This document shows, one piece after another, positions 1 to 64,000 of a DNA stretch of 64,000 bases. How positions within the stretch are numbered: position 1 is the stretch's first letter; every line of letters starts with the position of its first letter. The position numbers and the translations under genes were made by a program. Location: NCBI GenBank assembly GCA_964291405.2, contig OZ219926.1:1088001-1152000 (forward strand). The letters are read 5' to 3'. Below the pieces are notes generated by a model. It ran no database searches and was not told where the DNA came from. It saw only the letters and a list, made by a program, of their open reading frames with translations. Source of the DNA: Thermodesulfobacteriota bacterium. Its GTDB lineage: Bacteria > Desulfobacterota > Binatia > Bin18.

Positions 1-286
1 CGGTGTTGCCGGTTCCCACGCCTAATTCAACCCGGCCGGGAGCAAGTTGGTTGATGGTCGCAATCGAATGGGCAATGGTCGGGGCTATGCGCGTCGTCGG
101 TACGGCCACGCCGGTTCCGAGTCGGATCGTGGAGGTCTTATGTGCGGCCAGGGCCATGGTCGCATAGACGTCCGAGTAGATCATCTGCGAATCGTAAAAC
201 CAGGCCTGGCTATAGCCCAGCCGCTCGGCCAATTCGATCAGTTCAAAATCGCCAACCCGCGAAGGAAAGGTCACCCCAAAATCCAT
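1..286 (-). CDS. LLM-class flavin-dependent oxidoreductase, 5' part (runs off the window edge)
   Basis: Not in the ORF track. Manual translation from ATG at 286 (RBS GAGGAG upstream) gives MDFGVTFPSRVGDFELIELAERLGYSQAWFYDSQMIYSDVYATMALAA...LGTGVAVP...AHSIATINQLAPGR, a clear paralogue of 56646..57707. Confidence 0.9.
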   Translation of the reverse strand, partial: MDFGVTFPSRVGDFELIELAERLGYSQAWFYDSQMIYSDVYATMALAAHKTSTIRLGTGVAVPTTRIAPTIAHSIATINQLAPGRVELGVGTGNT

Positions 287-394
287 CAGCTTCTCCTCTT
301 CGAGTGGAATGCCGCATGCATATCGGGACAGCGGGCCGAGGTCCAGCCGCAGGGCATTATGTCTGGCGTGATATTGATCTCCGGTAGGGCAATC

Positions 395-424
395 TTGACG
401 AATAGTAAACAAATTGTTTATCGT
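395..424 (+). promoter_or_regulatory. Putative higBA promoter with palindromic operator
   Basis: TTGACG (395-400) and TATCGT (419-424), with the inverted repeat TAAACA-AAT-TGTTTA (406-420) in between, directly upstream of higB. Confidence 0.55.
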
Positions 425-429
425 TACCT

Positions 430-711
430 GTGATTCGTTCGTTCCGTGATACTGAGACGGAAAAAATCTTCAGGCGTCGATTCGTCCGCACACTTCCGCG
501 CAGTATTCAACAGCGAGCGTTTATGAAACTCAACGCAATCGATGCCGCCCTCAGCCTGGAGGACCTACGCCTTCCCCCTTCGAATCGGCTGGAAGCCCTG
601 AAAGGGAACCGAAAAGGACAACACAGCATTCGTATTAATGCCCAATGGCGTATCTGCTTTGTCTGGCACGCTGGACATGCGGAGCACGTTGAGATCGTGG
701 ATTACCACTAA
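430..711 (+). CDS. higB: HigB (RelE/ParE-family) toxin
   Basis: MIRSF...PPSNRLEALKG...SIRINAQWRICF.W...VEIVDYH signature; lies upstream of the antitoxin. Confidence 0.92.
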   Translation: MIRSFRDTETEKIFRRRFVRTLPRSIQQRAFMKLNAIDAALSLEDLRLPPSNRLEALKGNRKGQHSIRINAQWRICFVWHAGHAEHVEIVDYH

Positions 712-720
712 GGAGGCAAT

Positions 721-1023
721 ATGGCCAAAGCACGTCTCGACCCGATACATCCGGGAGTCTACCTCAAAGAACTATTGGACGAGGTCGGCCTGACTCAATA
801 CCGCCTTGCGCGAGATATTGGGGTACCCGCAATGCGGATTAATTATCTCTTCCACGGGAAGCGACCGGTGACGGCAGAACTCGCCTTGCGCTTGGGACGG
901 TATTTCGGGCAAAGCCCACGTTACTGGCTGAACCTTCAGAGTCGGTACGACATGGATGTGGCCGAGGATAAGATGGGCGACCAAATTGCCCAAGAAGTTC
1001 GCCCCTTCAAGGCTGTTGCCTGA
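721..1023 (+). CDS. higA: HigA antitoxin (HTH, VapI family)
   Basis: PIHPG...LTQYRLA...VTAELALRLGRYFG.SP.YWLNLQSRYD. Confidence 0.92.
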   Translation: MAKARLDPIHPGVYLKELLDEVGLTQYRLARDIGVPAMRINYLFHGKRPVTAELALRLGRYFGQSPRYWLNLQSRYDMDVAEDKMGDQIAQEVRPFKAVA

Positions 1024-1084
1024 ATCAGTCTCGCGGGTAGAGCGTTCGAGAGCGTCCCGCTTTCTTATCTATTCGGAGCACGAC

Positions 1085-2095
1085 ATGGCTACCCGGAGCA
1101 GGATCGACCAGGCAATCGAACATCACATCAACGGTCAGTTGGACCAGGCCCTCGGACTCTACGTGCAGGCCCTCCAGGAGGACCCGCAGACCCCGGGGGC
1201 CGCTGACCTCATATCGGCCATCCTCCGGACCTATCTGGAATTGGCCCTGGCTTTGATGAAAACAGGACGCGATAAGGACGCGATCCGGAGTTTTCAGCGC
1301 GTCCTGGCCATCCAGCCCGATGAGGCTGTGGCGCATGCCTATCTCAGTCGGCTCTTCATATCGAGTAACGATTTACAACAGGCCACATATCACCTGCGCC
1401 ACTATCTGCGTCTCGTGCAGGAGGATCATATCGGAGCCAGGATGCTCCTGGCTTATACGGGCGCAGAGACGATCCCGGAGCGACCCGCACCGGCCTATAT
1501 TACGCGCCTGTATGATAATTATGCTGCCTCGTACGACCAGAAGTTGGTCAACAGCCTGCACTACCAGTGCCCGCAGTTGATTCGGGCGGCATTGGAGCGG
1601 CACTGTCAGGATAAAGTCACTATTCTTGACCTGGGCTGTGGAACCGGTTTGTGTGGCCAGGCGATCAGTTCGATGGCCACGCGCCTGGATGGTGTGGACC
1701 TGTCCCCACAGATGCTGGCCAAAGCCAGACAGCGCGCGATCTACAATGAGCTGGCAGTGGGCGACCTCTATTCCTTTCTGGAGAAAAAGGCGAATTGTTA
1801 TGACGTGATTGTTGCTGCCGGTGTATTTGAGCATATCGGCGACCCGCACCACGTCTTCCGGGCCGCGTTCGACGCACTCCGGGACTCCGGCCTGTTCATT
1901 TTCACGGCCGAGGACAACCCGACCCGGGAGCTGAGCGTGAACAGCTCAGGGTACTATATGCACGGCCGGGACTATCTTGCAGAGCGAGCGGTGCAGTGCG
2001 GATTTGCCGTCAGTTCTCTTGAGTCAGCCACGCTGCGCCTTGATAATGGCGCAGCGGTCCGGGGGCTGTGTGTCGTGCTGAGCAAGACCCCGTAA
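1085..2095 (+). CDS. TPR-containing class I SAM-dependent methyltransferase
   Basis: N-terminal helical TPR-like repeats, ILDLGCGTG motif I and GVDLS motif. Start moved to ATG 1085. Confidence 0.85.
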   Translation: MATRSRIDQAIEHHINGQLDQALGLYVQALQEDPQTPGAADLISAILRTYLELALALMKTGRDKDAIRSFQRVLAIQPDEAVAHAYLSRLFISSNDLQQATYHLRHYLRLVQEDHIGARMLLAYTGAETIPERPAPAYITRLYDNYAASYDQKLVNSLHYQCPQLIRAALERHCQDKVTILDLGCGTGLCGQAISSMATRLDGVDLSPQMLAKARQRAIYNELAVGDLYSFLEKKANCYDVIVAAGVFEHIGDPHHVFRAAFDALRDSGLFIFTAEDNPTRELSVNSSGYYMHGRDYLAERAVQCGFAVSSLESATLRLDNGAAVRGLCVVLSKTP

Positions 2096-2134
2096 CGAAC
2101 TGGCAAAGAACCGGGGGCGATGTGAGTGGTCGGT

Positions 2135-4444
2135 TTACTCAACCGTCTCTACTGGCTCAGCAGGCTCTTCTGCTTCGCTGTCTGCCGGGGTGTAGGAAAA
2201 CGTCAGCTTTTCCTCGTCAAAGTCGATCTCGACCTCGCCCCCTTCTTGGAGCTGCCCGAACAGAATCTCATCCGCCAGCACCTGCTTCACCTCGGTCTGG
2301 ATCAGGCGAGCCATCGGGCGGGCACCAAAGGTCTTGTCATAGCCCTTTTCCGCCAGATAGCGGCGCGCAGCTGGCGTTAGCGTAATGGACACTTTGCGTT
2401 CGGTGAGTTGCTCGACGAGTTCCTTCACGAACTTTTCAACCACGCGCTCAATGGCCTGCATGGGCAGGGAGCGAAAGTGTACGATGGCGTCCAGGCGGTT
2501 CCGAAATTCCGGGCTGAAGAGCTTCTCAATCGCCTGCTGATCCTTGCCTTCGTTTGAGATATTGCCAAAGCCAATGGCATGCGCCGCTATCTCACGGGCG
2601 CCGGCATTGCTGGTCATGATAATAATCACATGCCGGAAGTCGGCCTTCTTACCATTGTTATCGGTCAGGGTGGCGTGGTCCATAACCTGCAATAAGATAT
2701 TGAACAGGTCGGGATGGGCCTTTTCGATCTCGTCCAGCAGGAGAACCGCGTGCGGATTGCGCGTAACCGCGTCGGTCAACAACCCACCCTGATCGAAGCC
2801 GACGTATCCCGGAGGCGCGCCAATCAGACGCGAGACCGTATGCTTCTCCATATACTCGCTCATATCGAAGCGCAGAAATTGGAGACCCAGGGTTTCCGCC
2901 AGTTGCTTGGCGACCTCGGTTTTGCCCACTCCGGTCGGCCCCGAGAACAGAAACGAACCAACGGGTTTTTCGGGTTGGCCCAGGCCGGCGCGTGCCAGCC
3001 GAATAGCCCGCACCAGGGTTTCAATCGCCGTATCCTGGCCAAAGACCACGCCCTTGAGGTCGGCATCCAGGCTCTGCAAGCGCTCCTTGTCCGAAGCGGA
3101 AACGCTGCGGGGCGGTATGCGGGCAATCTTGGCCACAATGGACTCGATGTCGGTGTCATGAATAATCTTCTTACCGTCTTCCTCCGGAGCGGGGCGAATC
3201 TGAAAGGACGCCCCCACCTCGTCTATCACATCTATCGCTTTGTCCGGCAGAAACCGATCATTTATATATTTTGCCGACAGTTCGGCCGCGGCCTTGAGCG
3301 CGTCACGCGTGTATTCTACTCCGTGGTGTTCTTCGTAGTGGGGCTTGAGGCCGTTCAGGATTTCCACGGCGTCTTCGATGCTCGGCTCGTGGACTTCAAT
3401 TTTCTGGAATCGCCGGGCCAGGGCCCGGTCCCGTTCAAAATAACTCCGGTACTCGTGATAGGTGGTGGCGCCGATACAGCGCATCTTTCCGGACGCCAAC
3501 GCCGGTTTGAGGATATTCGAGGCGTCCATGGACCCCCCGCTGGTTGCGCCTGCTCCGACAATGGTGTGGATTTCATCGATAAACAGGATGGCCCCCGGCT
3601 GTTTATCGAGCGCTTTCAGCACGGCTTTGAGCCGTTCTTCAAACTGGCCCCGGAATTTTGTGCCGGCCAGGACTGAGCCCATATCGAGCGAGTAGATGCG
3701 GGCCTCTTTTAAGACCTCGGGCACCTCGTCCTCGGCAATCTTGAGCGCCAGCCCGTCGACAATCGCGGTCTTGCCGACCCCCGAATCGCCGACGTAGATC
3801 GGGTTGTTCTTGCGCCGCCGGCACAAGACATGAATGGTCCGCTCAATCTCGATCTCGCGACCGATTAGCGGATCAATATCCCCGTCCTTGGCCTTTTGTA
3901 CGAGATTGGTGGTAAACGCCTCAAGCGGGTCTTTGACCGGACGGGGCTCGCCGTCTTCGTCGTGGCTGTCGTGCGCAGCGCCGGACTCGGCTTCTTCATC
4001 GGACGGCGTTTTGGAAATGCCGTGCGAGATATAATTCAGCACATCAAGTCGGGTCACGCCGTGCTTCTCCAGGAGATAGACCGCGTGACTGTTGTCCTCG
4101 CGAAACAGGGCGACAAAGAAATTACGCGTCTCAATGACTTCTTTGCCCGCGGATTGCACATGAGCCGCCGCCCGCTGTAAGACCCGGTGAAAGGCCAGGG
4201 TCTGCTGGGGGTCAACCTCACCGGCATCCTCCGGCAGCGACTCCAGATTCTCTTTGAGAAATTCCTCAAGGTCGGCTTGGAGTTCTTTAACGTCTCCGCC
4301 GCACTGCCGCACAATCTCGGCTACGGTCTCATCGAACAGCAAGGCGTGCAGCACATGTTCCAAACAGAGAAACTCGTGCCGGCGGCGCCGTGCCTCGTTA
4401 ATCGCCAGACCAATCGTGACTTCCAGTTCTCGACTAATTCGCAT
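2135..4444 (-). CDS. clpA: ATP-dependent Clp protease ATP-binding subunit ClpA
   Basis: Two AAA modules (GDSGVGKT, GPTGVGKT), IGF loop (AIGFG), no ClpB middle domain, downstream of clpS. Start taken at MRISRELE. Confidence 0.95.
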   Translation of the reverse strand: MRISRELEVTIGLAINEARRRRHEFLCLEHVLHALLFDETVAEIVRQCGGDVKELQADLEEFLKENLESLPEDAGEVDPQQTLAFHRVLQRAAAHVQSAGKEVIETRNFFVALFREDNSHAVYLLEKHGVTRLDVLNYISHGISKTPSDEEAESGAAHDSHDEDGEPRPVKDPLEAFTTNLVQKAKDGDIDPLIGREIEIERTIHVLCRRRKNNPIYVGDSGVGKTAIVDGLALKIAEDEVPEVLKEARIYSLDMGSVLAGTKFRGQFEERLKAVLKALDKQPGAILFIDEIHTIVGAGATSGGSMDASNILKPALASGKMRCIGATTYHEYRSYFERDRALARRFQKIEVHEPSIEDAVEILNGLKPHYEEHHGVEYTRDALKAAAELSAKYINDRFLPDKAIDVIDEVGASFQIRPAPEEDGKKIIHDTDIESIVAKIARIPPRSVSASDKERLQSLDADLKGVVFGQDTAIETLVRAIRLARAGLGQPEKPVGSFLFSGPTGVGKTEVAKQLAETLGLQFLRFDMSEYMEKHTVSRLIGAPPGYVGFDQGGLLTDAVTRNPHAVLLLDEIEKAHPDLFNILLQVMDHATLTDNNGKKADFRHVIIIMTSNAGAREIAAHAIGFGNISNEGKDQQAIEKLFSPEFRNRLDAIVHFRSLPMQAIERVVEKFVKELVEQLTERKVSITLTPAARRYLAEKGYDKTFGARPMARLIQTEVKQVLADEILFGQLQEGGEVEIDFDEEKLTFSYTPADSEAEEPAEPVETVE

Positions 4445-4461
4445 GGTAAGGGCTCCGCTCG

Positions 4462-4785
4462 CTAGGCTTCTTCCATACTGCACTTTAAGGGAAATTCATG
4501 TTTCTTGGCTAAACTGTCAACGCGGGAGACTTTCGCCTCCGCCACCTCATAGGTATAGACACCGGCCACACCAGTTCCCTGACGATGGACGTGGAGCATG
4601 ATCTGGGTGGCCTTGGTTGCGTCGTGACGAAAGACGGACTGAAGAATATAGACCACAAACTCCATGGTCGTGTAATCATCGTTGTGCAACAGGACCTTGT
4701 AGAGCGGTGGCTTCTTGAGCTTTTTTTCCGTTTCGGTAACTGTGCCGTGGTCGAGATCCGTGTCACGATCATTCTGGTCTCTCAT
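4462..4785 (-). CDS. clpS: ClpS N-degron adaptor
   Basis: YKVLLHNDDYTTMEFV...IMLHVH..G.GVAGVYTYEVAE...FPLKC. Confidence 0.95.
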   Translation of the reverse strand: MRDQNDRDTDLDHGTVTETEKKLKKPPLYKVLLHNDDYTTMEFVVYILQSVFRHDATKATQIMLHVHRQGTGVAGVYTYEVAEAKVSRVDSLAKKHEFPLKCSMEEA

Positions 4786-5010
4786 AACACCCTCGCACTC
4801 TTCATCTACTCCTGTGTTTTCTACCGCGATCAAGTGACCTAGACAAGCAGGCAGCCGACAAAACCCTACACTCTTATCAGGGCAGGACCTCAGCGTCACC
4901 CTGAGCTGCCTGTACCAATTGCTAAGGCCGTTGCGCTTCTGGTATCCCTATTCGCACAATCCTCATACGCGCCCTGAGAAACCTGTGAGATATTTCTCTA
5001 CGGAGGTAAC

Positions 5011-7581
5011 ATGCCAGACACGTCGTCACATAGGCTGCCCGAAACCGCGACACCCGAACGGTACGTGATTCGCCTGACTCCCGATCTGACCCACTTTACT
5101 TTTACGGGTGAGGAAACGATCACCCTCACCGTTCACGAGGCCACTCACACCTTGGTCCTGAACGCCTGCGAGCTGACGATTCAGCAGGTTGCGCTTGCTG
5201 ATGAAACCGGCGCAAGCCAAGCGGGCAGCGTGACTCTCGACGAACCAAACGAGCGGGCGGTGCTCGAGTTCCCGCAGGCCATCAGCCCCGGCCACTATAC
5301 CTTGCAGATCGCGTTTGAAGGCATCCTCAACGACAAGCTGCGCGGCTTTTACCGCAGTACCTATAAGAACGCCGAGGGTGCGGACGTCATCTTGGCCTCA
5401 ACCCAATTTGAGTCCACCGACGCCCGGCGGGCCTTTCCGTGTTGGGATGAGCCGGCGGCCAAGGCCGTCTTTCAGGCAACGCTGGTGATTGATGAGGGGC
5501 TGACGGCCATCTCCAATACCGCCGTTGTGAGTGAGGACCCGCTCCCCGGGACGGGCAAGAAAGCCGTCGTGTTTGCCGACACGATAAAGATGTCTACCTA
5601 TCTGGTGGCCTTCATCGTGGGTGAGTTTGAGGCTAGCGAAGCCGTGCATATTGATGGCAAACCGCTGCGCGTGTGGGCCATACCGGGCAAACAGCATCTG
5701 ACCGCCTTCGGGCGTGCCATCGGCGCTGCGTCGCTGCAATTCTTCAGCGACTACTACGGTCGGCCCTATCCCGGTGACAAGCTCGACCTGATTGCCATCC
5801 CGGATTTCGCAGCCGGGGCGATGGAGAACTTGGGCGCCATTACGTTTCGGGAGACCGCCCTGCTCATCGATGAACAGACGGCCGCCCGGAGTGAGTTGGA
5901 ACGCGTCGCGGACGTGGTCTCACACGAGAATGCACATATGTGGTTTGGTGATCTGGTGACTATGCGCTGGTGGAACGGCCTGTGGCTCAACGAGGCGTTT
6001 GCCACGTTCATGGAAATGATGGCCGTCGATGCCTGGAAGCCCGAATGGCAGCGCTGGACCAGCTTTGCCGTCTCGCGGGCCGCGGCGCTCCAGGTTGACG
6101 GGCTGCGCAGCTCCCGCCCCATCGAGTTTCCGGTCGAACACCCGGACGAGGCCCAGGGTATGTTCGATATTCTGACCTATGAGAAAGGCGCCGCCGTTCT
6201 GCGCATGCTGGAGCAATATCTCGGCCCCCAGGCATTTCAAAAAGGCATCGGCCATTATCTCGGGAAACACGAATACGACAACGCGGAAACAACCGACCTG
6301 TGGGATGCATTAGAGGAAGCCACCCAACAGCCGGTCCGGTCCATGATGGATAGCTGGGTCTTCCAGGCCGGTTATCCCCTGATTTCCGTTGCTGTGGACG
6401 GCTCTGATCTTGTGCTGTCTCAACAGCCGTTTCACTATATGCAAAACGGCAACCGCCAGGCTGAAGACAAACGCTGGCAGGCCCCGGTTTTTATCAAAAC
6501 CAAAAGAGCTGCCGAAACCGAGACCCAGACCGCCATGCTGACCACCGGCGAACTGCGCCTGCCCCTGTCGGAGCGGCCGGACTGGGTCGTCGTCAACGCG
6601 GGCGGGTATGGCTTTTATCGGGTCCGGTATGCGCCAGACCTGCTCGACCAGCTTACCGCGGATATACACGCCCAGCTCTCTCCGATCGAGCGCTTCAACC
6701 TGATCAACGATACCTGGGCAACCGCGCAAGCCGGTCTGACGCCGCTATCCGCCTACCTCGACCTTCTGTCCGTATTCCGGGAAGAATCAGACCACAATGT
6801 GTGGGCCGCCATTCTCGGCTCGTGTCATTATCTTTACCGCCTGCTCGACCCGGAACAGCGGCCGGCCTTACAGCGTCATATCCGTGAGCTGCTCACCCCG
6901 CTCATCCAGCGGTTGGGCTGGACGCCTCAAGATGGGGAAGATGCTCTTATCGGCCAGCTCAGAGGAGATCTGCTCGGCGCTCTGGGCACCCTGGGAGACG
7001 ATACCGCCACCCAAGCGCAGGCGCGGACGCTCTATACGCAGTATCGGGCCGATCGAAACACTGTGGACCGCAATCTGGTGCCCGCGCTGGTGTCGATTCT
7101 GGCCTATACTGGCGACGCTACGACGTACGACGAATTTCGGCAGATTTCACACAACGCCGCAACACCGCAAGAAGAGCAGCGTTATCAGTTCGCGTTGGCC
7201 AGCTTCCGTCAGCCCGACCTCTTCACCCGGACCCTGGATATGACGCTCAACGGCGAGGTTCGTACCCAGAACGCGCCCTACCTCATGCGGTCGCTGTTGA
7301 TGAATACCGAGGGCCGCGAACTGGCCTGGCAGTTTCTCCAGGAACGCTGGGACGACATGCTGGAGAAATGGCCGGATGTGTCTATCGTGCGCATGTGCGA
7401 GGGGATCGTCGCGCTCGTCACACCCGAGCTTGAGGCCCAGGTCAACACCTTCTTCACCGACCACCCCGTCCCGAACGCCGGCAAGATGATGGCTCAACAC
7501 CTGGAAAAGCTGCACGTTGCGGTGGCCTGCCAGCAACGCGAGGCCAAGAACCTGCGGGAGTATTTTGAGCGGACGGGGTAG
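5011..7581 (+). CDS. pepN: M1-family zinc aminopeptidase (puromycin-sensitive/ERAP-like C-terminus)
   Basis: GAMENLG, HENAH...LWLNEAFA (HEXXH-X18-E) and YEKG motifs. Confidence 0.9.
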   Translation: MPDTSSHRLPETATPERYVIRLTPDLTHFTFTGEETITLTVHEATHTLVLNACELTIQQVALADETGASQAGSVTLDEPNERAVLEFPQAISPGHYTLQIAFEGILNDKLRGFYRSTYKNAEGADVILASTQFESTDARRAFPCWDEPAAKAVFQATLVIDEGLTAISNTAVVSEDPLPGTGKKAVVFADTIKMSTYLVAFIVGEFEASEAVHIDGKPLRVWAIPGKQHLTAFGRAIGAASLQFFSDYYGRPYPGDKLDLIAIPDFAAGAMENLGAITFRETALLIDEQTAARSELERVADVVSHENAHMWFGDLVTMRWWNGLWLNEAFATFMEMMAVDAWKPEWQRWTSFAVSRAAALQVDGLRSSRPIEFPVEHPDEAQGMFDILTYEKGAAVLRMLEQYLGPQAFQKGIGHYLGKHEYDNAETTDLWDALEEATQQPVRSMMDSWVFQAGYPLISVAVDGSDLVLSQQPFHYMQNGNRQAEDKRWQAPVFIKTKRAAETETQTAMLTTGELRLPLSERPDWVVVNAGGYGFYRVRYAPDLLDQLTADIHAQLSPIERFNLINDTWATAQAGLTPLSAYLDLLSVFREESDHNVWAAILGSCHYLYRLLDPEQRPALQRHIRELLTPLIQRLGWTPQDGEDALIGQLRGDLLGALGTLGDDTATQAQARTLYTQYRADRNTVDRNLVPALVSILAYTGDATTYDEFRQISHNAATPQEEQRYQFALASFRQPDLFTRTLDMTLNGEVRTQNAPYLMRSLLMNTEGRELAWQFLQERWDDMLEKWPDVSIVRMCEGIVALVTPELEAQVNTFFTDHPVPNAGKMMAQHLEKLHVAVACQQREAKNLREYFERTG

Positions 7582-7590
7582 CGTGGGTCA

Positions 7591-7845
7591 ATGAAGCAAC
7601 GGAAATTACGTTATCACTATGATCGTGAAGCGGATGTCATGTATTTTTACTTCCATCGTCCGCGAAAGGCTAAAACCGTGGAATTGAATGCAGACTTTTT
7701 GCTGCGGCTTGACCCGGTAACTGAAGAAGTCGCCGGTCTGACCGTCATCAGCTTCTCGCAACATTTTTCGTTCTTACAAGGGAAGGTGCCGGATGACGGG
7801 GAAGTAGAAACCAAGACAATTATCAAGACCCTGCTGGCGGCCTGA
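7591..7845 (+). CDS. DUF2283-like small protein
   Basis: YHYDREADVMYFYF...TVEL..DFLLRLD..T.EVAGLTVI pattern. Confidence 0.7.
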   Translation: MKQRKLRYHYDREADVMYFYFHRPRKAKTVELNADFLLRLDPVTEEVAGLTVISFSQHFSFLQGKVPDDGEVETKTIIKTLLAA

Positions 7846-7908
7846 GTCCCGGAGTTGCGCACCCCTATGCGAGGTTAAGGAGACCTCTTGCACCGTAAAG
7901 ATGTTCCG

Positions 7909-8288
7909 ATGAGTGAGTTTGTTATCTGTATCGACAGCGAGAGTAACCCGGCTAGAGCAGTTTCCTCCGTGGTGTAGCGAGGTGCTCTCCAGAGTTCCGT
8001 AGGGTGCATCCCATGCACCACCTTTCCCCGGTGCGCAGGGCGCCCCCTACGTATCAGGAAACGCGCGGAGGCCGTTGGACGCTACACTAATGTGAATTTT
8101 GCTCTAGTCTGATCGTGGGGAAAGTCTACCGTACTCTGTCTGACGCTGAGGCCCGGACACGCGGCCTCCTCAGGGTTTTGGATGAAGATACGTCGGAGCC
8201 AGATGGATATCTCTATCCGGCCTCCATATTTGCACCGGTTGACCTGCCTGAGGCAGCAAAGAGAGCTTTAACCGCAGCGTGTGTTTGA
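7909..8288 (+). pseudogene. Small hypothetical protein (~75 aa) interrupted by a MITE
   Basis: Removing 152 bp (7956-8107) restores the ORF MSEFVICIDSESNPA|SLIVGKVYRTLSDAEARTRGLLRVLDEDTSEPDGYLYPASIFAPVDLPEAAKRALTAACV*. Confidence 0.75.
7952..8107. mobile_element. MITE with CTAGAGCA...TGCTCTAG ends carrying a GTAG-type REP doublet
   Basis: CTAG duplicated at 7952-55 and 8104-07; inner inverted repeat GTGTAGCG/CGCTACAC; central CGTAGGGTGCATCCCATGCACC...GGTGCGCAGGGCGCCCCCTACG. Confidence 0.75.
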
Positions 8289-8325
8289 GTCTAAGGGCTG
8301 TCGGATTACGCGGTGCTAATCCGAC

Positions 8326-10272
8326 CTACATATCTAAAACTTTTTTCTTATCTGTGGTGGTTTCACGTTTCGACATAACTGTCCCCCTCCCTTCGGACTC
8401 AGCCTGATATTTCTTCTTTATCGATGTGCCATACGCCTGAGCAGCGGCATAAAAGTCTCCTTGGTTGGCAAAGTCCCCAAGCTGTACACGTTTCATATGT
8501 GTTCTGTTATCGTCGAGTTCGACCACACACTCGACAAATCCTGTTAAGGCTTCGGGATTGCTAGGAGTCCAGCCTTGATCCTTCAAGTCAGGAATGCTGA
8601 AGACGTCCGAACGGAGCAGGGGTTTAGCAGCGGTGGTTATCTGTTTGCTCTGGTCCCGGCGCTCCGTCAACCAAGCGTCGAACTCCTCCTGGCTGATGCT
8701 CGTCTCCTGCCAGAACGCGGCCTGATCGTAGGACAGTTCCCGGAAGCGGCGCAGCAGGAAGTCGCGGTCCAGAAAGGCCAGCAGGTTACCTGCCTTGGGG
8801 CCGGAGTCGCGGTCGAGCAACGTCCGATAGATAGCCTGAAAGGCGCGAGCCGGCGCGAGCGGCGTGAGACGCGCGGTGTCGAATAACGCGGCCTGCAAAG
8901 CGTTATCGTCCTGCGGAATATCGGGCAGGCGGGCGGCGAATTGGTGCAGAAAGGCGCGCTGGCTGGCGGTCAGCTCTGCTGCTCGCTCCGGTAGCGTCTC
9001 CTGCAAGACGATCCGCTCCTCAGGACTGGCGTAATGCTCCAGCCAGTAGCGGGCCGCCTGGGACCGGCGTTCGAGTTGCTGCCGTTCAATGGCCGTCAGG
9101 GCCGCGCCCTTGCGCTTTTCGATCTCTCCGCTGAGGTCAAGATGCGGCAGTTGCGCTATCGTTGCGACCAGTTGAAAGTCCGCAGCGTAGAAATCATCCT
9201 CCAGGGTGGTCTGCGCCAGTTGATACACGCGCTTATCGTCTCCCGATACCTGAGGATCGCGATACGTCCGGGTATGGAATCGATCAAAGTCATTGAAAAT
9301 CTTGATAATGGATTTTTCGTCCGGAGAGAAATTTACCGGCTGCTTGGGCTGGGTACGGATCATGACGAACCGCAGGATTTCGGGCGGCAGGAAATCCGCC
9401 ATCTCCCGGGCGGAGACACCCAGTCCCTTGGACGAACTCATCTTGGCGCCGCCGACCAGAAAAAACTCGTACGGGATGTTGAGCGGTGGAGGCTGATGGA
9501 AAATTTTCCGTAAACAGGCTGCGGCTACGTCCCGAGAGCCGCCCTTTGTGGTGTGATCTTTGCCTGCGCCCTCAATCGTAATATTGAATGTTTTCCATTT
9601 TGCGGTCCATTCGAGCTTCCACGGGAGTTTGCCCTTGCCGTCAAACGGCGAAACTTTTCCCTGGTAGCCGCACCCGGAAGCCCAGGTGACGAGGTCGGGC
9701 CGACAGGTATAGGTGACTTCTTTACCGTCGTAGTCGGTGACCTCGGTCGTGCCAATGCGTCCGCACTGTTCACACACGGTCTGGAAGGGATACCAGTTAT
9801 CCGATCGCTCGGACTTACTGACCTCTTTATATACGCGTCGGACTGTCGCGGCGTTACGTAAAATATCATCAATGGCCTCGTTGAATTGACCCGAGCGATA
9901 GATATCGCGCATCCGGTAGGTCTCGGCCTCGACATCCAGGTCACGGAATACACTGAAAAAATCCTGAATATAGTGCTCGGAGATATCGGAAAAGGACGAG
10001 CCGGGCGGGGGCGGCACCTGACATAGCGGCGCGCCGAGATAGGGTCGAAAGAATTCTTCTTCGCCGGCCGGCAGTTCATCTAATGGATCATAGTCATCAA
10101 CCCCAAAAGCATACCGGACCGGCAACCCACGGGCCTGAATAGCCCGGAAAACGACATCGTGAATGAGTACGCCCCGCAGAGCGCCAACGTGAGCTCGGCC
10201 CGAGGGGGTCTTCGAATCGTTGATCAGTTGTTCTCCCTCAACCTGGGCAGCGATTTTATCACACCAAAGCAT
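8326..10272 (-). CDS. lysS: Class I lysyl-tRNA synthetase with C-terminal extension
   Basis: TPSGRAHVG (HIGH-like), DDYDPL, CEQCG, GKLPWKLEW, GAGKDH and KMSSSKG motifs. Confidence 0.92.
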   Translation of the reverse strand: MLWCDKIAAQVEGEQLINDSKTPSGRAHVGALRGVLIHDVVFRAIQARGLPVRYAFGVDDYDPLDELPAGEEEFFRPYLGAPLCQVPPPPGSSFSDISEHYIQDFFSVFRDLDVEAETYRMRDIYRSGQFNEAIDDILRNAATVRRVYKEVSKSERSDNWYPFQTVCEQCGRIGTTEVTDYDGKEVTYTCRPDLVTWASGCGYQGKVSPFDGKGKLPWKLEWTAKWKTFNITIEGAGKDHTTKGGSRDVAAACLRKIFHQPPPLNIPYEFFLVGGAKMSSSKGLGVSAREMADFLPPEILRFVMIRTQPKQPVNFSPDEKSIIKIFNDFDRFHTRTYRDPQVSGDDKRVYQLAQTTLEDDFYAADFQLVATIAQLPHLDLSGEIEKRKGAALTAIERQQLERRSQAARYWLEHYASPEERIVLQETLPERAAELTASQRAFLHQFAARLPDIPQDDNALQAALFDTARLTPLAPARAFQAIYRTLLDRDSGPKAGNLLAFLDRDFLLRRFRELSYDQAAFWQETSISQEEFDAWLTERRDQSKQITTAAKPLLRSDVFSIPDLKDQGWTPSNPEALTGFVECVVELDDNRTHMKRVQLGDFANQGDFYAAAQAYGTSIKKKYQAESEGRGTVMSKRETTTDKKKVLDM

Positions 10273-10526
10273 GCATCCTCTCCAACCTGTGTATTCTCCC
10301 GCTCGGTGAGTGGGAATCCAGCCAAGAAACAGGCTCTGTTATGCTATGAAAACATAAAAAAGGCAAAGGCGGAGCCTCTCTTCGTCGTCTGCGCTTATCG
10401 CTTCGTTCGGGCCTCATGGAGAACCGTTCTTCGCTTTACAGGCTTCGTGGCAAGTTCTATGAAGGAGAGAGGGTCGTTGTGAGGTAGTGAGGTAGGCGGG
10501 ACACAGCGGGAAGGAGACCGCGGATT

Positions 10527-11618
10527 GTGGAACAGGACCGAGCAGCCATTGTACATGCGCTCCGGGTCTCCGAGCAGATTCTTTCCCTGGTTCATAAACA
10601 TACAGAGCAAATTGAGCAGCTCCGGCCCGGCACTCGGCATTACCTCGACCTGGGGCAGGTCTCACATCTCAACGGTTTGGAAGCCGCAACCCTGCTCCGA
10701 CTCGTGCAGCACGGAAAAAGTCGGGGGGTGACGGTCCAGTTCACCGGCGTCCGTCAGCAGGCCCATCAAGCGTTTATTGGACTTGATCTCAGCCTGCTCG
10801 ATTCACCTGAACACACGCGAGGTAGACGGTCGCTGCTGGAGTCTGTTGGCGCACATACCCTGACCGCCGTGGCAACGGGCCGGCGACTCATCGAAATGAT
10901 CGGCGAACTCGCGTACTGGCTGTGCATTGCCCCCTGGCGCGGGAAAAGCGTCAAATGGGACCGAACCCACGAGCAAATCGTGAAGATTGGCGTGGACGGC
11001 ATCCCGATTGTGACCTTTCTCTCCTTTCTGGTCGGTGCGGTCCTGGCCCTGAACGCGGCCAGTCAGCTCCGGCAGTTCGGTGCCGCCATCTATATTGCGA
11101 ATCTCGTCGCCGTTTCCATGACGCGCGAGATGGCTCCCCTGATTACGGCGATTATTGTTGCGGGACGGAGTGGGTCGGCCATTACCGCAGAGTTGGGGAC
11201 CATGGTGGTGTCCGAAGAGATCGACGCCATGCGCACCATGGCCCTCAGCCCAGGTCGCTTTCTGCTGCTACCACGCATGCTGGCCCTGCTATGCGCCGTG
11301 CCAAGTCTGACCATGCTCTCGAATGTGACCGGCATTTTTGGCGGCTATTGGATTGGCGTTCTGGTCCTCGGGCTTGGCAGCCGGAATTATCTCCAGCAAA
11401 CCGGCCAAGCCCTGCTGATGAGCGATCTGGTCACAGGTATGATAAAAAGCCTGGTCTTCGCCGGCCTGATCGGTTTGGTCGCCTGCTACCGCGGCTTCTA
11501 TGTGCACGGCGGAGCCGAAGGCGTGGGGACGAATACCACGGCCTCCGTTGTCGCCTCTATTGTCCTGTGCATTCTGGCAGACGCCGTCTTTACCACGATA
11601 TTTTTTTATCTCTCCTGA
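10527..11618 (+). CDS. mlaE: MlaE-family ABC permease with N-terminal STAS-like domain
   Basis: REMAPLITAIIVAGRSGSAITAELGTM.VSEEIDAM; N-terminal LDLGQVSHLN STAS-like segment. Confidence 0.9.
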   Translation: MEQDRAAIVHALRVSEQILSLVHKHTEQIEQLRPGTRHYLDLGQVSHLNGLEAATLLRLVQHGKSRGVTVQFTGVRQQAHQAFIGLDLSLLDSPEHTRGRRSLLESVGAHTLTAVATGRRLIEMIGELAYWLCIAPWRGKSVKWDRTHEQIVKIGVDGIPIVTFLSFLVGAVLALNAASQLRQFGAAIYIANLVAVSMTREMAPLITAIIVAGRSGSAITAELGTMVVSEEIDAMRTMALSPGRFLLLPRMLALLCAVPSLTMLSNVTGIFGGYWIGVLVLGLGSRNYLQQTGQALLMSDLVTGMIKSLVFAGLIGLVACYRGFYVHGGAEGVGTNTTASVVASIVLCILADAVFTTIFFYLS

Positions 11619-11634
11619 CTAAGAGCGAGTTAAT

Positions 11635-12474
11635 TTGATGACAACAACACACGCATCTCCGTCCTCTCCCCCTGCCGTTCTTGTGGACGGGCTCGTGGCC
11701 GAGTACGATGGACGGGCTGTCCTTGACCGCGTCAGCATGCAGGCCCACCAAGGCGAAATCACGGTAGTGTTAGGGGAAAGCGGCTGCGGGAAGACAACTC
11801 TGCTGCGTCACATCGTCGGGCTGCTGACGCCAAAGGCGGGGCAGGTCTTTATCAACGGGCGGAATTTGTACGCGGCCGGCGAAGAGGAGCGGGAGCGGAT
11901 CTTGCGTGACATTGGCATGTCTTTTCAGGGCGGAGCCTTGTTCAGCTCGCTGACCCTGGAAGAGAATATTGCCCTGCCCATTATCGAGCATACCCAGGTG
12001 GACCGGGAAACCGCGACCCTGCTGGCCAGAATGAAGCTGTGTGTGGTGGGCCTGGAACACGCCGCCCAGTTGTTACCCGCCGAACTCAGCGGTGGCATGA
12101 AGAAACGAGCGGCCGTTGCCCGTGCGCTGGCCCTGGATCCCGGTTTGCTGCTCTTCGACGAACTCTCGGCCGGGCTTGATCCTGTCACTGCACGTGAATT
12201 GGACGAACTGATCCTCCGCTTAAAAGAACATTTGGGTATGACGATTGTGATTGTGACGCATGAACTCGGGAGTATTCAAATGATTGCCGACCGGGCCGTC
12301 ATGTTGGATGCCGGGAGAGTCCTGGCCGCGGGTCCCTTGGAGGAAGTCCGGCAGACAGACCACCCGAAGATTCAGACCTTTTTTGACCGTCGGCCTCGCG
12401 CCAGGACCCTGCGTGGGGATTTGCGTGACAGCCTGATCGTGAATGGAGAACGCTATGGGACAGGATCGGGTTAA
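11635..12474 (+). CDS. mlaF: MlaF-type ABC ATPase
   Basis: GESGCGKT, LSGGMKKRAAVARALALDP, LFDE, VTHE motifs. Confidence 0.9.
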   Translation: MMTTTHASPSSPPAVLVDGLVAEYDGRAVLDRVSMQAHQGEITVVLGESGCGKTTLLRHIVGLLTPKAGQVFINGRNLYAAGEEERERILRDIGMSFQGGALFSSLTLEENIALPIIEHTQVDRETATLLARMKLCVVGLEHAAQLLPAELSGGMKKRAAVARALALDPGLLLFDELSAGLDPVTARELDELILRLKEHLGMTIVIVTHELGSIQMIADRAVMLDAGRVLAAGPLEEVRQTDHPKIQTFFDRRPRARTLRGDLRDSLIVNGERYGTGSG

Positions 12475-13390
12475 GGTCGGTCTGTTCGTCACACTCAGCT
12501 TCTTTTTGTTTGCCAGCGCCCTCCTGTGGCTGGCCGGCTCACGTTTTTTTCAGCCGGTCGATACCTATACTATTCTCTTTACGGAATCGGTCAGCGGACT
12601 GTTACCCGGCGCTGCGGTCGAATACCAGGGAGTGACCGTGGGGAAAGTCGAAACCATCGGTCTGACCCAGGATACGCCGCCTCGTGCCCAGGTGGCCATT
12701 GCCCTCCAGCCCGGCACCCCCATCCGGCGTGATACCACAGCGCATCTGATCGGCTCCTTTGTGACCGGCATTCGCTATATCGAACTGGCGGGTGGGTCGA
12801 GTGCCGCTCCAATCCTGGACCCTGGGGCCGTCATTCCCGTGCAACGCGGGGGACTTGAGGAGTTCCGGGATCGGGCCGGGGCCATTGCCGAACGCTTGCT
12901 GGATACCCTGACACGCATTGAAAATGGGGTGCTGAGCGAACACAATTTGACTGCGCTTACGGATTTTCTGAAAAATATGTCGCTGCTGACCCAAGACCTG
13001 CGCACCTCGCTGGCCGAAGTGTCGACGCCGGATACGCGGCTGGCCTTACGGCAGATGGTCGAGAATCTAGCCCAGACCGCGGCCGGGCTGAAAAGCGCCA
13101 CAGCCGCCATCAACACGATTCGGGAAGAGCTGTTTCAAGATGGTAAAGCCATGCTGATCCAAATTCGGCATACCGCGGAGGTCACCGCCGATCTCGCCAA
13201 CGACGTGCGCCGCTTGACCCAACACATGGATGAGCTTGTGGTCGATAACCGACACGAGGTCCGGCAGGTCCTGAGCAATTTGTCGCACACTTCTCGCGAA
13301 CTCAGAGAGCTAAGCGAATCCTTACGCGCCGACCCATCTTCGCTCGTCTGGGGGACCACGGTCTCGGCAAAAGAAATTCCCGACCCATGA
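12455..13390 (+). CDS. mlaD: MlaD/MCE-domain protein with helical C-terminus
   Basis: N-terminal TM, SVSGLLPGAAVEYQGVTVGKV MCE motif, DPSSLVWG end. Confidence 0.88.
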   Translation: MGQDRVKVGLFVTLSFFLFASALLWLAGSRFFQPVDTYTILFTESVSGLLPGAAVEYQGVTVGKVETIGLTQDTPPRAQVAIALQPGTPIRRDTTAHLIGSFVTGIRYIELAGGSSAAPILDPGAVIPVQRGGLEEFRDRAGAIAERLLDTLTRIENGVLSEHNLTALTDFLKNMSLLTQDLRTSLAEVSTPDTRLALRQMVENLAQTAAGLKSATAAINTIREELFQDGKAMLIQIRHTAEVTADLANDVRRLTQHMDELVVDNRHEVRQVLSNLSHTSRELRELSESLRADPSSLVWGTTVSAKEIPDP

Positions 13391-14001
13391 GGTATCCCAG
13401 GCTCTTCTTACTGACTCTTCTCACCAGCCTTGTGATCGGCGGGTGCAGCCTCACGCACTCCAAGCAAGAAGTGCAGTATTACGCCTTAGCCATCTCTCCC
13501 CGCGCGTCTGCCCCGTCCAGTCCTGCGCCCGTCCAGGCGTCACTTGTTGTGCGACCGTTTACCGCCCAGCCGCCGTATAATCGCGACCGGATGGTCTATC
13601 GCGCCTCCCCCTATGAGTTTGATTTTTATCACTATCACCGCTGGGTCACGAAACCGGCCGACATGCTCACCACCCTGACCCGACGGACCCTGCAACAGTC
13701 GGGTCTCTTTACGACCGTCTATCCCACCCCGGACGCTCAGGCCGACTTGCGTCTCGGAGGCGTGGTCCGGCAGTACGAAGAGGTTGATCAGGCGCAATCC
13801 TGGCAAGCGGTTCTGAGTATCGAGGTGTGGCTGTCCCGCTCCCAGGAGCCGGCCCCTTTTTGGTTCCAGTCCTATAGCGCAACTCGGCTGGCGGCGAAAC
13901 GCAATCCCGCGGCTGTGGCGGAAGCGATGAGCCAGAATTTACAGGATATTCTTGAGCGACTGACCCACGATCTGGCCAACGTACTATCAACACAGCCCTG
14001 A
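13387..14001 (+). CDS. PqiC-like ABC transport auxiliary lipoprotein
   Basis: Lipobox (IGGC), MVYR...YHRWVTKP motif, last gene of the MCE operon. Confidence 0.8.
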   Translation: MRYPRLFLLTLLTSLVIGGCSLTHSKQEVQYYALAISPRASAPSSPAPVQASLVVRPFTAQPPYNRDRMVYRASPYEFDFYHYHRWVTKPADMLTTLTRRTLQQSGLFTTVYPTPDAQADLRLGGVVRQYEEVDQAQSWQAVLSIEVWLSRSQEPAPFWFQSYSATRLAAKRNPAAVAEAMSQNLQDILERLTHDLANVLSTQP

Positions 14002-14121
14002 CTCGGCAGGTAAAGACCAGGGTATACGCAACGCGAATAGGGGGAGATCATAGATTCTTGATCGCGCTTCTAGTTTGTATTCACCTGGGAATTTGTCCCA
14101 CAAGATTTGAGTTCATAGACC

Positions 14122-14149
14122 GTAGGGGCAATTCATGAATTGCCCCTAC
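14122..14149. repeat. GTAG-type REP-like perfect palindrome between convergent genes
   Basis: GTAGGGGCAATTCATGAATTGCCCCTAC is its own reverse complement. Confidence 0.7.
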
Positions 14150-14172
14150 ATACGTCCCGTAAAGGGTGGGCC

Positions 14173-16095
14173 TCACTCCCCGTTCACCGAAAATGCGATC
14201 AGGGCATTGCCCGACATGCCGCCCCACAGGCCGTAGCCGGACATCACGTACAGCATGCCGTCTACGATGGTCGGGCCCGGACCGTCAAAAGACCCACCCT
14301 TGGTCTTGACACCATTGGTGCTCGCATACTCCTGGTCGGCGTTATAGTCCCAGACGACATTGCCGGTGTCGGCGGCATAGCCGCGCAGATAGCCGTCAAC
14401 CGACCCGGAGAATACCACGCCGGGCAGGGCCGACACGGCCGCCGACTGGGCCGGACTGCATTGCGGTCGGTCTCCACAGCCGACCGGCGGAACATACCAT
14501 TGACGCTCGCCGCTCTCGATATCAATAGCAAACATGCCGCCCCCGACACTGCCATCCAGGGTCGTGGCCCAGCCCGTGTCTGAATTCTCTACCGTCCTGA
14601 GGCCGATATCGGACAGCGCCACATAGACCTGTTTGGCATCCGCCGCCGAACCCCACTGAATCCCGCCGGCCAGGCCGCCTTTGCCCACGCGGTGCTGCCA
14701 GAGAATCTCACCATCGCGATCCGGGTCTATGGCGTGCATCACCCCGGACTTCTGGCCGGCCAGGATGACCCGCCGGCCATCCGGCAGAATGCGCAGGATA
14801 GGCGAGGAGGCAAAGTCGAGGTCGGGACCACGCGCCTCGGGGCAGTTGGTATCGTCCTCGGTCTCGCAGGCGACATTCCAGGCGTCACCTGCAGTGAACT
14901 GTTTTGACCACAGGACTTGTCCGCTCCTCATATCAAAGGCCATCACCGCATCGCTCGTCAGCGAGGCCGGGTCGGAGTAATTATCGCCCGTGGTCACATA
15001 GATGCGATTGCGCTCCGGGTCGAGCGCCGGCGAGGACCAGACCGAGGCGCCGGACGGCCCCCAGAGCTGTACGCCGATCGCATTCTTGCGAACAGGCGCC
15101 GGCGGCTCCGGGATGGTATACGCCCGCCAGACCAGCTTGCCGTTAAAGCGGTTTAAGGCCACCATGGAGCCGCGGAAGGTGCAGCACTCATAGCTGGGGT
15201 CACCGCCGGCCACCTCTTCGAGCGCGGTGGCCGAAGCATAGATGCGGTTACCGTGCGTTTTGGGGGTGCCGGTGATACGCGCCAGGGGATGGTCATCGAT
15301 TCTGACCCGCCAGAGCTGCCGGCCGGTCTGGGCGTCAAGGGCGTAGAGATTGGCCTCGACATCGCCGATGTAGACGACATGGCGCGGCGGGGTGGTGGCG
15401 GGCAGGTTATCAACTACCGGGGTGGCGCGCACCCCGGCCGCAGTTTTGACCGACCAGTGCAGGCAGCCGGTCTTGGCGTCAAGCGCATATACCAGGCCCT
15501 TCATCGAGCCGATAAACACCCGCCCGCCAACCACGGTCGGCTGGGAGACCCGAAAATCCATGGGCAATCCAAACACCCATTTGACCTTCAGCTCAGGCAC
15601 CTGGGCGGCGTTGATCCCGGCGGCCTCGGCGGATTGGAAGCGGGTATTGAAGTTATCGACTCCCCAGCCGTTCCACTGCGGAGCGCCGTCTTCAACCACG
15701 AACTCGCCCGGTGCGTCTTCACAGAACCCGGCGACCGTCTCGTCCTTTTCGGTCGGAGGCGGCAGTTGCTTGCCGGTGATCCACTCCGATATGGCGCGCC
15801 GCTCCTGATTGGTCCGGGTCATACCCTGGAATTGCATCTTGCCGAGTTCCATGGAGTGCAAGACCATCACGGCCGGCAGGCGCTGCATGACACTGCGGTG
15901 CGGTGCGCGTTTGACCTGCCCCTCGTGGCAGCGCGCGCAGTGCGCCTGGTAGAGCGCCTCGCCGTCAGTTCCCCCTTCGGTTGGTGTGAGAGCCCAACTC
16001 GATGGAACCACCAAGCTCGACAACAGCACACCGCACACAAAAGTCTGGATCATGATGCGTATTTTTTGCTCTGGAGACCTATCACGGACAGACAT
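14173..16095 (-). CDS. Quinohemoprotein dehydrogenase, PVA-dehydrogenase-like (copy 1)
   Basis: Signal peptide (..SSWA), CARCH heme motif, PQQ propeller W motifs, ECCTFRG vicinal cysteines, GPDLDF. Start moved to MSVRDRS. Confidence 0.88.
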   Translation of the reverse strand: MSVRDRSPEQKIRIMIQTFVCGVLLSSLVVPSSWALTPTEGGTDGEALYQAHCARCHEGQVKRAPHRSVMQRLPAVMVLHSMELGKMQFQGMTRTNQERRAISEWITGKQLPPPTEKDETVAGFCEDAPGEFVVEDGAPQWNGWGVDNFNTRFQSAEAAGINAAQVPELKVKWVFGLPMDFRVSQPTVVGGRVFIGSMKGLVYALDAKTGCLHWSVKTAAGVRATPVVDNLPATTPPRHVVYIGDVEANLYALDAQTGRQLWRVRIDDHPLARITGTPKTHGNRIYASATALEEVAGGDPSYECCTFRGSMVALNRFNGKLVWRAYTIPEPPAPVRKNAIGVQLWGPSGASVWSSPALDPERNRIYVTTGDNYSDPASLTSDAVMAFDMRSGQVLWSKQFTAGDAWNVACETEDDTNCPEARGPDLDFASSPILRILPDGRRVILAGQKSGVMHAIDPDRDGEILWQHRVGKGGLAGGIQWGSAADAKQVYVALSDIGLRTVENSDTGWATTLDGSVGGGMFAIDIESGERQWYVPPVGCGDRPQCSPAQSAAVSALPGVVFSGSVDGYLRGYAADTGNVVWDYNADQEYASTNGVKTKGGSFDGPGPTIVDGMLYVMSGYGLWGGMSGNALIAFSVNGE

Positions 16096-16132
16096 ACACC
16101 GACCTCCTTTTTCCGATCTCTCTTTTCCCCCT

Positions 16133-16165
16133 TTTTGCCTCGGAGAAGCGTTTTGTGTCAAACCC
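16133..16165 (-). promoter_or_regulatory. Conserved promoter-like motif upstream of copy 1
   Basis: GGGTTTGACA-N15-AGGCAAAA on the minus strand, with the same sequence and spacing upstream of copies 2 and 3. Confidence 0.6.
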
Positions 16166-16180
16166 CTCCAACCTGCAGAC

Positions 16181-16212
16181 AAAAAAAGGGTCGCCCCTGT
16201 GGGCGACCCTTT
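16181..16212 (-). terminator. Intrinsic terminator after copy 2
   Basis: AAAGGGTCGCCC-loop-GGGCGACCCTTT hairpin followed by a T run on the minus strand. Confidence 0.8.
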
Positions 16213-16240
16213 CCTTCGTTTCCTCAGACGCAAGAGCCAG

Positions 16241-18163
16241 CTACTCGCCATTCACCGAGAACGCAATCAAGGCATTTCCTGACATACCCCCCCAAAAACC
16301 ATAGCCGGAATTGACGTACATCATACCACCCGCAATCGTTGGGCCAGGGCCGTCAAACGACCCGCCTCTCGTCTTGACCCCGTTGGTGCTCTCATACTCC
16401 TGGTCGGCGTTGTAATCCCACACCACCTCCCCGGTGTCGGTCGCATAGCCACGCAGATGACCATCGACAGAACCGGAAAACACCACACCCGGAAGAGCGG
16501 AAACCGCAGCGGATTGAGCCGGACTACACTTGGGCCGGCCCTCGCAACTGACCGGTGGAACATGCCATTTACGCTCTCCGCTTTCGATGTCGAGCGCAAA
16601 CATGCCACCGCCCACACTGCCATCCAGCCGCACCGCCCAGCCCGTATCAGAATCCGAAATCGGGACCATACCAATATCGGACAGCGCCACATAGACCTGC
16701 TGAGCGTCGGCTGCCGATCCCCACTGAATCCCGCCGGCCAGGCCGCCCTTGCCGACGCGATGTTGCCACAGAATCTCACCGTTGCGATCGGGATCTATGG
16801 CGTGCATCACGCCCGACTTTTGCCCGGCGAGAATGACACGCCGGCCATTCGGCAAAATACGCAGGATCGGTGACGACGCAAAGTCAAGATCCGGACCGCG
16901 AGCTTCAGGGCAATTGATATCTTCATCCATCTCACAGCCGACATTCCAGGCGTCACCCGCGGTGAACTGTTTTGACCACAGCAGTTCGCCAGTACGCATA
17001 TCGAAAGCGACAACGGCATCGCTCGTGAGTGAGGCCGGGTCAGAATAATTGTCGCCCGTGGCGGCATAGATCCGGTTACGCTCGGGATCGAGGGCGGGCG
17101 AAGACCAGATCGAAGCGCCGGACGGTCCCCACAGTTGGGTCCCGATCACATTCTTGCGGACCGGTGCGGGGGGATCAGGCAGCGTATATCCCGTCCACAC
17201 TAATTTGCCGTTGAACCGATTGAGCGCCATCAATTTGCCACGAAAGGTACAGCATTCATACTGAGGATCGGAACCCGCCACCTCTTCGAGCGCGGTGGTC
17301 GAAACGTAGATGCGGTTGCCGTGCGTTTTGGGCGTGCCGGTAATGGTGGCGAGGGGATGGTCATCCACGTCCACTTTCCACAATTGCTTCCCCGTGCGGG
17401 CGTCGAGCGCATAGACATTCGCCTCCGTGTCTCCCACATACACAACATAGCGCGGCGGATTCGTCCCTGGCAGAGTATCCACCACCAGAGTCGAGCGAAC
17501 ACCACCGGAGGTCTTGACAGACCAATATAAACACCCGCTTTTGGCATCAAGCGCATACACCCGCCCTTTGGTCGAACCGATAAAAACACGACCGCCCGCA
17601 ACGGTCGGCTGGGAGGCACGGAAATCCATGGGCAGCCCAAACACCCATTTGACCTTCAGCTCAGGAACCTGGTCGGCACTGATACCAGCCTGTTCCGCAG
17701 ACTGATAACGGGTGTTGAAGACGTCCACCCCCCAGCCATTCCACTGTGGAGCACCGTCTTCAATGGAAAACGTGCCTGGAGTCTCCTCACAAAATCCGGC
17801 AACCGTCGCCTCTTCATCCGAGGGTGGAGGGAGCTTCTTACCCGTGATCCATTCGGACATGGCCCGCTTTTCGCCACTGGTCCGAATCCAGCCTTGGACG
17901 CGCATCTTCCCGACTTCGAGCGAGTGCAACACCATTTCAGCGGGCAGGCGTGACATGACGTCACGGTGTGGCGCTCGCTTCACTTGTCCTTCGTGACAGT
18001 GGGCGCAGTAACGACCATAGAGCTGCTCTCCGTCAATCTCCTGTTCCGACGGCGAGAAAGCCCAACTGGGCGCAGCTATGAAAAGCCCGAGCGCCAGGGT
18101 CAGCACGCTCGACACGCCTCTCGTCATACTTTTGTTCGGCCACGTTCGATATGTTTCGATCAT
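16241..18163 (-). CDS. Quinohemoprotein dehydrogenase, PVA-dehydrogenase-like (copy 2)
   Basis: CAHCH, ECCTFRG, PQQ repeats, signal peptide. Confidence 0.88.
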   Translation of the reverse strand: MIETYRTWPNKSMTRGVSSVLTLALGLFIAAPSWAFSPSEQEIDGEQLYGRYCAHCHEGQVKRAPHRDVMSRLPAEMVLHSLEVGKMRVQGWIRTSGEKRAMSEWITGKKLPPPSDEEATVAGFCEETPGTFSIEDGAPQWNGWGVDVFNTRYQSAEQAGISADQVPELKVKWVFGLPMDFRASQPTVAGGRVFIGSTKGRVYALDAKSGCLYWSVKTSGGVRSTLVVDTLPGTNPPRYVVYVGDTEANVYALDARTGKQLWKVDVDDHPLATITGTPKTHGNRIYVSTTALEEVAGSDPQYECCTFRGKLMALNRFNGKLVWTGYTLPDPPAPVRKNVIGTQLWGPSGASIWSSPALDPERNRIYAATGDNYSDPASLTSDAVVAFDMRTGELLWSKQFTAGDAWNVGCEMDEDINCPEARGPDLDFASSPILRILPNGRRVILAGQKSGVMHAIDPDRNGEILWQHRVGKGGLAGGIQWGSAADAQQVYVALSDIGMVPISDSDTGWAVRLDGSVGGGMFALDIESGERKWHVPPVSCEGRPKCSPAQSAAVSALPGVVFSGSVDGHLRGYATDTGEVVWDYNADQEYESTNGVKTRGGSFDGPGPTIAGGMMYVNSGYGFWGGMSGNALIAFSVNGE

Positions 18164-18192
18164 GAGTGCACTCCCTCCCTCTCTCCTCATTC

Positions 18193-18225
18193 TTTTGCCT
18201 CTTGGCAGTAGTCTGTGTCAAACCC
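18193..18225 (-). promoter_or_regulatory. Conserved promoter-like motif upstream of copy 2
   Basis: GGGTTTGACA-N15-AGGCAAAA. Confidence 0.6.
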
Positions 18226-18279
18226 CTGTGTCTCTCACGGGGCTCTTCCGGGAGACATCCCCCCTTCCCTGAGACACAG

Positions 18280-18309
18280 AAAAAAGGGCGACCGTTTGGT
18301 CACCCTTTT
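18280..18309 (-). terminator. Intrinsic terminator after copy 3
   Basis: AAAAGGGTGACC-AAAC-GGTCGCCCTTTTTT on the minus strand. Confidence 0.75.
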
Positions 18310-18328
18310 CACACGACAGGAGCGCGCA

Positions 18329-20251
18329 TTATTCCCCGTTCACCGAGAACGCGATCAGGGCGTTGCCCGGCCTCCCGCCCCGATAGCCGTAGCCGGACAT
18401 CACGTACAGCATACCGTCCACAATGGTCGGCCCCGGGCCGTCAAAAGACCCGCCCTTGGTCTTGACGCCATTGGTGCTCTCATATTCCTGGTCGGCGTTG
18501 TAGTCCCAAACGACCTGTCCGGTGTCGGTGGCATAGCCACGCAGATGGCCGTCAACTGAACCGGAGAACACTACCCCGGGCAGGGCCGACACGGCCGCCG
18601 ACTGGGCCGGACTGCACTGCGGCCGGTCTCCACAGCCGACCGCTGGGACGTGCCACTTCCGCTCGCCGCTTTCGATATCAAGGGCGAACATGCCGCCCCC
18701 AACACTGCCGTCCAGGATCCTGGTCCAGCTCCCGTCCGCATTCTCTACCGTCTTCCTGACGACATCGGACAGGGCCACATAGACCTGTTTAGCGTCGGCT
18801 GCGGAGCCCCACTGAATCCCGCCGAGCAGGCCGCCTTTGCCAACGCGGTGTTGCCACAGGATTTCACCATCGCGATCCGGGTCGATGGCATGCATCACCC
18901 CGGACTTCTGGCCGGCCAGGATGATGCGCCGCCCGTCGGGTAAAATACGCACAATGGGCGAGGAGGCGAAATCCAGGTCGGGGCCACGCGCCTCAGGACA
19001 GTTGGTGTCGTCCCCAATCTCGCAGGCGACATTCCAGGCGTCACCCACGGTGAACTGTTTTGACCACAGGGCCTTTCCGCTCCGCATATCAAAGGCCATC
19101 ACCGCATCACTCGTCAGTGAGACCGGGTCGGAGTAATTATCGCCCGTGGTTACATAGATGCGGTTGCGCTCCGGGTCGAGGGCGGGCGAGGACCAGATCG
19201 TGGCACCGGACGGCCCCCAGAGCTGCACGCCAATCGCATTCTTGCGAACAGGAGCCGGGGGCTCTGGCACGGTATACGCTTTCCAGATCAGTTTGCCGTT
19301 AAAGCGGTTAAGGGCCATGATCTTGCCGCGAAACGTACAACACTCGTAGGTCGGGTCGGCGCCGGCGACTTCTTCCAGGGAAGTGGTGACCACGTAGAGC
19401 CGGTTGCCGTGGGTTTTGGGTGTGCCGGTGATACGCGCCATGGGATGGTCGTCCACGTCCACTTTCCAGAGTTCTTTGCCCGTGCGGGCATCCAGCGCAT
19501 ACACATTGGCTGCTGCGTCCCCCACATAGACAACAGAGCGCGGCGGGGTGGTGGCGGGCAGATTGTCAACCACCGGGGTGGCGCGCACCCCAGCCGCGGT
19601 TTTGGCCGACCAATGCAGACAGCCGGTTTTGGCATCAAGCGAATAAATACGGCCCTGGAGCGAGCCGATAAACACCCGGCCGCCGACCACCGTCGGCTGG
19701 GAGACCCGAAAATCCATGGGCAATCCAAACACCCATTTGACCTTCAGCTCAGGCACCTGGGCGGCGTTGATCCCGGCGGCCTCGGCGGATTGGAAGCGGG
19801 TATTGAAGTTATCGACTCCCCAGCCGTTCCACTGCGGAGCGCCGTCTTCAACCACGAACTCGCCCGGTGCGTCTTCACAGAACCCGGCGACCGTCTCGTC
19901 CTTTTCGGTCGGAGGCGGCAGTTGCTTGCCGGTGATCCACTCCGATATGGCGCGCCGCTCCTGATTGGTTCGGGCCATGCCTAGGAACTTCATCCTGCCA
20001 CGTTCCAGGGAATGCAAGACCATCACGGCGGGCAGGCGTGACATGACGTCACGATGCGGCGCGCGCTTGACCTGCCCCTCGTGGCAGCGTGCGCAGTGTG
20101 CCTGGTAGAGCGCTTCGCCGTCACCTCCCCCTTCGGTTGGAGAGAAGGCCCAACTCGAAGCAATACTCACGCTCGACAACAGCATGCCGCCCACAAGAGC
20201 CTGGATCACGACACGTATTTTTTGCTGTGGAGACCCATTACGGACAGACAT
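18329..20251 (-). CDS. Quinohemoprotein dehydrogenase, PVA-dehydrogenase-like (copy 3)
   Basis: CARCH, ECCTFRG, PQQ repeats, signal peptide. Confidence 0.88.
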   Translation of the reverse strand: MSVRNGSPQQKIRVVIQALVGGMLLSSVSIASSWAFSPTEGGGDGEALYQAHCARCHEGQVKRAPHRDVMSRLPAVMVLHSLERGRMKFLGMARTNQERRAISEWITGKQLPPPTEKDETVAGFCEDAPGEFVVEDGAPQWNGWGVDNFNTRFQSAEAAGINAAQVPELKVKWVFGLPMDFRVSQPTVVGGRVFIGSLQGRIYSLDAKTGCLHWSAKTAAGVRATPVVDNLPATTPPRSVVYVGDAAANVYALDARTGKELWKVDVDDHPMARITGTPKTHGNRLYVVTTSLEEVAGADPTYECCTFRGKIMALNRFNGKLIWKAYTVPEPPAPVRKNAIGVQLWGPSGATIWSSPALDPERNRIYVTTGDNYSDPVSLTSDAVMAFDMRSGKALWSKQFTVGDAWNVACEIGDDTNCPEARGPDLDFASSPIVRILPDGRRIILAGQKSGVMHAIDPDRDGEILWQHRVGKGGLLGGIQWGSAADAKQVYVALSDVVRKTVENADGSWTRILDGSVGGGMFALDIESGERKWHVPAVGCGDRPQCSPAQSAAVSALPGVVFSGSVDGHLRGYATDTGQVVWDYNADQEYESTNGVKTKGGSFDGPGPTIVDGMLYVMSGYGYRGGRPGNALIAFSVNGE

Positions 20252-20283
20252 CTACTGACTTCTTCCTTCCCACTGTCCACTCT

Positions 20284-20316
20284 TTTTGCCTGGGAGGAGT
20301 ATTTTCTGTCAAACCC
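20284..20316 (-). promoter_or_regulatory. Conserved promoter-like motif upstream of copy 3
   Basis: GGGTTTGACA-N15-AGGCAAAA. Confidence 0.6.
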
Positions 20317-20362
20317 TTCCAATCTCACTCCGGCTTGAAGAAACGCCTCGGGGGCAGATGTC

Positions 20363-22273
20363 TTATTCTCCATTCACGGAGAACGCGATCAAGGCGTTGC
20401 CACCTATGCCACCAGAAAAGCCGTAGCCCGAATGGACGTAGACCATACCATCGACAATGGTCGGGCCCGGGCCGTCAAATGAGCCGCCGCGGGTCTTCAC
20501 ACCGTTGGTGCTCTCATACTCCTGGTCGGCGTTGTACTCCCACACCACCTCTCCGCTGTCGGTCGCATACGCACGTAAATGGCTATCCACGGAACCGGAG
20601 AAAACCACCCCGGGCAGCGCGGACACCGCGGCCGACTGGGCCGGACTGCACTTGGTTCGCTCCCCGCAGCCTGGCGGTGGGACGTGCCATTTCCGCTCGC
20701 CGGTTTCGATATCAAGGGCGAACATGCCGCCGCCCACACTGCTGTCGAGCCTGGTATCAAAGCCGATATCGGAATCCCTGACAGTCCTCAGCCCGATATC
20801 GGACAGGGCCACATAGACCTGTTTGGCATCTGCGGCCGACCCCCATTGAATCCCACCGACCAGGCCGCCCTTGCCGACCCGCTCCTGCCAGAGAATTTCT
20901 CCGTCCCGGTCCGGGTCGATGGCGTGCATCACCCCGGACTTTTGTCCGGCCAGGATGATACGCCGCCCGTCGGGCAGAATGCGCAGGATGGGTGATGAGG
21001 CGAAGTCCAGGTCCGGACCGCGCGCCTCCGGACAGTTGGTATCGTCCTCCAACTCACAACCCGCGTTCCAGGCGTCGTTTGGCGTAAATTGCTTCGACCA
21101 CAAGACGTCGCCGGTACGCAGATCGAGGGCGACCACCGCATCACTCGTCAGCGAGGCCGGATCGGAATAATTGTCACCCGTCGTCACATACATGCGGTTG
21201 CGCTCCGGGTCGAGCGCCGGCGAGGACCAGATCGACGCGCCGGACGGTCCCCAGAGCTGCACGCCGATCGCATTCTTACGGACCGGTACGGCTGGGTCCA
21301 GCATATAGGCCCGCCATACCAGCTTGCCGTTAAAACGGTTGAGCGCCATGATCTTGCCGCGGAACGTACAGCACTCGTAGGTCGGGTCGGCGCCGGCTAT
21401 TTCCTCCAGGGCGGTGGTGGACACGTAGAGCCGGTTGCCGTGCGTTTTCGGCGTGCCGGTAATCGTCGACAAAGGATGGTCATCCACATCCACTTTCCAG
21501 AGTTCTTTGCCCGTGCGGGCATCCAGCGCATACATGTTCGCCGCCGCGTCCCCCACATAGACAACAGAGCGCGGCGGGGTGGTGCCCGGCAGGGTATCGA
21601 CCACCATGGTCGAGCGTACCCCACCGTCCGTTTTCACCGACCAGTACAAGCACCCGGTTTTGGCATCGAGCGAATAAATACGGCCCTGGAGCGAGCCGAT
21701 AAACACCCGCCCGCCAACCACGGTCGGCTGGGAGACCCGAAAATCCATGGGCAATCCAAACACCCATTTGACCTTGAGATTGGACACCTGGTCGGCCGGG
21801 ATGCCAGCCTGCTCAGCCGACTGGAAGCGGCTATTGGTGTGATCAACTCCCCAGCCGTTCCACTGCGGAGCGCCGTCTTCAATGGAGAACTCGCCTGGAG
21901 CGTCCGCACAAAACCCGGCAACCGTATCGTCCGTATCCTTGATCTTCTTGCCGGTGATCCATTCAGACAGGGCGCGGCGCTCGGCAATGGTCCGCATCCA
22001 GCCCTGCATACGCATCTTGCCCACGCTCAGCGAATGCAGCACCATCTCGGCGGGCAGGCGTGACATGACCTCACGGATCGGGGCCCGTTTCACCTGACCT
22101 TCATGACACTGGGCGCAGTAGGTGTTGTAGAGTTGCTCCGCATCGGGCGTCTGGTGGGCGTCGGCCTCCATTGCCCAACTCGCCGGGACACTCCACTGGA
22201 GCACGGCAAAGCACAGCGCTCCGCTCAGCCACGTTATCAGGTTTTTGCGCCCTACCCTGTCCGTCGTACCCAT
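20363..22273 (-). CDS. Quinohemoprotein dehydrogenase, PVA-dehydrogenase-like (copy 4)
   Basis: CAQCH, ECCTFRG, PQQ repeats, signal peptide. Confidence 0.88.
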   Translation of the reverse strand: MGTTDRVGRKNLITWLSGALCFAVLQWSVPASWAMEADAHQTPDAEQLYNTYCAQCHEGQVKRAPIREVMSRLPAEMVLHSLSVGKMRMQGWMRTIAERRALSEWITGKKIKDTDDTVAGFCADAPGEFSIEDGAPQWNGWGVDHTNSRFQSAEQAGIPADQVSNLKVKWVFGLPMDFRVSQPTVVGGRVFIGSLQGRIYSLDAKTGCLYWSVKTDGGVRSTMVVDTLPGTTPPRSVVYVGDAAANMYALDARTGKELWKVDVDDHPLSTITGTPKTHGNRLYVSTTALEEIAGADPTYECCTFRGKIMALNRFNGKLVWRAYMLDPAVPVRKNAIGVQLWGPSGASIWSSPALDPERNRMYVTTGDNYSDPASLTSDAVVALDLRTGDVLWSKQFTPNDAWNAGCELEDDTNCPEARGPDLDFASSPILRILPDGRRIILAGQKSGVMHAIDPDRDGEILWQERVGKGGLVGGIQWGSAADAKQVYVALSDIGLRTVRDSDIGFDTRLDSSVGGGMFALDIETGERKWHVPPPGCGERTKCSPAQSAAVSALPGVVFSGSVDSHLRAYATDSGEVVWEYNADQEYESTNGVKTRGGSFDGPGPTIVDGMVYVHSGYGFSGGIGGNALIAFSVNGE

Positions 22274-22307
22274 AACACTCCCCCTTTTGTGTGTTGTAAG
22301 AGCATGC

Positions 22308-24233
22308 CTATTCGTTATCGACCGAAAAGGCCAATAGCGCGTTGCCCGGCATGCCGCCCCAATAGCCGTAGCCGGAATTCACATACAGCATGCCGTTGAC
22401 AATCGTCGGGCCAGGTCCGTCGAACGAGCCCCCTCGGGTCTGGACTCCATTCGTGCTTTCGTATTCCTGGTCGGCATTATACTCCCAGACCACGGCGCCG
22501 TCGGCGGTTGAGTAGGCGCGCAAATGGCCATCAACAGAGCCAGAGAAAACCACGCCGGGGATCACGGATATGGCCGCGGACTGCGCCGGGCTGCACTGCG
22601 CGCGCCCATTACAGCCTGGGGGCGGGGTATACCATTTGCGCTCACCCGTCTCGACGTCATAGGCAAACATCCCGCCGCCGACACTCCCGTTGAGGCTGGT
22701 CGTCCAGCCCAGGTCTTTATCTTTGTGGGTCTCAATCCCGATATCGGACAAGGCCACATAGATGGTCTGGGCATCGGCCGCCGGTCCCCACTGGATGCCC
22801 CCGATCAGGCCACCCTTGCCCAACCGCTGCTGCCAGAGAATTTCGCCATCCCGGTCCGGGTCTACGGCGTGGAGGACGCCGGATTTCTGTCCGGCCAGGA
22901 GTACGCGCTTGCCGCTAGGCAGCGTGACCAGAATCGCCGACGAGCCAAAGTCCAGGTCCGGCCCTCTGGCCTCGGGACAGTTCGAGTCGTCATCCGTCTC
23001 ACAGCCGATATTCCAGGCGTCGTTCGGCGTGAACTGTTGCGACCAGAGGAATTCGCCCGTCCTCAAATCAAAGGCCACGATGGCATCGCTGGTGAGCGAA
23101 GCGGGGTCGGAATAGTTATCGCCAGTCGTGACATACAGCCGGCCGCGTTCCAGATCGAGGGTGGGGGAAGACCAGACCGAGGCTCCCGAGGGGCCCCACA
23201 ACTGGGTGCCCTTTCTGTTTTTCCGGACTGGTACGGCCGGCTCCGGAATCGTATAGGTCTTCCAAACCATCTTGCCGTTAATCGGGTTCATGGCCACCAG
23301 CGTTCCCCGAAAGGTACAGCATTCATAGTCGGCATCCGCGCCGGCCGCCTCTTCCAGAGCCGTCAGGGGCACGTAGAGCCGATTCCCGTGCAGCTTGGGC
23401 GTTCCGGTGATGCGTGCCATGGGATGATCGTCAATCTTGCTGCGCCATAACTCCGTGCCCGTTCGGGCGTCCAGGGCATAGACCGTGGCTTCGGAATCCC
23501 CGAAATAGACCACATAGCGGGCCGGATCGGTCCCCGGCAGTTTCCCGACGACCAGGGTCGAACGAACACCGGCTCTGGGTTTCATCGACCAGTACAGGCA
23601 GCCGGTCTTGGCATCGAGTGAATACACCCGGCCTTTCATGGTGCCGACAAAGACCCGGTTGCCGACCACGGTCGGCTGGGAGGTTTGGTAGTCCATCGGC
23701 AAGCCAAACACCCATTTGACTTTCAGCTTGGAGACCTGCTCCGCGCTGACCCCGGCCTGTTCCGCGGGCTGAAAACGGCTGTTGACGACATCCACACCCC
23801 AGCCGTTCCACTGCGGAGCACCGTCTTCGACCATGAATTCGCCTGGGGCGTCGGCGCAAAAACCCGCCACCGTCTCATCGGTGGCCGCTTCCGGTTTAAG
23901 CTTCTTGCTGGTGACCCACTCGGAGATGGCGCGACGCTCTTCGTTGGTGCGCAGCACGCCCTGGAATTTCATTTTGCCCAGTTCCAGCGAGTGCAGCACA
24001 AATTCGGCCGGCAGGCGGCGCATAATGTCAAGCTGTGCCGCACGGGTCGATTGCCCGGCGTGGCATTTCGCGCAGTGCTGCTCATACAACGCCTGCCCAT
24101 CGGGCTTCTGCTCCGCCGGGGCAACGGCCCAGCTTGGAGAGCAGAGCAAACCGGTGAGCGCTACGGCCAAGCCGGCTGCCCAACGGATGTGCCACCGGTG
24201 CGTGCGGGCCGAGTTCCAGTACTGTGTCATCAT
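22308..24233 (-). CDS. Quinohemoprotein dehydrogenase, PVA-dehydrogenase-like (copy 5, most divergent)
   Basis: CAKCH, ECCTFRG, PQQ repeats, signal peptide. Confidence 0.88.
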   Translation of the reverse strand: MMTQYWNSARTHRWHIRWAAGLAVALTGLLCSPSWAVAPAEQKPDGQALYEQHCAKCHAGQSTRAAQLDIMRRLPAEFVLHSLELGKMKFQGVLRTNEERRAISEWVTSKKLKPEAATDETVAGFCADAPGEFMVEDGAPQWNGWGVDVVNSRFQPAEQAGVSAEQVSKLKVKWVFGLPMDYQTSQPTVVGNRVFVGTMKGRVYSLDAKTGCLYWSMKPRAGVRSTLVVGKLPGTDPARYVVYFGDSEATVYALDARTGTELWRSKIDDHPMARITGTPKLHGNRLYVPLTALEEAAGADADYECCTFRGTLVAMNPINGKMVWKTYTIPEPAVPVRKNRKGTQLWGPSGASVWSSPTLDLERGRLYVTTGDNYSDPASLTSDAIVAFDLRTGEFLWSQQFTPNDAWNIGCETDDDSNCPEARGPDLDFGSSAILVTLPSGKRVLLAGQKSGVLHAVDPDRDGEILWQQRLGKGGLIGGIQWGPAADAQTIYVALSDIGIETHKDKDLGWTTSLNGSVGGGMFAYDVETGERKWYTPPPGCNGRAQCSPAQSAAISVIPGVVFSGSVDGHLRAYSTADGAVVWEYNADQEYESTNGVQTRGGSFDGPGPTIVNGMLYVNSGYGYWGGMPGNALLAFSVDNE

Positions 24234-24347
24234 CCCCTCCTTATGCTGAACAGGTCGGCGACCGCCTTCGCCGCTCTCTCCTATTTACCGCGCATTTGGT
24301 CGTTCTGCTAGCGGAGCGCTGGTAGGTCGGAGGGGAGGAGAAGAGGC

Positions 24348-24728
24348 TTATGATTTATGCAGGCGATGCTCCCAGTCATACTCGCGATTCGTCACCACAT
24401 CTTCCATCCGTTGGATGCGACGGTCGAGATGATCAAAGGTGTGTTTCAAACGGTGGAGCGCCAGCCCGCGCGAGTTGACGTAGGCATCATAGAACTCGCG
24501 TTCGCCTGTACTTGCGAACGGCACGACAGGCTCCGGCTTCATCACCACCGCGGCCAGCAGGTATAGGCCGCCCACAGGCCAAAAACCGGAGAAGAGAAAA
24601 AACAGGACGGTCAGCATACGTGTCCAAAAAAGTGAAATATCGAGATAGTCGGCGATCCCTTTACATACACCGAGCAGCATCCCGTCGCGTGATCGGTATA
24701 AGCCCGTCGGGCGTTCGGCTGTTGTCAT
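24348..24728 (-). CDS. pspC: Phage shock protein C
   Basis: LYRSRDGMLLGVCKGIADY...RRIQRMEDVVT. Confidence 0.92.
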   Translation of the reverse strand: MTTAERPTGLYRSRDGMLLGVCKGIADYLDISLFWTRMLTVLFFLFSGFWPVGGLYLLAAVVMKPEPVVPFASTGEREFYDAYVNSRGLALHRLKHTFDHLDRRIQRMEDVVTNREYDWEHRLHKS

Positions 24729-24988
24729 GGTTTTCCTTCTCCTTTTCTCTCCTGGTCAAGCAGAAGCGTTTCCAAAGCCTCCACACGGGCCTCCATCTTC
24801 GATAAGCCCTGATAGAGTTCCTGAATCATCTGGGCTTCATCCGCCTGCGCCAGATGGCCCTGTTTGGGCGTACTTTTTCTCCAGATGAGCCACACGGTCA
24901 GCGCCAGCCCTCCAACTACCGCAACAAAGACCGAGCCGAAGAACAAAAGGACGGCAAGCAGCCCAACGTCTATCATTTGTGCCTCCAT
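24725..24988 (-). CDS. pspB: Phage shock protein B
   Basis: TM segment followed by KMEARVEALETLL; lies between pspA and pspC. Confidence 0.85.
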   Translation of the reverse strand: MEAQMIDVGLLAVLLFFGSVFVAVVGGLALTVWLIWRKSTPKQGHLAQADEAQMIQELYQGLSKMEARVEALETLLLDQERKGEGKP

Positions 24989-25030
24989 GTTTCAGACCCA
25001 CTCTCCCTCAGCTTCCTTCGAGGCAACCAG

Positions 25031-25720
25031 TTAGTCCTGAGGCAAAGCCGTGGTCTTTTGCTCAACCGTGGCTTTGAGCTTGGCTAACTCTTTTTCGATC
25101 TCCTCATCGCCTTCCAGTCGGGCAAACTCTTCCGCGAGTTGATGCTCAGCACTGGGACCGGGGTTCACCAGGTCGGCTTCCGCTTCCATACGTTCAATCC
25201 GATTTTCGAATTGTTCAAATCGGACAAACGCCTCCGAGCTATCGAGGCGGCGCATATCCTCCTGGGCGCGTTTCCGCTTTTGGGCATGGATATGGCGCTG
25301 GATGAGCAGGCGCTGCTTTTCGCGGACGGTCCCGAGTTTATTTTCCAACTGGGTAATATCTTCCTGATACTGACGAATCAGGGCATCACACTCGGTGCGT
25401 TCTTTTTGCAGCGCGGCGCTGCGTTCGGTGTAGCCACGCCTCTGTATGAGGGCCTCGCGTGCCAAGTCTTCGCGCCCTTTGTCTACTGCAAGCTGGGCCT
25501 TTTCGCCCCACTGGCCGGCTCGTGTTTCGACGGTTTGACAGTCACGCTCGATTTTCTTTTTTGCGGCCATGGCACCAGCACAGGAGGCTTTAATCTCAAC
25601 CAGCGTATCCTCCATTTCCTTGATCATGAGCCGAATGAGCTTCTCCGGGTCTTCCGCTTTATCAAGCATGGCGTTGAGGTTGGCGCTGATAATGTCACGG
25701 ACTCGGGTGAAAATTCCCAT
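25031..25720 (-). CDS. pspA: Phage shock protein A
   Basis: MGIFTRVRDIISANLNAMLDKAEDPEKLIRLMIKEMEDTLVE, coiled coil. Confidence 0.95.
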   Translation of the reverse strand: MGIFTRVRDIISANLNAMLDKAEDPEKLIRLMIKEMEDTLVEIKASCAGAMAAKKKIERDCQTVETRAGQWGEKAQLAVDKGREDLAREALIQRRGYTERSAALQKERTECDALIRQYQEDITQLENKLGTVREKQRLLIQRHIHAQKRKRAQEDMRRLDSSEAFVRFEQFENRIERMEAEADLVNPGPSAEHQLAEEFARLEGDEEIEKELAKLKATVEQKTTALPQD

Positions 25721-25757
25721 GATGCTTCTCCTTTGCCGTCAATACACTCTGGGGTGG

Positions 25758-25774
25758 TGCATCTTGCGTGCCAA
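25758..25774 (-). promoter_or_regulatory. Sigma-54 (-24/-12) promoter of pspABC
   Basis: TTGGCACGCAAGATGCA on the minus strand (GG-N10-GC), next to the divergent pspF. Confidence 0.85.
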
Positions 25775-25866
25775 CTCAGAAAGCCTTTTCTTTTCAGGTG
25801 CTTATAAAAAACAAAGGAAATAGAGTTGATTTGTTTTCGCTCTAAATATGCGATATACGCTTATAT

Positions 25867-26988
25867 ATGGCAAAAAAAACCACTGCCATGGCTCCTCATA
25901 CTTCTTCCGGCCCGCAAGAAGCGCTTGGCCAGTCAGAAGCATTCCTGGCATTTCAGGAGCGTCTATCCCGTGTGGCTCGGGTCAACCGGCCGGTTCTCTT
26001 GATAGGGGAGCGCGGAACGGGTAAAGAACTCGCCGCCGCTCGGCTGCATTACCTGTCTGAGCGCTGGCAAGGGCCCCTTGTCACTCTCCACTGCGCGGCC
26101 CTCTCACCCAGCCTGATCGAAGCCGAATTATTCGGCCATGAAGCCGGGGCTTTTACCGGAGCAACCCGACAGCGCCTCGGCCGTTTTGAGACGGCTCACA
26201 ACGGCAGCCTCTTTCTTGACGAAATTGGACAGGTTCCACTCGAAACCCAGGAGAAAATTCTGCGGGTCGTCGAGTATGGCAGCTTTGAACGGGTCGGCAG
26301 TTCGCAGCCCGTTGAGAGCGATGTGCGGATTATTGGCGCAACTAATGCAAACCTCAAGGCACTCGCCGCACACGGGCGGTTCAGAGCCGATTTGCTCGAC
26401 CGGTTGTCTTTTGAGGTGCTGTTTCTCCCCCCCCTACGCGAGCGTCCCGAGGATATTGTGCTCCTCACCAACCACTTTGCTGCGCGTATGGCCTTTGAGT
26501 TGGAACGGGAGGATGTTCCGCAGTTCAGCGCCGCGGCGCGTACCGTTCTGGATAATTATCCCTGGCCGGGCAATGTCAGGGAATTGAAAAATGTGGTTGA
26601 GCGCGCGGTCTATCGGGCGGATACGGGGTTGATTCGTGAGACCGATATCGTCCTCGACCCGTTTCAGGCTCCGTTTCAGCCTGCTGCCCAGGCGTCAGAG
26701 GAACGAGAGGAGGAACCAGCTGTCTTCCCTCGAGCGGTACCCGCGGATGAGAGCGCTTCTCCCACATCCTTTACCCAAGCGGTACAGGAGTTCGAGTGCC
26801 GGCTGCTGGTAAACGGGCTGCGTGCGACGCGATATAATCAGAAAAGGACCGCCGAGCGACTCGGCCTCACCTATCATCAGTTTCGCGGCCTATACCGGAA
26901 ATACGCGGAACACTTACAGCGCCAGGAGGACGAGGAGCGGCCGGGCGTTCCGACAACGGTTCCGCTCCGCGGAGGCCGGTCAGAGTAA
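25867..26988 (+). CDS. pspF: PspF sigma-54 enhancer-binding activator
   Basis: GERGTGKE, GAFTGA, WPGNVREL motifs and the PspF HTH (LGLTYHQFRGL). Confidence 0.93.
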   Translation: MAKKTTAMAPHTSSGPQEALGQSEAFLAFQERLSRVARVNRPVLLIGERGTGKELAAARLHYLSERWQGPLVTLHCAALSPSLIEAELFGHEAGAFTGATRQRLGRFETAHNGSLFLDEIGQVPLETQEKILRVVEYGSFERVGSSQPVESDVRIIGATNANLKALAAHGRFRADLLDRLSFEVLFLPPLRERPEDIVLLTNHFAARMAFELEREDVPQFSAAARTVLDNYPWPGNVRELKNVVERAVYRADTGLIRETDIVLDPFQAPFQPAAQASEEREEEPAVFPRAVPADESASPTSFTQAVQEFECRLLVNGLRATRYNQKRTAERLGLTYHQFRGLYRKYAEHLQRQEDEERPGVPTTVPLRGGRSE

Positions 26989-26994
26989 ACCGCC

Positions 26995-27453
26995 CTAGGC
27001 GTAGAAGCGATACACACCCTCGGCCACACAAGCCGGCTTACTGCTGTCTTCCACCTCAAACGTCAGACCGACCGAGACTTGCAGGCCGCCGGTCACATCT
27101 TCCACATTGTTCAACGCGGCCCGCGCCCGCACCTTTTTCCCGACCGGGACAGGCGACGGAAAGCGGAGTTTATTCAGCCCGTAGTTCACGCCCATTTTAA
27201 TGCCCTGCACCGCCCAGATCTGATCCATGAAATACGGCGCCAACGAAAGGGTATAATATCCGTGGGCCACCGGACCGCCAAAGGGCGACTCTTTTTTGGC
27301 ACGCTCGACGTCAAGGTGAATCCACTGATGGTCATGGGTACACTGGGCGAAAGCGTTAATTTCTTCCTGGGTGACCAGATGCCAATCCGAGACGCCGAGT
27401 TCCTCACCAACCAGAGATTTGACGTCGTTATAGTCTACTTTTCGGGCTGCCAT
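26995..27453 (-). CDS. MaoC-family dehydratase
   Basis: FAQCTHDHQWIHLD...SPFGGPVAHGYYTLS, VNYGLNKLRFPSPV. Confidence 0.9.
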   Translation of the reverse strand: MAARKVDYNDVKSLVGEELGVSDWHLVTQEEINAFAQCTHDHQWIHLDVERAKKESPFGGPVAHGYYTLSLAPYFMDQIWAVQGIKMGVNYGLNKLRFPSPVPVGKKVRARAALNNVEDVTGGLQVSVGLTFEVEDSSKPACVAEGVYRFYA

Positions 27454-27558
27454 ACTTGGACTCCTTTCTGTACGAAACCGGATGCGAAATCGTGTTCTTT
27501 CCCTATTGGCTTGGATGTCGTGTTGTCAAGGGGAATGCCGGCCTATAGGCTTTCCGCA

Positions 27559-27762
27559 ATGACACAAGACGCACCCCCGCCCCCAGAGGCCGGCCTGTGC
27601 GCCTCCTGCCTACATACCCGTGAGATTGTGAGTGGCAAGGGCTCCCGCTTCTACTATTGCGGACGATCTGAAACGGACGCACAGTATCCCAAGTATCCGC
27701 GCCTGCCGGTTCATGAGTGCCCCGGCTATCAAGCCTCTCCGACCCAAGAAGTAGAGCCCTAA
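27559..27762 (+). CDS. Small Cys-rich putative metal-binding protein
   Basis: GLCASCLH...GSRFYYC...YPKYPRLPVHECPGY; four cysteines. Confidence 0.6.
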   Translation: MTQDAPPPPEAGLCASCLHTREIVSGKGSRFYYCGRSETDAQYPKYPRLPVHECPGYQASPTQEVEP

Positions 27763-27787
27763 AAGAGAATTACGGTACTATCGCAGG

Positions 27788-28946
27788 CTAGCGATGGAGC
27801 AGCATCGCGGTCGTGGGCACCCCGTTGCCTGAGGAGACAAAGGCCACCTCGGCATCCGGGACCTGGTTAATGGCCTGGCTGCGTAATTGACGCACGGCTT
27901 CAACGACATTTTCCATGCCGTGAATATAGCCCTCGGATAGGTTACCGCCACTCGTGTTGAGCGGCAGCGAGCCATGCGGCCACAACAGCTTGCCGTCAGA
28001 GACAAAGTCTCCCCCTTCGCCGCGTTTGCAGAAGCCAAGCTCCTCAATCGCCATGAGGACCAGCGGGGTGAAATGGTCGTATACAAAACACACATCCACG
28101 TCGCCGTGCGAAATCCCGGCCCGGGCAAACAGGGCTTTGCCAGTCACCGTGGATTCCGTTTCGGCTTTCTCAACGTTCTTCACCACACGCTGGGCATTCC
28201 ACTCACCCGCCCCAAAGGCCCCACCCATAATATAGGCCGGTTTGTGCGGACAATTTTTTGCCCGGTCAACCGAGGTAATCACCACCGCGGCCCCGCCGTC
28301 GGTTTCCAGACAGCAGTCCAACAAATGGAGTGGGTCGGCGATGATACGCGAGCTTTGATGGTCTTCAATGGTGATAGGCCGACCCCGCATAACCGCGTTG
28401 GGGTTGGTCTGGGCGTGCGTCCGACAGGCAACTGAGATGGCGCCAAAGTCCGCACTCTTGGTCCCGTATAAATGCATATGCCGGCGCGCCGCCAGGGCCA
28501 CCATCTGGGCCGGGCTGAAGAGCCCGTAGGGTTCGAGGTAGGCACCCACACCGGATGCACCCTTACGAACTGCGGCGCGTCCGAAGCGTGGCGTCCCGCG
28601 GCCCGAGCGTTCGTTCATGGCCCGGAAGGCGACCACGTAATTGGCCATGCCGGTAGCCACGGCCATGGCTCCGAGCAGAATCGAGCCGACCGGTCCGCCC
28701 CCACCGCCATAGGGCGCTTCCGCGTAAAAACGCAGTGCCGGGATACCCAGGTTTGCCGCAATATCGATCGGATCGTTATTATCCATGGAGAACTTGGCAA
28801 TACCGTCGATATCGCTCGGCTTGAGTCCGGCGTCGGCAATCGCGTTACGAATGGCTTCAACCGCCAGGCTCATTTCGCTGCGACCTGAATCTTTTGAGTA
28901 TTCGGTGTGACCGATGCCAACGATGGCTGTCTGGTCTCCGTTCCAT
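27788..28946 (-). CDS. SCP-x-type thiolase / lipid-transfer protein (Ltp2-like), apparent frameshift near the start
   Basis: LLDCCLETDGG, YDHFT, NTSGGNLSEGYIHG. The in-frame N-terminus DQTAIVGIGHTEYSKDSGRSE extends upstream of 28873, but the RBS-linked ATG at 28946 is 1 nt out of frame. Confidence 0.8.
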
Positions 28947-29152
28947 ACCGCCCTCCCGGAACCGAATTGAAGCCGGGATTAGAGCACAGGTCGGCCGGAT
29001 TTACCACAGCCGCACCCCGTGAACGGCTCCATTGAATAGTGTAGGATGGAGGCGCTGTTTCCAGCCTTGGGCAACGCACACAAAACGTGGAGAAATAATG
29101 AGTTGGAAGCCGAGGTCGAGACGTCAGTGCCATGTAAACGGAATATGAGGAT

Positions 29153-30396
29153 ATGGTAACGCCAGCGCGCGCTTCAGACGCGATTCGCCATACGCCGGAG
29201 CCGGCGCGAGCCGCAACAGACCGGCGTCGGAATTCGAGCACGACCGCTCCCGGATTATTCACTCGGCCGCGTTTCGGCGCTTGCAGGGCAAGACTCAGGT
29301 TTCGGCATTTACGAGGGCGATTTTTTTCGGACCCGTCTCACCCACTCGCTTGAAGTCGCCCAAATTGCCAAGGGCGTCGCCCTGACTCTGGGAGCCGACC
29401 CGGATTTGGTCGAGGCGATCTGCCTGGCGCACGATTCTGGGCCATCCACCCTTTGGCCATAACGGCGAGCGGACGCTGCATCAACTCATGCGAGCGCATG
29501 GCGGTTTTGAGGGCAACGCGCAGACCCTGCGTATTGTGACCCTTCTTGAACACAAGCATGCCGACTATGCCGGCCTGAATCTGGCCTATCAAACTCTGGA
29601 CGGCATGCTCAAATACAAAACCTGTATCGATGCAACCGCGATAGCCAACGCGCCACAGATTTGGTCAAAGGCTTTTACGCCGAAGACCGCGCCCTCGTCG
29701 AGACCATCATCCGCCAGACCGGCAGCGGGCGGCAGCGCAGCCTTGAGTGCCAGATCATGGACGTGGCGGACGATATCGCCTATTCCCGTGCACGACTTGG
29801 AGGACAGTCTCAAAGCCGGCTTACTCTCCCCGGCCGACCTGCGGCGTCTTCCGCCAGCGCGCGTGGTGCGCGCGGTCAATACAAAGCTGGCGGCTTGGGG
29901 ACGGACCGCCACTGAAAGCACGGTCCACAACGAACTGGCCCAGATTGCTGACCGACTCGAACAGCTTGAACAGCGCTCTCTTCGAGCCGGTAGAAAAATG
30001 CTGACGCGTGATCTCATTCATGAATTTGTCAGTCCGGTGGCCTGCCAATCCCACGGTCTGATTGATACCGATTTTCCCAATCGAGTCCGTATCGAAGCCC
30101 TCAAGGCGTTTGAATCTTATAAGGTCATCAACAATCCGCGCGTGACCACCCTCAGCCATAAGGGCAAGGAAGTCCTCCGGCGACTGTTTGCCGTGCTGGA
30201 CCAGGGCCAGGAATCCATCGGTCTCTTCCCCGAAGACCACGGCGAGCACTATGAGAACGCGCTGCTCAACGGTGACGAGGCCGCCCGTAAGCGGGTCATC
30301 TGCGACTTTCTGGCTGGCATGACCGATTCATACGCCCTACGGTTTTACAGTCGATTGTTCGTTCCGGGTGAGGGCAGCTTTTATGAGATGTTGTGA
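29153..30396 (+). pseudogene. dgt: dGTP triphosphohydrolase (HD family), about five frameshifts
   Basis: Fragments in alternating frames: [24 protein letters not shown] / [15 protein letters not shown]...CLAHD / [10 protein letters not shown]...GFEGNAQTLRI / SLECQIMDVADDIAYS / VHDLED...RVICDFLAGMTD. Confidence 0.85.
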
Positions 30397-30423
30397 TTAA
30401 AGCCGTCCAGGCCAGGTAAAGAG

Positions 30424-30660
30424 ATGGAGTTAGTAAAGACAGTAACAAGTAAAGGACAGGTGACTATCCCGGTTGAAGTGCGAAGACTCTTGGGGATAGC
30501 CCCACACGCGAAGGGCGCGTTTATCGTCGAAGACTCCCAGGTTCGTCTTGCTCCGGCGAGCAGTATTGTAGAACGCACAGCAGGAAGCCTGAGGTCACGG
30601 AAGGCAGTAAGAAGTGCGAGGCAGTTACGACGAGTGGCGGAACAGGTCATTACAGATTGA
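30424..30660 (+). CDS. AbrB/MazE/SpoVT-family DNA-binding protein (orphan antitoxin-like)
   Basis: VTSKGQVTIPVEVRRLLGI motif. Confidence 0.75.
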   Translation: MELVKTVTSKGQVTIPVEVRRLLGIAPHAKGAFIVEDSQVRLAPASSIVERTAGSLRSRKAVRSARQLRRVAEQVITD

Positions 30661-30689
30661 GTTATTGAGCGTAGTTAAGTCGAAAACAT

Positions 30690-31373
30690 ATGCGCTTCGA
30701 CAAGTTCCGGTTCGGTATCACAGACACCGCACAGGCCCTTGGTCTCAAAGCCGTCTGCTTTGTGATTGAGGGGGTCCACAATCAACCCACACATCCGGAG
30801 TTTGAAAAACTCAAGGCGCAGACGCTGGCCCAGGTGACCGCAGACCTCTCGTCCGAAGCCATACAGGCCGATCCTATTCTGGGGGGTTTTCGTGCCCTGC
30901 ATGACGCGATTGAGCGCTCCAATCGGAAAAATGTGGCCTCGCCGGAAAGCTTGCTCAAGCTGGTCTTACAAACAGGCGGACTGCCGCAGGTCAATCTGCT
31001 GGTTGATATCTATAACCTCGTGTCAGTGAAAACCCGTCTCTCTTTGGGGGCGCACGACCTCAGGGCGATCAACGGCAATGTTCAGCTTCGTCTCACGGAC
31101 GGCAGCGAGACCTTTTGGCCGATGGGTTCGGACAAGCCCAAAGTCGTGAGCCCCGGCGAATACGCCTACATCGATGACGCGCACAACGTGCTGTGTCGCT
31201 TGGAAGTACGCCAGTGCGAGAGAACGAAAATCACCCTCGATACGACCGACGGTTTTTTCATCGTGCAGGGCAATGCCCGGACAGCAGAGACCTACCTGCA
31301 CCACACAGCGAACGAACTCCTCGCCCTCATCAAACGGTTTTGCGGTGGGCAGGCACGCGTGCTGTCGCAGTGA
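30690..31373 (+). CDS. Stand-alone B3/B4-domain protein (PheRS-beta editing-like)
   Basis: SPESLL...LPQVNLLVDIYNLVS...SLGAHDL...GEYAYID. Confidence 0.85.
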   Translation: MRFDKFRFGITDTAQALGLKAVCFVIEGVHNQPTHPEFEKLKAQTLAQVTADLSSEAIQADPILGGFRALHDAIERSNRKNVASPESLLKLVLQTGGLPQVNLLVDIYNLVSVKTRLSLGAHDLRAINGNVQLRLTDGSETFWPMGSDKPKVVSPGEYAYIDDAHNVLCRLEVRQCERTKITLDTTDGFFIVQGNARTAETYLHHTANELLALIKRFCGGQARVLSQ

Positions 31374-31384
31374 GGCTGCTCGTT

Positions 31385-32218
31385 TCAGATACCCCTTCGG
31401 GAGTCCTCTTCTCCGGTGGGCAGGTTGTGGTCCATCTCGAACGCCGGCTGCTGGAGTTTGGCGCAGTGGCCCACCAGCTTGGCCGGTACACCGGCAACCG
31501 TACAGCCCGACGGGACATTGTTGAGCACGACACTCCCCGCGCCCACTTTCGCGTTTGCCCCGACCTCGACATTGCCCAGAATCTTGGCCCCGGCACTGAT
31601 CAACACCCCCGTCCGAATCTTGGGATGCCGGTCACCGGTCTCTTTTCCGGTTCCTCCGAGGGTCACTTCCTGGAGCATGGACACATTGTCCTCAACCACG
31701 GCCGTCTCCCCAATGACGAGGCTGCTGCCGTGGTCAATAAAGATTCCCGAACCAATGCGGGCCGCCGGGTGGATATCCACGCTGAAGACTTCCGAAATCC
31801 GATTCTGCAAGCAGAAGGCCAAGGTCTTCCGGTCCTGCTGCCACAGCCAGTGCGCCACGCGATAGGCCTCGAGCGCGTGCAAACCCTTATAGTACAGCAG
31901 AGGCGCTGAATAGAACGAACAGGCCGGATCGCGGTCGCGAACCGCGCAAATGTCCGCCCGAACAGCCTGACCGATCTGCTGGTCATCGATCAGCGCTTCC
32001 ATAATAATATCGCGCAGGGTAATGGACGGCAGATTGAGATTCGTCAGCTTCCCGGCCAAAAGATAGCTCAGCGCTTCCTCCAGTGAGGAGTGATTCAGAA
32101 TAATCGAGTGTAAAAAGCTCGCCAGCACCGGCTCGCGGTCGGCTTCCAGCGCGGCTTCGTCTCGAATGGCTTGCCAGACCCAGTCGTCAGATGTTTGGTG
32201 TTGCTCAACGGCGCGCAT
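31385..32218 (-). CDS. cysE: Serine O-acetyltransferase
   Basis: RDPAC, YKGLHALEAYRVAHWLW, VDIHPAARIG, TLGGTGKETGDRHPKI. Start trimmed to ATG 32218. Confidence 0.95.
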   Translation of the reverse strand: MRAVEQHQTSDDWVWQAIRDEAALEADREPVLASFLHSIILNHSSLEEALSYLLAGKLTNLNLPSITLRDIIMEALIDDQQIGQAVRADICAVRDRDPACSFYSAPLLYYKGLHALEAYRVAHWLWQQDRKTLAFCLQNRISEVFSVDIHPAARIGSGIFIDHGSSLVIGETAVVEDNVSMLQEVTLGGTGKETGDRHPKIRTGVLISAGAKILGNVEVGANAKVGAGSVVLNNVPSGCTVAGVPAKLVGHCAKLQQPAFEMDHNLPTGEEDSRRGI

Positions 32219-32335
32219 GCAGGTCCTCCCGAGAAAACTTTCTGGTATAATCAGGCTTTCTCCTTGCCTAGGCTTTTCCTCTACACGGAACGGCGAGGAA
32301 GAACAACATGATAGTACGAATATGGGATACGCTGT

Positions 32336-32887
32336 ATGAAACGTCTCTGTGTTTTTACCGGGTCGTACCTGGGCGCCCGACCGGAATATCTCTCGGCCGC
32401 CCAAGCACTTGGCAGAGAACTGGCCACCCGGGGCCTCGAACTGGTCTACGGAGGAGCGCATATCGGTCTCATGGGCGCGCTGGCTGACACTGTCCTGGCC
32501 GAGAACGGGCGGGTGATCGGCGTCATTCCCGACACGCTGGTTGACCGTGAGGTGGCTCATCATGGTCTCTCGGAACTCCACGTGGTCGGCTCCATGCATG
32601 AGCGCAAGGCGAAAATGGCCGAACTCGCCGACGGGGTGATCGCCCTGCCCGGTGGCATTGGCACACTGGAGGAATTGTTTGAAGCCCTCACCTGGCGGGC
32701 GTTGAATATCCACGCCAAGCCCTGCGGCCTGCTGAACATCAATCATTACTACGATCTGCTGCTTCAATTCTTGCAGCACAGCGTGAATGAGCAGTTTTTG
32801 AAAGCGCAGTATCGCGCCCTGCTGCTGGTTGAAGAACATCCAGGCAAGCTCCTTGATCACTTGGAACAACAAGAGGGCTCACCATGA
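32336..32887 (+). CDS. LOG-family nucleotide monophosphate phosphoribohydrolase (TIGR00730)
   Basis: [24 protein letters not shown] motifs. Confidence 0.9.
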
Positions 32888-33249
32888 CGCATACGCCCAT
32901 CAATCTGACGCAAAAACTCACCACGTTCTCAGACCATTGGTCCCCCAAAATCGTCGCCCGGATGAACGACTATCATCTCAAGCTGGTCAAACTCAAAGGC
33001 GATTTTGTCTGGCACAGGCATGTTGAGACGGACGAAGTCTTTCTTGTTCTACAGGGATCGATGCGGATTGATTTTCGGGATGGCAGCGTTGAGCTGAGGG
33101 CGGGAGAAATGTTTGTTGTGCCGAAAGGCGTCGAGCATAAACCGTGGGCCGAAAAGGAATGTCATGTCCTGCTGGTTGAGCCCGCCGGCACGGTCAATAC
33201 AGGCGACGCCGGTGGCGCCTTGACCGCCGATGATGATAGTTGGGTCTAG
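32884..33249 (+). CDS. Cupin-domain protein
   Basis: WSPKIV...FVWHRH.ETDE.F...[10 protein letters not shown]. Confidence 0.88.
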
Positions 33250-33258
33250 GAGCCCCCT

Positions 33259-33744
33259 ATGTCTACCGTCACCGTTGTTGAAGCGGACTTGCATCGGCCC
33301 GATCACCAAGAGGCAGTCCTCCAGCTCGTGAACAATTACGCCCGCGATCCGATGGGCAATAGTCAAGACCTGCCGCAAGACGTGTGCACTCGCCTTATTC
33401 CAGGCCTACAGGCCCACCCGACAACGTTGATTTTCCTGGCCTATCGAGGAGACGAAGCCGTGGGGATTGCCGTGTGTTTCCGGGGTTTCTCCACCTTTGC
33501 TGCGAAACCGCTGATAAACATCCACGACTTGGCGGTAAATCCGGACTGTCGTGGACAAGGCATCGGGCGCTTATTATTACAGCACGTAGAACACACGGCA
33601 CGTGAGTTGGGCTGCTGTAAGCTGACATTGGAAGTACAACTCAATAATACGGTTGCCCAAGGATTGTATTTGGGTGTCGGCTTTATTCGAGCGACCTATG
33701 ATCCGGAGGCTGGACAGGTTCTTTTTCTGCAAAAGCCGCTGTGA
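33259..33744 (+). CDS. GNAT N-acetyltransferase
   Basis: NIHDLAV...RGQGIGRLLL, CCKLTLEV. Confidence 0.88.
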   Translation: MSTVTVVEADLHRPDHQEAVLQLVNNYARDPMGNSQDLPQDVCTRLIPGLQAHPTTLIFLAYRGDEAVGIAVCFRGFSTFAAKPLINIHDLAVNPDCRGQGIGRLLLQHVEHTARELGCCKLTLEVQLNNTVAQGLYLGVGFIRATYDPEAGQVLFLQKPL

Positions 33745-33862
33745 CACAATTCTTCTTTCATCGAGCAGTACGAAAAAGATGGCGAACACGAGATGGAGGC
33801 ATAGACGACCGTCCCGATTGCGTGCTTGACTCCCTCATCACAGCGGTCTACTCCTCAGAAGG

Positions 33863-34096
33863 ATGAAAACAATCTCGATTGCCGTGGACGAGCACTTGCT
33901 CGAACAGATTGATACCCTTGCCCAGGCTAGACACAAGAAGCGAGCTGAGTTGTTCAGTGAAGCCGTTCGCCAGTGGCTCAAACAGCAGCAGCTCAAAGCA
34001 CTCGTAAAACAGGACCGCCAGGGCTATCGCAAAAAACCTGTCCAAGCCGATGAATTTGGGCCTCTCCTCCGCGCCCAACAGTGGGAGAAAATGTGA
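33863..34096 (+). CDS. CopG/RHH antitoxin
   Basis: MKTISIAVDEHLLEQID...RAELFSEAVRQWL; overlaps the toxin gene. Confidence 0.8.
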   Translation: MKTISIAVDEHLLEQIDTLAQARHKKRAELFSEAVRQWLKQQQLKALVKQDRQGYRKKPVQADEFGPLLRAQQWEKM

Positions 34097-34410
34097 GGCG
34101 CGGTGAGATTTGGAATTTTCGTTTTGACAGACCGGACAAACAACGTCCGGTACTTATCCTGACTCGCCAAGAGATCATTCCCGTGCTGCATACGGTCACA
34201 GTGGCACCCCTCACAACTACAATTCGAGGCGTGCCGAGTGAAGTCGTGCTCGGTCCTGAAGCTGGTCTTAAAACTCAATCCGCCATCAATCTCCACCATC
34301 TGGTTACTGTTCCAAAGTCTCAACTTAGGCGCTTTGTCGGAACTGTTTCTCCTGCAACACTCCAACGCGTCAAGGAGGCTATGCTCTTCGCTCTAGGTTT
34401 TGACGATTAG
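34081..34410 (+). CDS. mazF: PemK/MazF toxin
   Basis: RRGEIW...DKQRPVLILTR...VTVAPLTTTIRG. True start may be GTG at 34093. Confidence 0.85.
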   Translation: MGENVRRGEIWNFRFDRPDKQRPVLILTRQEIIPVLHTVTVAPLTTTIRGVPSEVVLGPEAGLKTQSAINLHHLVTVPKSQLRRFVGTVSPATLQRVKEAMLFALGFDD

Positions 34411-34471
34411 CCGACGGGGCCGGCGGGGTATGCCCTGCGCCTCACAGGCGACTTGCAGTTGCGATTCTCAC

Positions 34472-34978
34472 ATGGACACTCCGCCGCCGGACTACTATTA
34501 CCGCAACTTCCCTTCCCAGGTCCTGCCTGCCCGAACGCCGTTTACCCGTGTCGGTCGGGGGGATGCCGGACTCTTGTTTATTTATGTCTCCAATCGCCGC
34601 CAACGCTGGAGCGTCTTACTCGACAAGAAGCAGGTGGAGCACATCTATCCGGAAGCACGCAAGCAGATTCCGCCCGGCTTCGCGCACGTCTGGTTGTTGG
34701 AAAAATGCTATAGTACGCGCCCTGCCGGTTTCCACACACGGACAAAACACGCCTCTCCGCTCCGCCAGCCCGCTCACGGAGACCGCACCCCGGTCACCGG
34801 ACTGGGAGAGTCGTTCATTCTCTTAGCCGAACCATCTCCCGCGCCCGGCGTGCAGGGCGACGTCCTGTCCTACCACTTGCAGGAAGGGGCTGCTATCGAG
34901 GCGGCCGAAGAATACACCAAACGGTTCCACCGTCGCGCCGTGGTGGGTTTGCTGGTGTGGGACGATTATTGGTTCTAG
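34472..34978 (+). CDS. Hypothetical protein
   Basis: ORF from MDTPPPDYYYRNFP to GLLVWDDYWF; family not recognised. Confidence 0.5.
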   Translation: MDTPPPDYYYRNFPSQVLPARTPFTRVGRGDAGLLFIYVSNRRQRWSVLLDKKQVEHIYPEARKQIPPGFAHVWLLEKCYSTRPAGFHTRTKHASPLRQPAHGDRTPVTGLGESFILLAEPSPAPGVQGDVLSYHLQEGAAIEAAEEYTKRFHRRAVVGLLVWDDYWF

Positions 34979-35214
34979 CGTGTTTCACGATCAGTTGTAG
35001 CCATTCAGCCGTTCGTGTGGGAGCTGCCAGCGGAGGGAGGGATTCTGACACCGGAGGGCCATCGCATTCCAGGCCCAGCCCTGAGCACGGCAACGGTGAT
35101 CGCGGCGATACCCCGTAGGCTTGTCACGAACATGTTCCACTCCTCCTCTTCCCCTGCCGCCTCTCCACCCCCTGCCGTGCTTTTGCTGTCGCAGCAGGAG
35201 GGCAGCGTGGTTTT

Positions 35215-35309
35215 GTGATCACCAGCCCCAACCGCACCACGTTCGCCTGCTGGGTGATGCCTTGCTTGCGGTCAATCTGCTTCAGGGACCAATAGCCGGA
35301 GACTGCCAT
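35215..35309 (-). pseudogene. Degenerate fragment of a LuxR-type HTH C-terminus
   Basis: YWSLKQIDRKQGITQQANVVRLGLVI aligns by eye with HWHLGQMYHKLGLTRQADLVRLVLSL of the adjacent regulator. Confidence 0.55.
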
Positions 35310-35384
35310 ACGTCCCGGCGGCCCGCGCTGGCCAGGCCACCAAGGGCGGGCCCTGGGGGGCAGCCGGCCCTACCGCGCTCAGGC

Positions 35385-36512
35385 TCACTCGGCGAGCGAC
35401 AGCACCAGGCGCACCAGATCCGCCTGCCGGGTAAGGCCGAGCTTGTGGTACATCTGCCCCAGGTGCCAGTGGATGGATTTTTCCCGTAGCCCCGTCGCCG
35501 CGGCTATCTCGCGCACGCTCTTGCCTTCCGCCAACCACACCGCCACCTGGCTCTCCGTCGGCGAGAGCTCCAGGGCCGCAGCCACCAGCATCGGATCGAG
35601 GCGGGACTGGCGGCCCGGCTCGGCGATCAGCACCAGCGCGGCGACCCGCTGCGCCCCAAAGTCTGGCCGCCGGACGACCACGGGTTTGACGTGCACCACG
35701 AGCGGCGGCCCCACGGCCGCACGCCGGAGCAGCATCGACCCACTGAGGGCGCTCCCGGCAGTCGGCAACGCCTGAGCCACGAGGCGCGCCAGCCGGGCTT
35801 GGTCGGCCGGGGCGCGGGCCCGCAGTTCGCCGTCCCGGTCGAACACGCCATCGCCATGGCGCAGCAGGGCCCGGGCGCGGTCATTCGCCTCCACGATCCG
35901 CCCCCGCCGGTCCAGGTAGAGGACGCCCATCCGCGGCGTGTCGAGCAGCCCGGCCGCCGACACGCCCTGCGCCTCGGCTTTGGCCAGCGTCTGCTGAACC
36001 CGGACAAATTGGCGAATATGGGGCAGCAGCCCCTGAAGTAGCGCCAGTTGCGGCCCTTCCCAGCCCCCCGGGCCGACCGGGTCAGCGGTAGCCCAGGTGA
36101 TATGGGAGCCGTCCGGCCCGTCCAGACGGACATTCAAGCTGTCCTGGCTGCTGGCCCGGAGCATCGACTCGTTGTAGGCAGGCGAGGTCTGCAACTCCTC
36201 GGCCGTGTACAGGTCGGTGATGTGGACCACGCGGCTGTCAGGCAGGCGCCGTACGCGCGGCACGCGCTCGTCGATGGGGTGATAGAGGGTGAGGTATTCG
36301 CGCTCCAGGTCTTCGCGGCGCTCCCCCCGGTAGTGGGCCTGGGCGAAAAGGACTCGGACATCGTCCTTGGGGCCGGCGCCGACCAGCAGGCCATTCCCTT
36401 GCATACCACAGGCCTCATCGATCAGGGCGGAGGTGACCGACCACAGGGTCTCGTCGAGCATAGTCTCGTATAAAGAGGCCAGGATCCGTTCAAACACGTC
36501 TTGGTCACTCAT
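35385..36512 (-). CDS. LuxR/CsgD-family regulator with GAF/PAS-like sensor region
   Basis: C-terminal LSPTESQVAVWLAEGKSVREIA HTH; central LD..GRIVEAN..A PAS-like segment. Confidence 0.85.
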   Translation of the reverse strand: MSDQDVFERILASLYETMLDETLWSVTSALIDEACGMQGNGLLVGAGPKDDVRVLFAQAHYRGERREDLEREYLTLYHPIDERVPRVRRLPDSRVVHITDLYTAEELQTSPAYNESMLRASSQDSLNVRLDGPDGSHITWATADPVGPGGWEGPQLALLQGLLPHIRQFVRVQQTLAKAEAQGVSAAGLLDTPRMGVLYLDRRGRIVEANDRARALLRHGDGVFDRDGELRARAPADQARLARLVAQALPTAGSALSGSMLLRRAAVGPPLVVHVKPVVVRRPDFGAQRVAALVLIAEPGRQSRLDPMLVAAALELSPTESQVAVWLAEGKSVREIAAATGLREKSIHWHLGQMYHKLGLTRQADLVRLVLSLAE

Positions 36513-37080
36513 ACCGTTGCTTCCTGCATTGCGTGCACACACGCCTCTTCCGGTTCACCCTACACGATCGCCCAGCTCCTCTCACCGAGAAAATTACTGG
36601 TTTCCTACATAATATCAGCAGATATTTTCATAAAATAATAAAGAGGGCCGGATAAAGCCCACCGATAACGCCGGGTGGCGGGGATGAAAAAGTGACGCGG
36701 CAGCGCGCTCAATCCGTCGAGCCCGGCCCGGCGCCCCGCTGCGGGGTCTTCCCCTGCTCCCAGAAGGTACTGACAAACCTTGTAAGACTACCTGGTAGTT
36801 TTCCCAGAGTAAAACACCCCGAGATGGTGTATAGGAGCGTTTCACATGCGTGGACGCCGGCCAGGCACCGGACGGCGGTCCCTGGAGAGGGGGGGGGCTG
36901 TGGAGACGCGAGGAATCTTGGGGGGAGCGGGCCGGGGGCAACCAGGTAGAGGCCGGCGGCGCCATGCGGCTGTTGGACAGCGAGACGACGGCGGCAATCT
37001 CGATTCCCGGCGACGGGAAGACGGGCATCGTTGAGATTAATCAGACAAAATGACGTGCAGCGCAGAACGGAGGAGCGCAC

Positions 37081-37617
37081 ATGAGACAGCATACGGATCG
37101 ACGGATGACTTTGTGGGAGGCACGGCGGGTTTTGCTCCTCCATCTCTGTCTGGGGTTGGTGGTCTTGGCGTCGTCTCTGGCACAGGCCGCCTCGCTGGAG
37201 AATCCGAGTGGGGGGCTGTTTTATTCGGGCGTGGGAGTCATCTCGGGCTGGAAGTGTGAAGCCAACGGGGAGCTCACCGTGCGCTTTAACGGGGGAGAGC
37301 CGGTTCCCCTGGTGTACGGCAGCGAGCGGCCCGATGTTCTCGACGCCGGGGCGTGTGCCAGCGCCGATGTCGGCTTTGTGGCTATCTGGAACTGGGCGCG
37401 GCTCGGGGATGGGACCCATACGGCCGTGGCCTACGATGATGGGGAGGAGTTTGCCCGCAGCACGTTTCAGGTCGCCACCCTCGTGGAAGGTGAGGACTTT
37501 GTCCGAGGGATAAGTGGCCGCTTTCGGGCGCGGGACTTTCCGGACCCGGGGGTGAATGTGCTGCTGCGCTGGAATCAGAATGTGCAGGGGTTTGTGATTG
37601 AGGGCGTGGAAGAGTAA
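37081..37617 (+). CDS. Secreted hypothetical protein (LENP...SGVGVISGWKC domain)
   Basis: RBS GGAGGAG, signal peptide ending LAQA, two cysteines, beta-rich. Confidence 0.75.
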   Translation: MRQHTDRRMTLWEARRVLLLHLCLGLVVLASSLAQAASLENPSGGLFYSGVGVISGWKCEANGELTVRFNGGEPVPLVYGSERPDVLDAGACASADVGFVAIWNWARLGDGTHTAVAYDDGEEFARSTFQVATLVEGEDFVRGISGRFRARDFPDPGVNVLLRWNQNVQGFVIEGVEE

Positions 37618-37636
37618 CGGGCCACAGGAGGGCCGC

Positions 37637-40600
37637 ATGAAGAAGCTAAGCACCATCCTGCGTCTCCTGCTCCTAATCGTCCTCCTTGGCTGGACGGGAG
37701 TTATTACACAGCCCGCCTCAGCCCAACAGACCGTCACCCTGTCCGGGCGGGTCACCGACGCTGCCGGCAATGCCGTCTCGGGCGCAACCGTGAATCTGGA
37801 AGACCCCGGCTGGGTTGGACAGGAGACGGACGCGAATGGCAACTATCGCCTCTCGGTGGCCCCGAGGACCTACCGTCTGCGGGTGCGGCCTCGGCACGGT
37901 CCACTCATTGCCCAAAAGATCGAAGGGCTGCGGCTCTCAATGAATACCACCCGCAACTTTGTTTTGGAGGAAGGGGTGACGCTGTCGGGACAGGTCACTG
38001 CCAATGGGCAGCCGGTACCCCATCCGTGGCTGTGGGTCGTAAACGACGAGGGTCAAGAGGTCAGTTTCAATTCTGCGAATGCCTCCGGCCACTACAGTCT
38101 GGGGGTGCCTACCGGGACCTATAAGGTCAACGTGTATAGCGAAGACTTCTTGGGCACGACCGTGGAGGGGGTGGCGATAACCCAGGACACCGTCCTCAAC
38201 ATCACCCTGGAATCCGGCGTACTGCTGGAAGGCACAGTGGTGGACGACGCTGGCCAGCCCGTGCCGGACGCTCAGGTGTGTGCCCGCCTGCCGACCGAGC
38301 GACCGTATGGGCACACCTGTTCTGAGGCCGATCCTGGAGGCCGCTTTCAACTCAGTGTCGCTCCGGAGGTGTATGTCGTTACGGCCACTCCATTAGCCCC
38401 GCTCCACCCGACCCGGCATCGCCTGGAGGTCAGCGGAGCGGGAGTGACAGACCTTGTGCTGACAGTGAGTCGGGACCCCACGCCGTTTGTGCCTGACGAC
38501 CCCCCCAAGGCCGCGCTTATCAGTATCTCCCCGCCTCCGGTGGACGGCGAGGTGACGGTAACCGGAGCGGCCGGTTCCGTTGCACCGCACAGCACGGTCG
38601 TCGCTACGACTCTGGAGACCGGGACCTTTACCACTGCGCAGGCTACGGCCAGTGGAAGCTTTACCGCCAGAGTGTTCGCCCCGGCCAGCACGTCTGTCCT
38701 CATCAAAGCTGACCCGTTCGGTCCGAGCGTGGCGCAGTTTTTACCTGCCCCTGGCGATGAGACCGACCATCCGATTCGACTGAGCAACGGAGAGCAGGGT
38801 GGCAGTCACACGGCGCTCGCAGGCCTCTCCGGAACGATTCTCCGCGTGGCCGACCCCTCAGGCGCAGGCATTCCGAGCGGCGGGGCAGGGCGGATCTATT
38901 GGGACCGGCTTCCCGCTTGGACTTTCCAGGGCTCCATCAATACCCAGACCCTGGCCCCCGGTGATCCGCTACAGGTCCGCGGTAGGGTCCAGATAGATTC
39001 ACCAGCCTTACAGGGGGTCAGCGCGCTCCAGGTGGTTACACGCCTCGAGCTTGAGCGGCTCTCCGACACCGATGGATCGAGTATCCTCCGCCGCAACACT
39101 TTTGCATCTACCTTCGTCACCCCTACCGGGCTACCGATTGAACGGGAGCCTCGGTCTTGGAATGCTGGCTTAAGCCAATTCCAAGACGCACCTTTGGTCA
39201 AAACGTCTTCCACTCAGGCCGAAGCAGAGGTTAATCTGACCCTCGCCCTGCCGCCAGACTTGCCTGCCGGATATTATCGTCCATTTCTTGATTTTGACCT
39301 TCCTGAGATACCACAGGAAGAGCCTCCTAGCCATTCAATTCTTACGCTGACACACTCACCGCGCCGAAGTTCGCCACTCGAAGCCCGCCTGCCGATTATC
39401 CAGGTGGGGAGTCCAGCCCAACCACGCCTGTATTGGACTCTCTTCTTCGACACGCTCAGTAACGGGTCGCGGGGGGTCGTGGCCGTGGAAGACGCCGACC
39501 GTTTTGGCATCGCCCAACGGATTCTCACCTCGTCGGAAACATTTGTGATCCCGCGGCTGGGGATGGCCTCGGGCCAGCCTCTGACCTATCGCCTTGAACC
39601 GTTTGTCCCGACGGTGTCCATTGCCAACGGCGCGCAAGGGAATCTCCCCACCCCGCCTCGCATCCCCTTCCAGTTCCCCTCCGGAAGTCTCACCGTCACG
39701 ATTCACCGCCCCGATGGGACCGAAACGGTTCTGGGACCCGCCCCGTTCGTGCAGCCGCGGCTGAAGAGCCTCGTGGACGACGAGGGCGATCTCTTAGATT
39801 TAGGTGGGGGCCATATCACCAATGCCTACCAACTCAGCACGATGGACCCCCGCTTTGAAGTTTCCTTTGCTCAAGACGGCCTGCACGTCATTACCGTCGA
39901 GGGGACGATTGACGACATCTGGGGGAATACCTGGACCGGAGGTGGGACCTACGAGGTCCAGGTTGGTCGGGTTCTGGCTCTGGATACCGCCGTGCTACCC
40001 GGCACCCACTTTGAGGTGGGCGATGGCTTCAACCCAGGCTTAGTAGTCTCTCCACCGATGACGGCCGAGGTGGAGGTCCGACTTCAGCACATCCCTCACT
40101 CGGATGTCAGCCAGCTCCAGGAGCAGGTGATCCGAGGCCGGACGAACCGCTTTGGATATTTTCAACCGGCGGGCAACAGTGTGATATTCGAGCAGCCGGG
40201 CGAGTACCGGGTGGATATCACGGTACGGGGTCGGGATGACCGGGGGCAACTGTGGATGGGCTCCCGTACTTGGGGCGGCATCGTGGCCCCCATCAATCCC
40301 ACTATCGTCGCCCACGGGCGGCGGGGTATTGATGACCAGGACACGATTGGACCGCAGTGGTTCACGCGTGACCAGATCGGCATTCCGGTTGGTGGAAGCC
40401 ATGTGCACTTTCCCTTTCAGTCCGGCGATGTCACCTGGCTCGAAAATGCAGACGCCTCCATCCCACTCCTGACCTTTCATGACCCGAGCCGCCAGCTCAC
40501 CGAGCTTCTGCGGCCAAGAGCAGACACGATTCCTCTCGGATTTGGCGCCGGTAGCTTTGCGGAGCGCGTCGTGGTGGGCGAAACCCCCCTGTTCCTCAGT

Positions 40601-41752
40601 CGGCCCGATGAGATTGATCCCCATATCGATCCCACCAAAGTCGACCTCTGGGCCTACAGCTATCGCTCCGTGCAGCGCCCCCTCGTTCGTGTCCGTGAAG
40701 AGATTGGCGAAGAAGCCATTCCGAATCCGTACTGGCGCTTTGACGAACGCTACGCCAACCAGATCGGGGTAGGCCAACATGGCGACCTGCCCGGCGAGTT
40801 CAAGTTTCAGTATGGGGCGGCGGTGCTGCATGGCTCCGCGCTTGACCAGTCCCACTATGCCATCCACGGCTCCCTGTTTGTCTTGGTACCGGATGACGAC
40901 CCCGCAGGTTCGCGCACCTTTCCGCCGTTTCAGGGCAATGGTGGGGGGCCGAGCGGTGGCCCCCTCTTTACGCTCAAGGGAGAGGAGATCGATCTCTTTA
41001 TCCATCTGACCGGAGTCCGACCCGGCAGTGTATTGGAGACCGGCAACACCTTTGCCCTTGTCGGGGCCATCGGTCCCACCCTGCCCGCCCAGGTAACCTA
41101 CACCGTTACTGCCCCGGATGGCAGCCAACGGACCTTCAGCGGACAGGCGAATGAAATTGGGTATTACTATGAGCCGGAGGATAACTTCATTGTCGACCAG
41201 CCGGGGCGATACACCGTTGATCTGCAAGTCACGTATGATGGGAGTACCTCCGCTGGGCAAGTGACCGCGCCCTTTCCCCAGGGAGACGTACTCGGCACGG
41301 CCCGGGGACGTTTCTCCGTGTATGTCGTCTCGCCCCATAGTATGCCGTTGACTGTGGACTTGCCTCGGCATGATTTCCTGACGGCACCATCGGACTTCAC
41401 GGTCACGGCCAGTACACCAACAGAGATGACGCTTACGAGCGGGCATATGACAGCGTTGATGCCGGGCGTGGTACTGGAGGATGGGCCACTGTCGGTGGAG
41501 GCCAACGGGCTGACATATGATTACAATCCCGTGAGTCTGGCTGCTGGAGTCCCGATCCTGGATGTAGAACGCTTTGGCCAGCCGGTCGCGGCGGATGTAG
41601 TCACGGTGAGTCTGTTTGGGGAGGGGACGGACAGCGAAGGCCAGCCGAGTTATGCAGCACGAGTGGTGACATTGCACGGGGCAGAGTTCCTCAATCTGAC
41701 ACCGGTCGCGCCTAGCCCCAATGCGATCCGTGACCTGGAACCGCTGGAGTAA
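37637..41752 (+). CDS. Giant secreted protein A: three carboxypeptidase-regulatory-like repeats plus ~1000 aa uncharacterised beta-rich region
   Basis: Signal peptide ending ASA-Q; repeats of V.LSG.V...G.PV..A; ends NAIRDLEPLE. Confidence 0.85.
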   Translation: MKKLSTILRLLLLIVLLGWTGVITQPASAQQTVTLSGRVTDAAGNAVSGATVNLEDPGWVGQETDANGNYRLSVAPRTYRLRVRPRHGPLIAQKIEGLRLSMNTTRNFVLEEGVTLSGQVTANGQPVPHPWLWVVNDEGQEVSFNSANASGHYSLGVPTGTYKVNVYSEDFLGTTVEGVAITQDTVLNITLESGVLLEGTVVDDAGQPVPDAQVCARLPTERPYGHTCSEADPGGRFQLSVAPEVYVVTATPLAPLHPTRHRLEVSGAGVTDLVLTVSRDPTPFVPDDPPKAALISISPPPVDGEVTVTGAAGSVAPHSTVVATTLETGTFTTAQATASGSFTARVFAPASTSVLIKADPFGPSVAQFLPAPGDETDHPIRLSNGEQGGSHTALAGLSGTILRVADPSGAGIPSGGAGRIYWDRLPAWTFQGSINTQTLAPGDPLQVRGRVQIDSPALQGVSALQVVTRLELERLSDTDGSSILRRNTFASTFVTPTGLPIEREPRSWNAGLSQFQDAPLVKTSSTQAEAEVNLTLALPPDLPAGYYRPFLDFDLPEIPQEEPPSHSILTLTHSPRRSSPLEARLPIIQVGSPAQPRLYWTLFFDTLSNGSRGVVAVEDADRFGIAQRILTSSETFVIPRLGMASGQPLTYRLEPFVPTVSIANGAQGNLPTPPRIPFQFPSGSLTVTIHRPDGTETVLGPAPFVQPRLKSLVDDEGDLLDLGGGHITNAYQLSTMDPRFEVSFAQDGLHVITVEGTIDDIWGNTWTGGGTYEVQVGRVLALDTAVLPGTHFEVGDGFNPGLVVSPPMTAEVEVRLQHIPHSDVSQLQEQVIRGRTNRFGYFQPAGNSVIFEQPGEYRVDITVRGRDDRGQLWMGSRTWGGIVAPINPTIVAHGRRGIDDQDTIGPQWFTRDQIGIPVGGSHVHFPFQSGDVTWLENADASIPLLTFHDPSRQLTELLRPRADTIPLGFGAGSFAERVVVGETPLFLSRPDEIDPHIDPTKVDLWAYSYRSVQRPLVRVREEIGEEAIPNPYWRFDERYANQIGVGQHGDLPGEFKFQYGAAVLHGSALDQSHYAIHGSLFVLVPDDDPAGSRTFPPFQGNGGGPSGGPLFTLKGEEIDLFIHLTGVRPGSVLETGNTFALVGAIGPTLPAQVTYTVTAPDGSQRTFSGQANEIGYYYEPEDNFIVDQPGRYTVDLQVTYDGSTSAGQVTAPFPQGDVLGTARGRFSVYVVSPHSMPLTVDLPRHDFLTAPSDFTVTASTPTEMTLTSGHMTALMPGVVLEDGPLSVEANGLTYDYNPVSLAAGVPILDVERFGQPVAADVVTVSLFGEGTDSEGQPSYAARVVTLHGAEFLNLTPVAPSPNAIRDLEPLE

Positions 41753-41766
41753 GGGGAGCAGACCTC

Positions 41767-44700
41767 ATGCACAAGCCAAATTCGGTCCTACGTCTCCTGC
41801 TCCTAATCGTCCTCCTTGGCTGGACGGGAGTTATTACACAGCCCGCCTCAGCCCAACAGACCGTCACCCTGTCCGGGCGGGTCACCGACACCGCTGGCCA
41901 GCCCGTGTCCGGGGTGACCGTGAATCTGAGTCGCTTACCGAACTGGGTCTGGGTTGACGGGCAGGAGACAGACGGCAACGGGGCCTATCGCTTCTCGGTG
42001 CCGCCAGGAACCTACCTCCTTCAGGTGCAGCCTCCCGGCCCGCTCATTGCCCAAGAGATAGAGCTGACGCTCTCAACGAATACCACGCACAACATTGTCT
42101 TGGAGACCGGGGTGACGCTGTCGGGGCGAGTGACCGGCCCTGCCCGCCAGCCCGTGCCGTGGGCATGGCTATCCGTCCGTAACGATGCCGGTCAGCAGAT
42201 CAGTTTCGGTCAGGCAGACGCGTCCGGCCACTACAGCCTCGGCGTGCCCATGGGAACCTATCAGGTCGACGTGTATCACGAGGACTTCATAGACCTGAGT
42301 CTGGAGGGGGTCACAGTGGCCCAGGCCACCGTCCTCAACATCACTCTGAACTCCGGGGTGATGCTGAGAGGCAAAGTCGTGGACGCTGATGGTCAGCCCG
42401 TACCGGACGCAGAGGTCTGTGCCCGCCTACCCGCTGAGCAGCCGTGGGAAGGCGTTTGTTCTGAGACCGGTCCTGAAGGCCGCTTTCAACTCAGTGTCGC
42501 TCCGGAGGTGTATGTCGTCACGGCCACCCCGTTAGCTCCTCTCCAACCGACCCGCCTCCGACGGCTGGAGGTCAGTGAGGAAGGAGTGACGGACCTCGTA
42601 CTGACGGTGAGCCGGGACCCCACGCCGTTCGTGCCCGATGATCCTCCCAAGGCTGCGCTTATCAGCATCTCCCCGCCGACGGCAGACGGTGAAGTAACGG
42701 TGACTGGAACGGCGGGCTCGGTTGCTCCCCAGAGTGCGGTCGTTGCCACGACTCTGGAGACCGGGCATTTCACTACGGCCCAAGCCACGGCTAGTGGAAG
42801 TTTTACGGCGACCCTGTTTGCGTCGGCAGGCACATCAGTCCTCGTCAAAGCCGACCCGGACGGCGCGGCTGTCAGACGGTTTTTGACCACCTCTGGAAGA
42901 GCGCTTATCATTCTTTTTAGCAACGGGGAGCAAGGCGGGGATTCCAGTGCACTCGCAAGCCTCTCCGGCACGATTCTCCGCGTACCCGACCCTCCAGGCG
43001 CCGGCATTCGGATCGGCAGCGCCGGACGGACCGATTGGCGAGAGCCTGGGCTGCCGGCCTGGACCTTCCAGGGCTCCATCAATACCCGGACCCTCGCTCC
43101 CGGTCATCCTCTACAGGTCCATGGCACGGTCCAGGTGGATTCGCCAGCTTTACAGGGGGTGGACGCGCTCCAGGTGGGGACGACCCTCAGGCTTGAGCGG
43201 CTCTCCGACGCCGAGGGGGCGAGTATCCTTCGCCGCAACACTTTTGCGTCCACCTTCACCACCCCCACCGGGTTGCCGATTGAACGGTCCCCCCTACGTT
43301 GGGATGCGGGTTTAGACGTGTCCCGACAAATACCTTTGGTCAAAAGAGTCGCCACGCAGGCCGAGGCGGAGGTCGACCTGACCCTCACCCTGCCGTCTGA
43401 CTTATCCGCCGGATATTATCGCCCGTTTCTGACGTTCTACTTTCCAGAGATGCCGGTGGAGAATCCGCCCAGCCGCTCAGTCATCAAGATAGTACACTTT
43501 GCGGGCCGAGGTTCGTTTAACGAAGCCCACCTGCCGATTATTCGGGTAGGCAGGCCCGCTCCTCCACGCCTGTATTGGCCGCTTCTCTTGGATACGTTCA
43601 GCAATGGGTCACGTGGGATTCTCGCAGAGGAAGACGCGGACCGCTTCGGGACAGCGCAGCGAGTACTGACCCCGTCGGACACGTTCGTGATCCCACGACT
43701 GAGCGCAGCCTCGGGCCAACCGCTGACCTATCGCCTCGAACCGTTTGTCCCCACTGTTGGACTGAGCGACCGAGATATCCCAAGCCCACCCCGTATTCCC
43801 TTCCAGTTTCCCTCCGGGAGTCTCACCGTCACGATTCGCCAGCCCGATGGCTCTGAGAGGGTCCTCGGTCCTGCACCCTTCGTGCAATCTCGACTCAAGA
43901 GTCTTGTGGATGAAGAAGGCGTTCTCCTCGAGAATGGGGGCGGGCATATCAGCGACGCCTACCAACTCAGCACCATGGACCCCCGCTTTGAAGTCGAGTT
44001 TACCCAAGATGGTCTCCATATCATTACCGTAGAAGGCACGATTAATGACATCTGGGGGCATACCTGGAGTGGGGGCGGCACCTACGAAGTCCATGTCGGT
44101 CGGGTCTTAGCCCTGGATACGGCTGTGTTGCCCGGCACCCACTTTGAGGTCGGCGATGGCTTCAATCCGGGCTTAGTCATCTCCCCACCGCTGACGGCGG
44201 AAGTGGAGGTCCGGCTCCAGCACGTCCCGCACTCGGATGCCAGCCAGCTGGAGGAGCGAAAGGTCCGGGGCCGGACGAACCGCTTTGGGTATTTCCAGCC
44301 TGCGGGCAACAGTGTGGTGTTCGAGCAGCCGGGTGAGTACCGGGTCGATATCACGGCGCGGGGCGAGGATGCACAGGGACGGTTATGGATGGGCTCACGC
44401 ACCTGGGGCGGAGTGGTAGCCCCCGTCAATCCGACCATTGTCGCCCACGGGAGACGGGGCGTTGATAAGCAGGACACGATTGGGCCGCAGTGGTTCTTTT
44501 TCGACGACATCCCCCTGCCTGAAAGTGATAATCCGCATGTCCCGTTTCCCTTTCAGTCGGGCGATGTGACCTGGCTCAAAGAGGCAAGGTTAGGCTCCGC
44601 CATCCCGATGGTGACTTTTCACGACCCGAGTCGTCAGCTCACGAGGCTCCTGCGACAAAGAGGGGGTGAGGACCAAGTCCCTCTGCTCAGCCCCGGTAGC

Positions 44701-45897
44701 TTCGCCGAGCGGGTGGTGGTGGGTGAAACGCCGCTGTTCTCCAGTCGGCCCGATGGCATTGATCCCCATCTTGACCCCAGCAAGGTGGACCTCTGGGCCT
44801 ATAGCTACAGCTCGTCCCAGCGCCCCCTCGTGCGGGTCCGCGAGGAGATTGGCGAAGATGCGATACAGTCAGCGTACTGGCGTTTTGATGATCGCTACGC
44901 CAAGCAAATTGGGGTGGGTCAACACGGTGACCTGCCCGGCGAGTTCAAGTTTCAGTATGGGGCGGCGGTGCTGCACGGTCCGGCCCTTGACCAAGCCCAC
45001 TATGCCATCCACGGTTCGCTGTTTGTCCTGGTGCCCGATGACGATCCCTTGGGCCAGCGCACTTTTCCCCCGTTTCAGGGGAACGGTGGCGGGCCAAGCG
45101 GCGGCCCCCTCTTTACCCTTAAAGGCGAAGAGATTGATCTCTTCATCCATCTGACCGGGGTCCGGCCGGGGAGTGTGTTGGAGACAGGCAATACCTTCGC
45201 CTTGGTCGGTGCTATTGGCCCTACGTTACCGGCCCAGGTAACCTACACCGTCACCGCCCCGGATGGCAGCAAACGAACCTTCAGCGGTTGGGCCAATGAA
45301 ATCGGGTATTACTATGAGCCGGACGATAATTTCATCGTGGACCAGCCTGGGCGGTACACGGTTGATCTGCAAGTGACATACGATGGGAGTACTTCCGCCG
45401 GGCAAGTGACCGCGCCGTTTCCGCAAGGCGACGTGTTGGGTACGGCGCGGGGCCGTTTCTCGGTGTATGTCGTCTCTCCCCACAGCTCTCCCCTCACCGT
45501 GGACCTACCCCGGCACGACTTCCTGACGGCACCAGCGGACTTTACGGTCACAGCCAGCGCGTCTAGTGGACTGACGCTCACCGAGGGGCATATAACAGCC
45601 TTGATGCCGGGAGTGGTGCTGGAGGACGGGCCACTAACGGTGAGGAACAACGGACTAACCTATGATTACGATCCGGTGGGCTTGGCCGCGGGGGTGTCGA
45701 TCCTGGATGTGGAGCGGAATGGGGTCCCAGTGGCGGCGGATGTCGTCACGGTGAGTCTATTCGGACAGGGGACGGACAGCGAAGGTCAGCCGAGTTATGC
45801 AGCGCGAGTGGTGACATTACACGGGCCGGAGTTCCTAAGCTTAACGCTGGTCGCGCCCGGCCCCAATGCGATCCGCGATCTGGAACCGCTGGAGTAA
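41767..45897 (+). CDS. Giant secreted protein B, full-length paralogue of A
   Basis: Collinear with A, same signal peptide core, ends NAIRDLEPLE. Confidence 0.85.
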   Translation: MHKPNSVLRLLLLIVLLGWTGVITQPASAQQTVTLSGRVTDTAGQPVSGVTVNLSRLPNWVWVDGQETDGNGAYRFSVPPGTYLLQVQPPGPLIAQEIELTLSTNTTHNIVLETGVTLSGRVTGPARQPVPWAWLSVRNDAGQQISFGQADASGHYSLGVPMGTYQVDVYHEDFIDLSLEGVTVAQATVLNITLNSGVMLRGKVVDADGQPVPDAEVCARLPAEQPWEGVCSETGPEGRFQLSVAPEVYVVTATPLAPLQPTRLRRLEVSEEGVTDLVLTVSRDPTPFVPDDPPKAALISISPPTADGEVTVTGTAGSVAPQSAVVATTLETGHFTTAQATASGSFTATLFASAGTSVLVKADPDGAAVRRFLTTSGRALIILFSNGEQGGDSSALASLSGTILRVPDPPGAGIRIGSAGRTDWREPGLPAWTFQGSINTRTLAPGHPLQVHGTVQVDSPALQGVDALQVGTTLRLERLSDAEGASILRRNTFASTFTTPTGLPIERSPLRWDAGLDVSRQIPLVKRVATQAEAEVDLTLTLPSDLSAGYYRPFLTFYFPEMPVENPPSRSVIKIVHFAGRGSFNEAHLPIIRVGRPAPPRLYWPLLLDTFSNGSRGILAEEDADRFGTAQRVLTPSDTFVIPRLSAASGQPLTYRLEPFVPTVGLSDRDIPSPPRIPFQFPSGSLTVTIRQPDGSERVLGPAPFVQSRLKSLVDEEGVLLENGGGHISDAYQLSTMDPRFEVEFTQDGLHIITVEGTINDIWGHTWSGGGTYEVHVGRVLALDTAVLPGTHFEVGDGFNPGLVISPPLTAEVEVRLQHVPHSDASQLEERKVRGRTNRFGYFQPAGNSVVFEQPGEYRVDITARGEDAQGRLWMGSRTWGGVVAPVNPTIVAHGRRGVDKQDTIGPQWFFFDDIPLPESDNPHVPFPFQSGDVTWLKEARLGSAIPMVTFHDPSRQLTRLLRQRGGEDQVPLLSPGSFAERVVVGETPLFSSRPDGIDPHLDPSKVDLWAYSYSSSQRPLVRVREEIGEDAIQSAYWRFDDRYAKQIGVGQHGDLPGEFKFQYGAAVLHGPALDQAHYAIHGSLFVLVPDDDPLGQRTFPPFQGNGGGPSGGPLFTLKGEEIDLFIHLTGVRPGSVLETGNTFALVGAIGPTLPAQVTYTVTAPDGSKRTFSGWANEIGYYYEPDDNFIVDQPGRYTVDLQVTYDGSTSAGQVTAPFPQGDVLGTARGRFSVYVVSPHSSPLTVDLPRHDFLTAPADFTVTASASSGLTLTEGHITALMPGVVLEDGPLTVRNNGLTYDYDPVGLAAGVSILDVERNGVPVAADVVTVSLFGQGTDSEGQPSYAARVVTLHGPEFLSLTLVAPGPNAIRDLEPLE

Positions 45898-45956
45898 GTC
45901 TTCCCCCGTCTGATGTGGGGCTAACGGCGATGGAAGACGAACGGGGAAGCCCTGTC

Positions 45957-47762
45957 ATGCGTATCGTCTCCCCCTTATTGCGGAGTCTATACTTCCTAGC
46001 GTTGATTATCTGCGTCCTCCTCTGCTTCCCCACCTCCACCCCCGCCACAAGCAGTATCGGTCTCACCCCAGACGGCACGACCGTCTTTGTCGTCAACCCG
46101 GACTCCGGCTCCGTATCCGCAATCGACGCCGCCTCAGCGACCACGCGGGCCGAACTCATCGTGGGTCGTGACCCCCGCATGCTCACCATCGGGCCGGACG
46201 GCCAGCGGCTGTACGTCACCAGCCAAGCCTCGGCAACACTGACCATCCTGGAGACCCAGCCGTTCTCGATCCTTACTAAACTCCGCGTCGGCCCGGAGCC
46301 CTATGGCGTCGTCGCCGACCCCACCGGCCACCTCGTATACGTGGCCGCATCCGGCGCCGACCGGATTGACGTCATCGACACCGAACTCGTCCAAGTCGTG
46401 GACACCATCCCCGTACAACCCCGGCCCAAGGGCCTCGCCATTTCTGAAGATGGGACCCGGCTCTACGTCACCCATTTCCTGTCCGGCACGGTCTCGGTTA
46501 TTGATCTGGAAAGCCGAAGCGTGCTCGAAGTCATTGCCACCGGCCCCGAGAGCAACATCGCCCAACGTATCGCCCTGCACCCCACGAATGGCCGCGCCTA
46601 TCTGCCCCATATCCGCTCCAATGTCAGCAACCCCCACCCCCTGTTTGATACCACGCTCTTTCCGGTCGTCTCCGTCATTGACCTGGCAACCGACCAACAT
46701 CTGCTCCCCGAACGGCTGGAACTCTCGGTCGTAGACCGGCCGGTCAATCTCCCCTTCGATCTGGCCCTGTCGTCCGATGGGCAACGGATGCATATCGTCC
46801 ACCTGGGGAGTGGGGATCTGTCGGTCATTGATCTGGAAACCCGCCAAGTGCTCGCGCATATCGAGGTGGGGGATGGGCCACGGGGCATCGTACTCACCCC
46901 GGACGACCGCACCGCCTATGTGGCGAATGCACTCTCGGGCGATGTGTCGGTCATTGATCTCCGTACCTTCGCAGAAGTCACCCGCATTCCGGTGACCACC
47001 AGCCCACTCTCGCCAGAGTTGAAACGAGGGAAACTCTTGTTTATCTCCAGCCGCTCAACCCGCATCTCCCGGGACCAGTGGATGAGTTGCGAGAGCTGTC
47101 ATGCAGACGGGGAGCAGGATGGGCGGACCTGGCTGTTTCCCGACGGTCCCCGCAACACGACGAATCTCAGAGGGCTGGCGGATACCCACCCGCTGCACTG
47201 GAGTGCGGACCGAGATGAGGTGCAGGATTTTGAATTCACCATCCGGGAGTTGCAGGCGGGGACGGGGTTGCTGGAGGACCCGCATCTCGAACTCGGATCG
47301 CCCAATACGGGGCGGTCGGCTGATCTGGATGCGCTCGCGGCGTTTATCGAATCGCTGCAACCCAAGCCCAGTCCGTTTCGACGGGCAGACGGAACGCTCA
47401 CGTCGGAGGCGGAGCGTGGGCAAGCCATCTTTCACCGGGCGGATGTGGGCTGCGCGGACTGCCATATCCCACCGCTTTTTACCGATTTGCAGGTGCATGA
47501 TATCGGCACGGGTCACGGGCCAGGTGAACTCTTGGGGCCGGCGTTTGATACGCCATCGCTGCGGGGGGTCTGGCATACGGCTCCCTATCTGCACGATGGG
47601 CGGGCGCCCACTCTTCGGGATGTGGTGGTCACTCATAACCCTACTGGCCAACATGGTCAGACCTCGCAGTTATCGGAGGTGGAGGTGCAAGATCTAATCG
47701 CCTTTCTGCGGTCTCTGGAGGGAGACAAGAGCCGGGTGCAGGACTTGGAACGGCTGGAGTAA
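45957..47762 (+). CDS. YVTN beta-propeller fused to a di-heme cytochrome c peroxidase/MauG-like domain
   Basis: Repeats of PDG.RLYV....VSVID; CESCH and CADCH; GPRNT and FDTPSLRGV..TAPYLHDG motifs; ends SRVQDLERLE. Confidence 0.85.
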   Translation: MRIVSPLLRSLYFLALIICVLLCFPTSTPATSSIGLTPDGTTVFVVNPDSGSVSAIDAASATTRAELIVGRDPRMLTIGPDGQRLYVTSQASATLTILETQPFSILTKLRVGPEPYGVVADPTGHLVYVAASGADRIDVIDTELVQVVDTIPVQPRPKGLAISEDGTRLYVTHFLSGTVSVIDLESRSVLEVIATGPESNIAQRIALHPTNGRAYLPHIRSNVSNPHPLFDTTLFPVVSVIDLATDQHLLPERLELSVVDRPVNLPFDLALSSDGQRMHIVHLGSGDLSVIDLETRQVLAHIEVGDGPRGIVLTPDDRTAYVANALSGDVSVIDLRTFAEVTRIPVTTSPLSPELKRGKLLFISSRSTRISRDQWMSCESCHADGEQDGRTWLFPDGPRNTTNLRGLADTHPLHWSADRDEVQDFEFTIRELQAGTGLLEDPHLELGSPNTGRSADLDALAAFIESLQPKPSPFRRADGTLTSEAERGQAIFHRADVGCADCHIPPLFTDLQVHDIGTGHGPGELLGPAFDTPSLRGVWHTAPYLHDGRAPTLRDVVVTHNPTGQHGQTSQLSEVEVQDLIAFLRSLEGDKSRVQDLERLE

Positions 47763-47825
47763 GGAAGGAGGAATTCAGGGCTTGACCCGACATACCTCAT
47801 CGTGAACCGCGCGAGGTCTCACCCA

Positions 47826-48710
47826 TCACAGCCAGCCCGATTTGCGACGGCTTGGCGGTTCCACACCGGTCAGACAAAGCCGCACCGCGCTCCAGGCCGC
47901 GTGAAATGCGCTGCGCAAGGCAACCGCGTCAACGGCGAGTACGCGCATCCAGACACCCGCATTGTCAGGCAGAATCGACGCACCGGTATAGATGTCGGGA
48001 AGAGGATCGAGCGCCGCTCGTAAGGCGGTCACCAATTCCTCGGTATCGTGGTCCGACACCACCCAGAACGTCCCCTGCGTCTGATAGCGCCGCAGGGCCG
48101 AGGGCAGACTCGTAACGAACTCGTGACCGCTCATCTCGAAGCGGTCCACACAGCGACGCTGTCCGTCCGGTCGCTGGAATACGGTTTCGCTGAAAATCGA
48201 ACCAAACGGACGGCCCAAGGCTTCCGGGTCGTGCAGTCCAAAGGCATCGCCGCTAATGGCCGTCGCGCCTTCTTCGACAGCGATATGGACCGAAGAGCGA
48301 AAGTGCGCTTGGGGGAATAATGCGAGCGGGTCGGGCAGGTATTCGACAAAGCTGCCCTTGCCCGCTCGAATGGAAACCTGTTGTGTGGCGACCCTCCCCT
48401 CCCGCATCGAGTGGACAACAGTCGCCCCTTGGGTGGTCAGATGCACACACGCGCCGTCTTCCACCGAAAAATCAAGCGTTAAGCGCTCATTTTCATACAC
48501 CCCACCAGAGATGGACTGGAGCATCAGCGTCAGCATCCCGTGCGGAGCCCGGTCGAGACAGAACGGCTGGGTAAGGGTGAAGGGATAGGTCGTCCGTTGC
48601 TCGGCGAGAAAGGTTTGACCGGAGGGGTCACGTTTGAAGCTGAGGGAAACGTGCGGGGACGTAACGGAGCATGGCTCAACCGAGAGCCCAGGGGCGGATG
48701 CACTGCTCAT
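47826..48710 (-). CDS. ureD: Urease accessory protein UreD/UreH
   Basis: SGGVYENERL...HLTTQGATVV...EYLPDP; in the ure cluster. Confidence 0.85.
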   Translation of the reverse strand: MSSASAPGLSVEPCSVTSPHVSLSFKRDPSGQTFLAEQRTTYPFTLTQPFCLDRAPHGMLTLMLQSISGGVYENERLTLDFSVEDGACVHLTTQGATVVHSMREGRVATQQVSIRAGKGSFVEYLPDPLALFPQAHFRSSVHIAVEEGATAISGDAFGLHDPEALGRPFGSIFSETVFQRPDGQRRCVDRFEMSGHEFVTSLPSALRRYQTQGTFWVVSDHDTEELVTALRAALDPLPDIYTGASILPDNAGVWMRVLAVDAVALRSAFHAAWSAVRLCLTGVEPPSRRKSGWL

Positions 48711-48734
48711 GGCGTTCCACGGAAGCGGCGCCGC

Positions 48735-50444
48735 TCAGCGTAAAAAATACTTTCTGGCGAGCGGGACTTCATCCGCGGGCTCGCACGTCATCAGCTCGCC
48801 ATCGGCGTAGACCTCATGCGTGTGCGGGTTGACGGTGATGTCCGGGCAAGTGTCGTTATGCAGCATATCCCCCTTCCCCACCGCGCGCGTGTTCCGAATC
48901 GGCAACATGGGTTTGTGGAGTTCGAGTTTGCGCGGAATATCAGCCTCAAGCGCCAGGGAACTGGCGAAGACCGCACTCAGGGCAGACGGCGCGCTGCCCA
49001 CCGCTCCCCACATGGGACGCTGGATAATCGGCTCAACCGGGAAGATGCAGCCACTCGCGTCTCCCATGATGGACCAGGCCATAAAGCCGCCCTTCATCAC
49101 CATCAACGGTTTGGCACCAAAAAATGCCGCTCCCCACAGTACCAGATCGGCCATCTTCCCGGCCTCCAGCGAGCCGACGTAATGGTCAATGCCCATCGCC
49201 CGGGCCGGGTTGATGGTATATTTGGCGATATAGCGTTTGATCCGCTCGTTATCGGCGCGCGCTGTTCTTTCCGTGGGAAGACGGCCGCGTTGGTCCTTCA
49301 TTTTACTCGCCAGCCGCCAGCAATTCGTAATGGTTTCATGCACCCGCCCCATCCCCTGCGTGTCCGCGGCAAACATCGAGATCGCGCCCAGGTCGTGCAA
49401 CACGTCTTCCGCGGCCATGGTCTGCGGCCGAATGCGGCTTTCGGCAAAGGCGACATCTTCCGGTAAGCGCCAATTCAGCATATGGGCGTCCATGGTCATG
49501 GGCAGGGCTTCGTCGAGCGCGTTGCGCGAGTAGGGGTTGGTCGGATTGGTGGAAGACGGCAGGCAGTTGGGCTCGCCCGCCACACGGATGAGATCGGGCG
49601 CGTGGCCGCCGCCGGCCCCCTCGACGTGGTACATATGAATCGTCCGACCGGCGATCGCGGCCAGCGTGTCCTCACAGTAGCCGGCCTCGTTGATGGTGTC
49701 GGTATGGAGCTGAACCTGAAAATCGTATTGATCCGCCACCGTGAGCGCGCAGTCTATGGTGGCCGGCATGGCTCCGAAATCCTCGTGGACCTTGACGCCG
49801 ATCGCCCCACCGGCCACGCTCTCCTCAATCGCGGCGCCGACGTGCGAGTTGCCCCGTCCCAGAAAGCCGAAATTCAAGGGATAGTGCTCGCAGGCTTTGA
49901 GCATCTTGGCCAGATTATTCGGCCCCGCGCAGCTGATATCGAAATGCGGCCCCATGGTGCCGCCAATAATGGTCGTAATGCCGCTGGCCAGGGCGTGTTC
50001 ACACTGCTGCGGACACAGGAAGTGGGCGTGCGCCTCCACTCCCCCTGGGGTAATGATCAGGCCATCGCCGTGCACGATGGTCGTACAGGGACCGCAGACC
50101 AGCTCGGGCTGGACCCCGTCCTGGATGGCGGGATTCCCGGCTTTGCCCACACCGACGATCTTACCCTCCTTAATACCGATATCGCCCTTCACGATGCCCA
50201 GCACCGGGTCGATGATCGTGGCGTTCTGGACCACCATATCCAGCCCACCCGACGCCGCGGTCGTGGCGGCGTGAAAGCCCATCCCGTCGCGCATCACCTT
50301 GCCGGCCCCGGTCAGACACTCGTCGCCATAGACCGCAGAGTCGTGCTCAACCTCGGCCAGCAGCGAGGTGTCGCCCAGACGCACCATATCGCCCGTTGTT
50401 GGCCCATACGTGGCCGCATAGGCCGCCCGTGTCAGTCTGGCCAT
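48735..50444 (-). CDS. ureC: Divergent urease alpha subunit (urease-like dinickel amidohydrolase)
   Basis: [45 protein letters not shown] and [11 protein letters not shown] motifs. Confidence 0.9.
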
Positions 50445-50452
50445 GTTCCCTC

Positions 50453-51157
50453 CTATGCGCCCTTAAAACCGCGCTCTTTGGCCCGTTGGAGAGCGGCCCG
50501 CTTGACCGCTTCGGAATGAATAGAGCCGTTGGTGAGATTGTTGAGACCGGTGACTTCGCCGCTGCCGCCCAGGGCGACTAACGGAACGGCTTTCTTCACC
50601 CCGGGCTCAAAGCGCACCGACGCGCCCGCCGGCACGTCCGGACGCATGCCGAACGCCTGCGCCCGATCAAACTCCAGGGCCTTGTTGGCTTCAAAGAAAT
50701 GAAAATGGCTGGCCACCTGGATGGCACGATCTCCGGTATTGACGACCTCCAGGGTCAGGGTTTTGCGGCCTGCGTTCAGGTCTATCTCTTCGTCAGGTGT
50801 GATGATCCCACCGGGTCGCCCATACGGTGATTCAGGCAGGGGCTCGGAGCCGGGGCGGATCGGATTATACACGGCAATGAGCTTGGTCCCATCCGGGAAC
50901 ATCCCATCAACCATAATCCGGGATACCAGTTGGGCAACGCTGGGCAGCACGTCGTCTGTCGTCAGCAGCGTTGACCCCAGGCTGACCAGCTCCGCGACCG
51001 ATTTCCCCTCGCGCGCGCCCTCAAGCAGTTCGTCCGTGATATAGGCAATGGCCTCGGCCGCGTTGAGCTTGAGCCCTTTGGCCTTATGGCGGCGCGCAAG
51101 TTCAGCCGCCATAAAAATAGTGAGGCGTTCGTTTTCCGTAGGCGTGAGGTTCAGCAT
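50453..51157 (-). CDS. ureAB: Fused urease gamma-beta subunit
   Basis: GLKLN...FPDGTKL (gamma) joined to [19 protein letters not shown]...VRFEPG (beta). Confidence 0.92.
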
Positions 51158-51213
51158 GGGCGTTCCTCCTGGAGATCGACTACTGAGCGTGGGGTCTGCA
51201 CCAGGCGCACAGG

Positions 51214-51888
51214 TCAGTTTGCAAACAACCGCGTCGCCTGGGTCTCATGACGCATCATGGCAATATCCGCGACCGGCGTAAAGCTGCTGAGAAACTCGGG
51301 TAAGGGCGTGACAAGCAGCGCGGTCAGCGTGGGGCGTATGTGCTGCACAATCAGTTGGGCCTGGATATGGCTTACAAAGCCGAGCCGGATGGCGGCACTC
51401 ACAAACGCCATGCCCTGGAGATGGCCGGACAGCAGACTGGCCTGCTCCGCGTCTAACCCGACCCCCCGCCAGACCAGCCCTTGAACAACCGGGAGATGAC
51501 TCCACGCCTGCCCGGTTTTGACACGCTCCAGATAGTCGGCCGCACGGGGCGTCTTAAGCCGGTCGTGCACGCGCAGCAAGACCCGGCCGGCCCGCTGCGA
51601 TACGACGCGCAACTCGCGCGCAAGCGAGAGCGCTTCCAGTTCTGCATCAACCACAGCAACTTTTTCCAGCTCGCCCGCGGCGCGATGCGCCCACACCAGG
51701 GCGGGTCGGTCGCAGCATGCCCAACGATGGTGGAGTTGACCCTGGACAAAGTGCAGCAAGGTCTCGGCGTCATGCACATAGGAATCGGTGAAGAGCGTCT
51801 CCAACCCCCACGAAGCCGCAAAGCCACCACCGGGGAAAAAGCTGTCGCCGTGTTGCAACGCAGTCAGCAGGGCAATCGAGTCAGTCAT
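51214..51888 (-). CDS. ureF: Urease accessory protein UreF
   Basis: [20 protein letters not shown]...SAAIRL...[13 protein letters not shown]. Confidence 0.9.
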
Positions 51889-51908
51889 GCGGATTTTTGA
51901 TGTGTCAG

Positions 51909-52223
51909 CTATTCTGGAGATGTCGTAAGTTCCTCATACGGCGATACCCGGCGTTGAATTTCTGCTCCCAGGGCGTCTTCGGCCTTTTCCAGATCATAAT
52001 GCAGCTGTAGATTCAGCCAAAATTGGGCACTATTCCCAAAATACCGTGCCAAGCGGAGGGCCATATCCGGTGTAATACGTCGCTTGCCATGAACGATGGC
52101 ATTGATCCGTGGAGGCGGCACATCGATATCTCGGGCCAGTTTATTCTGACTGATTTGCAGCGGTTCAAGGAATTGGTGGAGGAGTAATGCCCCTGGCAGG
52201 ATCGGTTTGAGTTTCTTCCCCAT
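51909..52223 (-). CDS. higA: HigA antitoxin (second copy)
   Basis: PILPG...ISQNKLA...ITPDMALRLARYFGNSAQFWLNLQ. Confidence 0.9.
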   Translation of the reverse strand: MGKKLKPILPGALLLHQFLEPLQISQNKLARDIDVPPPRINAIVHGKRRITPDMALRLARYFGNSAQFWLNLQLHYDLEKAEDALGAEIQRRVSPYEELTTSPE

Positions 52224-52232
52224 GGTTTTCTC

Positions 52233-52511
52233 CTAGTGATAATCCACAATTTCTACGTCATAGGCATTCCCGTCTCTCCAGGTGAAACAGAGCCGCCATT
52301 GACGGTTGATCCGAATACTCCACTGGCCTGCACGGTCTCCTTTCAATCTCTCTAACCGGTTACCGGGCGGGACTCTCAGATCATTCACGTCCGTTGCTGC
52401 GTGCAGCAACGAGAGTTTTTCCCGAGCCTCCCGTTCAAATCTCTGAAAGCGACGCGCTCGCTGACGCAAGAACAGCCGATGCGTGTCTTTAGTGCCAAAT
52501 GTCCGAATCAT
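52233..52511 (-). CDS. higB: HigB toxin (second copy)
   Basis: PPGNRLERLKGDRAGQWSIRINRQWRLCF...VEIVDYH. Confidence 0.9.
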   Translation of the reverse strand: MIRTFGTKDTHRLFLRQRARRFQRFEREAREKLSLLHAATDVNDLRVPPGNRLERLKGDRAGQWSIRINRQWRLCFTWRDGNAYDVEIVDYH

Positions 52512-52714
52512 TTATATAACGTTTACCGTATGGACAATCGGCCGTCCGGCCTTCCATCAGCCGCGAGCCGCCTTTGCTTCGGCTGTCATGCTGCTCCCTC
52601 ATTAGCCGAGGCCGACTCCAAATACAAACTCGCCTGGGGTCGATTTTTTTGTTAAGTCAGGCTGTCTATGCAAGAGGCGTATCTTCGGTTCTTCCCCGAG
52701 GAGAACCCGGTGCT

Positions 52715-53208
52715 ATGACCACACCTGTGGAGCCTCCAGACAAACATCCGTTCGTCCTTCACCCTCATCGCACCTTTACGACCCTGAGTCTGCCCGTCAT
52801 GGCCTCTCTCGTGGTCGAGCCGTTTGCCAGCCTGGTCGATACCGCATTTGTGGAACGGCTGGGCGCGGCTTCGGCAGCCGGACTTGGCGCGGCAACCGCG
52901 CCAAGTCCGGCTGCCGAAGCCGCGCCGTGACCCAGCCGCTCAACGCACTGTCCTTTGTCACAGACGGTATTCATTGGGGGACTGGTGACTATGCCTATCT
53001 GCGCAACGCCATGATCGTCGCCACGGGGACGGGTGTTCTCGTCCTGCTGTGTATCGACCCGACGCACGCTCAGGCGTTTGCTCAGGTGTGGCTGGCGATG
53101 GCGGTGTGGATCGTCATCCGGGCGATGTTTGGCCTGCTGCGTATCTGGCCGGGCATAGGCAAGGCGGTTCTGCGGCTGTCAGGGTCGGACTCGGTGGTCC
53201 ATCGGTAA
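52715..53208 (+). pseudogene. MATE/DinF efflux transporter remnant with internal deletion
   Basis: N-terminus LSLPVMASLVVEPFASLVDTAFVERLG joined to C-terminus QPLNALSFVTDGIHWGTGDYAYLR, with the middle missing. Confidence 0.8.
52862..52926. repeat. Perfect 31-bp inverted repeat (3-nt loop) at the MATE deletion junction
   Basis: GGCGCGGCTTCGGCAGCCGGACTTGGCGCGG-CAA-CCGCGCCAAGTCCGGCTGCCGAAGCCGCGCC. Confidence 0.9.
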
Positions 53209-53225
53209 AAAATATAGTCCTCTCC

Positions 53226-53612
53226 CTATCCCCCCATCTCTGCGATACGGCGCGCCATCCATTCGACGTAGGTCGTGCGGGTCATACCGCGCCTTCGCGC
53301 CTCAGCGTCGATGAAAGCAGCCACGCCCTCGTCGAGCGCGATATGGATGCGCACGCTCCGACCCGAGGGACGGATCAACGGGATGGACACAAGAGCCTGC
53401 CCGGCCAAGGGTTTCACCCGTTCCAGAGCGCTTGGCGGCAGGATTTCCTCGTCGTCCTTTTCCACCTCAACCGCATAATCGCGTAGCGCTTCCTCAGCGT
53501 TCAGCATTGCCTCGTCAACGGTTTTTCCCATGGCGACAATGCCAGGAAGGTCGGGAAACGTCACGCCGTAAGCGCCCTTTTTGCCGTCGATCAGCGCGGG
53601 ATACCGGAGCAT
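53226..53612 (-). CDS. hicB: HicB antitoxin
   Basis: YGVTFPDLPGIVAMG.TVDEA..NAEEAL plus C-terminal RHH. Confidence 0.9.
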   Translation of the reverse strand: MLRYPALIDGKKGAYGVTFPDLPGIVAMGKTVDEAMLNAEEALRDYAVEVEKDDEEILPPSALERVKPLAGQALVSIPLIRPSGRSVRIHIALDEGVAAFIDAEARRRGMTRTTYVEWMARRIAEMGG

Positions 53613-53632
53613 GCCTACGTCCTCCTCTTCAA

Positions 53633-53842
53633 CTATTCTGGCCAGCCCGCCTTTTTTGCGATGGAACGAGCCACGCCGAGGGATACCGTCTCATGTCTGG
53701 GCAGGGTAATGATGCCCTTGATAGACAGGTGCCGATAGATGTCGTGGCCGGAGCCATGGCGCGCCAGATACCATCCGTCCTTTTCCAACTTACGCCTGAT
53801 CCGGTCCGTTTTCGTTTCTATCACCACATTTTTCTTGCACAT
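53633..53842 (-). CDS. hicA: HicA toxin
   Basis: LEKDGW...GSGHDIYRH...ITLPRH...VARSIAKKAGW. Confidence 0.88.
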   Translation of the reverse strand: MCKKNVVIETKTDRIRRKLEKDGWYLARHGSGHDIYRHLSIKGIITLPRHETVSLGVARSIAKKAGWPE

Positions 53843-53967
53843 ATATATGCGCCCTTTTATGTGGATACATCAAGCCTCTCCGACCAAGGATTGAGCGATA
53901 CAGACAGGAGTAGTCTGGTAGGAGTATATTGCGAAGATTATACTGAGAGACAGGAAAGGAGGCGGTC

Positions 53968-54411
53968 ATGTCTCGCTCGTTCTCTGGTGGCTGCGCGTGT
54001 GGCACAATTCGATACGAGTGTACGGCCGACCCGGTGTTCTCGTGGAATTGCCACTGTCGGGACTGTCAACGCGCGAGCGGCAGCGCCTTTTGTCCGGTCT
54101 CGTATGTCCCCAAGACCGCGCTCTCCAGCACCGGAGCCGTTACCTATCACGAAGTGAAGGCCGAAAGCGGGCGGGCCGTACGTCGCGGCTTTTGTCCGCA
54201 GTGTGGCTCACCGGTCTTTATCCTGGCCGAGCTTGTTCCCGACCTGATAGGCGTCTGGGCCGCCAGCCGGGATGAGCCGGATCAGTTTCAGCCCGCAGTC
54301 AATGTCTGGACCGCGAGCGGCCAGCCCTGGGATGAGATGCACGCCGCCCTGCCGGCCTGTCCAAAAGCCCCGGCTGACGCGGAGATGCAGCAGATATTGA
54401 GCTCTAAGTGA
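53968..54411 (+). CDS. GFA/CENP-V family protein
   Basis: GGCACG, CHCRDCQR and FCPQCGS motifs. Confidence 0.9.
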   Translation: MSRSFSGGCACGTIRYECTADPVFSWNCHCRDCQRASGSAFCPVSYVPKTALSSTGAVTYHEVKAESGRAVRRGFCPQCGSPVFILAELVPDLIGVWAASRDEPDQFQPAVNVWTASGQPWDEMHAALPACPKAPADAEMQQILSSK

Positions 54412-54504
54412 AAGATCCGAGATCAAGATCCATATTTTCCCTTGACGCGGCTCCAGCGTTTTTCATACAGTCGAGAGCAATCCCACGCAAAGAGGAGGCA
54501 CTCT

Positions 54505-54912
54505 ATGATCACGCGCAGCAACCCGGATGTGGATTATATTCCGGACGAGGTCTTCCAGACCTACGGATTCACCCAAAACATCAGAGCCGGCAATACACTC
54601 TATCTGTCGGGCGTCGCCCCCTTCAAGGGCAACCAGGAGCAGGTTGAGGTCGTCGGGGTCGGAGATATCCGCGCCCAGGTTGCCCACACCCTGGAGATCA
54701 TCAAACGGTGTCTGGCCGCCGAAGGGGCAACGTTCGAAAACTGGGTCGTCCAAACCGTCTATACCACGAATATGACCGAACTCCAGAAAACGGCTGACAT
54801 CTTTCGCGAGGCATTCGGGGACTATACGCCGACGAGTACCTGGGTCGAGATCAAGGGCCTGTTTGTTCCCGAGCAGATGGTCGAGATCAACGGGACGGCC
54901 ATTTTAGACTGA
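54505..54912 (+). CDS. RidA-family protein
   Basis: AGNTLYLSG...PTSTWVEIKGL..PEQMVEI; RBS GAGGAGG. Confidence 0.85.
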   Translation: MITRSNPDVDYIPDEVFQTYGFTQNIRAGNTLYLSGVAPFKGNQEQVEVVGVGDIRAQVAHTLEIIKRCLAAEGATFENWVVQTVYTTNMTELQKTADIFREAFGDYTPTSTWVEIKGLFVPEQMVEINGTAILD

Positions 54913-54979
54913 GTCCATCGTCCTTTGCTGAACGGCACCCACGTTCCTTGTCTATAGCCTGTATTAAAGGAGTTCCGTC

Positions 54980-56425
54980 ATGCCAGACCAATTTACGTAT
55001 TTGGATGCGACCGCCCAGGCCGAACTCGTCAAAAACGGAGAGGCTTCGCCCCTGGAGCTGGTCGATGCCGCGATTGCCCGGATCGAACAGCTCAACCCCC
55101 AGCTCAACGCGGTGATTCACCCCTTGTTTGACAAGGCGCGCACCCAGGCCCAGGCTGCCGACCTGCCGGACGGTCCCTTCCGCGGTGTGCCGTTTGTAAT
55201 GAAAGACCTGCTCGGCGGACCGGCCGGGGAGCCGTTGCATAATGGCATGCAGTTCCTGAAACGGCTGAACTTCACCTCGAAGCAGGACCCCTATCTGGCA
55301 GTGAAGTTTCGCGAGGCCGGTTTTATCAGCGTGGGTCGCACCAACACACCGGAGTGGGGGCTGATGGGAACGACCGAACCCGCGGCCTACGGCCCGACCC
55401 ATAACCCGTGGAATCTCGATCATTCTCCCGGCGGCTCAAGCGGCGGCAGCTCAGCCGCGGTGGCGGCGCGCCTGGTCACGGTCGGGCATGGGGGCGACGG
55501 CGGCGGGTCGCTACGTATTCCAGCCAGCATGTGTGGCATTGTCGGGCTTAAACCCAGCCGTGGCCGGGTGTCGTTTGGGCCGGGCATGGGCGAGTGCTGG
55601 CATGGGATGGCCAACGAGGGCGTGATGACGCTCTCGATGCGCGACATGGCCGGTGTGCTCGATAGTATGCAGGGCGTCATGCCGGGCGACCCCTATGCCG
55701 CTCCCACGCCTGTTCGGCCGTATACCGAAGAGGTCGGTCGCGACCCCGGCAAGCTCCGCATCGGCCTCATGCTCCAGCGGCCTCGCAATGACGCCCCCCT
55801 GCACCCGGAATGCAAGCGCGCGGTCGAGCAGACCGGCAAGCTGCTCGAATCGCTCGGCCACACGGTCGAGATCGCGCATCCCGAAGCCTATGACGAATCT
55901 GAGTGGCTCGACCACTGGATCCTTGTGGTCAACGCCCACTCGGCCCTGACCGCGGATGAAATCGAAGCCGCCGCCGGGCAGCGCATTGGCGAGGGCGATA
56001 TTGAGCCGTACGCCTGGCGCTTTGTGGAAGAGGGCCGCAAGATTTCGGCAACCAGTTATCTGGCGTCAATGAACTGGCTGCACGCCTGGGCACGCCGCCT
56101 GGCCAGTTGGTGGACTGACGGCTTTGATCTGCTGGTCACCCCGACTCTGGGTGAGCCGCCGCCGCGCCTGGGCGATATGGGCGGGCCCAGCGCGGACAAT
56201 CTCGCCAAGTGGGAGCGCAATCTTGAGGTCATTCCCTTTACGCCGGCGAATAATGCCTCGGGCCAGCCGGGGCTGTCGCTGCCGCTCCACTGGACCCCGG
56301 ACGGCCTGCCGGTCGGAGTCCATTTTGTCCCGGCCTATGGCCAGGAGGATCTGCTGCTGCGGATTGGGTCCCAGATCGAGCAGGCCCAACCGTGGATGGA
56401 GAAGCGTCCGCCGGTGTGCGCGTAA
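54980..56425 (+). CDS. Amidase-signature enzyme (copy 1)
   Basis: GVPFVMKDL, PGGSSGGS and DGGGSLRIPAS (Ser-cisSer-Lys triad). Confidence 0.93.
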   Translation: MPDQFTYLDATAQAELVKNGEASPLELVDAAIARIEQLNPQLNAVIHPLFDKARTQAQAADLPDGPFRGVPFVMKDLLGGPAGEPLHNGMQFLKRLNFTSKQDPYLAVKFREAGFISVGRTNTPEWGLMGTTEPAAYGPTHNPWNLDHSPGGSSGGSSAAVAARLVTVGHGGDGGGSLRIPASMCGIVGLKPSRGRVSFGPGMGECWHGMANEGVMTLSMRDMAGVLDSMQGVMPGDPYAAPTPVRPYTEEVGRDPGKLRIGLMLQRPRNDAPLHPECKRAVEQTGKLLESLGHTVEIAHPEAYDESEWLDHWILVVNAHSALTADEIEAAAGQRIGEGDIEPYAWRFVEEGRKISATSYLASMNWLHAWARRLASWWTDGFDLLVTPTLGEPPPRLGDMGGPSADNLAKWERNLEVIPFTPANNASGQPGLSLPLHWTPDGLPVGVHFVPAYGQEDLLLRIGSQIEQAQPWMEKRPPVCA

Positions 56426-56459
56426 GCCTCGCTCCCTTGGGGAACGTGTGATGCGAAAA

Positions 56460-56552
56460 GGAACCCACCCCGGCCTTCGGCCACCCCTCCCAGGAGGGGA
56501 TGTGTGCTGCTCCCCTCTTGGGAGGGGTGCCGCGCTAGCGGCGGGGTGGGTT
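56460..56552. repeat. Inverted pair of REP-like units (ACCCACCCC...CCCCTCC...GAGGGGA family)
   Basis: 56460-56501 and an inverted unit at 56511-56552; the same family occurs at 61007-61113. Confidence 0.75.
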
Positions 56553-56645
56553 ATCTCCGGCCCAGTGGCCCCCCACGTTTGGCGAGCGCTGGTTCCTGGG
56601 AATGGGCAGCACACGTCAGGGAGGAGAGTTGCATGAGGAGGAAGC

Positions 56646-57707
56646 ATGGAATTCGGGATTGCCTATCCGGCCCGGCTTGATGCCTGGAAAGACCTGGTCC
56701 GAGCCGAAGAACTCGGCTTCAGCTATGCCTGGTTCTATGACTCGCAGATGCTCTACAGCGACGTATACGCCTGCCTGGCTCTGGCGGCCGAGCATACCAA
56801 AACGATCAAGCTCGGAACCGGCGTTGCGATTCCCAGCAGCCGGCTCGCCCCGGTTACGGCGCACTCGATTGCCACCATTAACCAGCTTGCCCCCGGGCGC
56901 GCCATTCTCGGCATCGGCACGGGTTTTACCGGTCGCAACACCATGGGCCTGCCGCCCGTCCGGCTGGGGCCGACCCGGGAATATATGCAGCAGTGTCGGG
57001 CGCTGTTACGCGGGGAAGAAGTCCTCTTCCGCGAAGGCGAGCGCGAACGCTGGATTCGCTTTCTGCACCCCGAACACGGCTATATCAACCTGCAAGACAA
57101 CATTCCGATTTACTTTGCGGCCAACGGCCCCAAGGCGATGGAACTGACCGGGGAGGTTGCGGACGGCTGGATTACCGTTTTCTCGGATGCCGAACATTTC
57201 AGCCTCGACCTGGCAACCGTGGCGCGGGGCGCGGAGAAAGCGGGCCGGTCGGTCGAGGCGATTGCCCGCATGGCCCTGACAACGACCTGCCTGCTCCAGC
57301 CGGGTGAGTCGCCGATCTCGCCCCGTGTCATCGAACGGGTTGGGCCGTACGCCATTCTGCCCCTGCACGCCATGTGGGAAGGGTCGGCGGTGGCCGTAGA
57401 GCAGTCGCCCCTGGGTCAGCTCTACGCGCGCTACCGTGACCATTATATTGCCAAGATGCAGACTCCCCGGGATCGTCGCTATCTTGAAGTGCATGAGGGG
57501 CATTTGATCTATCTCAAACCGGGGGAAGAAGACTACCTGACCGAAGACCTGATTCGGACCTCGTCGCTGACCGGGACAAGCGAGGAGATTATCGCCCGCA
57601 TCAAGGCGCTCGAAGCCGCCGGCCTGACGCAGATTGCCGTTCAGGTTGTAACGGACGGCCGGGAACTTATAGAAGAGTTTGGTCGAGAAGTGATTGCGAA
57701 GTATTAA
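56646..57707 (+). CDS. LLM-class flavin-dependent oxidoreductase
   Basis: AWFYDSQM, LGTGVAIP, AANGPKAMELTGEVADG. Confidence 0.9.
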   Translation: MEFGIAYPARLDAWKDLVRAEELGFSYAWFYDSQMLYSDVYACLALAAEHTKTIKLGTGVAIPSSRLAPVTAHSIATINQLAPGRAILGIGTGFTGRNTMGLPPVRLGPTREYMQQCRALLRGEEVLFREGERERWIRFLHPEHGYINLQDNIPIYFAANGPKAMELTGEVADGWITVFSDAEHFSLDLATVARGAEKAGRSVEAIARMALTTTCLLQPGESPISPRVIERVGPYAILPLHAMWEGSAVAVEQSPLGQLYARYRDHYIAKMQTPRDRRYLEVHEGHLIYLKPGEEDYLTEDLIRTSSLTGTSEEIIARIKALEAAGLTQIAVQVVTDGRELIEEFGREVIAKY

Positions 57708-57732
57708 TCATCAGCCATAAGGAGGAAAGAGC

Positions 57733-58143
57733 ATGGCAACGAAAAAGGCTACACAGAACGCCGCGAAGATTATCGATCCGGGCTGGAGCTGGGACGATAA
57801 GCTGCCCTTAGCCCAGGCGAAGCAGATCGGCAACACCATTTATGTGTCCGGCCAGGTCGCGTTCAACTCGCAGGGAAAGCTGGTCGGCAAGGGCAATATG
57901 AAGACCCAGACGCGCCAGGTCTTCCGCAATATCAAGGCGGTCCTGGCCGCGGCGGGCGCCAGGATGGAGCATATTATCAAGATCAATACCTATATCACCG
58001 ACGGCAGCAAGTTCATGGAGATGCTCGAAGCGCGCGGTGATATCTTCGGCGATAACCCGCCGGCCAGTACGGCTGTTGTGGTGGCCGGCCTGGCTTTTCC
58101 GGGGCTCCTGATCGAGGTTGAAGCGATTGCCGTCAAGCCGTAA
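57733..58143 (+). CDS. RidA-family protein
   Basis: IYVSGQV...PASTAVVVAGLAFPGLLIEVEAIA. Confidence 0.9.
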   Translation: MATKKATQNAAKIIDPGWSWDDKLPLAQAKQIGNTIYVSGQVAFNSQGKLVGKGNMKTQTRQVFRNIKAVLAAAGARMEHIIKINTYITDGSKFMEMLEARGDIFGDNPPASTAVVVAGLAFPGLLIEVEAIAVKP

Positions 58144-59131
58144 CGCTGCGATTCTCGACCGGACCCGGCATCCGCAGCAAAGAGTGAACGTGTCCCCCGC
58201 TAGACATGAAAGGCTGGACACGTTTACTCCTCACCTCAAGGGCCTGCTGCTCATGCTCGGCGCAAGTTTGTGTTGGAGCACGGGTGGCCTGTTCGTCCGC
58301 TCCGTCAGCATCCCCAACAGCTGGGAGATTGCCTTCTGGCGCTCGCTCGCCATGGGGATATTCCTGTTCGTCTGGCTCTCCTTTCGCTACGCGGGCAACG
58401 TACGACGGGCGGTCGTCGCCATCGGACCGGGCGGCTTTCTGGCCGGCCTGTGCCTGGCTGCTGCCTTCCTGGGTTTCATCCTGGCCGTCACACAGACAAC
58501 GGTGGCGCATACCCTGGTCATTGCCAGTACTTCGCCCTTTCTAGCGGCGATTTTTGGCCGGGTGTTTCTGGGCGAACTGGTGCCGTTGCGGCGCTATGTG
58601 GCGATGAGCGTCGCGCTGGCCGGCATCGTCGCCATGTGTCTCGATTCTTTCACCGCCGGGACGCTGGCGGGGAGTATCATCGCCGGCGGCGTGGCGGTCA
58701 GCTTTGCGCTGTGTGTGATTCTGCTGCGCCGCAGTCAGGCGCGGGCCGATATGACACCAGTCGTGCTGGTGGCCGCGCTCATCTCCGGCGGGGTGGCCCT
58801 ACCCCTCAGCCTGCCGTTGCAGGCCGCGTGGCAGGACATCGGCACCCTGGCCTGCATGGGCACCCTTCAGGGTGGGCTGGGTTGCCTGCTCATGACGCTG
58901 GCGGCACGGTATATTACTGCGGTTGAAGTCAGTCTCCTGGCTCTCCTGGAAACGATCCTTGGTCCGCTGTGGGTGTGGATCGGCGTGGGAGAACGGCCCA
59001 GCGATCTCGCCATTGTTGGCGGCGTGGTAGTGGTTGCCTCGTTGGCGCTGAACGAATTCCTGGGCCTGTACCGACAACGTACAGTGGAAGCACCGCTGCC
59101 CTCGGATCAATCGACAGGTCAACCCGTGTGA
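58118..59131 (+). CDS. DMT/EamA-family transporter
   Basis: About ten TM helices; LLETILGPLWVWIGVGERP. True start is probably ~60-70 nt downstream. Confidence 0.85.
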   Translation: MKRLPSSRNAAILDRTRHPQQRVNVSPARHERLDTFTPHLKGLLLMLGASLCWSTGGLFVRSVSIPNSWEIAFWRSLAMGIFLFVWLSFRYAGNVRRAVVAIGPGGFLAGLCLAAAFLGFILAVTQTTVAHTLVIASTSPFLAAIFGRVFLGELVPLRRYVAMSVALAGIVAMCLDSFTAGTLAGSIIAGGVAVSFALCVILLRRSQARADMTPVVLVAALISGGVALPLSLPLQAAWQDIGTLACMGTLQGGLGCLLMTLAARYITAVEVSLLALLETILGPLWVWIGVGERPSDLAIVGGVVVVASLALNEFLGLYRQRTVEAPLPSDQSTGQPV

Positions 59132-59853
59132 TCTCGTTTATCATTCCCGCCTATAACGAGCAGGCCAACATTGGCCGAACCCTCCAGGCTCTACAGGAGT
59201 CCGTTCAGTCCTTAGGCACAGCCCATGAAATTCTGGTGGTGGACGACGCCTCGACCGACCGGACCGCTGCGCTCGCCGCAGCCGGTGGCGCGCGCGTCCT
59301 TGCGGTCAGGAAGCGTCATATTGCGGCCACCCGCAACGCCGGAGCGTACGCGGCAACGGGGGAATATCTCTTCTTTATTGACGCGGATACCTGGGTCAAC
59401 ATGCCTCTTCTCCACGCGGCCGTTCACGCCCTCCAACAGGGGGCGGTGGGTGGCGGCAGCCGGTTTCGCTTTGACCGGCCGCTGCCGTGGCATGGTAAAA
59501 TCGCCGAGCGCATCGTCCCGCCGCTCTACAGCCTGGCGGGGCTGGCCAGCGGCAGTTTTCTGTTTTGTACCCGGTCCGCCTTTGAGGCCGTCGGCGGTTT
59601 TGACGAGAGGCGCTACGCGTCGGAAGAGGTCTGGCTGAGTCTGGCACTCCGCAAACGGGGCAGATTCGTTATTCTGCACGAGCACGTCATCACTTCAGGC
59701 CGCAAACTCCGGGTGTATTCACTCCGGGAGACCCTGCGCCTGTTCGGCTATCTGCTCCGCACGGGTCCGCGGGCACTGCGTCAACGCGAGGGGTTGGAGT
59801 TCTGGTATGGCGAGCGGCGGGCGGATACGACCAAACCGGGGAAGAGCGGCTGA
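59128..59853 (+). CDS. GT2-family glycosyltransferase
   Basis: ISFIIPAYNE, VVDDASTD, FIDAD and VGGFDE; GTG start overlaps the upstream stop. Confidence 0.9.
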   Translation: MISFIIPAYNEQANIGRTLQALQESVQSLGTAHEILVVDDASTDRTAALAAAGGARVLAVRKRHIAATRNAGAYAATGEYLFFIDADTWVNMPLLHAAVHALQQGAVGGGSRFRFDRPLPWHGKIAERIVPPLYSLAGLASGSFLFCTRSAFEAVGGFDERRYASEEVWLSLALRKRGRFVILHEHVITSGRKLRVYSLRETLRLFGYLLRTGPRALRQREGLEFWYGERRADTTKPGKSG

Positions 59854-59879
59854 CCGCCACTCTCCCGTTCAGCTTTGAG

Positions 59880-60133
59880 AAATCCCCGCTCGGGAGGGGT
59901 GATGCAGATTACATTCCCCGGCGGCCCCCGCTCCCCTGCGCCGTACCTGTCTGCGCCAGGGGGCCAGGAGTGCGGGCTTCCAGCCCGCAAGCGGCCAAGA
60001 TGGCCGCTCTCCCAGGCAGCGGGAAGGCGGGCGACCCCCGCCTCGGGCCGCTGGACCGGCCCCGAGAGGCTCACGACACAGCAGGCATCACACGTCCAGG
60101 GAGGGGTGCCGCGGAGCGGCGGGGGGGGTCCCC
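59880..60133. repeat. Mosaic of partial REP-like units
   Basis: AAATCCCCGCTCGGGAGGGGTG (59880), GGAGTGCGGGCTTCCAGCCCGC..GCGGCCAAGATGGCCGC (~59967) and GAGGGGTGCCGCGGAGCGGCGGGG (~60101). Confidence 0.6.
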
Positions 60134-60238
60134 AGCTGAGACTATAAGCCGGCACCTGAGAAAGGATTCAATGGTTGTTGCGGGCCACCATTTGTAGTAA
60201 TTTACCTACAAGCAGAAAGAGGAACAAAGGTTCAATAT

Positions 60239-60496
60239 ATGCGGATCACAACCGTTACCAGCCGCGAGTTCAACCAGGACGTGAGCAAGGCCAAGCGAGA
60301 TGCGGCGGGGGGGCCAGTTTTTATTACCGACCGTGGCCGGACGGCACACGTCTTATTGACTATTGAGGACTACCTCAAGATTACCAAGACGGAAGCAAGC
60401 CTCATCGAATTACTCGCCATGCCGGAAGCCGCCGACATCGATTTTGAGCTGCCCCGCTTGGACGCTGAAATAGGCAGAACGGCGGACTTCTCCTGA
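60239..60496 (+). CDS. Phd/YefM antitoxin
   Basis: TSREFNQDVSKAKR...GPVFITDRGRTAHVLLTIEDY. Confidence 0.9.
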   Translation: MRITTVTSREFNQDVSKAKRDAAGGPVFITDRGRTAHVLLTIEDYLKITKTEASLIELLAMPEAADIDFELPRLDAEIGRTADFS

Positions 60497-60912
60497 TGTA
60501 TCTGCTCGACACCAATGTCATTGCCGAGCTGAGAAAAGCGAAGTCCCCCAAAGTCGATCAAAAAGTCCTGGTGTGGGCCAATAGTGTTCCGGTGGCAAGC
60601 CTTTTCTTATCGGTCATTACGGTTTTGGAACTTGAAAAGGGCATCCTTCTGATCGAGCGTCGAGACCCGACGCAGGGCGCGATACTCCGCTCTTGGCTCG
60701 ATACCTATGTGTTACCGGCGTTCCGTGATCGCATTTTACCTGTCGATACCGCAGTTGCTCAAAGTTGCGCCAGACTGCACGTCCCGACCCCACGGCCAGA
60801 TCGTGATGCGCTCATCGCGGCCACGGCATTGGTTCATGGGCTGACGGTCGTCACCCGAAATGTCGCTGACTTTGCGCCGACAGGCGTCGAGATAGTCAAC
60901 CCTTGGGAATGA
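60496..60912 (+). CDS. vapC: VapC PIN-domain toxin
   Basis: MYLLDTNVIAELRK...DALIAATALVHGLTVVTRN..DF. Confidence 0.93.
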   Translation: MYLLDTNVIAELRKAKSPKVDQKVLVWANSVPVASLFLSVITVLELEKGILLIERRDPTQGAILRSWLDTYVLPAFRDRILPVDTAVAQSCARLHVPTPRPDRDALIAATALVHGLTVVTRNVADFAPTGVEIVNPWE

Positions 60913-61006
60913 GCAAATCCCCGCTCGGGAGCCATCGGAGCAGGAAGCCGACAGGGCCGTGCTTGTCGGATGACGCTCCGCGAATCCGACCTCCTCACTA
61001 CAAAAG

Positions 61007-61113
61007 TCCCCTCCTCGGAGGGGTGCCGCGTAGCGGCGGGGTGGGTTTGCTCGCAGGTGCGTTCTAGGAACCCACCCCGGCCCTTCGGGCCACCCCTCCC
61101 GAGAGGGGATTTT
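61007..61113. repeat. Inverted pair of REP-like units downstream of amidase copy 2
   Basis: Same family as 56460-56552, with the units in the opposite order. Confidence 0.75.
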
Positions 61114-61121
61114 CTGGGACC

Positions 61122-62564
61122 TTAGGCACACACCGGCGGCAGTTTATCTATCCACGGCTGGGCCTGTTCGAGTTGAGCCGCAACGCTGAGCAACACGTCT
61201 TCCCGTCCGTACGCAGGCATGAGATGCACACCAACCGGCAGACCGTCTTCACTCCAGTGCAAGGGCAAGGAAATCCCCGGCTGGCCGGTCACGTTCGCAA
61301 CCGGAGTGTACGGGATAAGGTCAATCACCCGCCGATACACCTCGGCCGGTTCGGCCGCGGCGCTGCATAATTGGCCTAAAGGCGGTGCCGGTGAACTCAG
61401 GGTCGCAGTGAGAAGCAGGTCAAACCCGTCTGCCCACCAGGCGGCGAGACGCCGTTCCCAGCGTTCCAGCCATTCAAGCGCGGCAATATACTCCGTCACG
61501 CCTATGGACCGGCCCCGGTTCATGAGGTCCCAGGTGTAGCGCTCAAAATCGCCGGGTCCGACTTCGCGGCCAAGCGCGTCGGCGACGTCTTCCGCGGTCC
61601 GTGCGGAGTGGGCGAGCACAATCGTGCCAAAGGGAGCACCCCATTGCTCGTCCAGCGCTTCCGGATACGCAGTTTCGACCTGATGCCCCAGAGACTCCAG
61701 TAGCTTGGCCGTGTTCTCTGCTGCGGCTATAGATTCGGGATGCAGGGCGTCTTGATTGCCCGGCCGCTTGGTCATCAGACCGATACGGAGCGAGCCAGGC
61801 TCACGTTGGGCGGCCTCGGCGAATGAGCCCTCGCACGCGGGAGCCGTATACGGGTCGCCCGGCATGCTCCCGGCGGTTGCATCGAGGATGGTGGCCGCGT
61901 CACGCACGGACAGGGAGACTACGCCTTCGGCAATACAGCCGGCCCAAGCTTCGCCATAATCCGGCCCGAGCGATAACCGACCCCGGCTGGGCTTCAGGCC
62001 GACCAGCCCACACGCGCTGGCCGGGATGCGAATTGACCCCCCGCCATCATTGGCGTGTGCCACGGGAACTATACGCGATGCCACCGCCGCGGCACTGCCG
62101 CCGCTCGACCCACCGGTCGAGTGGTTGGTATTCCACGGATTCCGGGTTGGCCCGTAGGCTTCCGGCTCCGTCGTGGTGGCGAACCCGAATTCCGGAGTAT
62201 TGGTCTGGCCAATCGTAATCAGGCCGGTGGCACGGAATTTCTCGGCCAGATAGGTACTGTGCGGCGCCGTGTATTTCCCCGCTTTGAGCGCCTTACAGCC
62301 GCTATGGATTTCGTCACCCGCATGCACGCAGAACAGGTCTTTCAGCAGAAACGGTACCCCCTTAAGAGGGCCGTCGGGTAAGCTGGCCGAGTCCGCTTCG
62401 GCGCGCGCTTTTTCATAGCGCGGACGGATTACGGCATTGAGTTGCGGATTGAGCTTTTCAACCCGCTCGATAGCGGCATCCACAAGCTCCCGCGGACTGG
62501 CTGCTCCGCTCCGCACCAGCTCGGCCTGCGCGGTTGCATCCATTTTTGTGAGATCGTCTGCCAT
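61122..62564 (-). CDS. Amidase-signature enzyme (copy 2)
   Basis: [17 protein letters not shown] and [11 protein letters not shown]; paralogue of 54980..56425 (both end PPVCA). Confidence 0.93.
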
Positions 62565-62734
62565 AGTCTCTCCTCCCTTGTGGTTGATCGTGAATTATCT
62601 TGCCAGGCGAGAAAGTTTGTCAAGGAAAAGAATGAAGGAAGGGGAAATATTTACTTGTCATTGGGTCTTCCCATCGCTACTCTTTTCATCGCTATTGAGT
62701 ATGAAGCCTGATGCACGAACATGATCGTGTTGTT

Positions 62735-63024
62735 ATGGAATTTACGTGGGACGAAGAGAAGGCAAGAGCGAATCTCTCCAAACATGGGTAGGGTTTGACG
62801 AGGCCAAAACCGTATTTGATGATCCGCTCTATATCGATTTCTATGATCCCGATCATTCCGACGACGAGTATCGTTATATTATTATAGGAGAGTCACAACA
62901 TGATGGCCGCTTGCTGATCGTAGCCTACACAGAAAGGGAAGATACAACACGATTGATCAGCGCCAGGGAAGCCACAACGGCAGAAAGAAAAGCCTATGAA
63001 GAAGGATACAACACCGAAAGATGA
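62735..63024 (+). pseudogene. brnT: BrnT-family toxin with a 1-nt frameshift
   Basis: MEFTWDEEKARANLSKHG then TAG; adding one G at 62786-88 continues VGFDEAKTVFDDP...RLISAREAT. Confidence 0.8.
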
Positions 63025-63232
63025 TGAACTGCGCCCGGAGTACGATCTCAAAAACTTACGGGTCAGAAAAATGGGACCGGGCCGTAAAAGTTTTGGCGAT
63101 ACGGTTCGCTTAGAGGCTGATGTAATAAAAGTGTTTCCCAGTGCGGAGGCGGTGAATGAGGCGCTACGCTTTCTCATCAAGGTCACGAAAGACAGCACCC
63201 ACACGCTTCGAAGTGGTAAAGACGATATTTAA
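62996..63232 (+). CDS. BrnA-like antitoxin
   Basis: DELRPEYDL...VRLEADVIKVFPSAEAVNEALR; overlaps brnT. Confidence 0.75.
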   Translation: MKKDTTPKDDELRPEYDLKNLRVRKMGPGRKSFGDTVRLEADVIKVFPSAEAVNEALRFLIKVTKDSTHTLRSGKDDI

Positions 63233-63292
63233 CTCCTAGCTCTTATTGTGGATGGCTTGTCTGCCTGAGTAATACCACTGGAGAGCACACAT

Positions 63293-64000
63293 ATGGACCG
63301 TATCGGGGTTGGTTTCTGGGGCGGGATGGCGGTCAATGAACTCATTGACTGCGTCAGCCTGGCAGATCAAAAAGGCTACGAGTCTGCCTACCTGATCGAA
63401 AGCTTTGCCGATGCCTTTGGCGTCCTGGCGGCGTGCGCGCGTGAAACGTCCAAGATTATTCTTGCGACCGGTGTAGCCACGGTCTTTACGCGCAACCCGA
63501 CGACTATTGCCACCGCAGCCGCAACCGTGGACGCTATTTCAGCGGGCCGCTTTCGACTCGGCCTAGGCATCGGCCACTCGGAAATCCACCAGGCGCGGGA
63601 TAGTCTGGAACCGGACCGTCCCTTCCCTTTTGACCGACCCCTGCGCCGGCTGCGCGAAACAACCGAGGTTGTCCGAACCGTCCTGAAAGGTGCCGCCGAG
63701 GGCAGGCGTATCAATTATACCGGTCAGGTCTTCCAGATTACCGACTACGAGCCGTGGCTTCACCCGTACCGCGATACGATCCCATGCTACTTTGGGGCAC
63801 TGTCGGAAAAGACCCTTGCGTTGGCGGGCGAGATCGCCGACGGCGTCCTGCCCATTTTTGTCCCGCTCGATATGGTTCCGGATGTCCTGTCAGCGGTCCG
63901 GCGCGGGGCGCGGCGTATTGGTCGTGACCCGTCTGCCATTGATATTGGCTGCTATCTGCCGTGTTGTGTCAGCCCGGACCCCGCAGCCGCGAAACGCGCC
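63293..64000 (+). CDS. LLM-class (Mer/F420-type) oxidoreductase, runs off the window edge
   Basis: Not in the ORF track. MDRIGVGFWGG...LATGVATVFTRNP...DAISAGRFRLGLGIGH...LAGEIADGVL. Confidence 0.88.
   Translation, partial: MDRIGVGFWGGMAVNELIDCVSLADQKGYESAYLIESFADAFGVLAACARETSKIILATGVATVFTRNPTTIATAAATVDAISAGRFRLGLGIGHSEIHQARDSLEPDRPFPFDRPLRRLRETTEVVRTVLKGAAEGRRINYTGQVFQITDYEPWLHPYRDTIPCYFGALSEKTLALAGEIADGVLPIFVPLDMVPDVLSAVRRGARRIGRDPSAIDIGCYLPCCVSPDPAAAKRA

Follow-up and report, generated by a model that had tools for sequence, protein, structure and literature searches.

A conserved acidic octapeptide at the C-termini of two dissimilar exported proteins in a Binatia gene cassette: a candidate docking motif

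The window analysed in this work, a stretch of 64,000 nucleotides from the 4.95-Mb genome of an uncultured soil bacterium of the Binatia, carries a cassette of four + strand genes in the same orientation and at tight spacing. The first gene, S (37081..37617), encodes a 178-aa exported protein that constitutes a stand-alone LENP module. It is followed by A (37637..41752), encoding a 1371-aa exported protein with N-terminal CarboxypepD_reg domains and then an all-beta core, by B (41767..45897), encoding a 1376-aa paralogue of A with 78% identity, and by C (45957..47762), which encodes a 601-aa exported protein with a YVTN seven-bladed beta-propeller and a di-heme CCP/MauG-like domain, and for which an ATG at 45930 is a possible true start. 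By inspection, the N-termini of the four proteins show a charged n-region, a hydrophobic core and an AxA-like site, in agreement with an earlier account based on the DNA letters (the sequence-only reading), which had described a co-oriented, tight run of genes with signal peptides. The gene located 3' of C is convergent, and a LuxR-family regulator (35385..36542, - strand; Pfam GerE 1.5e-11, residues 326-379) is divergent from the cassette. The linkage to a divergent LuxR, also put forward in that account, stands only in part: a LuxR-like regulator precedes the cassette in the window and in locus L064, and flanks a remnant in G004, but none lies beside the second cassette copy in this same genome. 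A scan for promoters and terminators returned fewer sites than were found in shuffled sequence. In this genome the cassette occurs in two copies, consisting of S, then two to three A-type genes, then C, and the flanking genes are different at every cassette copy.

Translation confirmed that A, B and C end in a common C-terminal tail, which the sequence-only reading had reported with start coordinates 3 nt late. NAIRDLEPLE* closes both A (41720-41752) and B (45865-45897), and SRVQDLERLE* closes C at 47730-47762. The tail I-R-D-L-E-P-L-E directly precedes the stop codon in A (41726..41749, + strand) and in B (45871..45894, + strand), while in C the last eight residues of an appended segment, EGDKSRVQDLERLE (47718..47759, + strand), V-Q-D-L-E-R-L-E, represent the common motif; the consensus of the octapeptide is [IV]-[RQ]-D-L-E-[PR]-[LV]-E-COOH. 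Since A and B are 78% identical paralogues, a tail in common is expected for them; A has no detectable similarity to C (best BLASTP E 0.97), and it is therefore the sharing of the tail by A and C that forms the true observation. The motif is rare and bound to the cassette. A six-frame scan of the 4.95-Mb genome for C-termini matching [DE]LE.LE recovered 8 of 41,848 ORFs of at least 60 aa, seven of them belonging to the two cassettes (five A-type genes and two C-type) and the eighth an unrelated ORF of 61 aa. Across 28 genomes of the genus, tail-encoding sites were found in A and C genes and their remnants, with the one exception of an unrelated conserved small ORF ending DLEFLE, and extra genes inserted in two cassettes are without the tail. 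These results contradict the proposal that the tail gathers varied, unrelated cargo and, as only the A and C families bear it, the tail is not a general sorting tag. A metagenome scan for DLERLE-stop, whose power is low because a single codon combination was searched, gave three matches, all of them outside cassettes: two lie in short ORFs, and the third, judged by eye, closes an apparent MurA gene. Only unrelated German and Turkish words appeared among the literature matches listed for the strings DLERLE, DLEPLE and DLERVE, and the listings and abstracts on Binatota and on YVTN/MauG/diheme proteins contain nothing on this cassette; passages of PMC12758564 deal with hydrazine-synthase homologues alone.

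As had also been pointed out, the three gene ends in the window match in their DNA (GA..TGGAAC.GCTGGAGTAAG), and a junction for the swapping of gene cassettes was one meaning given to this match. A recombination junction or a regulatory site at the gene ends would account for it and for the fact that homology between cassette copies stops at the C stop codon, and the GGAG of the tail could act as the ribosome-binding site of the next gene. Nevertheless, we consider a DNA element extremely improbable, and cassette swapping can be rejected, because the tail varies as DNA. In a set of 35 distinct 3' ends, 19 from A-type and 16 from C-type genes, two to five synonymous codons are in use for each of D, L, E, L/V and E, and likewise for the stop, which is TAA, TGA or TAG; five of the six tail codons are synonymously variable in both families. 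The sixth corresponds to a variable P/R site in A, where about half of the tails have Pro at position -3, and to a fixed R, written with four codons, in C. In addition, a ribosome-binding site would be superfluous after C, since the gene that follows is convergent, and the junctions seen in deletion chimeras lie at other places, at VVT(L)H in G004 and between the S start and C residue 133 in L062. The cassette copies themselves are old, being only 73-85% identical in nucleotide sequence. This comparison of synonymous and non-synonymous change, with a conserved peptide and free codons, shows that selection acts on the tail as a peptide and not as DNA.

The distribution of the tail among homologues, picked by overall similarity, indicates that it was appended. 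It is present in 94 of the 120 best C homologues, the most distant of its bearers being P0107 and P0118, and is kept in two homologues at 59% and 54% identity (SRIQDLERLE and SRIEDLERLD, respectively). Five others are truncated or frameshifted, and the 21 intact ones that lack it, all at no more than 66% identity, terminate with the last helix (..FLLSL) or a few residues away from it, where the cytochrome domain ends. Similarly, the tail closes 119 of 120 close A homologues but only 1 of 150 distant A-family cluster representatives; among A homologues at 50-60% identity, the ends ..DESLDGD, ..TELEQGP and ..EAAHEE occur. These patterns mark the tail as a clade-specific C-terminal addition, and support the earlier view of a selected, appended peptide shared by non-homologous products of a single cassette whose first gene is the one at 37081. 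In the AF2 models, pLDDT falls from 52 to 34 over the last 13 residues of A and from 48 to 32 over residues 589-601 of C, while the models are otherwise confident (pLDDT 91.5 and pTM 0.92 for A residues 250-1371; pLDDT 88.4 for C); the tail, at pLDDT <50, is thus predicted to be exposed, flexible and disordered. A flexible end closing with Glu in both families could also serve as a protective cap against periplasmic tail-specific proteases (Tsp/Prc), which prefer small apolar C-terminal residues, or be a processing site or a cleaved propeptide, with no docking involved. We regard this as very unlikely: a charged last residue or two would be enough for protection, whereas eight positions are conserved, with two invariant leucines (or Leu/Val) persisting at 54% overall identity, and the occurrence of one sequence in both families would be left unexplained.

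The two families that bear the tail differ in architecture. In A, an N-terminal match to Pfam PF13620 (CarboxypepD_reg, 9.3e-33) is followed by a conserved, all-beta core of ~1100 aa. The family to which this core belongs is uncharacterised, has no Pfam model for the core and comprises 810 cluster representatives at E<=0.001 (50% identity clusters). PDB sequence searches with A and with the A-family profile gave nothing useful, and fold searches with the A model yielded only generic local matches to Ig/MG/filamin/fn3 domains (VIA Z <=9.4); residues ~640-860 were scarcely covered by these searches, and a catalytic fold is possible there. The alpha-2-macroglobulin/complement C3 family was considered for A and rejected: there is no C.EQ motif, only two Cys (215 and 228) are present, and the model is almost wholly beta, with Foldseek TM ~0.1 and rmsd >24 A. 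The N-terminal half of C is a YVTN beta-propeller (NCBIfam TIGR02276, 7.1e-48, in 6 stretches), and the top Foldseek matches of the C model are 1l0q_A (E 2.8e-22) and 5c2v_B (E 5.2e-21). Its two CxxCH motifs, CESCH at 378 and CADCH at 499, are invariant in 102 aligned homologues, and its Pfam bit scores exceed the cut-offs (in brackets) of CCP_MauG, 31.1 (25.6), RoxA-like_Cyt-c, 34.3 (26.7), and Cytochrom_C, 29.4 (21.3), by which C can be assigned to the bacterial di-heme CCP/MauG superfamily. An identification as hydrazine synthase beta-gamma was discarded, since NF052342 reached 159.4 bits versus a cut-off of 1250 and the likeness lies in architecture only.

A and C are also functionally linked, as judged from their arrangement in Acidobacteriota, where they are neighbours or fused in either order. 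In the Terriglobia loci L068, L073 and L075, C is followed by an A-like gene; in L071 (1517 aa), C comes first and its C-terminus continues into the A core at about residue 693; and in P0385 and P0389 (A-propeller-CCP), A comes first and its C-terminus leads into the N-terminus of the propeller. All of these loci are without S and without the tail. The two CxxCH haems of C and its genetic tie to a large partner, A, recall MauG-preMADH and MbnH-MbnP and suggest an enzyme-partner pair. In contrast to those systems, C has an N-terminal YVTN propeller, its scores fall far short of the equivalog cut-offs for MauG (58 vs 444 bits) and MbnH (57 vs 363 bits), and A is unrelated to MADH or MbnP. The natural fusion junctions show that both termini are compatible with a position beside the partner, and beta-propellers commonly bind peptides. 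It is conceivable, then, that the tail makes a direct partner contact, with the A tail on C, for example at the propeller face, the C tail on A, and S otherwise employed. We find this improbable, as it calls for a site for one and the same peptide on each of two differing proteins.

The remaining product of the cassette, S, matched no Pfam family at E<=10, no NCBIfam model and, in a sequence-level comparison with an 86-sequence profile, no PDB chain at E<=10. Paralogous domains of the S type gave 43 matches in this genome; the LENP module spans ~140 aa and reaches up to about 57 copies per genome. It begins or ends many unrelated secreted proteins (subtilases, LRR, Spondin_N, BACON and FGE-sulfatase-like proteins), a placement such as an anchoring or assembly module would have. 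The S-type domain is far commoner than the cassette (51 versus 8 of the 56 genomes of the order), so the module must have a role independent of the tail. A GRFRARDFP patch is invariant in the S orthologues (42 of the 120 S-family proteins listed), at positions where S paralogues have acidic or hydrophobic residues, and it is kept in S-like proteins only 43-46% identical overall. The C-terminus of the orthologues is FVIEGVEE; its ending, ..VIEGVEE, was examined as a fourth copy of the tag and dismissed, since it aligns with the last LENP-fold strand in paralogues. S is present in 9 of the 9 cassettes with upstream DNA and also, in another gene order, in genus g265 (L063, L064). The co-occurrence of S with the tail is confined to one Binatia family and is essentially one phylogenetic event, which gives it little statistical weight.

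Sortase, exosortase and rhombosortase signals are likewise short, conserved, lineage-specific C-terminal motifs on exported proteins. Whereas LPXTG, PEP-CTERM and GlyGly-CTERM are tripartite, with a motif, a transmembrane helix and a basic cluster, the DLExLE proteins stop at the motif with no transmembrane segment and no basic tail, as the sequence-only reading had observed; they lack any hydrophobic stretch there, and their last 10 residues have a mean Kyte-Doolittle value of -0.6 to -1.2 and a net charge of -1 to -2. Sortase-type signals serve dozens of cargoes, DLExLE two families, and no NCBIfam sorting-signal model matched the tail proteins at E<=0.01. The Type IX secretion C-terminal domain, a beta-sandwich of ~70-100 aa, was rejected for a tail of 8-13 residues with pLDDT <50 and no NCBIfam or Pfam model, and a Type I secretion signal for carriers with signal-peptide-like N-termini in a cassette of S, A-type genes and C only, with differing flanks. 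An export or surface-sorting signal read by machinery external to the cassette, for example for outer-membrane crossing or attachment, is a more general alternative, which would agree with the N-terminal export signals seen by inspection on all tail carriers. It would also agree with the lineage-specific tails found elsewhere, the pattern expected of such signals: at the same place in other A-family lineages, 22 of 150 sequences end P[KR]RR..R and a few ..LPLVxR, and Planctomycetota C homologues have tails of their own. The tail might even mimic the end of the LENP C-terminal domains, which across the order often finish ..NFVIT[DE]VE: the pattern [IL][TE].[VL]E$ matched 11 of 8190 ORFs of at least 150 aa, namely seven tails and four LENP C-terminal domain proteins. 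However, this pattern was drawn post hoc from both sets, with about one chance match expected, and the LENP-end residues form the last beta-strand of the fold and not a free peptide. Moreover, many cargoes would be expected to bear a general signal, the cassette, with flanking genes that differ from copy to copy, has no linked transporter, and the 23 of 28 genus genomes in which both cassette genes are absent would keep a reader without a ligand. Hence we consider a sorting signal of this kind unlikely. Quite unlikely, too, is that the order possesses an undescribed placement system of its own for exported proteins, with LENP as sorting or anchoring unit and the DLExLE octapeptide as a second, minimal entry ticket that either binds the free-standing S or mimics the module end ..I-T-D-V-E.

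The tail is most likely a docking handle for the assembly of A and C. The fuller hypothesis, plausible although still tentative, is that the octapeptide is a docking motif added to A and C that assembles the pair, with S as the likeliest receptor. One Binatia lineage would have gained a short linear motif, on a flexible linker, at the C-termini of two differing exported proteins that work as a pair, a coupling that some Acidobacteriota may achieve through protein fusion. Bearing the same handle, A and C could dock at equivalent sites of one common receptor, which would keep them together. S, encoded first in every cassette, is a free-standing copy of an order-specific module otherwise covalently fused to many secreted proteins, and its invariant Arg-rich patch, carried by S alone, could hold the acidic C-terminus. 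A complex prediction of mature S (37-178) with the last domain and tail of A (1232-1371), run with no controls, gave ipSAE 0.00 and 0.01 (mark 0.32), values that weigh on neither side of the binding question. Because about half of the A tails have Pro where C has Arg, the A and C tails need not bind identically, and the ten-residue peptide could instead pack on its own protein or on the partner protein. The complex might lie in the periplasm or at the cell surface; the surface complex suggested by the sequence-only reading is unproven, since a periplasmic location is equally possible.

Known systems offer parallels for such docking. As in the dockerin-cohesin cellulosome, differing secreted proteins bear the same C-terminal element, and attachment to a scaffold, here proposed to be tail to S, would be non-covalent. 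A dockerin, however, is a folded Ca-binding domain of ~60-70 aa, whereas the tail is a disordered acidic peptide of 8 residues; its carriers belong to just two families, and tail-S binding is our working model. Neither Dockerin nor Cohesin models of Pfam matched A, B or C, and the ~22-residue duplicated dockerin loop-helix would not fit into so short a tail. C-terminal carboxylate motifs by which non-homologous carriers reach one receptor domain include the YxF end of outer-membrane proteins, recognized by the DegS PDZ domain, and the EEVD end, recognized by TPR co-chaperones. The octapeptide resembles them as a linear motif with a free C-terminal carboxylate common to non-homologous proteins. 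It differs in sequence class, since PDZ ligands end hydrophobic and EEVD is cytosolic and eukaryotic, and neither PDZ nor TPR proteins are encoded in the cassette.

Should the tail prove to be a docking handle, it would represent a compact, transferable tag for assembling unrelated exported proteins in bacteria, much smaller than a dockerin and without a counterpart among the catalogued sorting signals; if instead the placement reading centred on LENP were true, the tail would stand for a new class of C-terminal targeting signals that lack a transmembrane segment. Beyond the tail, the A family is large and uncharacterised, and in Binatia and Acidobacteriota gene fusion ties it to a propeller/di-heme enzyme. 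The enzyme-partner pair formed by A and C may perform oxidative chemistry outside the cytoplasm, and LENP is an order-specific extracellular module without known relatives. The A family, the A-C pair and the LENP module all come from abundant, uncultured soil lineages and can now be tested.

The four genes of the cassette are co-oriented and lie in the window with a divergently transcribed LuxR-type regulator (GerE 1.5e-11), at 35385-36542 on the minus strand, on one side and a convergent gene on the other: S (37081-37617, 178 aa), A (37637-41752, 1371 aa), B (41767-45897, 1376 aa) and C (45957-47762, 601 aa, with a start possibly at 45930). Gaps of 19, 14 and about 59 nt separate S from A, A from B and B from C, and all four proteins have, as judged by inspection, N-termini like Sec signal peptides. 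A and B, 78% identical, end in NAIRDLEPLE* and C in SRVQDLERLE*, and no similarity between A and C was detectable by sequence comparison. The octapeptide that they share, [IV]-[RQ]-D-L-E-[PR]-[LV]-E, is here called the tail. A urease-like cluster was recognised by eye 3' of C (47826-51888, minus strand), with UreD-like (294 aa), UreC (569 aa) and UreF-like (224 aa) genes and one for a 234-aa protein, seemingly a fusion of gamma and beta subunits.

The tail is rare outside these genes. In a six-frame scan of the whole source genome (4.95 Mb), the ending [DE]LE.LE was found in eight of 41,848 ORFs of at least 60 aa, seven of which come from two cassettes (five A-type genes and two C-type genes): that in the window and a second one, at C3:4502545-4516768, with the order S, three A-type genes and C. 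In a search of 28 genus genomes with a degenerate nucleotide pattern encoding D-L-E-x-(L/V/F)-E-stop, multiple matches were confined to cassette-bearing genomes, at the ends of A and C genes or their remnants, and the sole other recurrent match was an unrelated small ORF ending DLEFLE. This ORF (..FVGIDLEFLE*), located in the source genome at C3:1417755 on the minus strand, outside the window, is conserved in 12 or more genomes of the genus with or without a cassette (L029, L032, L043, L045, L052, L053), with an open frame of 61 to 205 aa, and could be a genuine small gene or an alternative frame of such a gene. A motif-string search, together with topic searches at listing level, found no trace of the tail motif in print among the papers listed.

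Homologues of C and A were picked by overall similarity, the tail not being used as a criterion. The tail is present on 94 of the 120 best C-family matches, and a further five are truncated or carry frameshifts; the 21 intact tail-less homologues, all at most 66% identical, stop at or a few residues from ..FLLSL, where the cytochrome domain has its final helix. Two distant homologues, 59% and 54% identical overall, still end in SRIQDLERLE and SRIEDLERLD. Among close homologues of A, 119 of 120 carry [IVL]-R-D-L-E-[PRS]-[LV]-[EG], and in an exhaustive HMMER search that matched 810 representatives of 50%-identity clusters, the tail occurred in one of the 150 best, the nearest cluster. The sequence-only reading had also considered a DNA junction for swapping gene cassettes. 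Across 35 distinct 3' ends, 19 from A-type and 16 from C-type genes, a set chosen by the tail itself and thus informative for synonymous variation only, Asp is encoded by GAC/GAT, the first Leu by CTG/CTC/CTT/TTG/CTA, Glu by GAA/GAG and the second Leu/Val by TTG/CTG/TTA/GTG/GTA, followed by TAA, TGA or TAG. Between cassette copies, homology starts about 23 nt before S and ends with the C stop codon, and DNA identity is only 73-85%. This synonymous variation and divergence indicate that the tail is old and conserved as a peptide, and they contradict both a DNA element and a recent local duplication.

The cassette is sparsely distributed. At E<=1e-80, an orthologue of C was found in one of 401 genomes of the phylum sample (the source genome) and in eight of 56 genomes of the order, from two of 11 genera. 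The C-terminal region of A is present in five of 28 genus genomes. Cassette-bearing genomes hold one to three copies at differing sites, and since the flanking genes differ at each copy, S, one to three A-type genes and C form a self-contained unit. An unrelated tail-less gene is occasionally inserted (L016, L018), and genus g265 has other arrangements, LuxR-C-A-S or A-S-C-A, with tails unchanged. Isolated C-terminal fragments of C remain in four genomes (G001, G015, G018, G011) at syntenic sites where other genomes have an intact cassette. Decayed cassettes lie at L023:5354-5554 (G015), L015:5943-6572 (G018), L062:1453-2945 (G023) and L022:5103-5306 (G004), the last being a 67-aa ORF in which the C-terminus of A (..YAARVVT) is joined to that of C (HNPTDRHG..SRVQDLERVG); in one decayed copy the first 32 codons of S abut residue 133 of C, out of frame. 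In another Binatia genus, a 571-aa ORF (L064:15570-17285) splits an A-type gene; its end, ..HKAKGG.DNLSNLVLLH..CH..H, resembles by eye the HNH tail found in a group II intron reverse transcriptase.

In C, a seven-bladed YVTN propeller (TIGR02276, 7.1e-48; Foldseek 1l0q, 5c2v_B) precedes a di-heme CCP/MauG-like domain, whose CESCH and CADCH motifs are invariant across 102 homologues. As hydrazine synthase, MauG or MbnH, C scored far under each cut-off. Its need for periplasmic haem attachment says only that C leaves the cytoplasm, for periplasm or cell surface alike. A combines CarboxypepD_reg domains at the N-terminus with a conserved, all-beta core (about 1100 aa) that had no match in Pfam, NCBIfam or PDB sequence searches; among close homologues, the N-terminal half varies and the C-terminal half, starting near residue 628, hardly does. 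The model of A matched only Ig/macroglobulin/filamin-like sandwiches (VIA Z <=9.4; TM about 0.1 to alpha-2-macroglobulin and C3/C4), and no thioester motif was found in A. The core defines a large uncharacterised family of 810 clusters at 50% identity without a Pfam model, whose lineages differ in short tails: of the 150 best representatives (P0241-P0390), 22 have the basic ending P[KR]RR[AS][AV]R[R], whereas ..[FY]LP[LI]V[IV][KR] closes a few.

In other lineages, A and C appear as partners, judging from gene order and fusion. Three Terriglobia loci (L068, L073, L075) have an A-like gene after C, a Bryobacterales MAG encodes a 1517-aa C-A fusion (L071:9875-14428), and two metagenomic proteins (P0385, P0389) are fusions in the order A core, propeller, CCP_MauG, so that fusions occur in both orders; S and the tail are absent from all six. 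In Planctomycetota (L077-L133), C homologues stand alone with no A-like gene nearby, and are extended after ..FLKSL by PYEDP..A..AGL.K[VI].[KR] or PYE.PP.ETPNTVKYR... From these extensions and the other A-lineage tails, the position behind the last domain is evidently a site where lineage-specific tails arise. In AlphaFold2 models of C (mean pLDDT 88.4, pTM 0.89) and of residues 250-1371 of A (91.5, 0.92), pLDDT drops to 52-32 over the final ~13 residues; therefore, the tail is predicted to behave as a flexible terminal peptide. It follows a Pro-rich linker, TPVAPxP, in A and belongs to an appended segment, EG-x-KSRVQDLERLE, in C. Such a peptide could alternatively be a protective or processed end, or the tails could contact partner proteins directly. 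The sequence-only reading had proposed a docking, secretion or assembly tag, and the findings are consistent with a short, linear motif for docking that is common to two partner proteins, A and C.

S is the first gene in all nine cassettes with upstream sequence covered, and had no match in any profile or structure-sequence library (Pfam, NCBIfam, PDB). Its LENP module (~140 aa), likewise without Pfam, NCBIfam or PDB sequence matches, is a candidate new extracellular module family. It has 43 matches in the source genome and up to 57 per genome across the order, where 51 of 56 genomes carry it; in a phylum-wide sample of 201 genomes it was found in one, the source genome. Besides the window copy (37081-37617), examples lie at C3 3808637-3815326, 4421851-4429500 and 72160-74976 of the source genome (L135-L149). 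Small proteins have a single copy of it right behind their signal peptide, and large ones a tandem pair at their very C-terminal end (subtilases with cadherin and fn3, LRR, Spondin_N, BACON, GLUG, FGE-sulfatase-like); it resembles a general module for attachment or assembly outside the cell. Of the 120 S-family proteins listed, 42 are cassette orthologues (one a fragment, the other 41 full-length or 5'-cut and at >=71% identity). They differ from paralogues mainly in the final ~40 residues, with an invariant GRFRARDFP[DE]PG, a patch occupied in paralogues by Cys, acidic or hydrophobic residues, and with Q[GN]FVIE.[VI]E[EK] as their ending. The GRFRARDFP hallmark is kept in S-like proteins of g265, just 43-46% identical overall, and is missing from stand-alone S-like genes of cassette-free genomes.

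Therefore, we hypothesize that S is the best candidate receptor of the tail, because it is the only cassette protein without one, has a basic patch specific to cassette orthologues and is built from a module usually covalently attached to secreted cargo. The co-occurrence of S with the tail counts as a single evolutionary event, and a sorting machinery external to the cassette is an alternative reader of the tail. On the docking reading, this lineage would have put one flexible handle on both A and C, which other lineages fuse, and would have added S.

Follow-up and report, generated by a model that had tools for sequence, protein, structure and literature searches.

The window analysed here, a 64,000-nucleotide stretch of DNA from a sponge-associated Candidatus Binatia, carries a gene for a urease alpha subunit (UreC) in which several motifs of the substrate pocket differ from those of canonical ureases, and which the initial annotation judged to be probably not a urea hydrolase. 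The question raised by this locus is whether the variant UreC belongs to a working second urease, to a nickel enzyme with another substrate, or to a relic. The gene lies in a small operon, ordered ureF, fused ureAB, ureC, ureD:

51214–51888, minus strand: ureF (224 aa; Pfam UreF PF01730, E 2.8e-27)
50453–51157, minus strand: fused ureAB, gamma/beta subunit (234 aa; Pfam Urease_gamma and Urease_beta)
48735–50444, minus strand: variant ureC (P0001; 569 aa; Pfam Urease_alpha and Amidohydro_1; PDB alignment and AF2 model)
47826–48710, minus strand: ureD (294 aa; Pfam UreD PF01774, E 5.7e-35)

Variant UreC consists of a Urease_alpha N-terminal domain (PF00449, 1.2e-45) and an amidohydrolase (beta/alpha)8 barrel (PF01979, 8.5e-61). 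It scores 758.2 bits against TIGR01792, which passes the curated equivalog cut-off of 680, but falls short of the values set for the more specific equivalogs NF009685, NF010591 and NF009834. Solved urease alpha chains align with it over the full length in HMMER searches (S. pasteurii 1s3t_C, E 7.8e-190; K. aerogenes 1ejw_C, 3e-188), and 32 distinct PDB sequences match at E <= 1e-20. The AF2 model (pLDDT 90.4) superimposes on S. pasteurii urease (6zny/5a6t) with a Foldseek TM of 0.97 and an rmsd of 1.6 A, so that the predicted fold is that of a urease alpha subunit. A second, canonical ureC, the presence of which had been proposed as a check on the view that the gene is a paralogue, was found elsewhere in the host genome; it scores 978 bits against TIGR01792, 220 bits above the variant, and is accompanied by genes for the Urt urea importer.

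The metal ligands of the variant, H139, H141, K218, H247, H273 and D361, correspond to H137, H139, K220, H249, H275 and D363 of S. pasteurii urease and to H134, H136, K217, H246, H272 and D360 of the K. aerogenes enzyme, the latter numbers being derived from the S. pasteurii numbering by an offset of 3 (a passage of PMC7433671). Likewise, H220, D222 and H321 correspond to H219, D221 and H320 of K. aerogenes. That these ligands and catalytic residues are intact had been proposed from a by-eye comparison; the alignment agrees, and all are invariant across its 63 sequences, as are R337 and G278–G280. His220, Asp222, Gly278–280 and Arg337, which contact urea, are kept, a point in favour of urea as the substrate, and catalytic or substrate-polarising roles are given to S. 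pasteurii His222, Asp224, His323, Arg339 and Gly280 in passages of PMC7433671. As judged by alignment, the variant keeps the full dinickel machinery, that is, the carbamylatable Lys, the four His and the Asp ligands, together with the His/Asp/His/Arg set.

The changed positions lie around this core, in the following segments:

50022–50030, minus strand: HAH, the metal-ligand pair H139 and H141, with Ala between them where canonical ureases have Ile or Val
49914–49964, minus strand: Ala170-type loop, residues 161–177, 4 residues shorter than the canonical loop
49776–49793, minus strand: KVHEDF, residues 218–223, with Lys218 (carbamylatable), His220 and Asp222 kept and Trp changed to Phe
49440–49520, minus strand: mobile-flap region, residues 309–335, MTMDAHML versus M(L/I)MVCHHL
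49344–49367, minus strand: ADTQGMGR, residues 360–367, with ligand Asp361 kept and Ser to Ala, Ser to Thr and Ala to Gly changes
49029–49055, minus strand: SGCIFPVEP, residues 464–472, which replaces NASIPTPQP

In the loop (residues 161–177) there is a 4-residue gap relative to GGGTGPAEGSKATTVTPGPWN. The Ala170 segment falls within the deletion, and PHFDISCA stands in its place, the block 161–170 being modelled by AF2 with a pLDDT of 79. The position of Ala366 is occupied by Gly364, the backbone of which can still serve. In canonical urease the Ala170 carbonyl forms a hydrogen bond with the Ni(2)-bound urea nitrogen, and the urea contacts of K. aerogenes Ala167 and Ala363 are both made by backbone carbonyls (passages of PMC7433671); that the lost contacts are of this type favours urea as the substrate. 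In the flap, MTMDAHML occupies residues 316–323, and of the Cys and the two His of the conserved MVCHHL it keeps the catalytic His321 only. The Cys and the other His, both 100% conserved in 28 canonical UreC sequences, have been exchanged, as have a His and an Asp (now Pro) further upstream, while the helix-turn-helix of the flap (309–320/328–335) is preserved in the AF2 model. The C319A and H321A forms of K. aerogenes urease reportedly remain active, and crystal structures exist for C319 variants of this enzyme.

Each altered motif listed in the initial annotation (the short loop, MDAHML, ADTQGMGR, HEDF, LTGAGK and SGCIFPVEP) was found in the sequence, LTGAGK at residues 44–49, where canonical FGGGK has become TGAGK. 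Several other changes had not been listed: V to D at residue 319 of the flap, H to A (313) and D to P (315) in the opening part of the flap helix, D to E (137) two residues ahead of the first His ligand, I to A (140) between the His ligands, and W to N (176) past the loop. Among positions at least 90% conserved in the 28 canonical sequences, 75 are changed in the Binatia clade, many of them flanking the ligands, the Ala170 loop or the flap. The view that the substrate-pocket motifs have been rebuilt is thereby sustained, the changes being concentrated on the urea-contacting loop and flap. The same new residue is fixed in the Binatia clade and in its sister clade, here called type 3, at D137E, I140A, G169D, H313G/A and D315P; the groups compared were defined by their loop and flap motifs, which makes counts at those positions circular, and the grouping is backed independently by the tree. 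Positions 322, 223 and 468–470 vary inside the Binatia clade. Since the canonical UreC of the same genome bears every canonical motif, the differences in the variant are real departures and not noise of the lineage.

UreF of the operon is about 32–34% identical to the canonical UreF of the genome. The fused UreAB scores 324 bits against NCBIfam NF009671 (bifunctional gamma/beta; cut-off 243). The ureC stop and the ureD start are separated by 24 bp, and there is therefore no ureG between them in the host genome, which has a single ureG, at C3:2441648. More distant clade members (L024, the locus of genome G455, L026, L038 and L043) have a ureG of their own between ureC and ureD. Among the ORFs called beside the Binatia clusters inspected no ureE was seen, and these loci showed neither a linked transporter or amidase that would name a substrate nor, in any case, urtABCDE beside the variant cluster. 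The neighbours of the Binatia clusters vary, and are not conserved in relatives of 82–84% identity; they include toxin-antitoxin genes, a truncated MATE gene, an AS-family amidase and, at a distance of about 4.5 kb, RidA and LLM genes. The window amidase was considered as a possible counterpart of the PRK07235 amidase of type 3 loci and rejected, its best family being PRK07869. RNA-library contigs from a relative of about 95% identity span ureAB-ureC and ureF-ureAB, a weak hint of expression of the variant operon, as carry-over of DNA is possible; stretches of the operon that these contigs leave uncovered are not informative.

The distribution of the two ureC types was compared across 14 genomes of the genus together with G000. 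Both types occur in 8 of these 15 genomes (8 of the 11 that bear the variant), the variant alone in three closed genomes (G339, G399 and G455), the canonical type alone in two and neither type in two. All three variant-only genomes have ureG, which was found in none of three genomes lacking ureC. In G339 and G399 about 12 kb carrying the canonical ureA, ureB, ureC and urtABCDE are gone, and the canonical ureD, ureE and ureF have been lost as well, G399 retaining a 39-aa remnant of ureF; the canonical-type ureG survives in both, 96–98.5% identical. The retention of ureG where the rest of the canonical cluster has been lost points to nickel loading of the variant by UreD/F/G, and a dependence on UreD and UreF plus a UreG, proposed earlier, accords with this and with the adjacent ureF and ureD. 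Variant ureC has a dN/dS of 0.025–0.072 in all 19 within-genus comparisons, four comparisons at 82–84% identity having been left out for saturated or undefined dS. The gene is under strong purifying selection, and it is functional. UrtA scoring above its cut-off is absent from the variant-only Binatia genomes, and an arginase-family ureohydrolase was found in none of five genomes searched (the control was found in 8 of 14); no obvious supply of urea is therefore seen in the variant-only genomes. The UT urea transporter (PF03253) and AmiS/UreI (PF02293) gave no hits in five genomes, but as the control gave none either, these negatives carry no weight.

A UreC phylogeny had been suggested as a means of finding a clade that shares the substitutions, and such a clade was recovered. 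The Binatia sequences form a separate clade nested in the 'urease 2' lineage, of gene order ureEF(AB)CGD (SH-like supports 0.95–1.00), and are sister to type 3 (support 1.00), with long basal branches of 0.16–0.21; a set of 174 sequences includes 13 of Binatia type and 68 of type 3. There is also an intermediate clade with the flap MTMxCHLL. 'Urease 2' is known by gene order and phylogeny from P. syringae B728a and Bradyrhizobium BTAi1 (PMC2492869) and from Acidithiobacillus ferrianus (PMC8886135). Within this known lineage the Binatia sequences are a derived sub-clade that has lost the MVCHHL flap and HEDW. The short loop and A363G, counted earlier as signs against urea, do not discriminate, as they are common to the wider 'urease 2' lineage with its MVCHHL and HEDW.

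The type 2 members of this analysis (P. oryzihabitans, Stutzerimonas tarimensis and Paraburkholderia unamae) carry this ureC as a second copy beside a canonical one in five of five genomes, and their clusters lie within amide islands under AmiC/AmiR control, where AmiE/F-type, FmdA-type and DMFase-like genes also occur. Type 3 is found in Burkholderiales and, by source name, also in Geminicoccus harenae. Its Burkholderiales loci consist of ure(AB)-ureC followed by an Urt-like ABC importer and then a PRK07235 amidase (5/5 loci), an aliphatic-amidase homologue with 3A1K as its closest PDB entry; one locus also has a nitrile hydratase. The type 3 binding protein reaches 245 bits, where the cut-off for UrtA is 493. 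UrtA-like binding proteins adjoin the ureases of both the sister and the parent lineage, and their closest solved relatives bind urea. No name for the type 3 clusters was found in the literature searched. Nor was an assay of a ureEF(AB)CGD, type 3 or Binatia-type enzyme found there, PMC2492869 and PMC8886135 offering remarks on gene order and phylogeny; duplicated cyanobacterial ureases are likewise described as still awaiting study in a passage of PMC6737895. Deeper urease-like clades carry automatic 'urease subunit alpha' labels only.

The variant is very probably a functional enzyme matured by UreDFG. Its nickel would be delivered by the UreD and UreF of the operon together with the single UreG of the genome, and it would hydrolyse a urea-type C–N bond by the usual bridging-hydroxide mechanism. 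The intact core and the TIGR01792 equivalog score favour a functional urease-type enzyme, and the UrtA-like neighbours of the sister and parent lineages favour urea, the single most likely physiological substrate, at about even chances. The enzyme may then be a urea isozyme with a rebuilt lid and pocket wall and with changed gating, affinity or inhibitor sensitivity (the reactive flap cysteine, for example, is absent), uncoupled from the Urt importer that accompanies the canonical enzyme. Taken as a whole, the statement that variant UreC is the catalytic part of a second, functional nickel urease, with urea as its likeliest substrate, is evenly poised between acceptance and doubt. Of the earlier verdict that it is probably not a urea hydrolase, the separate paralogous clade and the rebuilt loop and flap stand; the verdict itself is supported only in part, since several of the changes do not discriminate, the Ala167 and Ala363 contacts come from the backbone, the C319A and H321A forms of K. 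aerogenes urease reportedly stay active, and the variant is the sole ureC in three closed genomes.

A tentative alternative is that the Binatia and type 3 lineage as a whole is a neofunctionalised dinickel amidohydrolase, which retains the urease machinery and UreDFG maturation and acts on a physiological substrate other than urea, candidates being formamide, acetamide or another short-chain amide, N-substituted ureas, ureides (biuret, for instance), carbamates and similar small compounds. The pocket would be reshaped and probably widened by the short loop with its new His-Phe-Asp, by the removal of three bulky aromatic or His side chains (W176N, W223F, H322M) and by the altered flap, although every residue chemically needed for urea is still there, the missing contacts are backbone atoms, and the variability of 322, 223 and 468–470 looks like relaxed constraint rather than a new specific fit. 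Divergence of function fits the coexistence with a canonical urease in the genus and the stacking of paralogues in the type 3-bearing Burkholderiales (3–4 ureC homologues in 5/5 genomes), and new substrates are also suggested by the residues fixed beside the active site in both sister clades, by the long basal branches, and by the variant-only Binatia genomes having neither UrtA above the cut-off nor arginase-family enzymes. The variant nevertheless passes the urease equivalog threshold. The type 3 operons, with their sub-cut-off Urt-like importer, PRK07235 amidase and, once, nitrile hydratase, and the amide islands of the parent type 2 clusters point towards amides, but the islands have dedicated amidases of their own, so that the urease may just add urea to the regulon, and no transporter or amidase linked to the Binatia clusters points to a substrate. 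Poor though its rates on them reportedly are, jack bean urease is reported to act on formamide, acetamide and N-methylurea (title of Dixon et al. 1980).

It is improbable that the variant is an inactive or non-enzymatic relic with a structural, regulatory or moonlighting role. Decay within this fold does occur, as deeper urease-like representatives in a 50%-identity library (e.g. P0192, P0154 and P0216) have lost the ligand motifs, and disruption of ureC2 or ureB2 in Brucella left measurable urease activity unchanged (passages of PMC2492869); against this stand the invariant ligands and catalytic residues, the low dN/dS (0.025–0.07), the adjacent ureD and ureF, and the selective keeping of ureG after loss of the canonical cluster. 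Very improbable is an accessory-independent urease that works with iron or another non-nickel metal, as UreA2B2 of H. mustelae does. Both are second ureases whose small subunit is fused, ureDEFG is not found next to the sister type 3 clusters (5/5 loci), and the UreA2B2 structure (3qga) is about as near to variant UreC as other full-length solved ureases (621.7 versus 612–636 bits), but UreF and UreD, and in relatives also UreG, are encoded in the variant cluster itself, and in the variant-only G339 and G399 ureG alone survives from the canonical cluster.

In microbiome and nitrogen-cycle work, including that on sponge symbioses, genes annotated 'urease subunit alpha' are taken to mark the use of urea. 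The lineage is widespread, often stands beside one or two other ureases, and passes the automatic urease threshold despite its rebuilt loop and lid. If the enzyme has another substrate or other kinetics, estimates of urea cycling based on the number of ureC genes would be too high, and the lineage would represent a new nickel-dependent activity. Were it to act on a substituted urea, a ureide or a short-chain amide brought in by Urt-like importers, the urease family would gain its first member with a substrate other than urea, and the chemistry known for its nickel centre would be broadened. The natural 'knock-outs' in the genus, in which the canonical urease is lost and ureG kept, provide a clean comparative argument that one UreG can serve two structurally different ureases.

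Among known systems, the canonical ureases of K. aerogenes, S. pasteurii, H. pylori and jack bean (TM 0.96–0.97 and 50–55% identity to variant UreC) have identical metal ligands, the same catalytic His/Asp/His/Arg, a gamma/beta partner and UreD/F/G. The variant differs from them in the Ala170 loop, shorter by 4 residues, in a flap without the Cys and second His and with an added Asp and Pro, and in HEDF, TGAGK and SGCIFPVEP for HEDW, FGGGK and NASIPTPQP; linkage to urtABCDE is seen for the canonical copy of the genome and not for the variant cluster. 'Urease 2' has in common with the variant the fused ureAB, the order F-(AB)-C-(G)-D, the short loop and A363G. Type 2 in Pseudomonas, Paraburkholderia and Stutzerimonas retains the MVCHHL flap, HEDW, GGGK and the loop GGSLGPITVGIDCGGAWN, whereas the derived Binatia sub-clade has lost these motifs; type 2 also carries ureE and ureG, whereas no ureE was seen in the variant cluster, which in the host genome is also without a ureG. 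Type 3 is closer in its PHFD(V/I)SC(S/A)GPN, TGAGK, HAH, the Glu before the first ligand His, the flap Pro and the loss of the second flap His, but has Leu where the variant has Asp before the flap Ala, GM rather than GG at the start of the loop, and TD(T/S)Q rather than ADTQ; its loci, without adjacent ureDEFG and with a linked importer and amidase, are unlike the variant cluster. UreA2B2 of H. mustelae resembles the variant in having a fused small subunit and in occurring, as a second urease, alongside a standard one in the same genome. According to a passage of PMC6737895 it needs no accessory proteins, whereas the variant cluster encodes UreD and UreF, and ureG has been selectively retained.

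The gene under study is the third of a tight minus-strand operon of the order ureF, ureAB, ureC, ureD, with intergenic gaps of 56, 8 and 24 bp:

51214–51888, minus strand, ureF (clear Pfam/NCBIfam assignment)
50453–51157, minus strand, fused ureAB (clear Pfam/NCBIfam assignment)
48735–50444, minus strand, variant ureC, a single ORF for the 569-aa protein P0001 (Pfam/NCBIfam)
47826–48710, minus strand, ureD (clear Pfam/NCBIfam assignment)

Neither ureE nor ureG is found among the genes surrounding this operon. The named public relatives (95–99% identity) are without exception MAGs labelled Candidatus Binatia, and DNA runs labelled sponge metagenome contain this stretch or near relatives, the X3 run covering 30 of 30 bins. 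Relatives of the operon at about 93–95% identity also occur in two RNA-library contig sets, where one contig of 1006 nt spans 49607–50612 (ureC into ureAB) and another of 587 nt spans 50661–51247 (ureAB into ureF). As DNA may be present in such libraries, these contigs give a weak hint of operon transcription.

The region next to ureF on its upstream side (51909–52511, minus strand; gap of 20 bp) encodes a HigB-like toxin (PF05015, E 7.2e-19) together with an HTH antitoxin. The close relative L012 carries a LysE-like gene at this site, indicating a recent replacement upstream of the operon. Two short ORFs (52574–53208, plus strand; 118 and 93 aa), neither with a Pfam match, correspond to the N-terminal and a later part of a 478-aa gene of L012 (6352–7788). 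The latter, read by eye, is probably a MATE-type efflux gene, and it appears to be internally deleted in the window. A run of small-molecule nitrogen/C1 genes (53968–58143, plus strand), some 2–6 kb from the operon and also conserved in L012, encodes a GFA family protein, RidA, an AS-family amidase (481 aa, PRK07869-like, below cut-off), an F420-type LLM oxidoreductase and a second RidA. This run could not be tied to the urease. The segment 37598–47762 (plus strand) encodes two secreted paralogues in tandem (1384 and 1376 aa) that have CarboxypepD_reg repeats and are almost identical at the N-terminus. The gene after them encodes a 615-aa protein in which a beta-propeller is joined to a di-haem cytochrome c peroxidase-like domain, and it shows weak partial matches, far below cut-off, to hydrazine synthase subunits. 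Di-haem DHOR genes lie near three of five type 3 urease loci (see below) as well, which may be coincidence.

P0001 gives full-length HMMER alignments to urease alpha chains of known structure (E 7.8e-190 for S. pasteurii), and 32 distinct PDB sequences match it at E <= 1e-20. The initial annotation had described a urease paralogue with intact nickel ligands and a rebuilt pocket, and all of the motifs it quoted were found in place in the HMMER/PDB and sequence alignments; the sequence observation stands, the sole correction being to the gene's strand, which is minus. The loop (residues 161–177) has a 4-residue gap relative to GGGTGPAEGSKATTVTPGPWN, the flap reads MTMDAHML, and LTGAGK, KVHEDF, ADTQGMGR and SGCIFPVEP are also present. 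The metal-ligand and catalytic residues H139, H141, K218, H220, D222, H247, H273, H321, R337 and D361 are kept, and are invariant in a 63-sequence alignment reaching down to 40% identity.

A search for a second, canonical ureC in the same genome, as had been proposed, located one at C3:2431402–2433105. With 978 bits it is, together with the window's gene (758 bits), one of only two TIGR01792 matches above cut-off in the 4.95-Mb genome. Its product has every canonical motif, so P0001 truly departs from the canonical type inside a single organism. The canonical locus comprises ureC, ureA, urtABCDE (UrtA at 580 bits, above cut-off), ureB, ureG, ureD, a UreE-like ORF recognised by eye, and ureF. 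The variant urease is uncoupled from Urt, and ureG is present as a single copy in the whole genome.

The pocket was compared across 174 sequences (28 canonical, 52 type 2, 13 intermediate, 68 type 3 and 13 Binatia-type). These groups were defined by loop and flap motifs, which makes counts at those motifs circular; the tree described below backs the grouping independently. The Binatia clade departs from canonical UreC at 75 positions whose conservation among the canonical sequences is 90% or higher, and many of these flank functional elements. They include Asp to Glu two residues ahead of the first ligand His, Ile/Val to Ala between the ligand His residues, the entire loop 163–176 (with a new His167 and Asp169, and Trp176 to Asn), Leu to Val on either side of the carbamyl-Lys, Trp223 to Phe, and Thr to Val following ligand His273. 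In the flap the changes are His313 to Ala/Gly, Asp315 to Pro, Val319 to Asp, Cys320 to Ala and His322 to Met. In S-D-S-Q-A the new residues are Ala, Thr and Gly, and the helix that follows carries five changes. Several changed positions carry the identical fixed residue in both the Binatia clade and its sister, type 3, which looks like new constraint, while positions 223, 322 and 468–470 are variable inside the Binatia clade, which looks like relaxation.

A phylogeny (FastTree, LG+gamma, midpoint-rooted, SH-like supports) was built from 100 sequences, left from 167 after removal of representatives outside 540–600 aa and of sequences sharing 88% or more identity with one that was retained. In it the canonical ureases group together, and a second group is made up of sequences with the shortened loop. 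The latter contains a haloarchaeal enzyme (Halopenitus) in which ATTCT is still present, a second cyanobacterial copy (Chlorogloea), and the type 2 enzymes of Pseudomonas oryzihabitans, Stutzerimonas tarimensis and Paraburkholderia unamae, which keep MVCHHL and HEDW but have the loop GGSLGPITVGIDCGGAWN. Nested within type 2 are progressively derived clades (supports 0.93–1.00) that have lost the second flap His and the HEDW Trp, and the series ends in two sister clades (support 1.00). One is the Binatia clade with P0001, the separate clade sharing these substitutions that the initial annotation had suggested looking for; the other is type 3, a large clade with the motifs MTMLAHFL and GMxxGPHFDVSCSGPN, whose named sources are Burkholderiales, other Proteobacteria MAGs and Geminicoccus harenae. 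A further deep urease-like clade (P0124, P0127, P0128, P0130–P0132, P0137; 40–52% identical to P0001), with one cluster named from Candidatus Nanopelagicales, keeps the ligand motifs HxH, KxHED and DSxGMGR and differs again in loops and flaps (e.g. MIISAHGM); deeper representatives (P0192, P0154, P0216) have lost the ligand motifs.

The type 2 lineage is already known by gene order. The order ureEF(AB)CGD was noticed in P. syringae B728a and Bradyrhizobium BTAi1 (PMC2492869), and the name 'urease 2' is used in Acidithiobacillus ferrianus (PMC8886135), function being untested in both cases. No assay of any member of the 'urease 2' or derived lineage was found in the literature, supplementary files lying outside the search, and as far as these searches show the derived clade with the rebuilt pocket is undescribed and unassayed.

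Against 19 orthologues of the genus (94.7–98.6% amino-acid identity, dS 0.14–0.49; four more distant pairs excluded for saturated dS) the variant ureC has a dN/dS of 0.025–0.072 (Nei-Gojobori). A ureC match was found in 35 of 151 genomes sampled at class level. Within the genus (14 genomes plus the source genome, G000), eight genomes have both ureC types, three the variant only, two the canonical only and two none. The variant-only genomes (G339, G399, G455) are single-contig and 98–100% complete. All three have ureG, which is absent from all three ureC-less genomes (G312, G391, G348). In G339 and G399 the DNA from a thiolase gene to ureG is missing, a stretch that in G000 is ~12 kb long and holds porin-like genes, ureC, ureA, urtEDCBA and ureB; this upstream deletion may be common to both by descent, and hence not two independent events. 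Canonical ureD, ureE and ureF are also lost, with a type I restriction gene at their site in G339 and a 39-aa ureF remnant in G399, and the canonical-type ureG is intact in both (96–98.5% identical to that of G000). G366, which has both types, may be a further case of canonical-copy decay, its canonical ureC (C1:982413–984116) having one in-frame TAG and its variant ureC being intact. Distant clade members (L024, which is the G455 locus, L026, L038 and L043) have their own ureG right after ureC, 61–63% identical to the canonical ureG, indicating an ancestral order F-(AB)-C-G-D. The window's lineage dropped the cluster ureG and now relies on the canonical copy. This comparative evidence indicates that the variant enzyme needs UreG, and therefore nickel insertion; that ureG alone of the canonical genes was spared is a neat side result open to test.

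Type 2 clusters sit within amide-utilisation islands with AmiR (AmiR_N plus ANTAR) and AmiC-like proteins, Peripla_BP_5 ABC importers, a CN-hydrolase of AmiE/AmiF type, FmdA/AmdA and, in three of the four loci inspected, an N,N-dimethylformamidase (DMFase) beta-like protein. The latter (800 aa; PF20254, E 1e-90) lies beside the type 2 clusters of three unrelated Proteobacteria (L031, 18598–21559; L034, 3023–5818; L037, 17785–20181); an ORF of 121–146 aa is directly upstream in L031 and L034, none being called in L037. The arrangement suggests a conserved amide/urea island. All five type 3 loci combine ure(AB)-ureC with a Urt-like ABC importer and a PRK07235 amidase, without adjacent accessory genes, and one has a nitrile hydratase. 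Their binding protein scores 245 bits against a UrtA cut-off of 493, its closest solved relatives including urea-binding proteins and then AmiC; the amidase is nearest to Rhodococcus amidase 3A1K. The Binatia clusters inspected have no informative neighbours of these kinds. Variant-only Binatia genomes have no UrtA above cut-off, and an arginase-family ureohydrolase was found in none of five genomes tested (control positive in 8 of 14), so no importer dedicated to urea was seen, nor was its commonest internal source. UT and AmiS/UreI gave no match in five genomes, and the controls for both were equally silent.

These paralogues are stacked on canonical ureases. A canonical ureC (962–994 bits) is present in all five genomes where a type 2 gene was found. 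Of 301 Burkholderiales genomes sampled, 118 have a match at E <= 1e-100, and 21 of these have one 56–59% identical to the type 3 query (one genome has two); nine such matches taken as loci (L059–L067) have type 2 motifs. Type 3 occurs in five of the 301, each also with a 57–59% match and at least one canonical-like match, i.e. 3–4 homologues. Each of the two tallies, Burkholderiales and Binatia-class, counts one genome marked as unpublished (G299, G392); no claim depends on these.

The variant is an intact and very probably functional UreC paralogue that is under selection and evolves separately. Its catalytic core is complete, its loop and lid are rebuilt, UreF and UreD are encoded with it, and it depends on a UreG. 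UreD, UreF and UreG would load nickel into it, and a bridging hydroxide would then hydrolyse a urea-type amide bond. That the substrate is urea itself has roughly an even chance. In its favour, the chemistry is untouched, the contacts that are lost were made by the backbone, the parent lineage has a urea/amide setting and the variant is the sole ureC in three genomes. Against urea, paralogues are stacked, new residues are fixed around the active site, the link with Urt is gone and the sister clade has an amide-type setting. Another small amide, ureide or substituted urea is a quite possible but less probable substrate. The flap changes alone are no argument against urea if it is right that the K. 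aerogenes variants C319A and H321A are still substantially active and that the flap Cys is absent from some active ureases. An inactive protein is improbable, and an accessory-independent, non-nickel (iron) urease very improbable, given the comparative evidence for UreG and nickel insertion.

The AF2 model of P0001 is confident (pLDDT 90.4, pTM 0.93), keeps the helix-turn-helix of the flap and superposes on ureases with a TM of 0.97. In S. pasteurii urease, as described in PMC7433671, the backbone carbonyls of Ala170 and Ala366 hold the urea nitrogen that is bound to Ni(2), the O atoms of Gly280 and Ala366 hold the distal nitrogen, His222 holds the urea oxygen, and Asp224 and Arg339 lock His323. 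Compared with this enzyme, P0001 retains all of the side-chain players in the urea contacts but is altered in the lid and in the segment bearing the Ala170 carbonyl.
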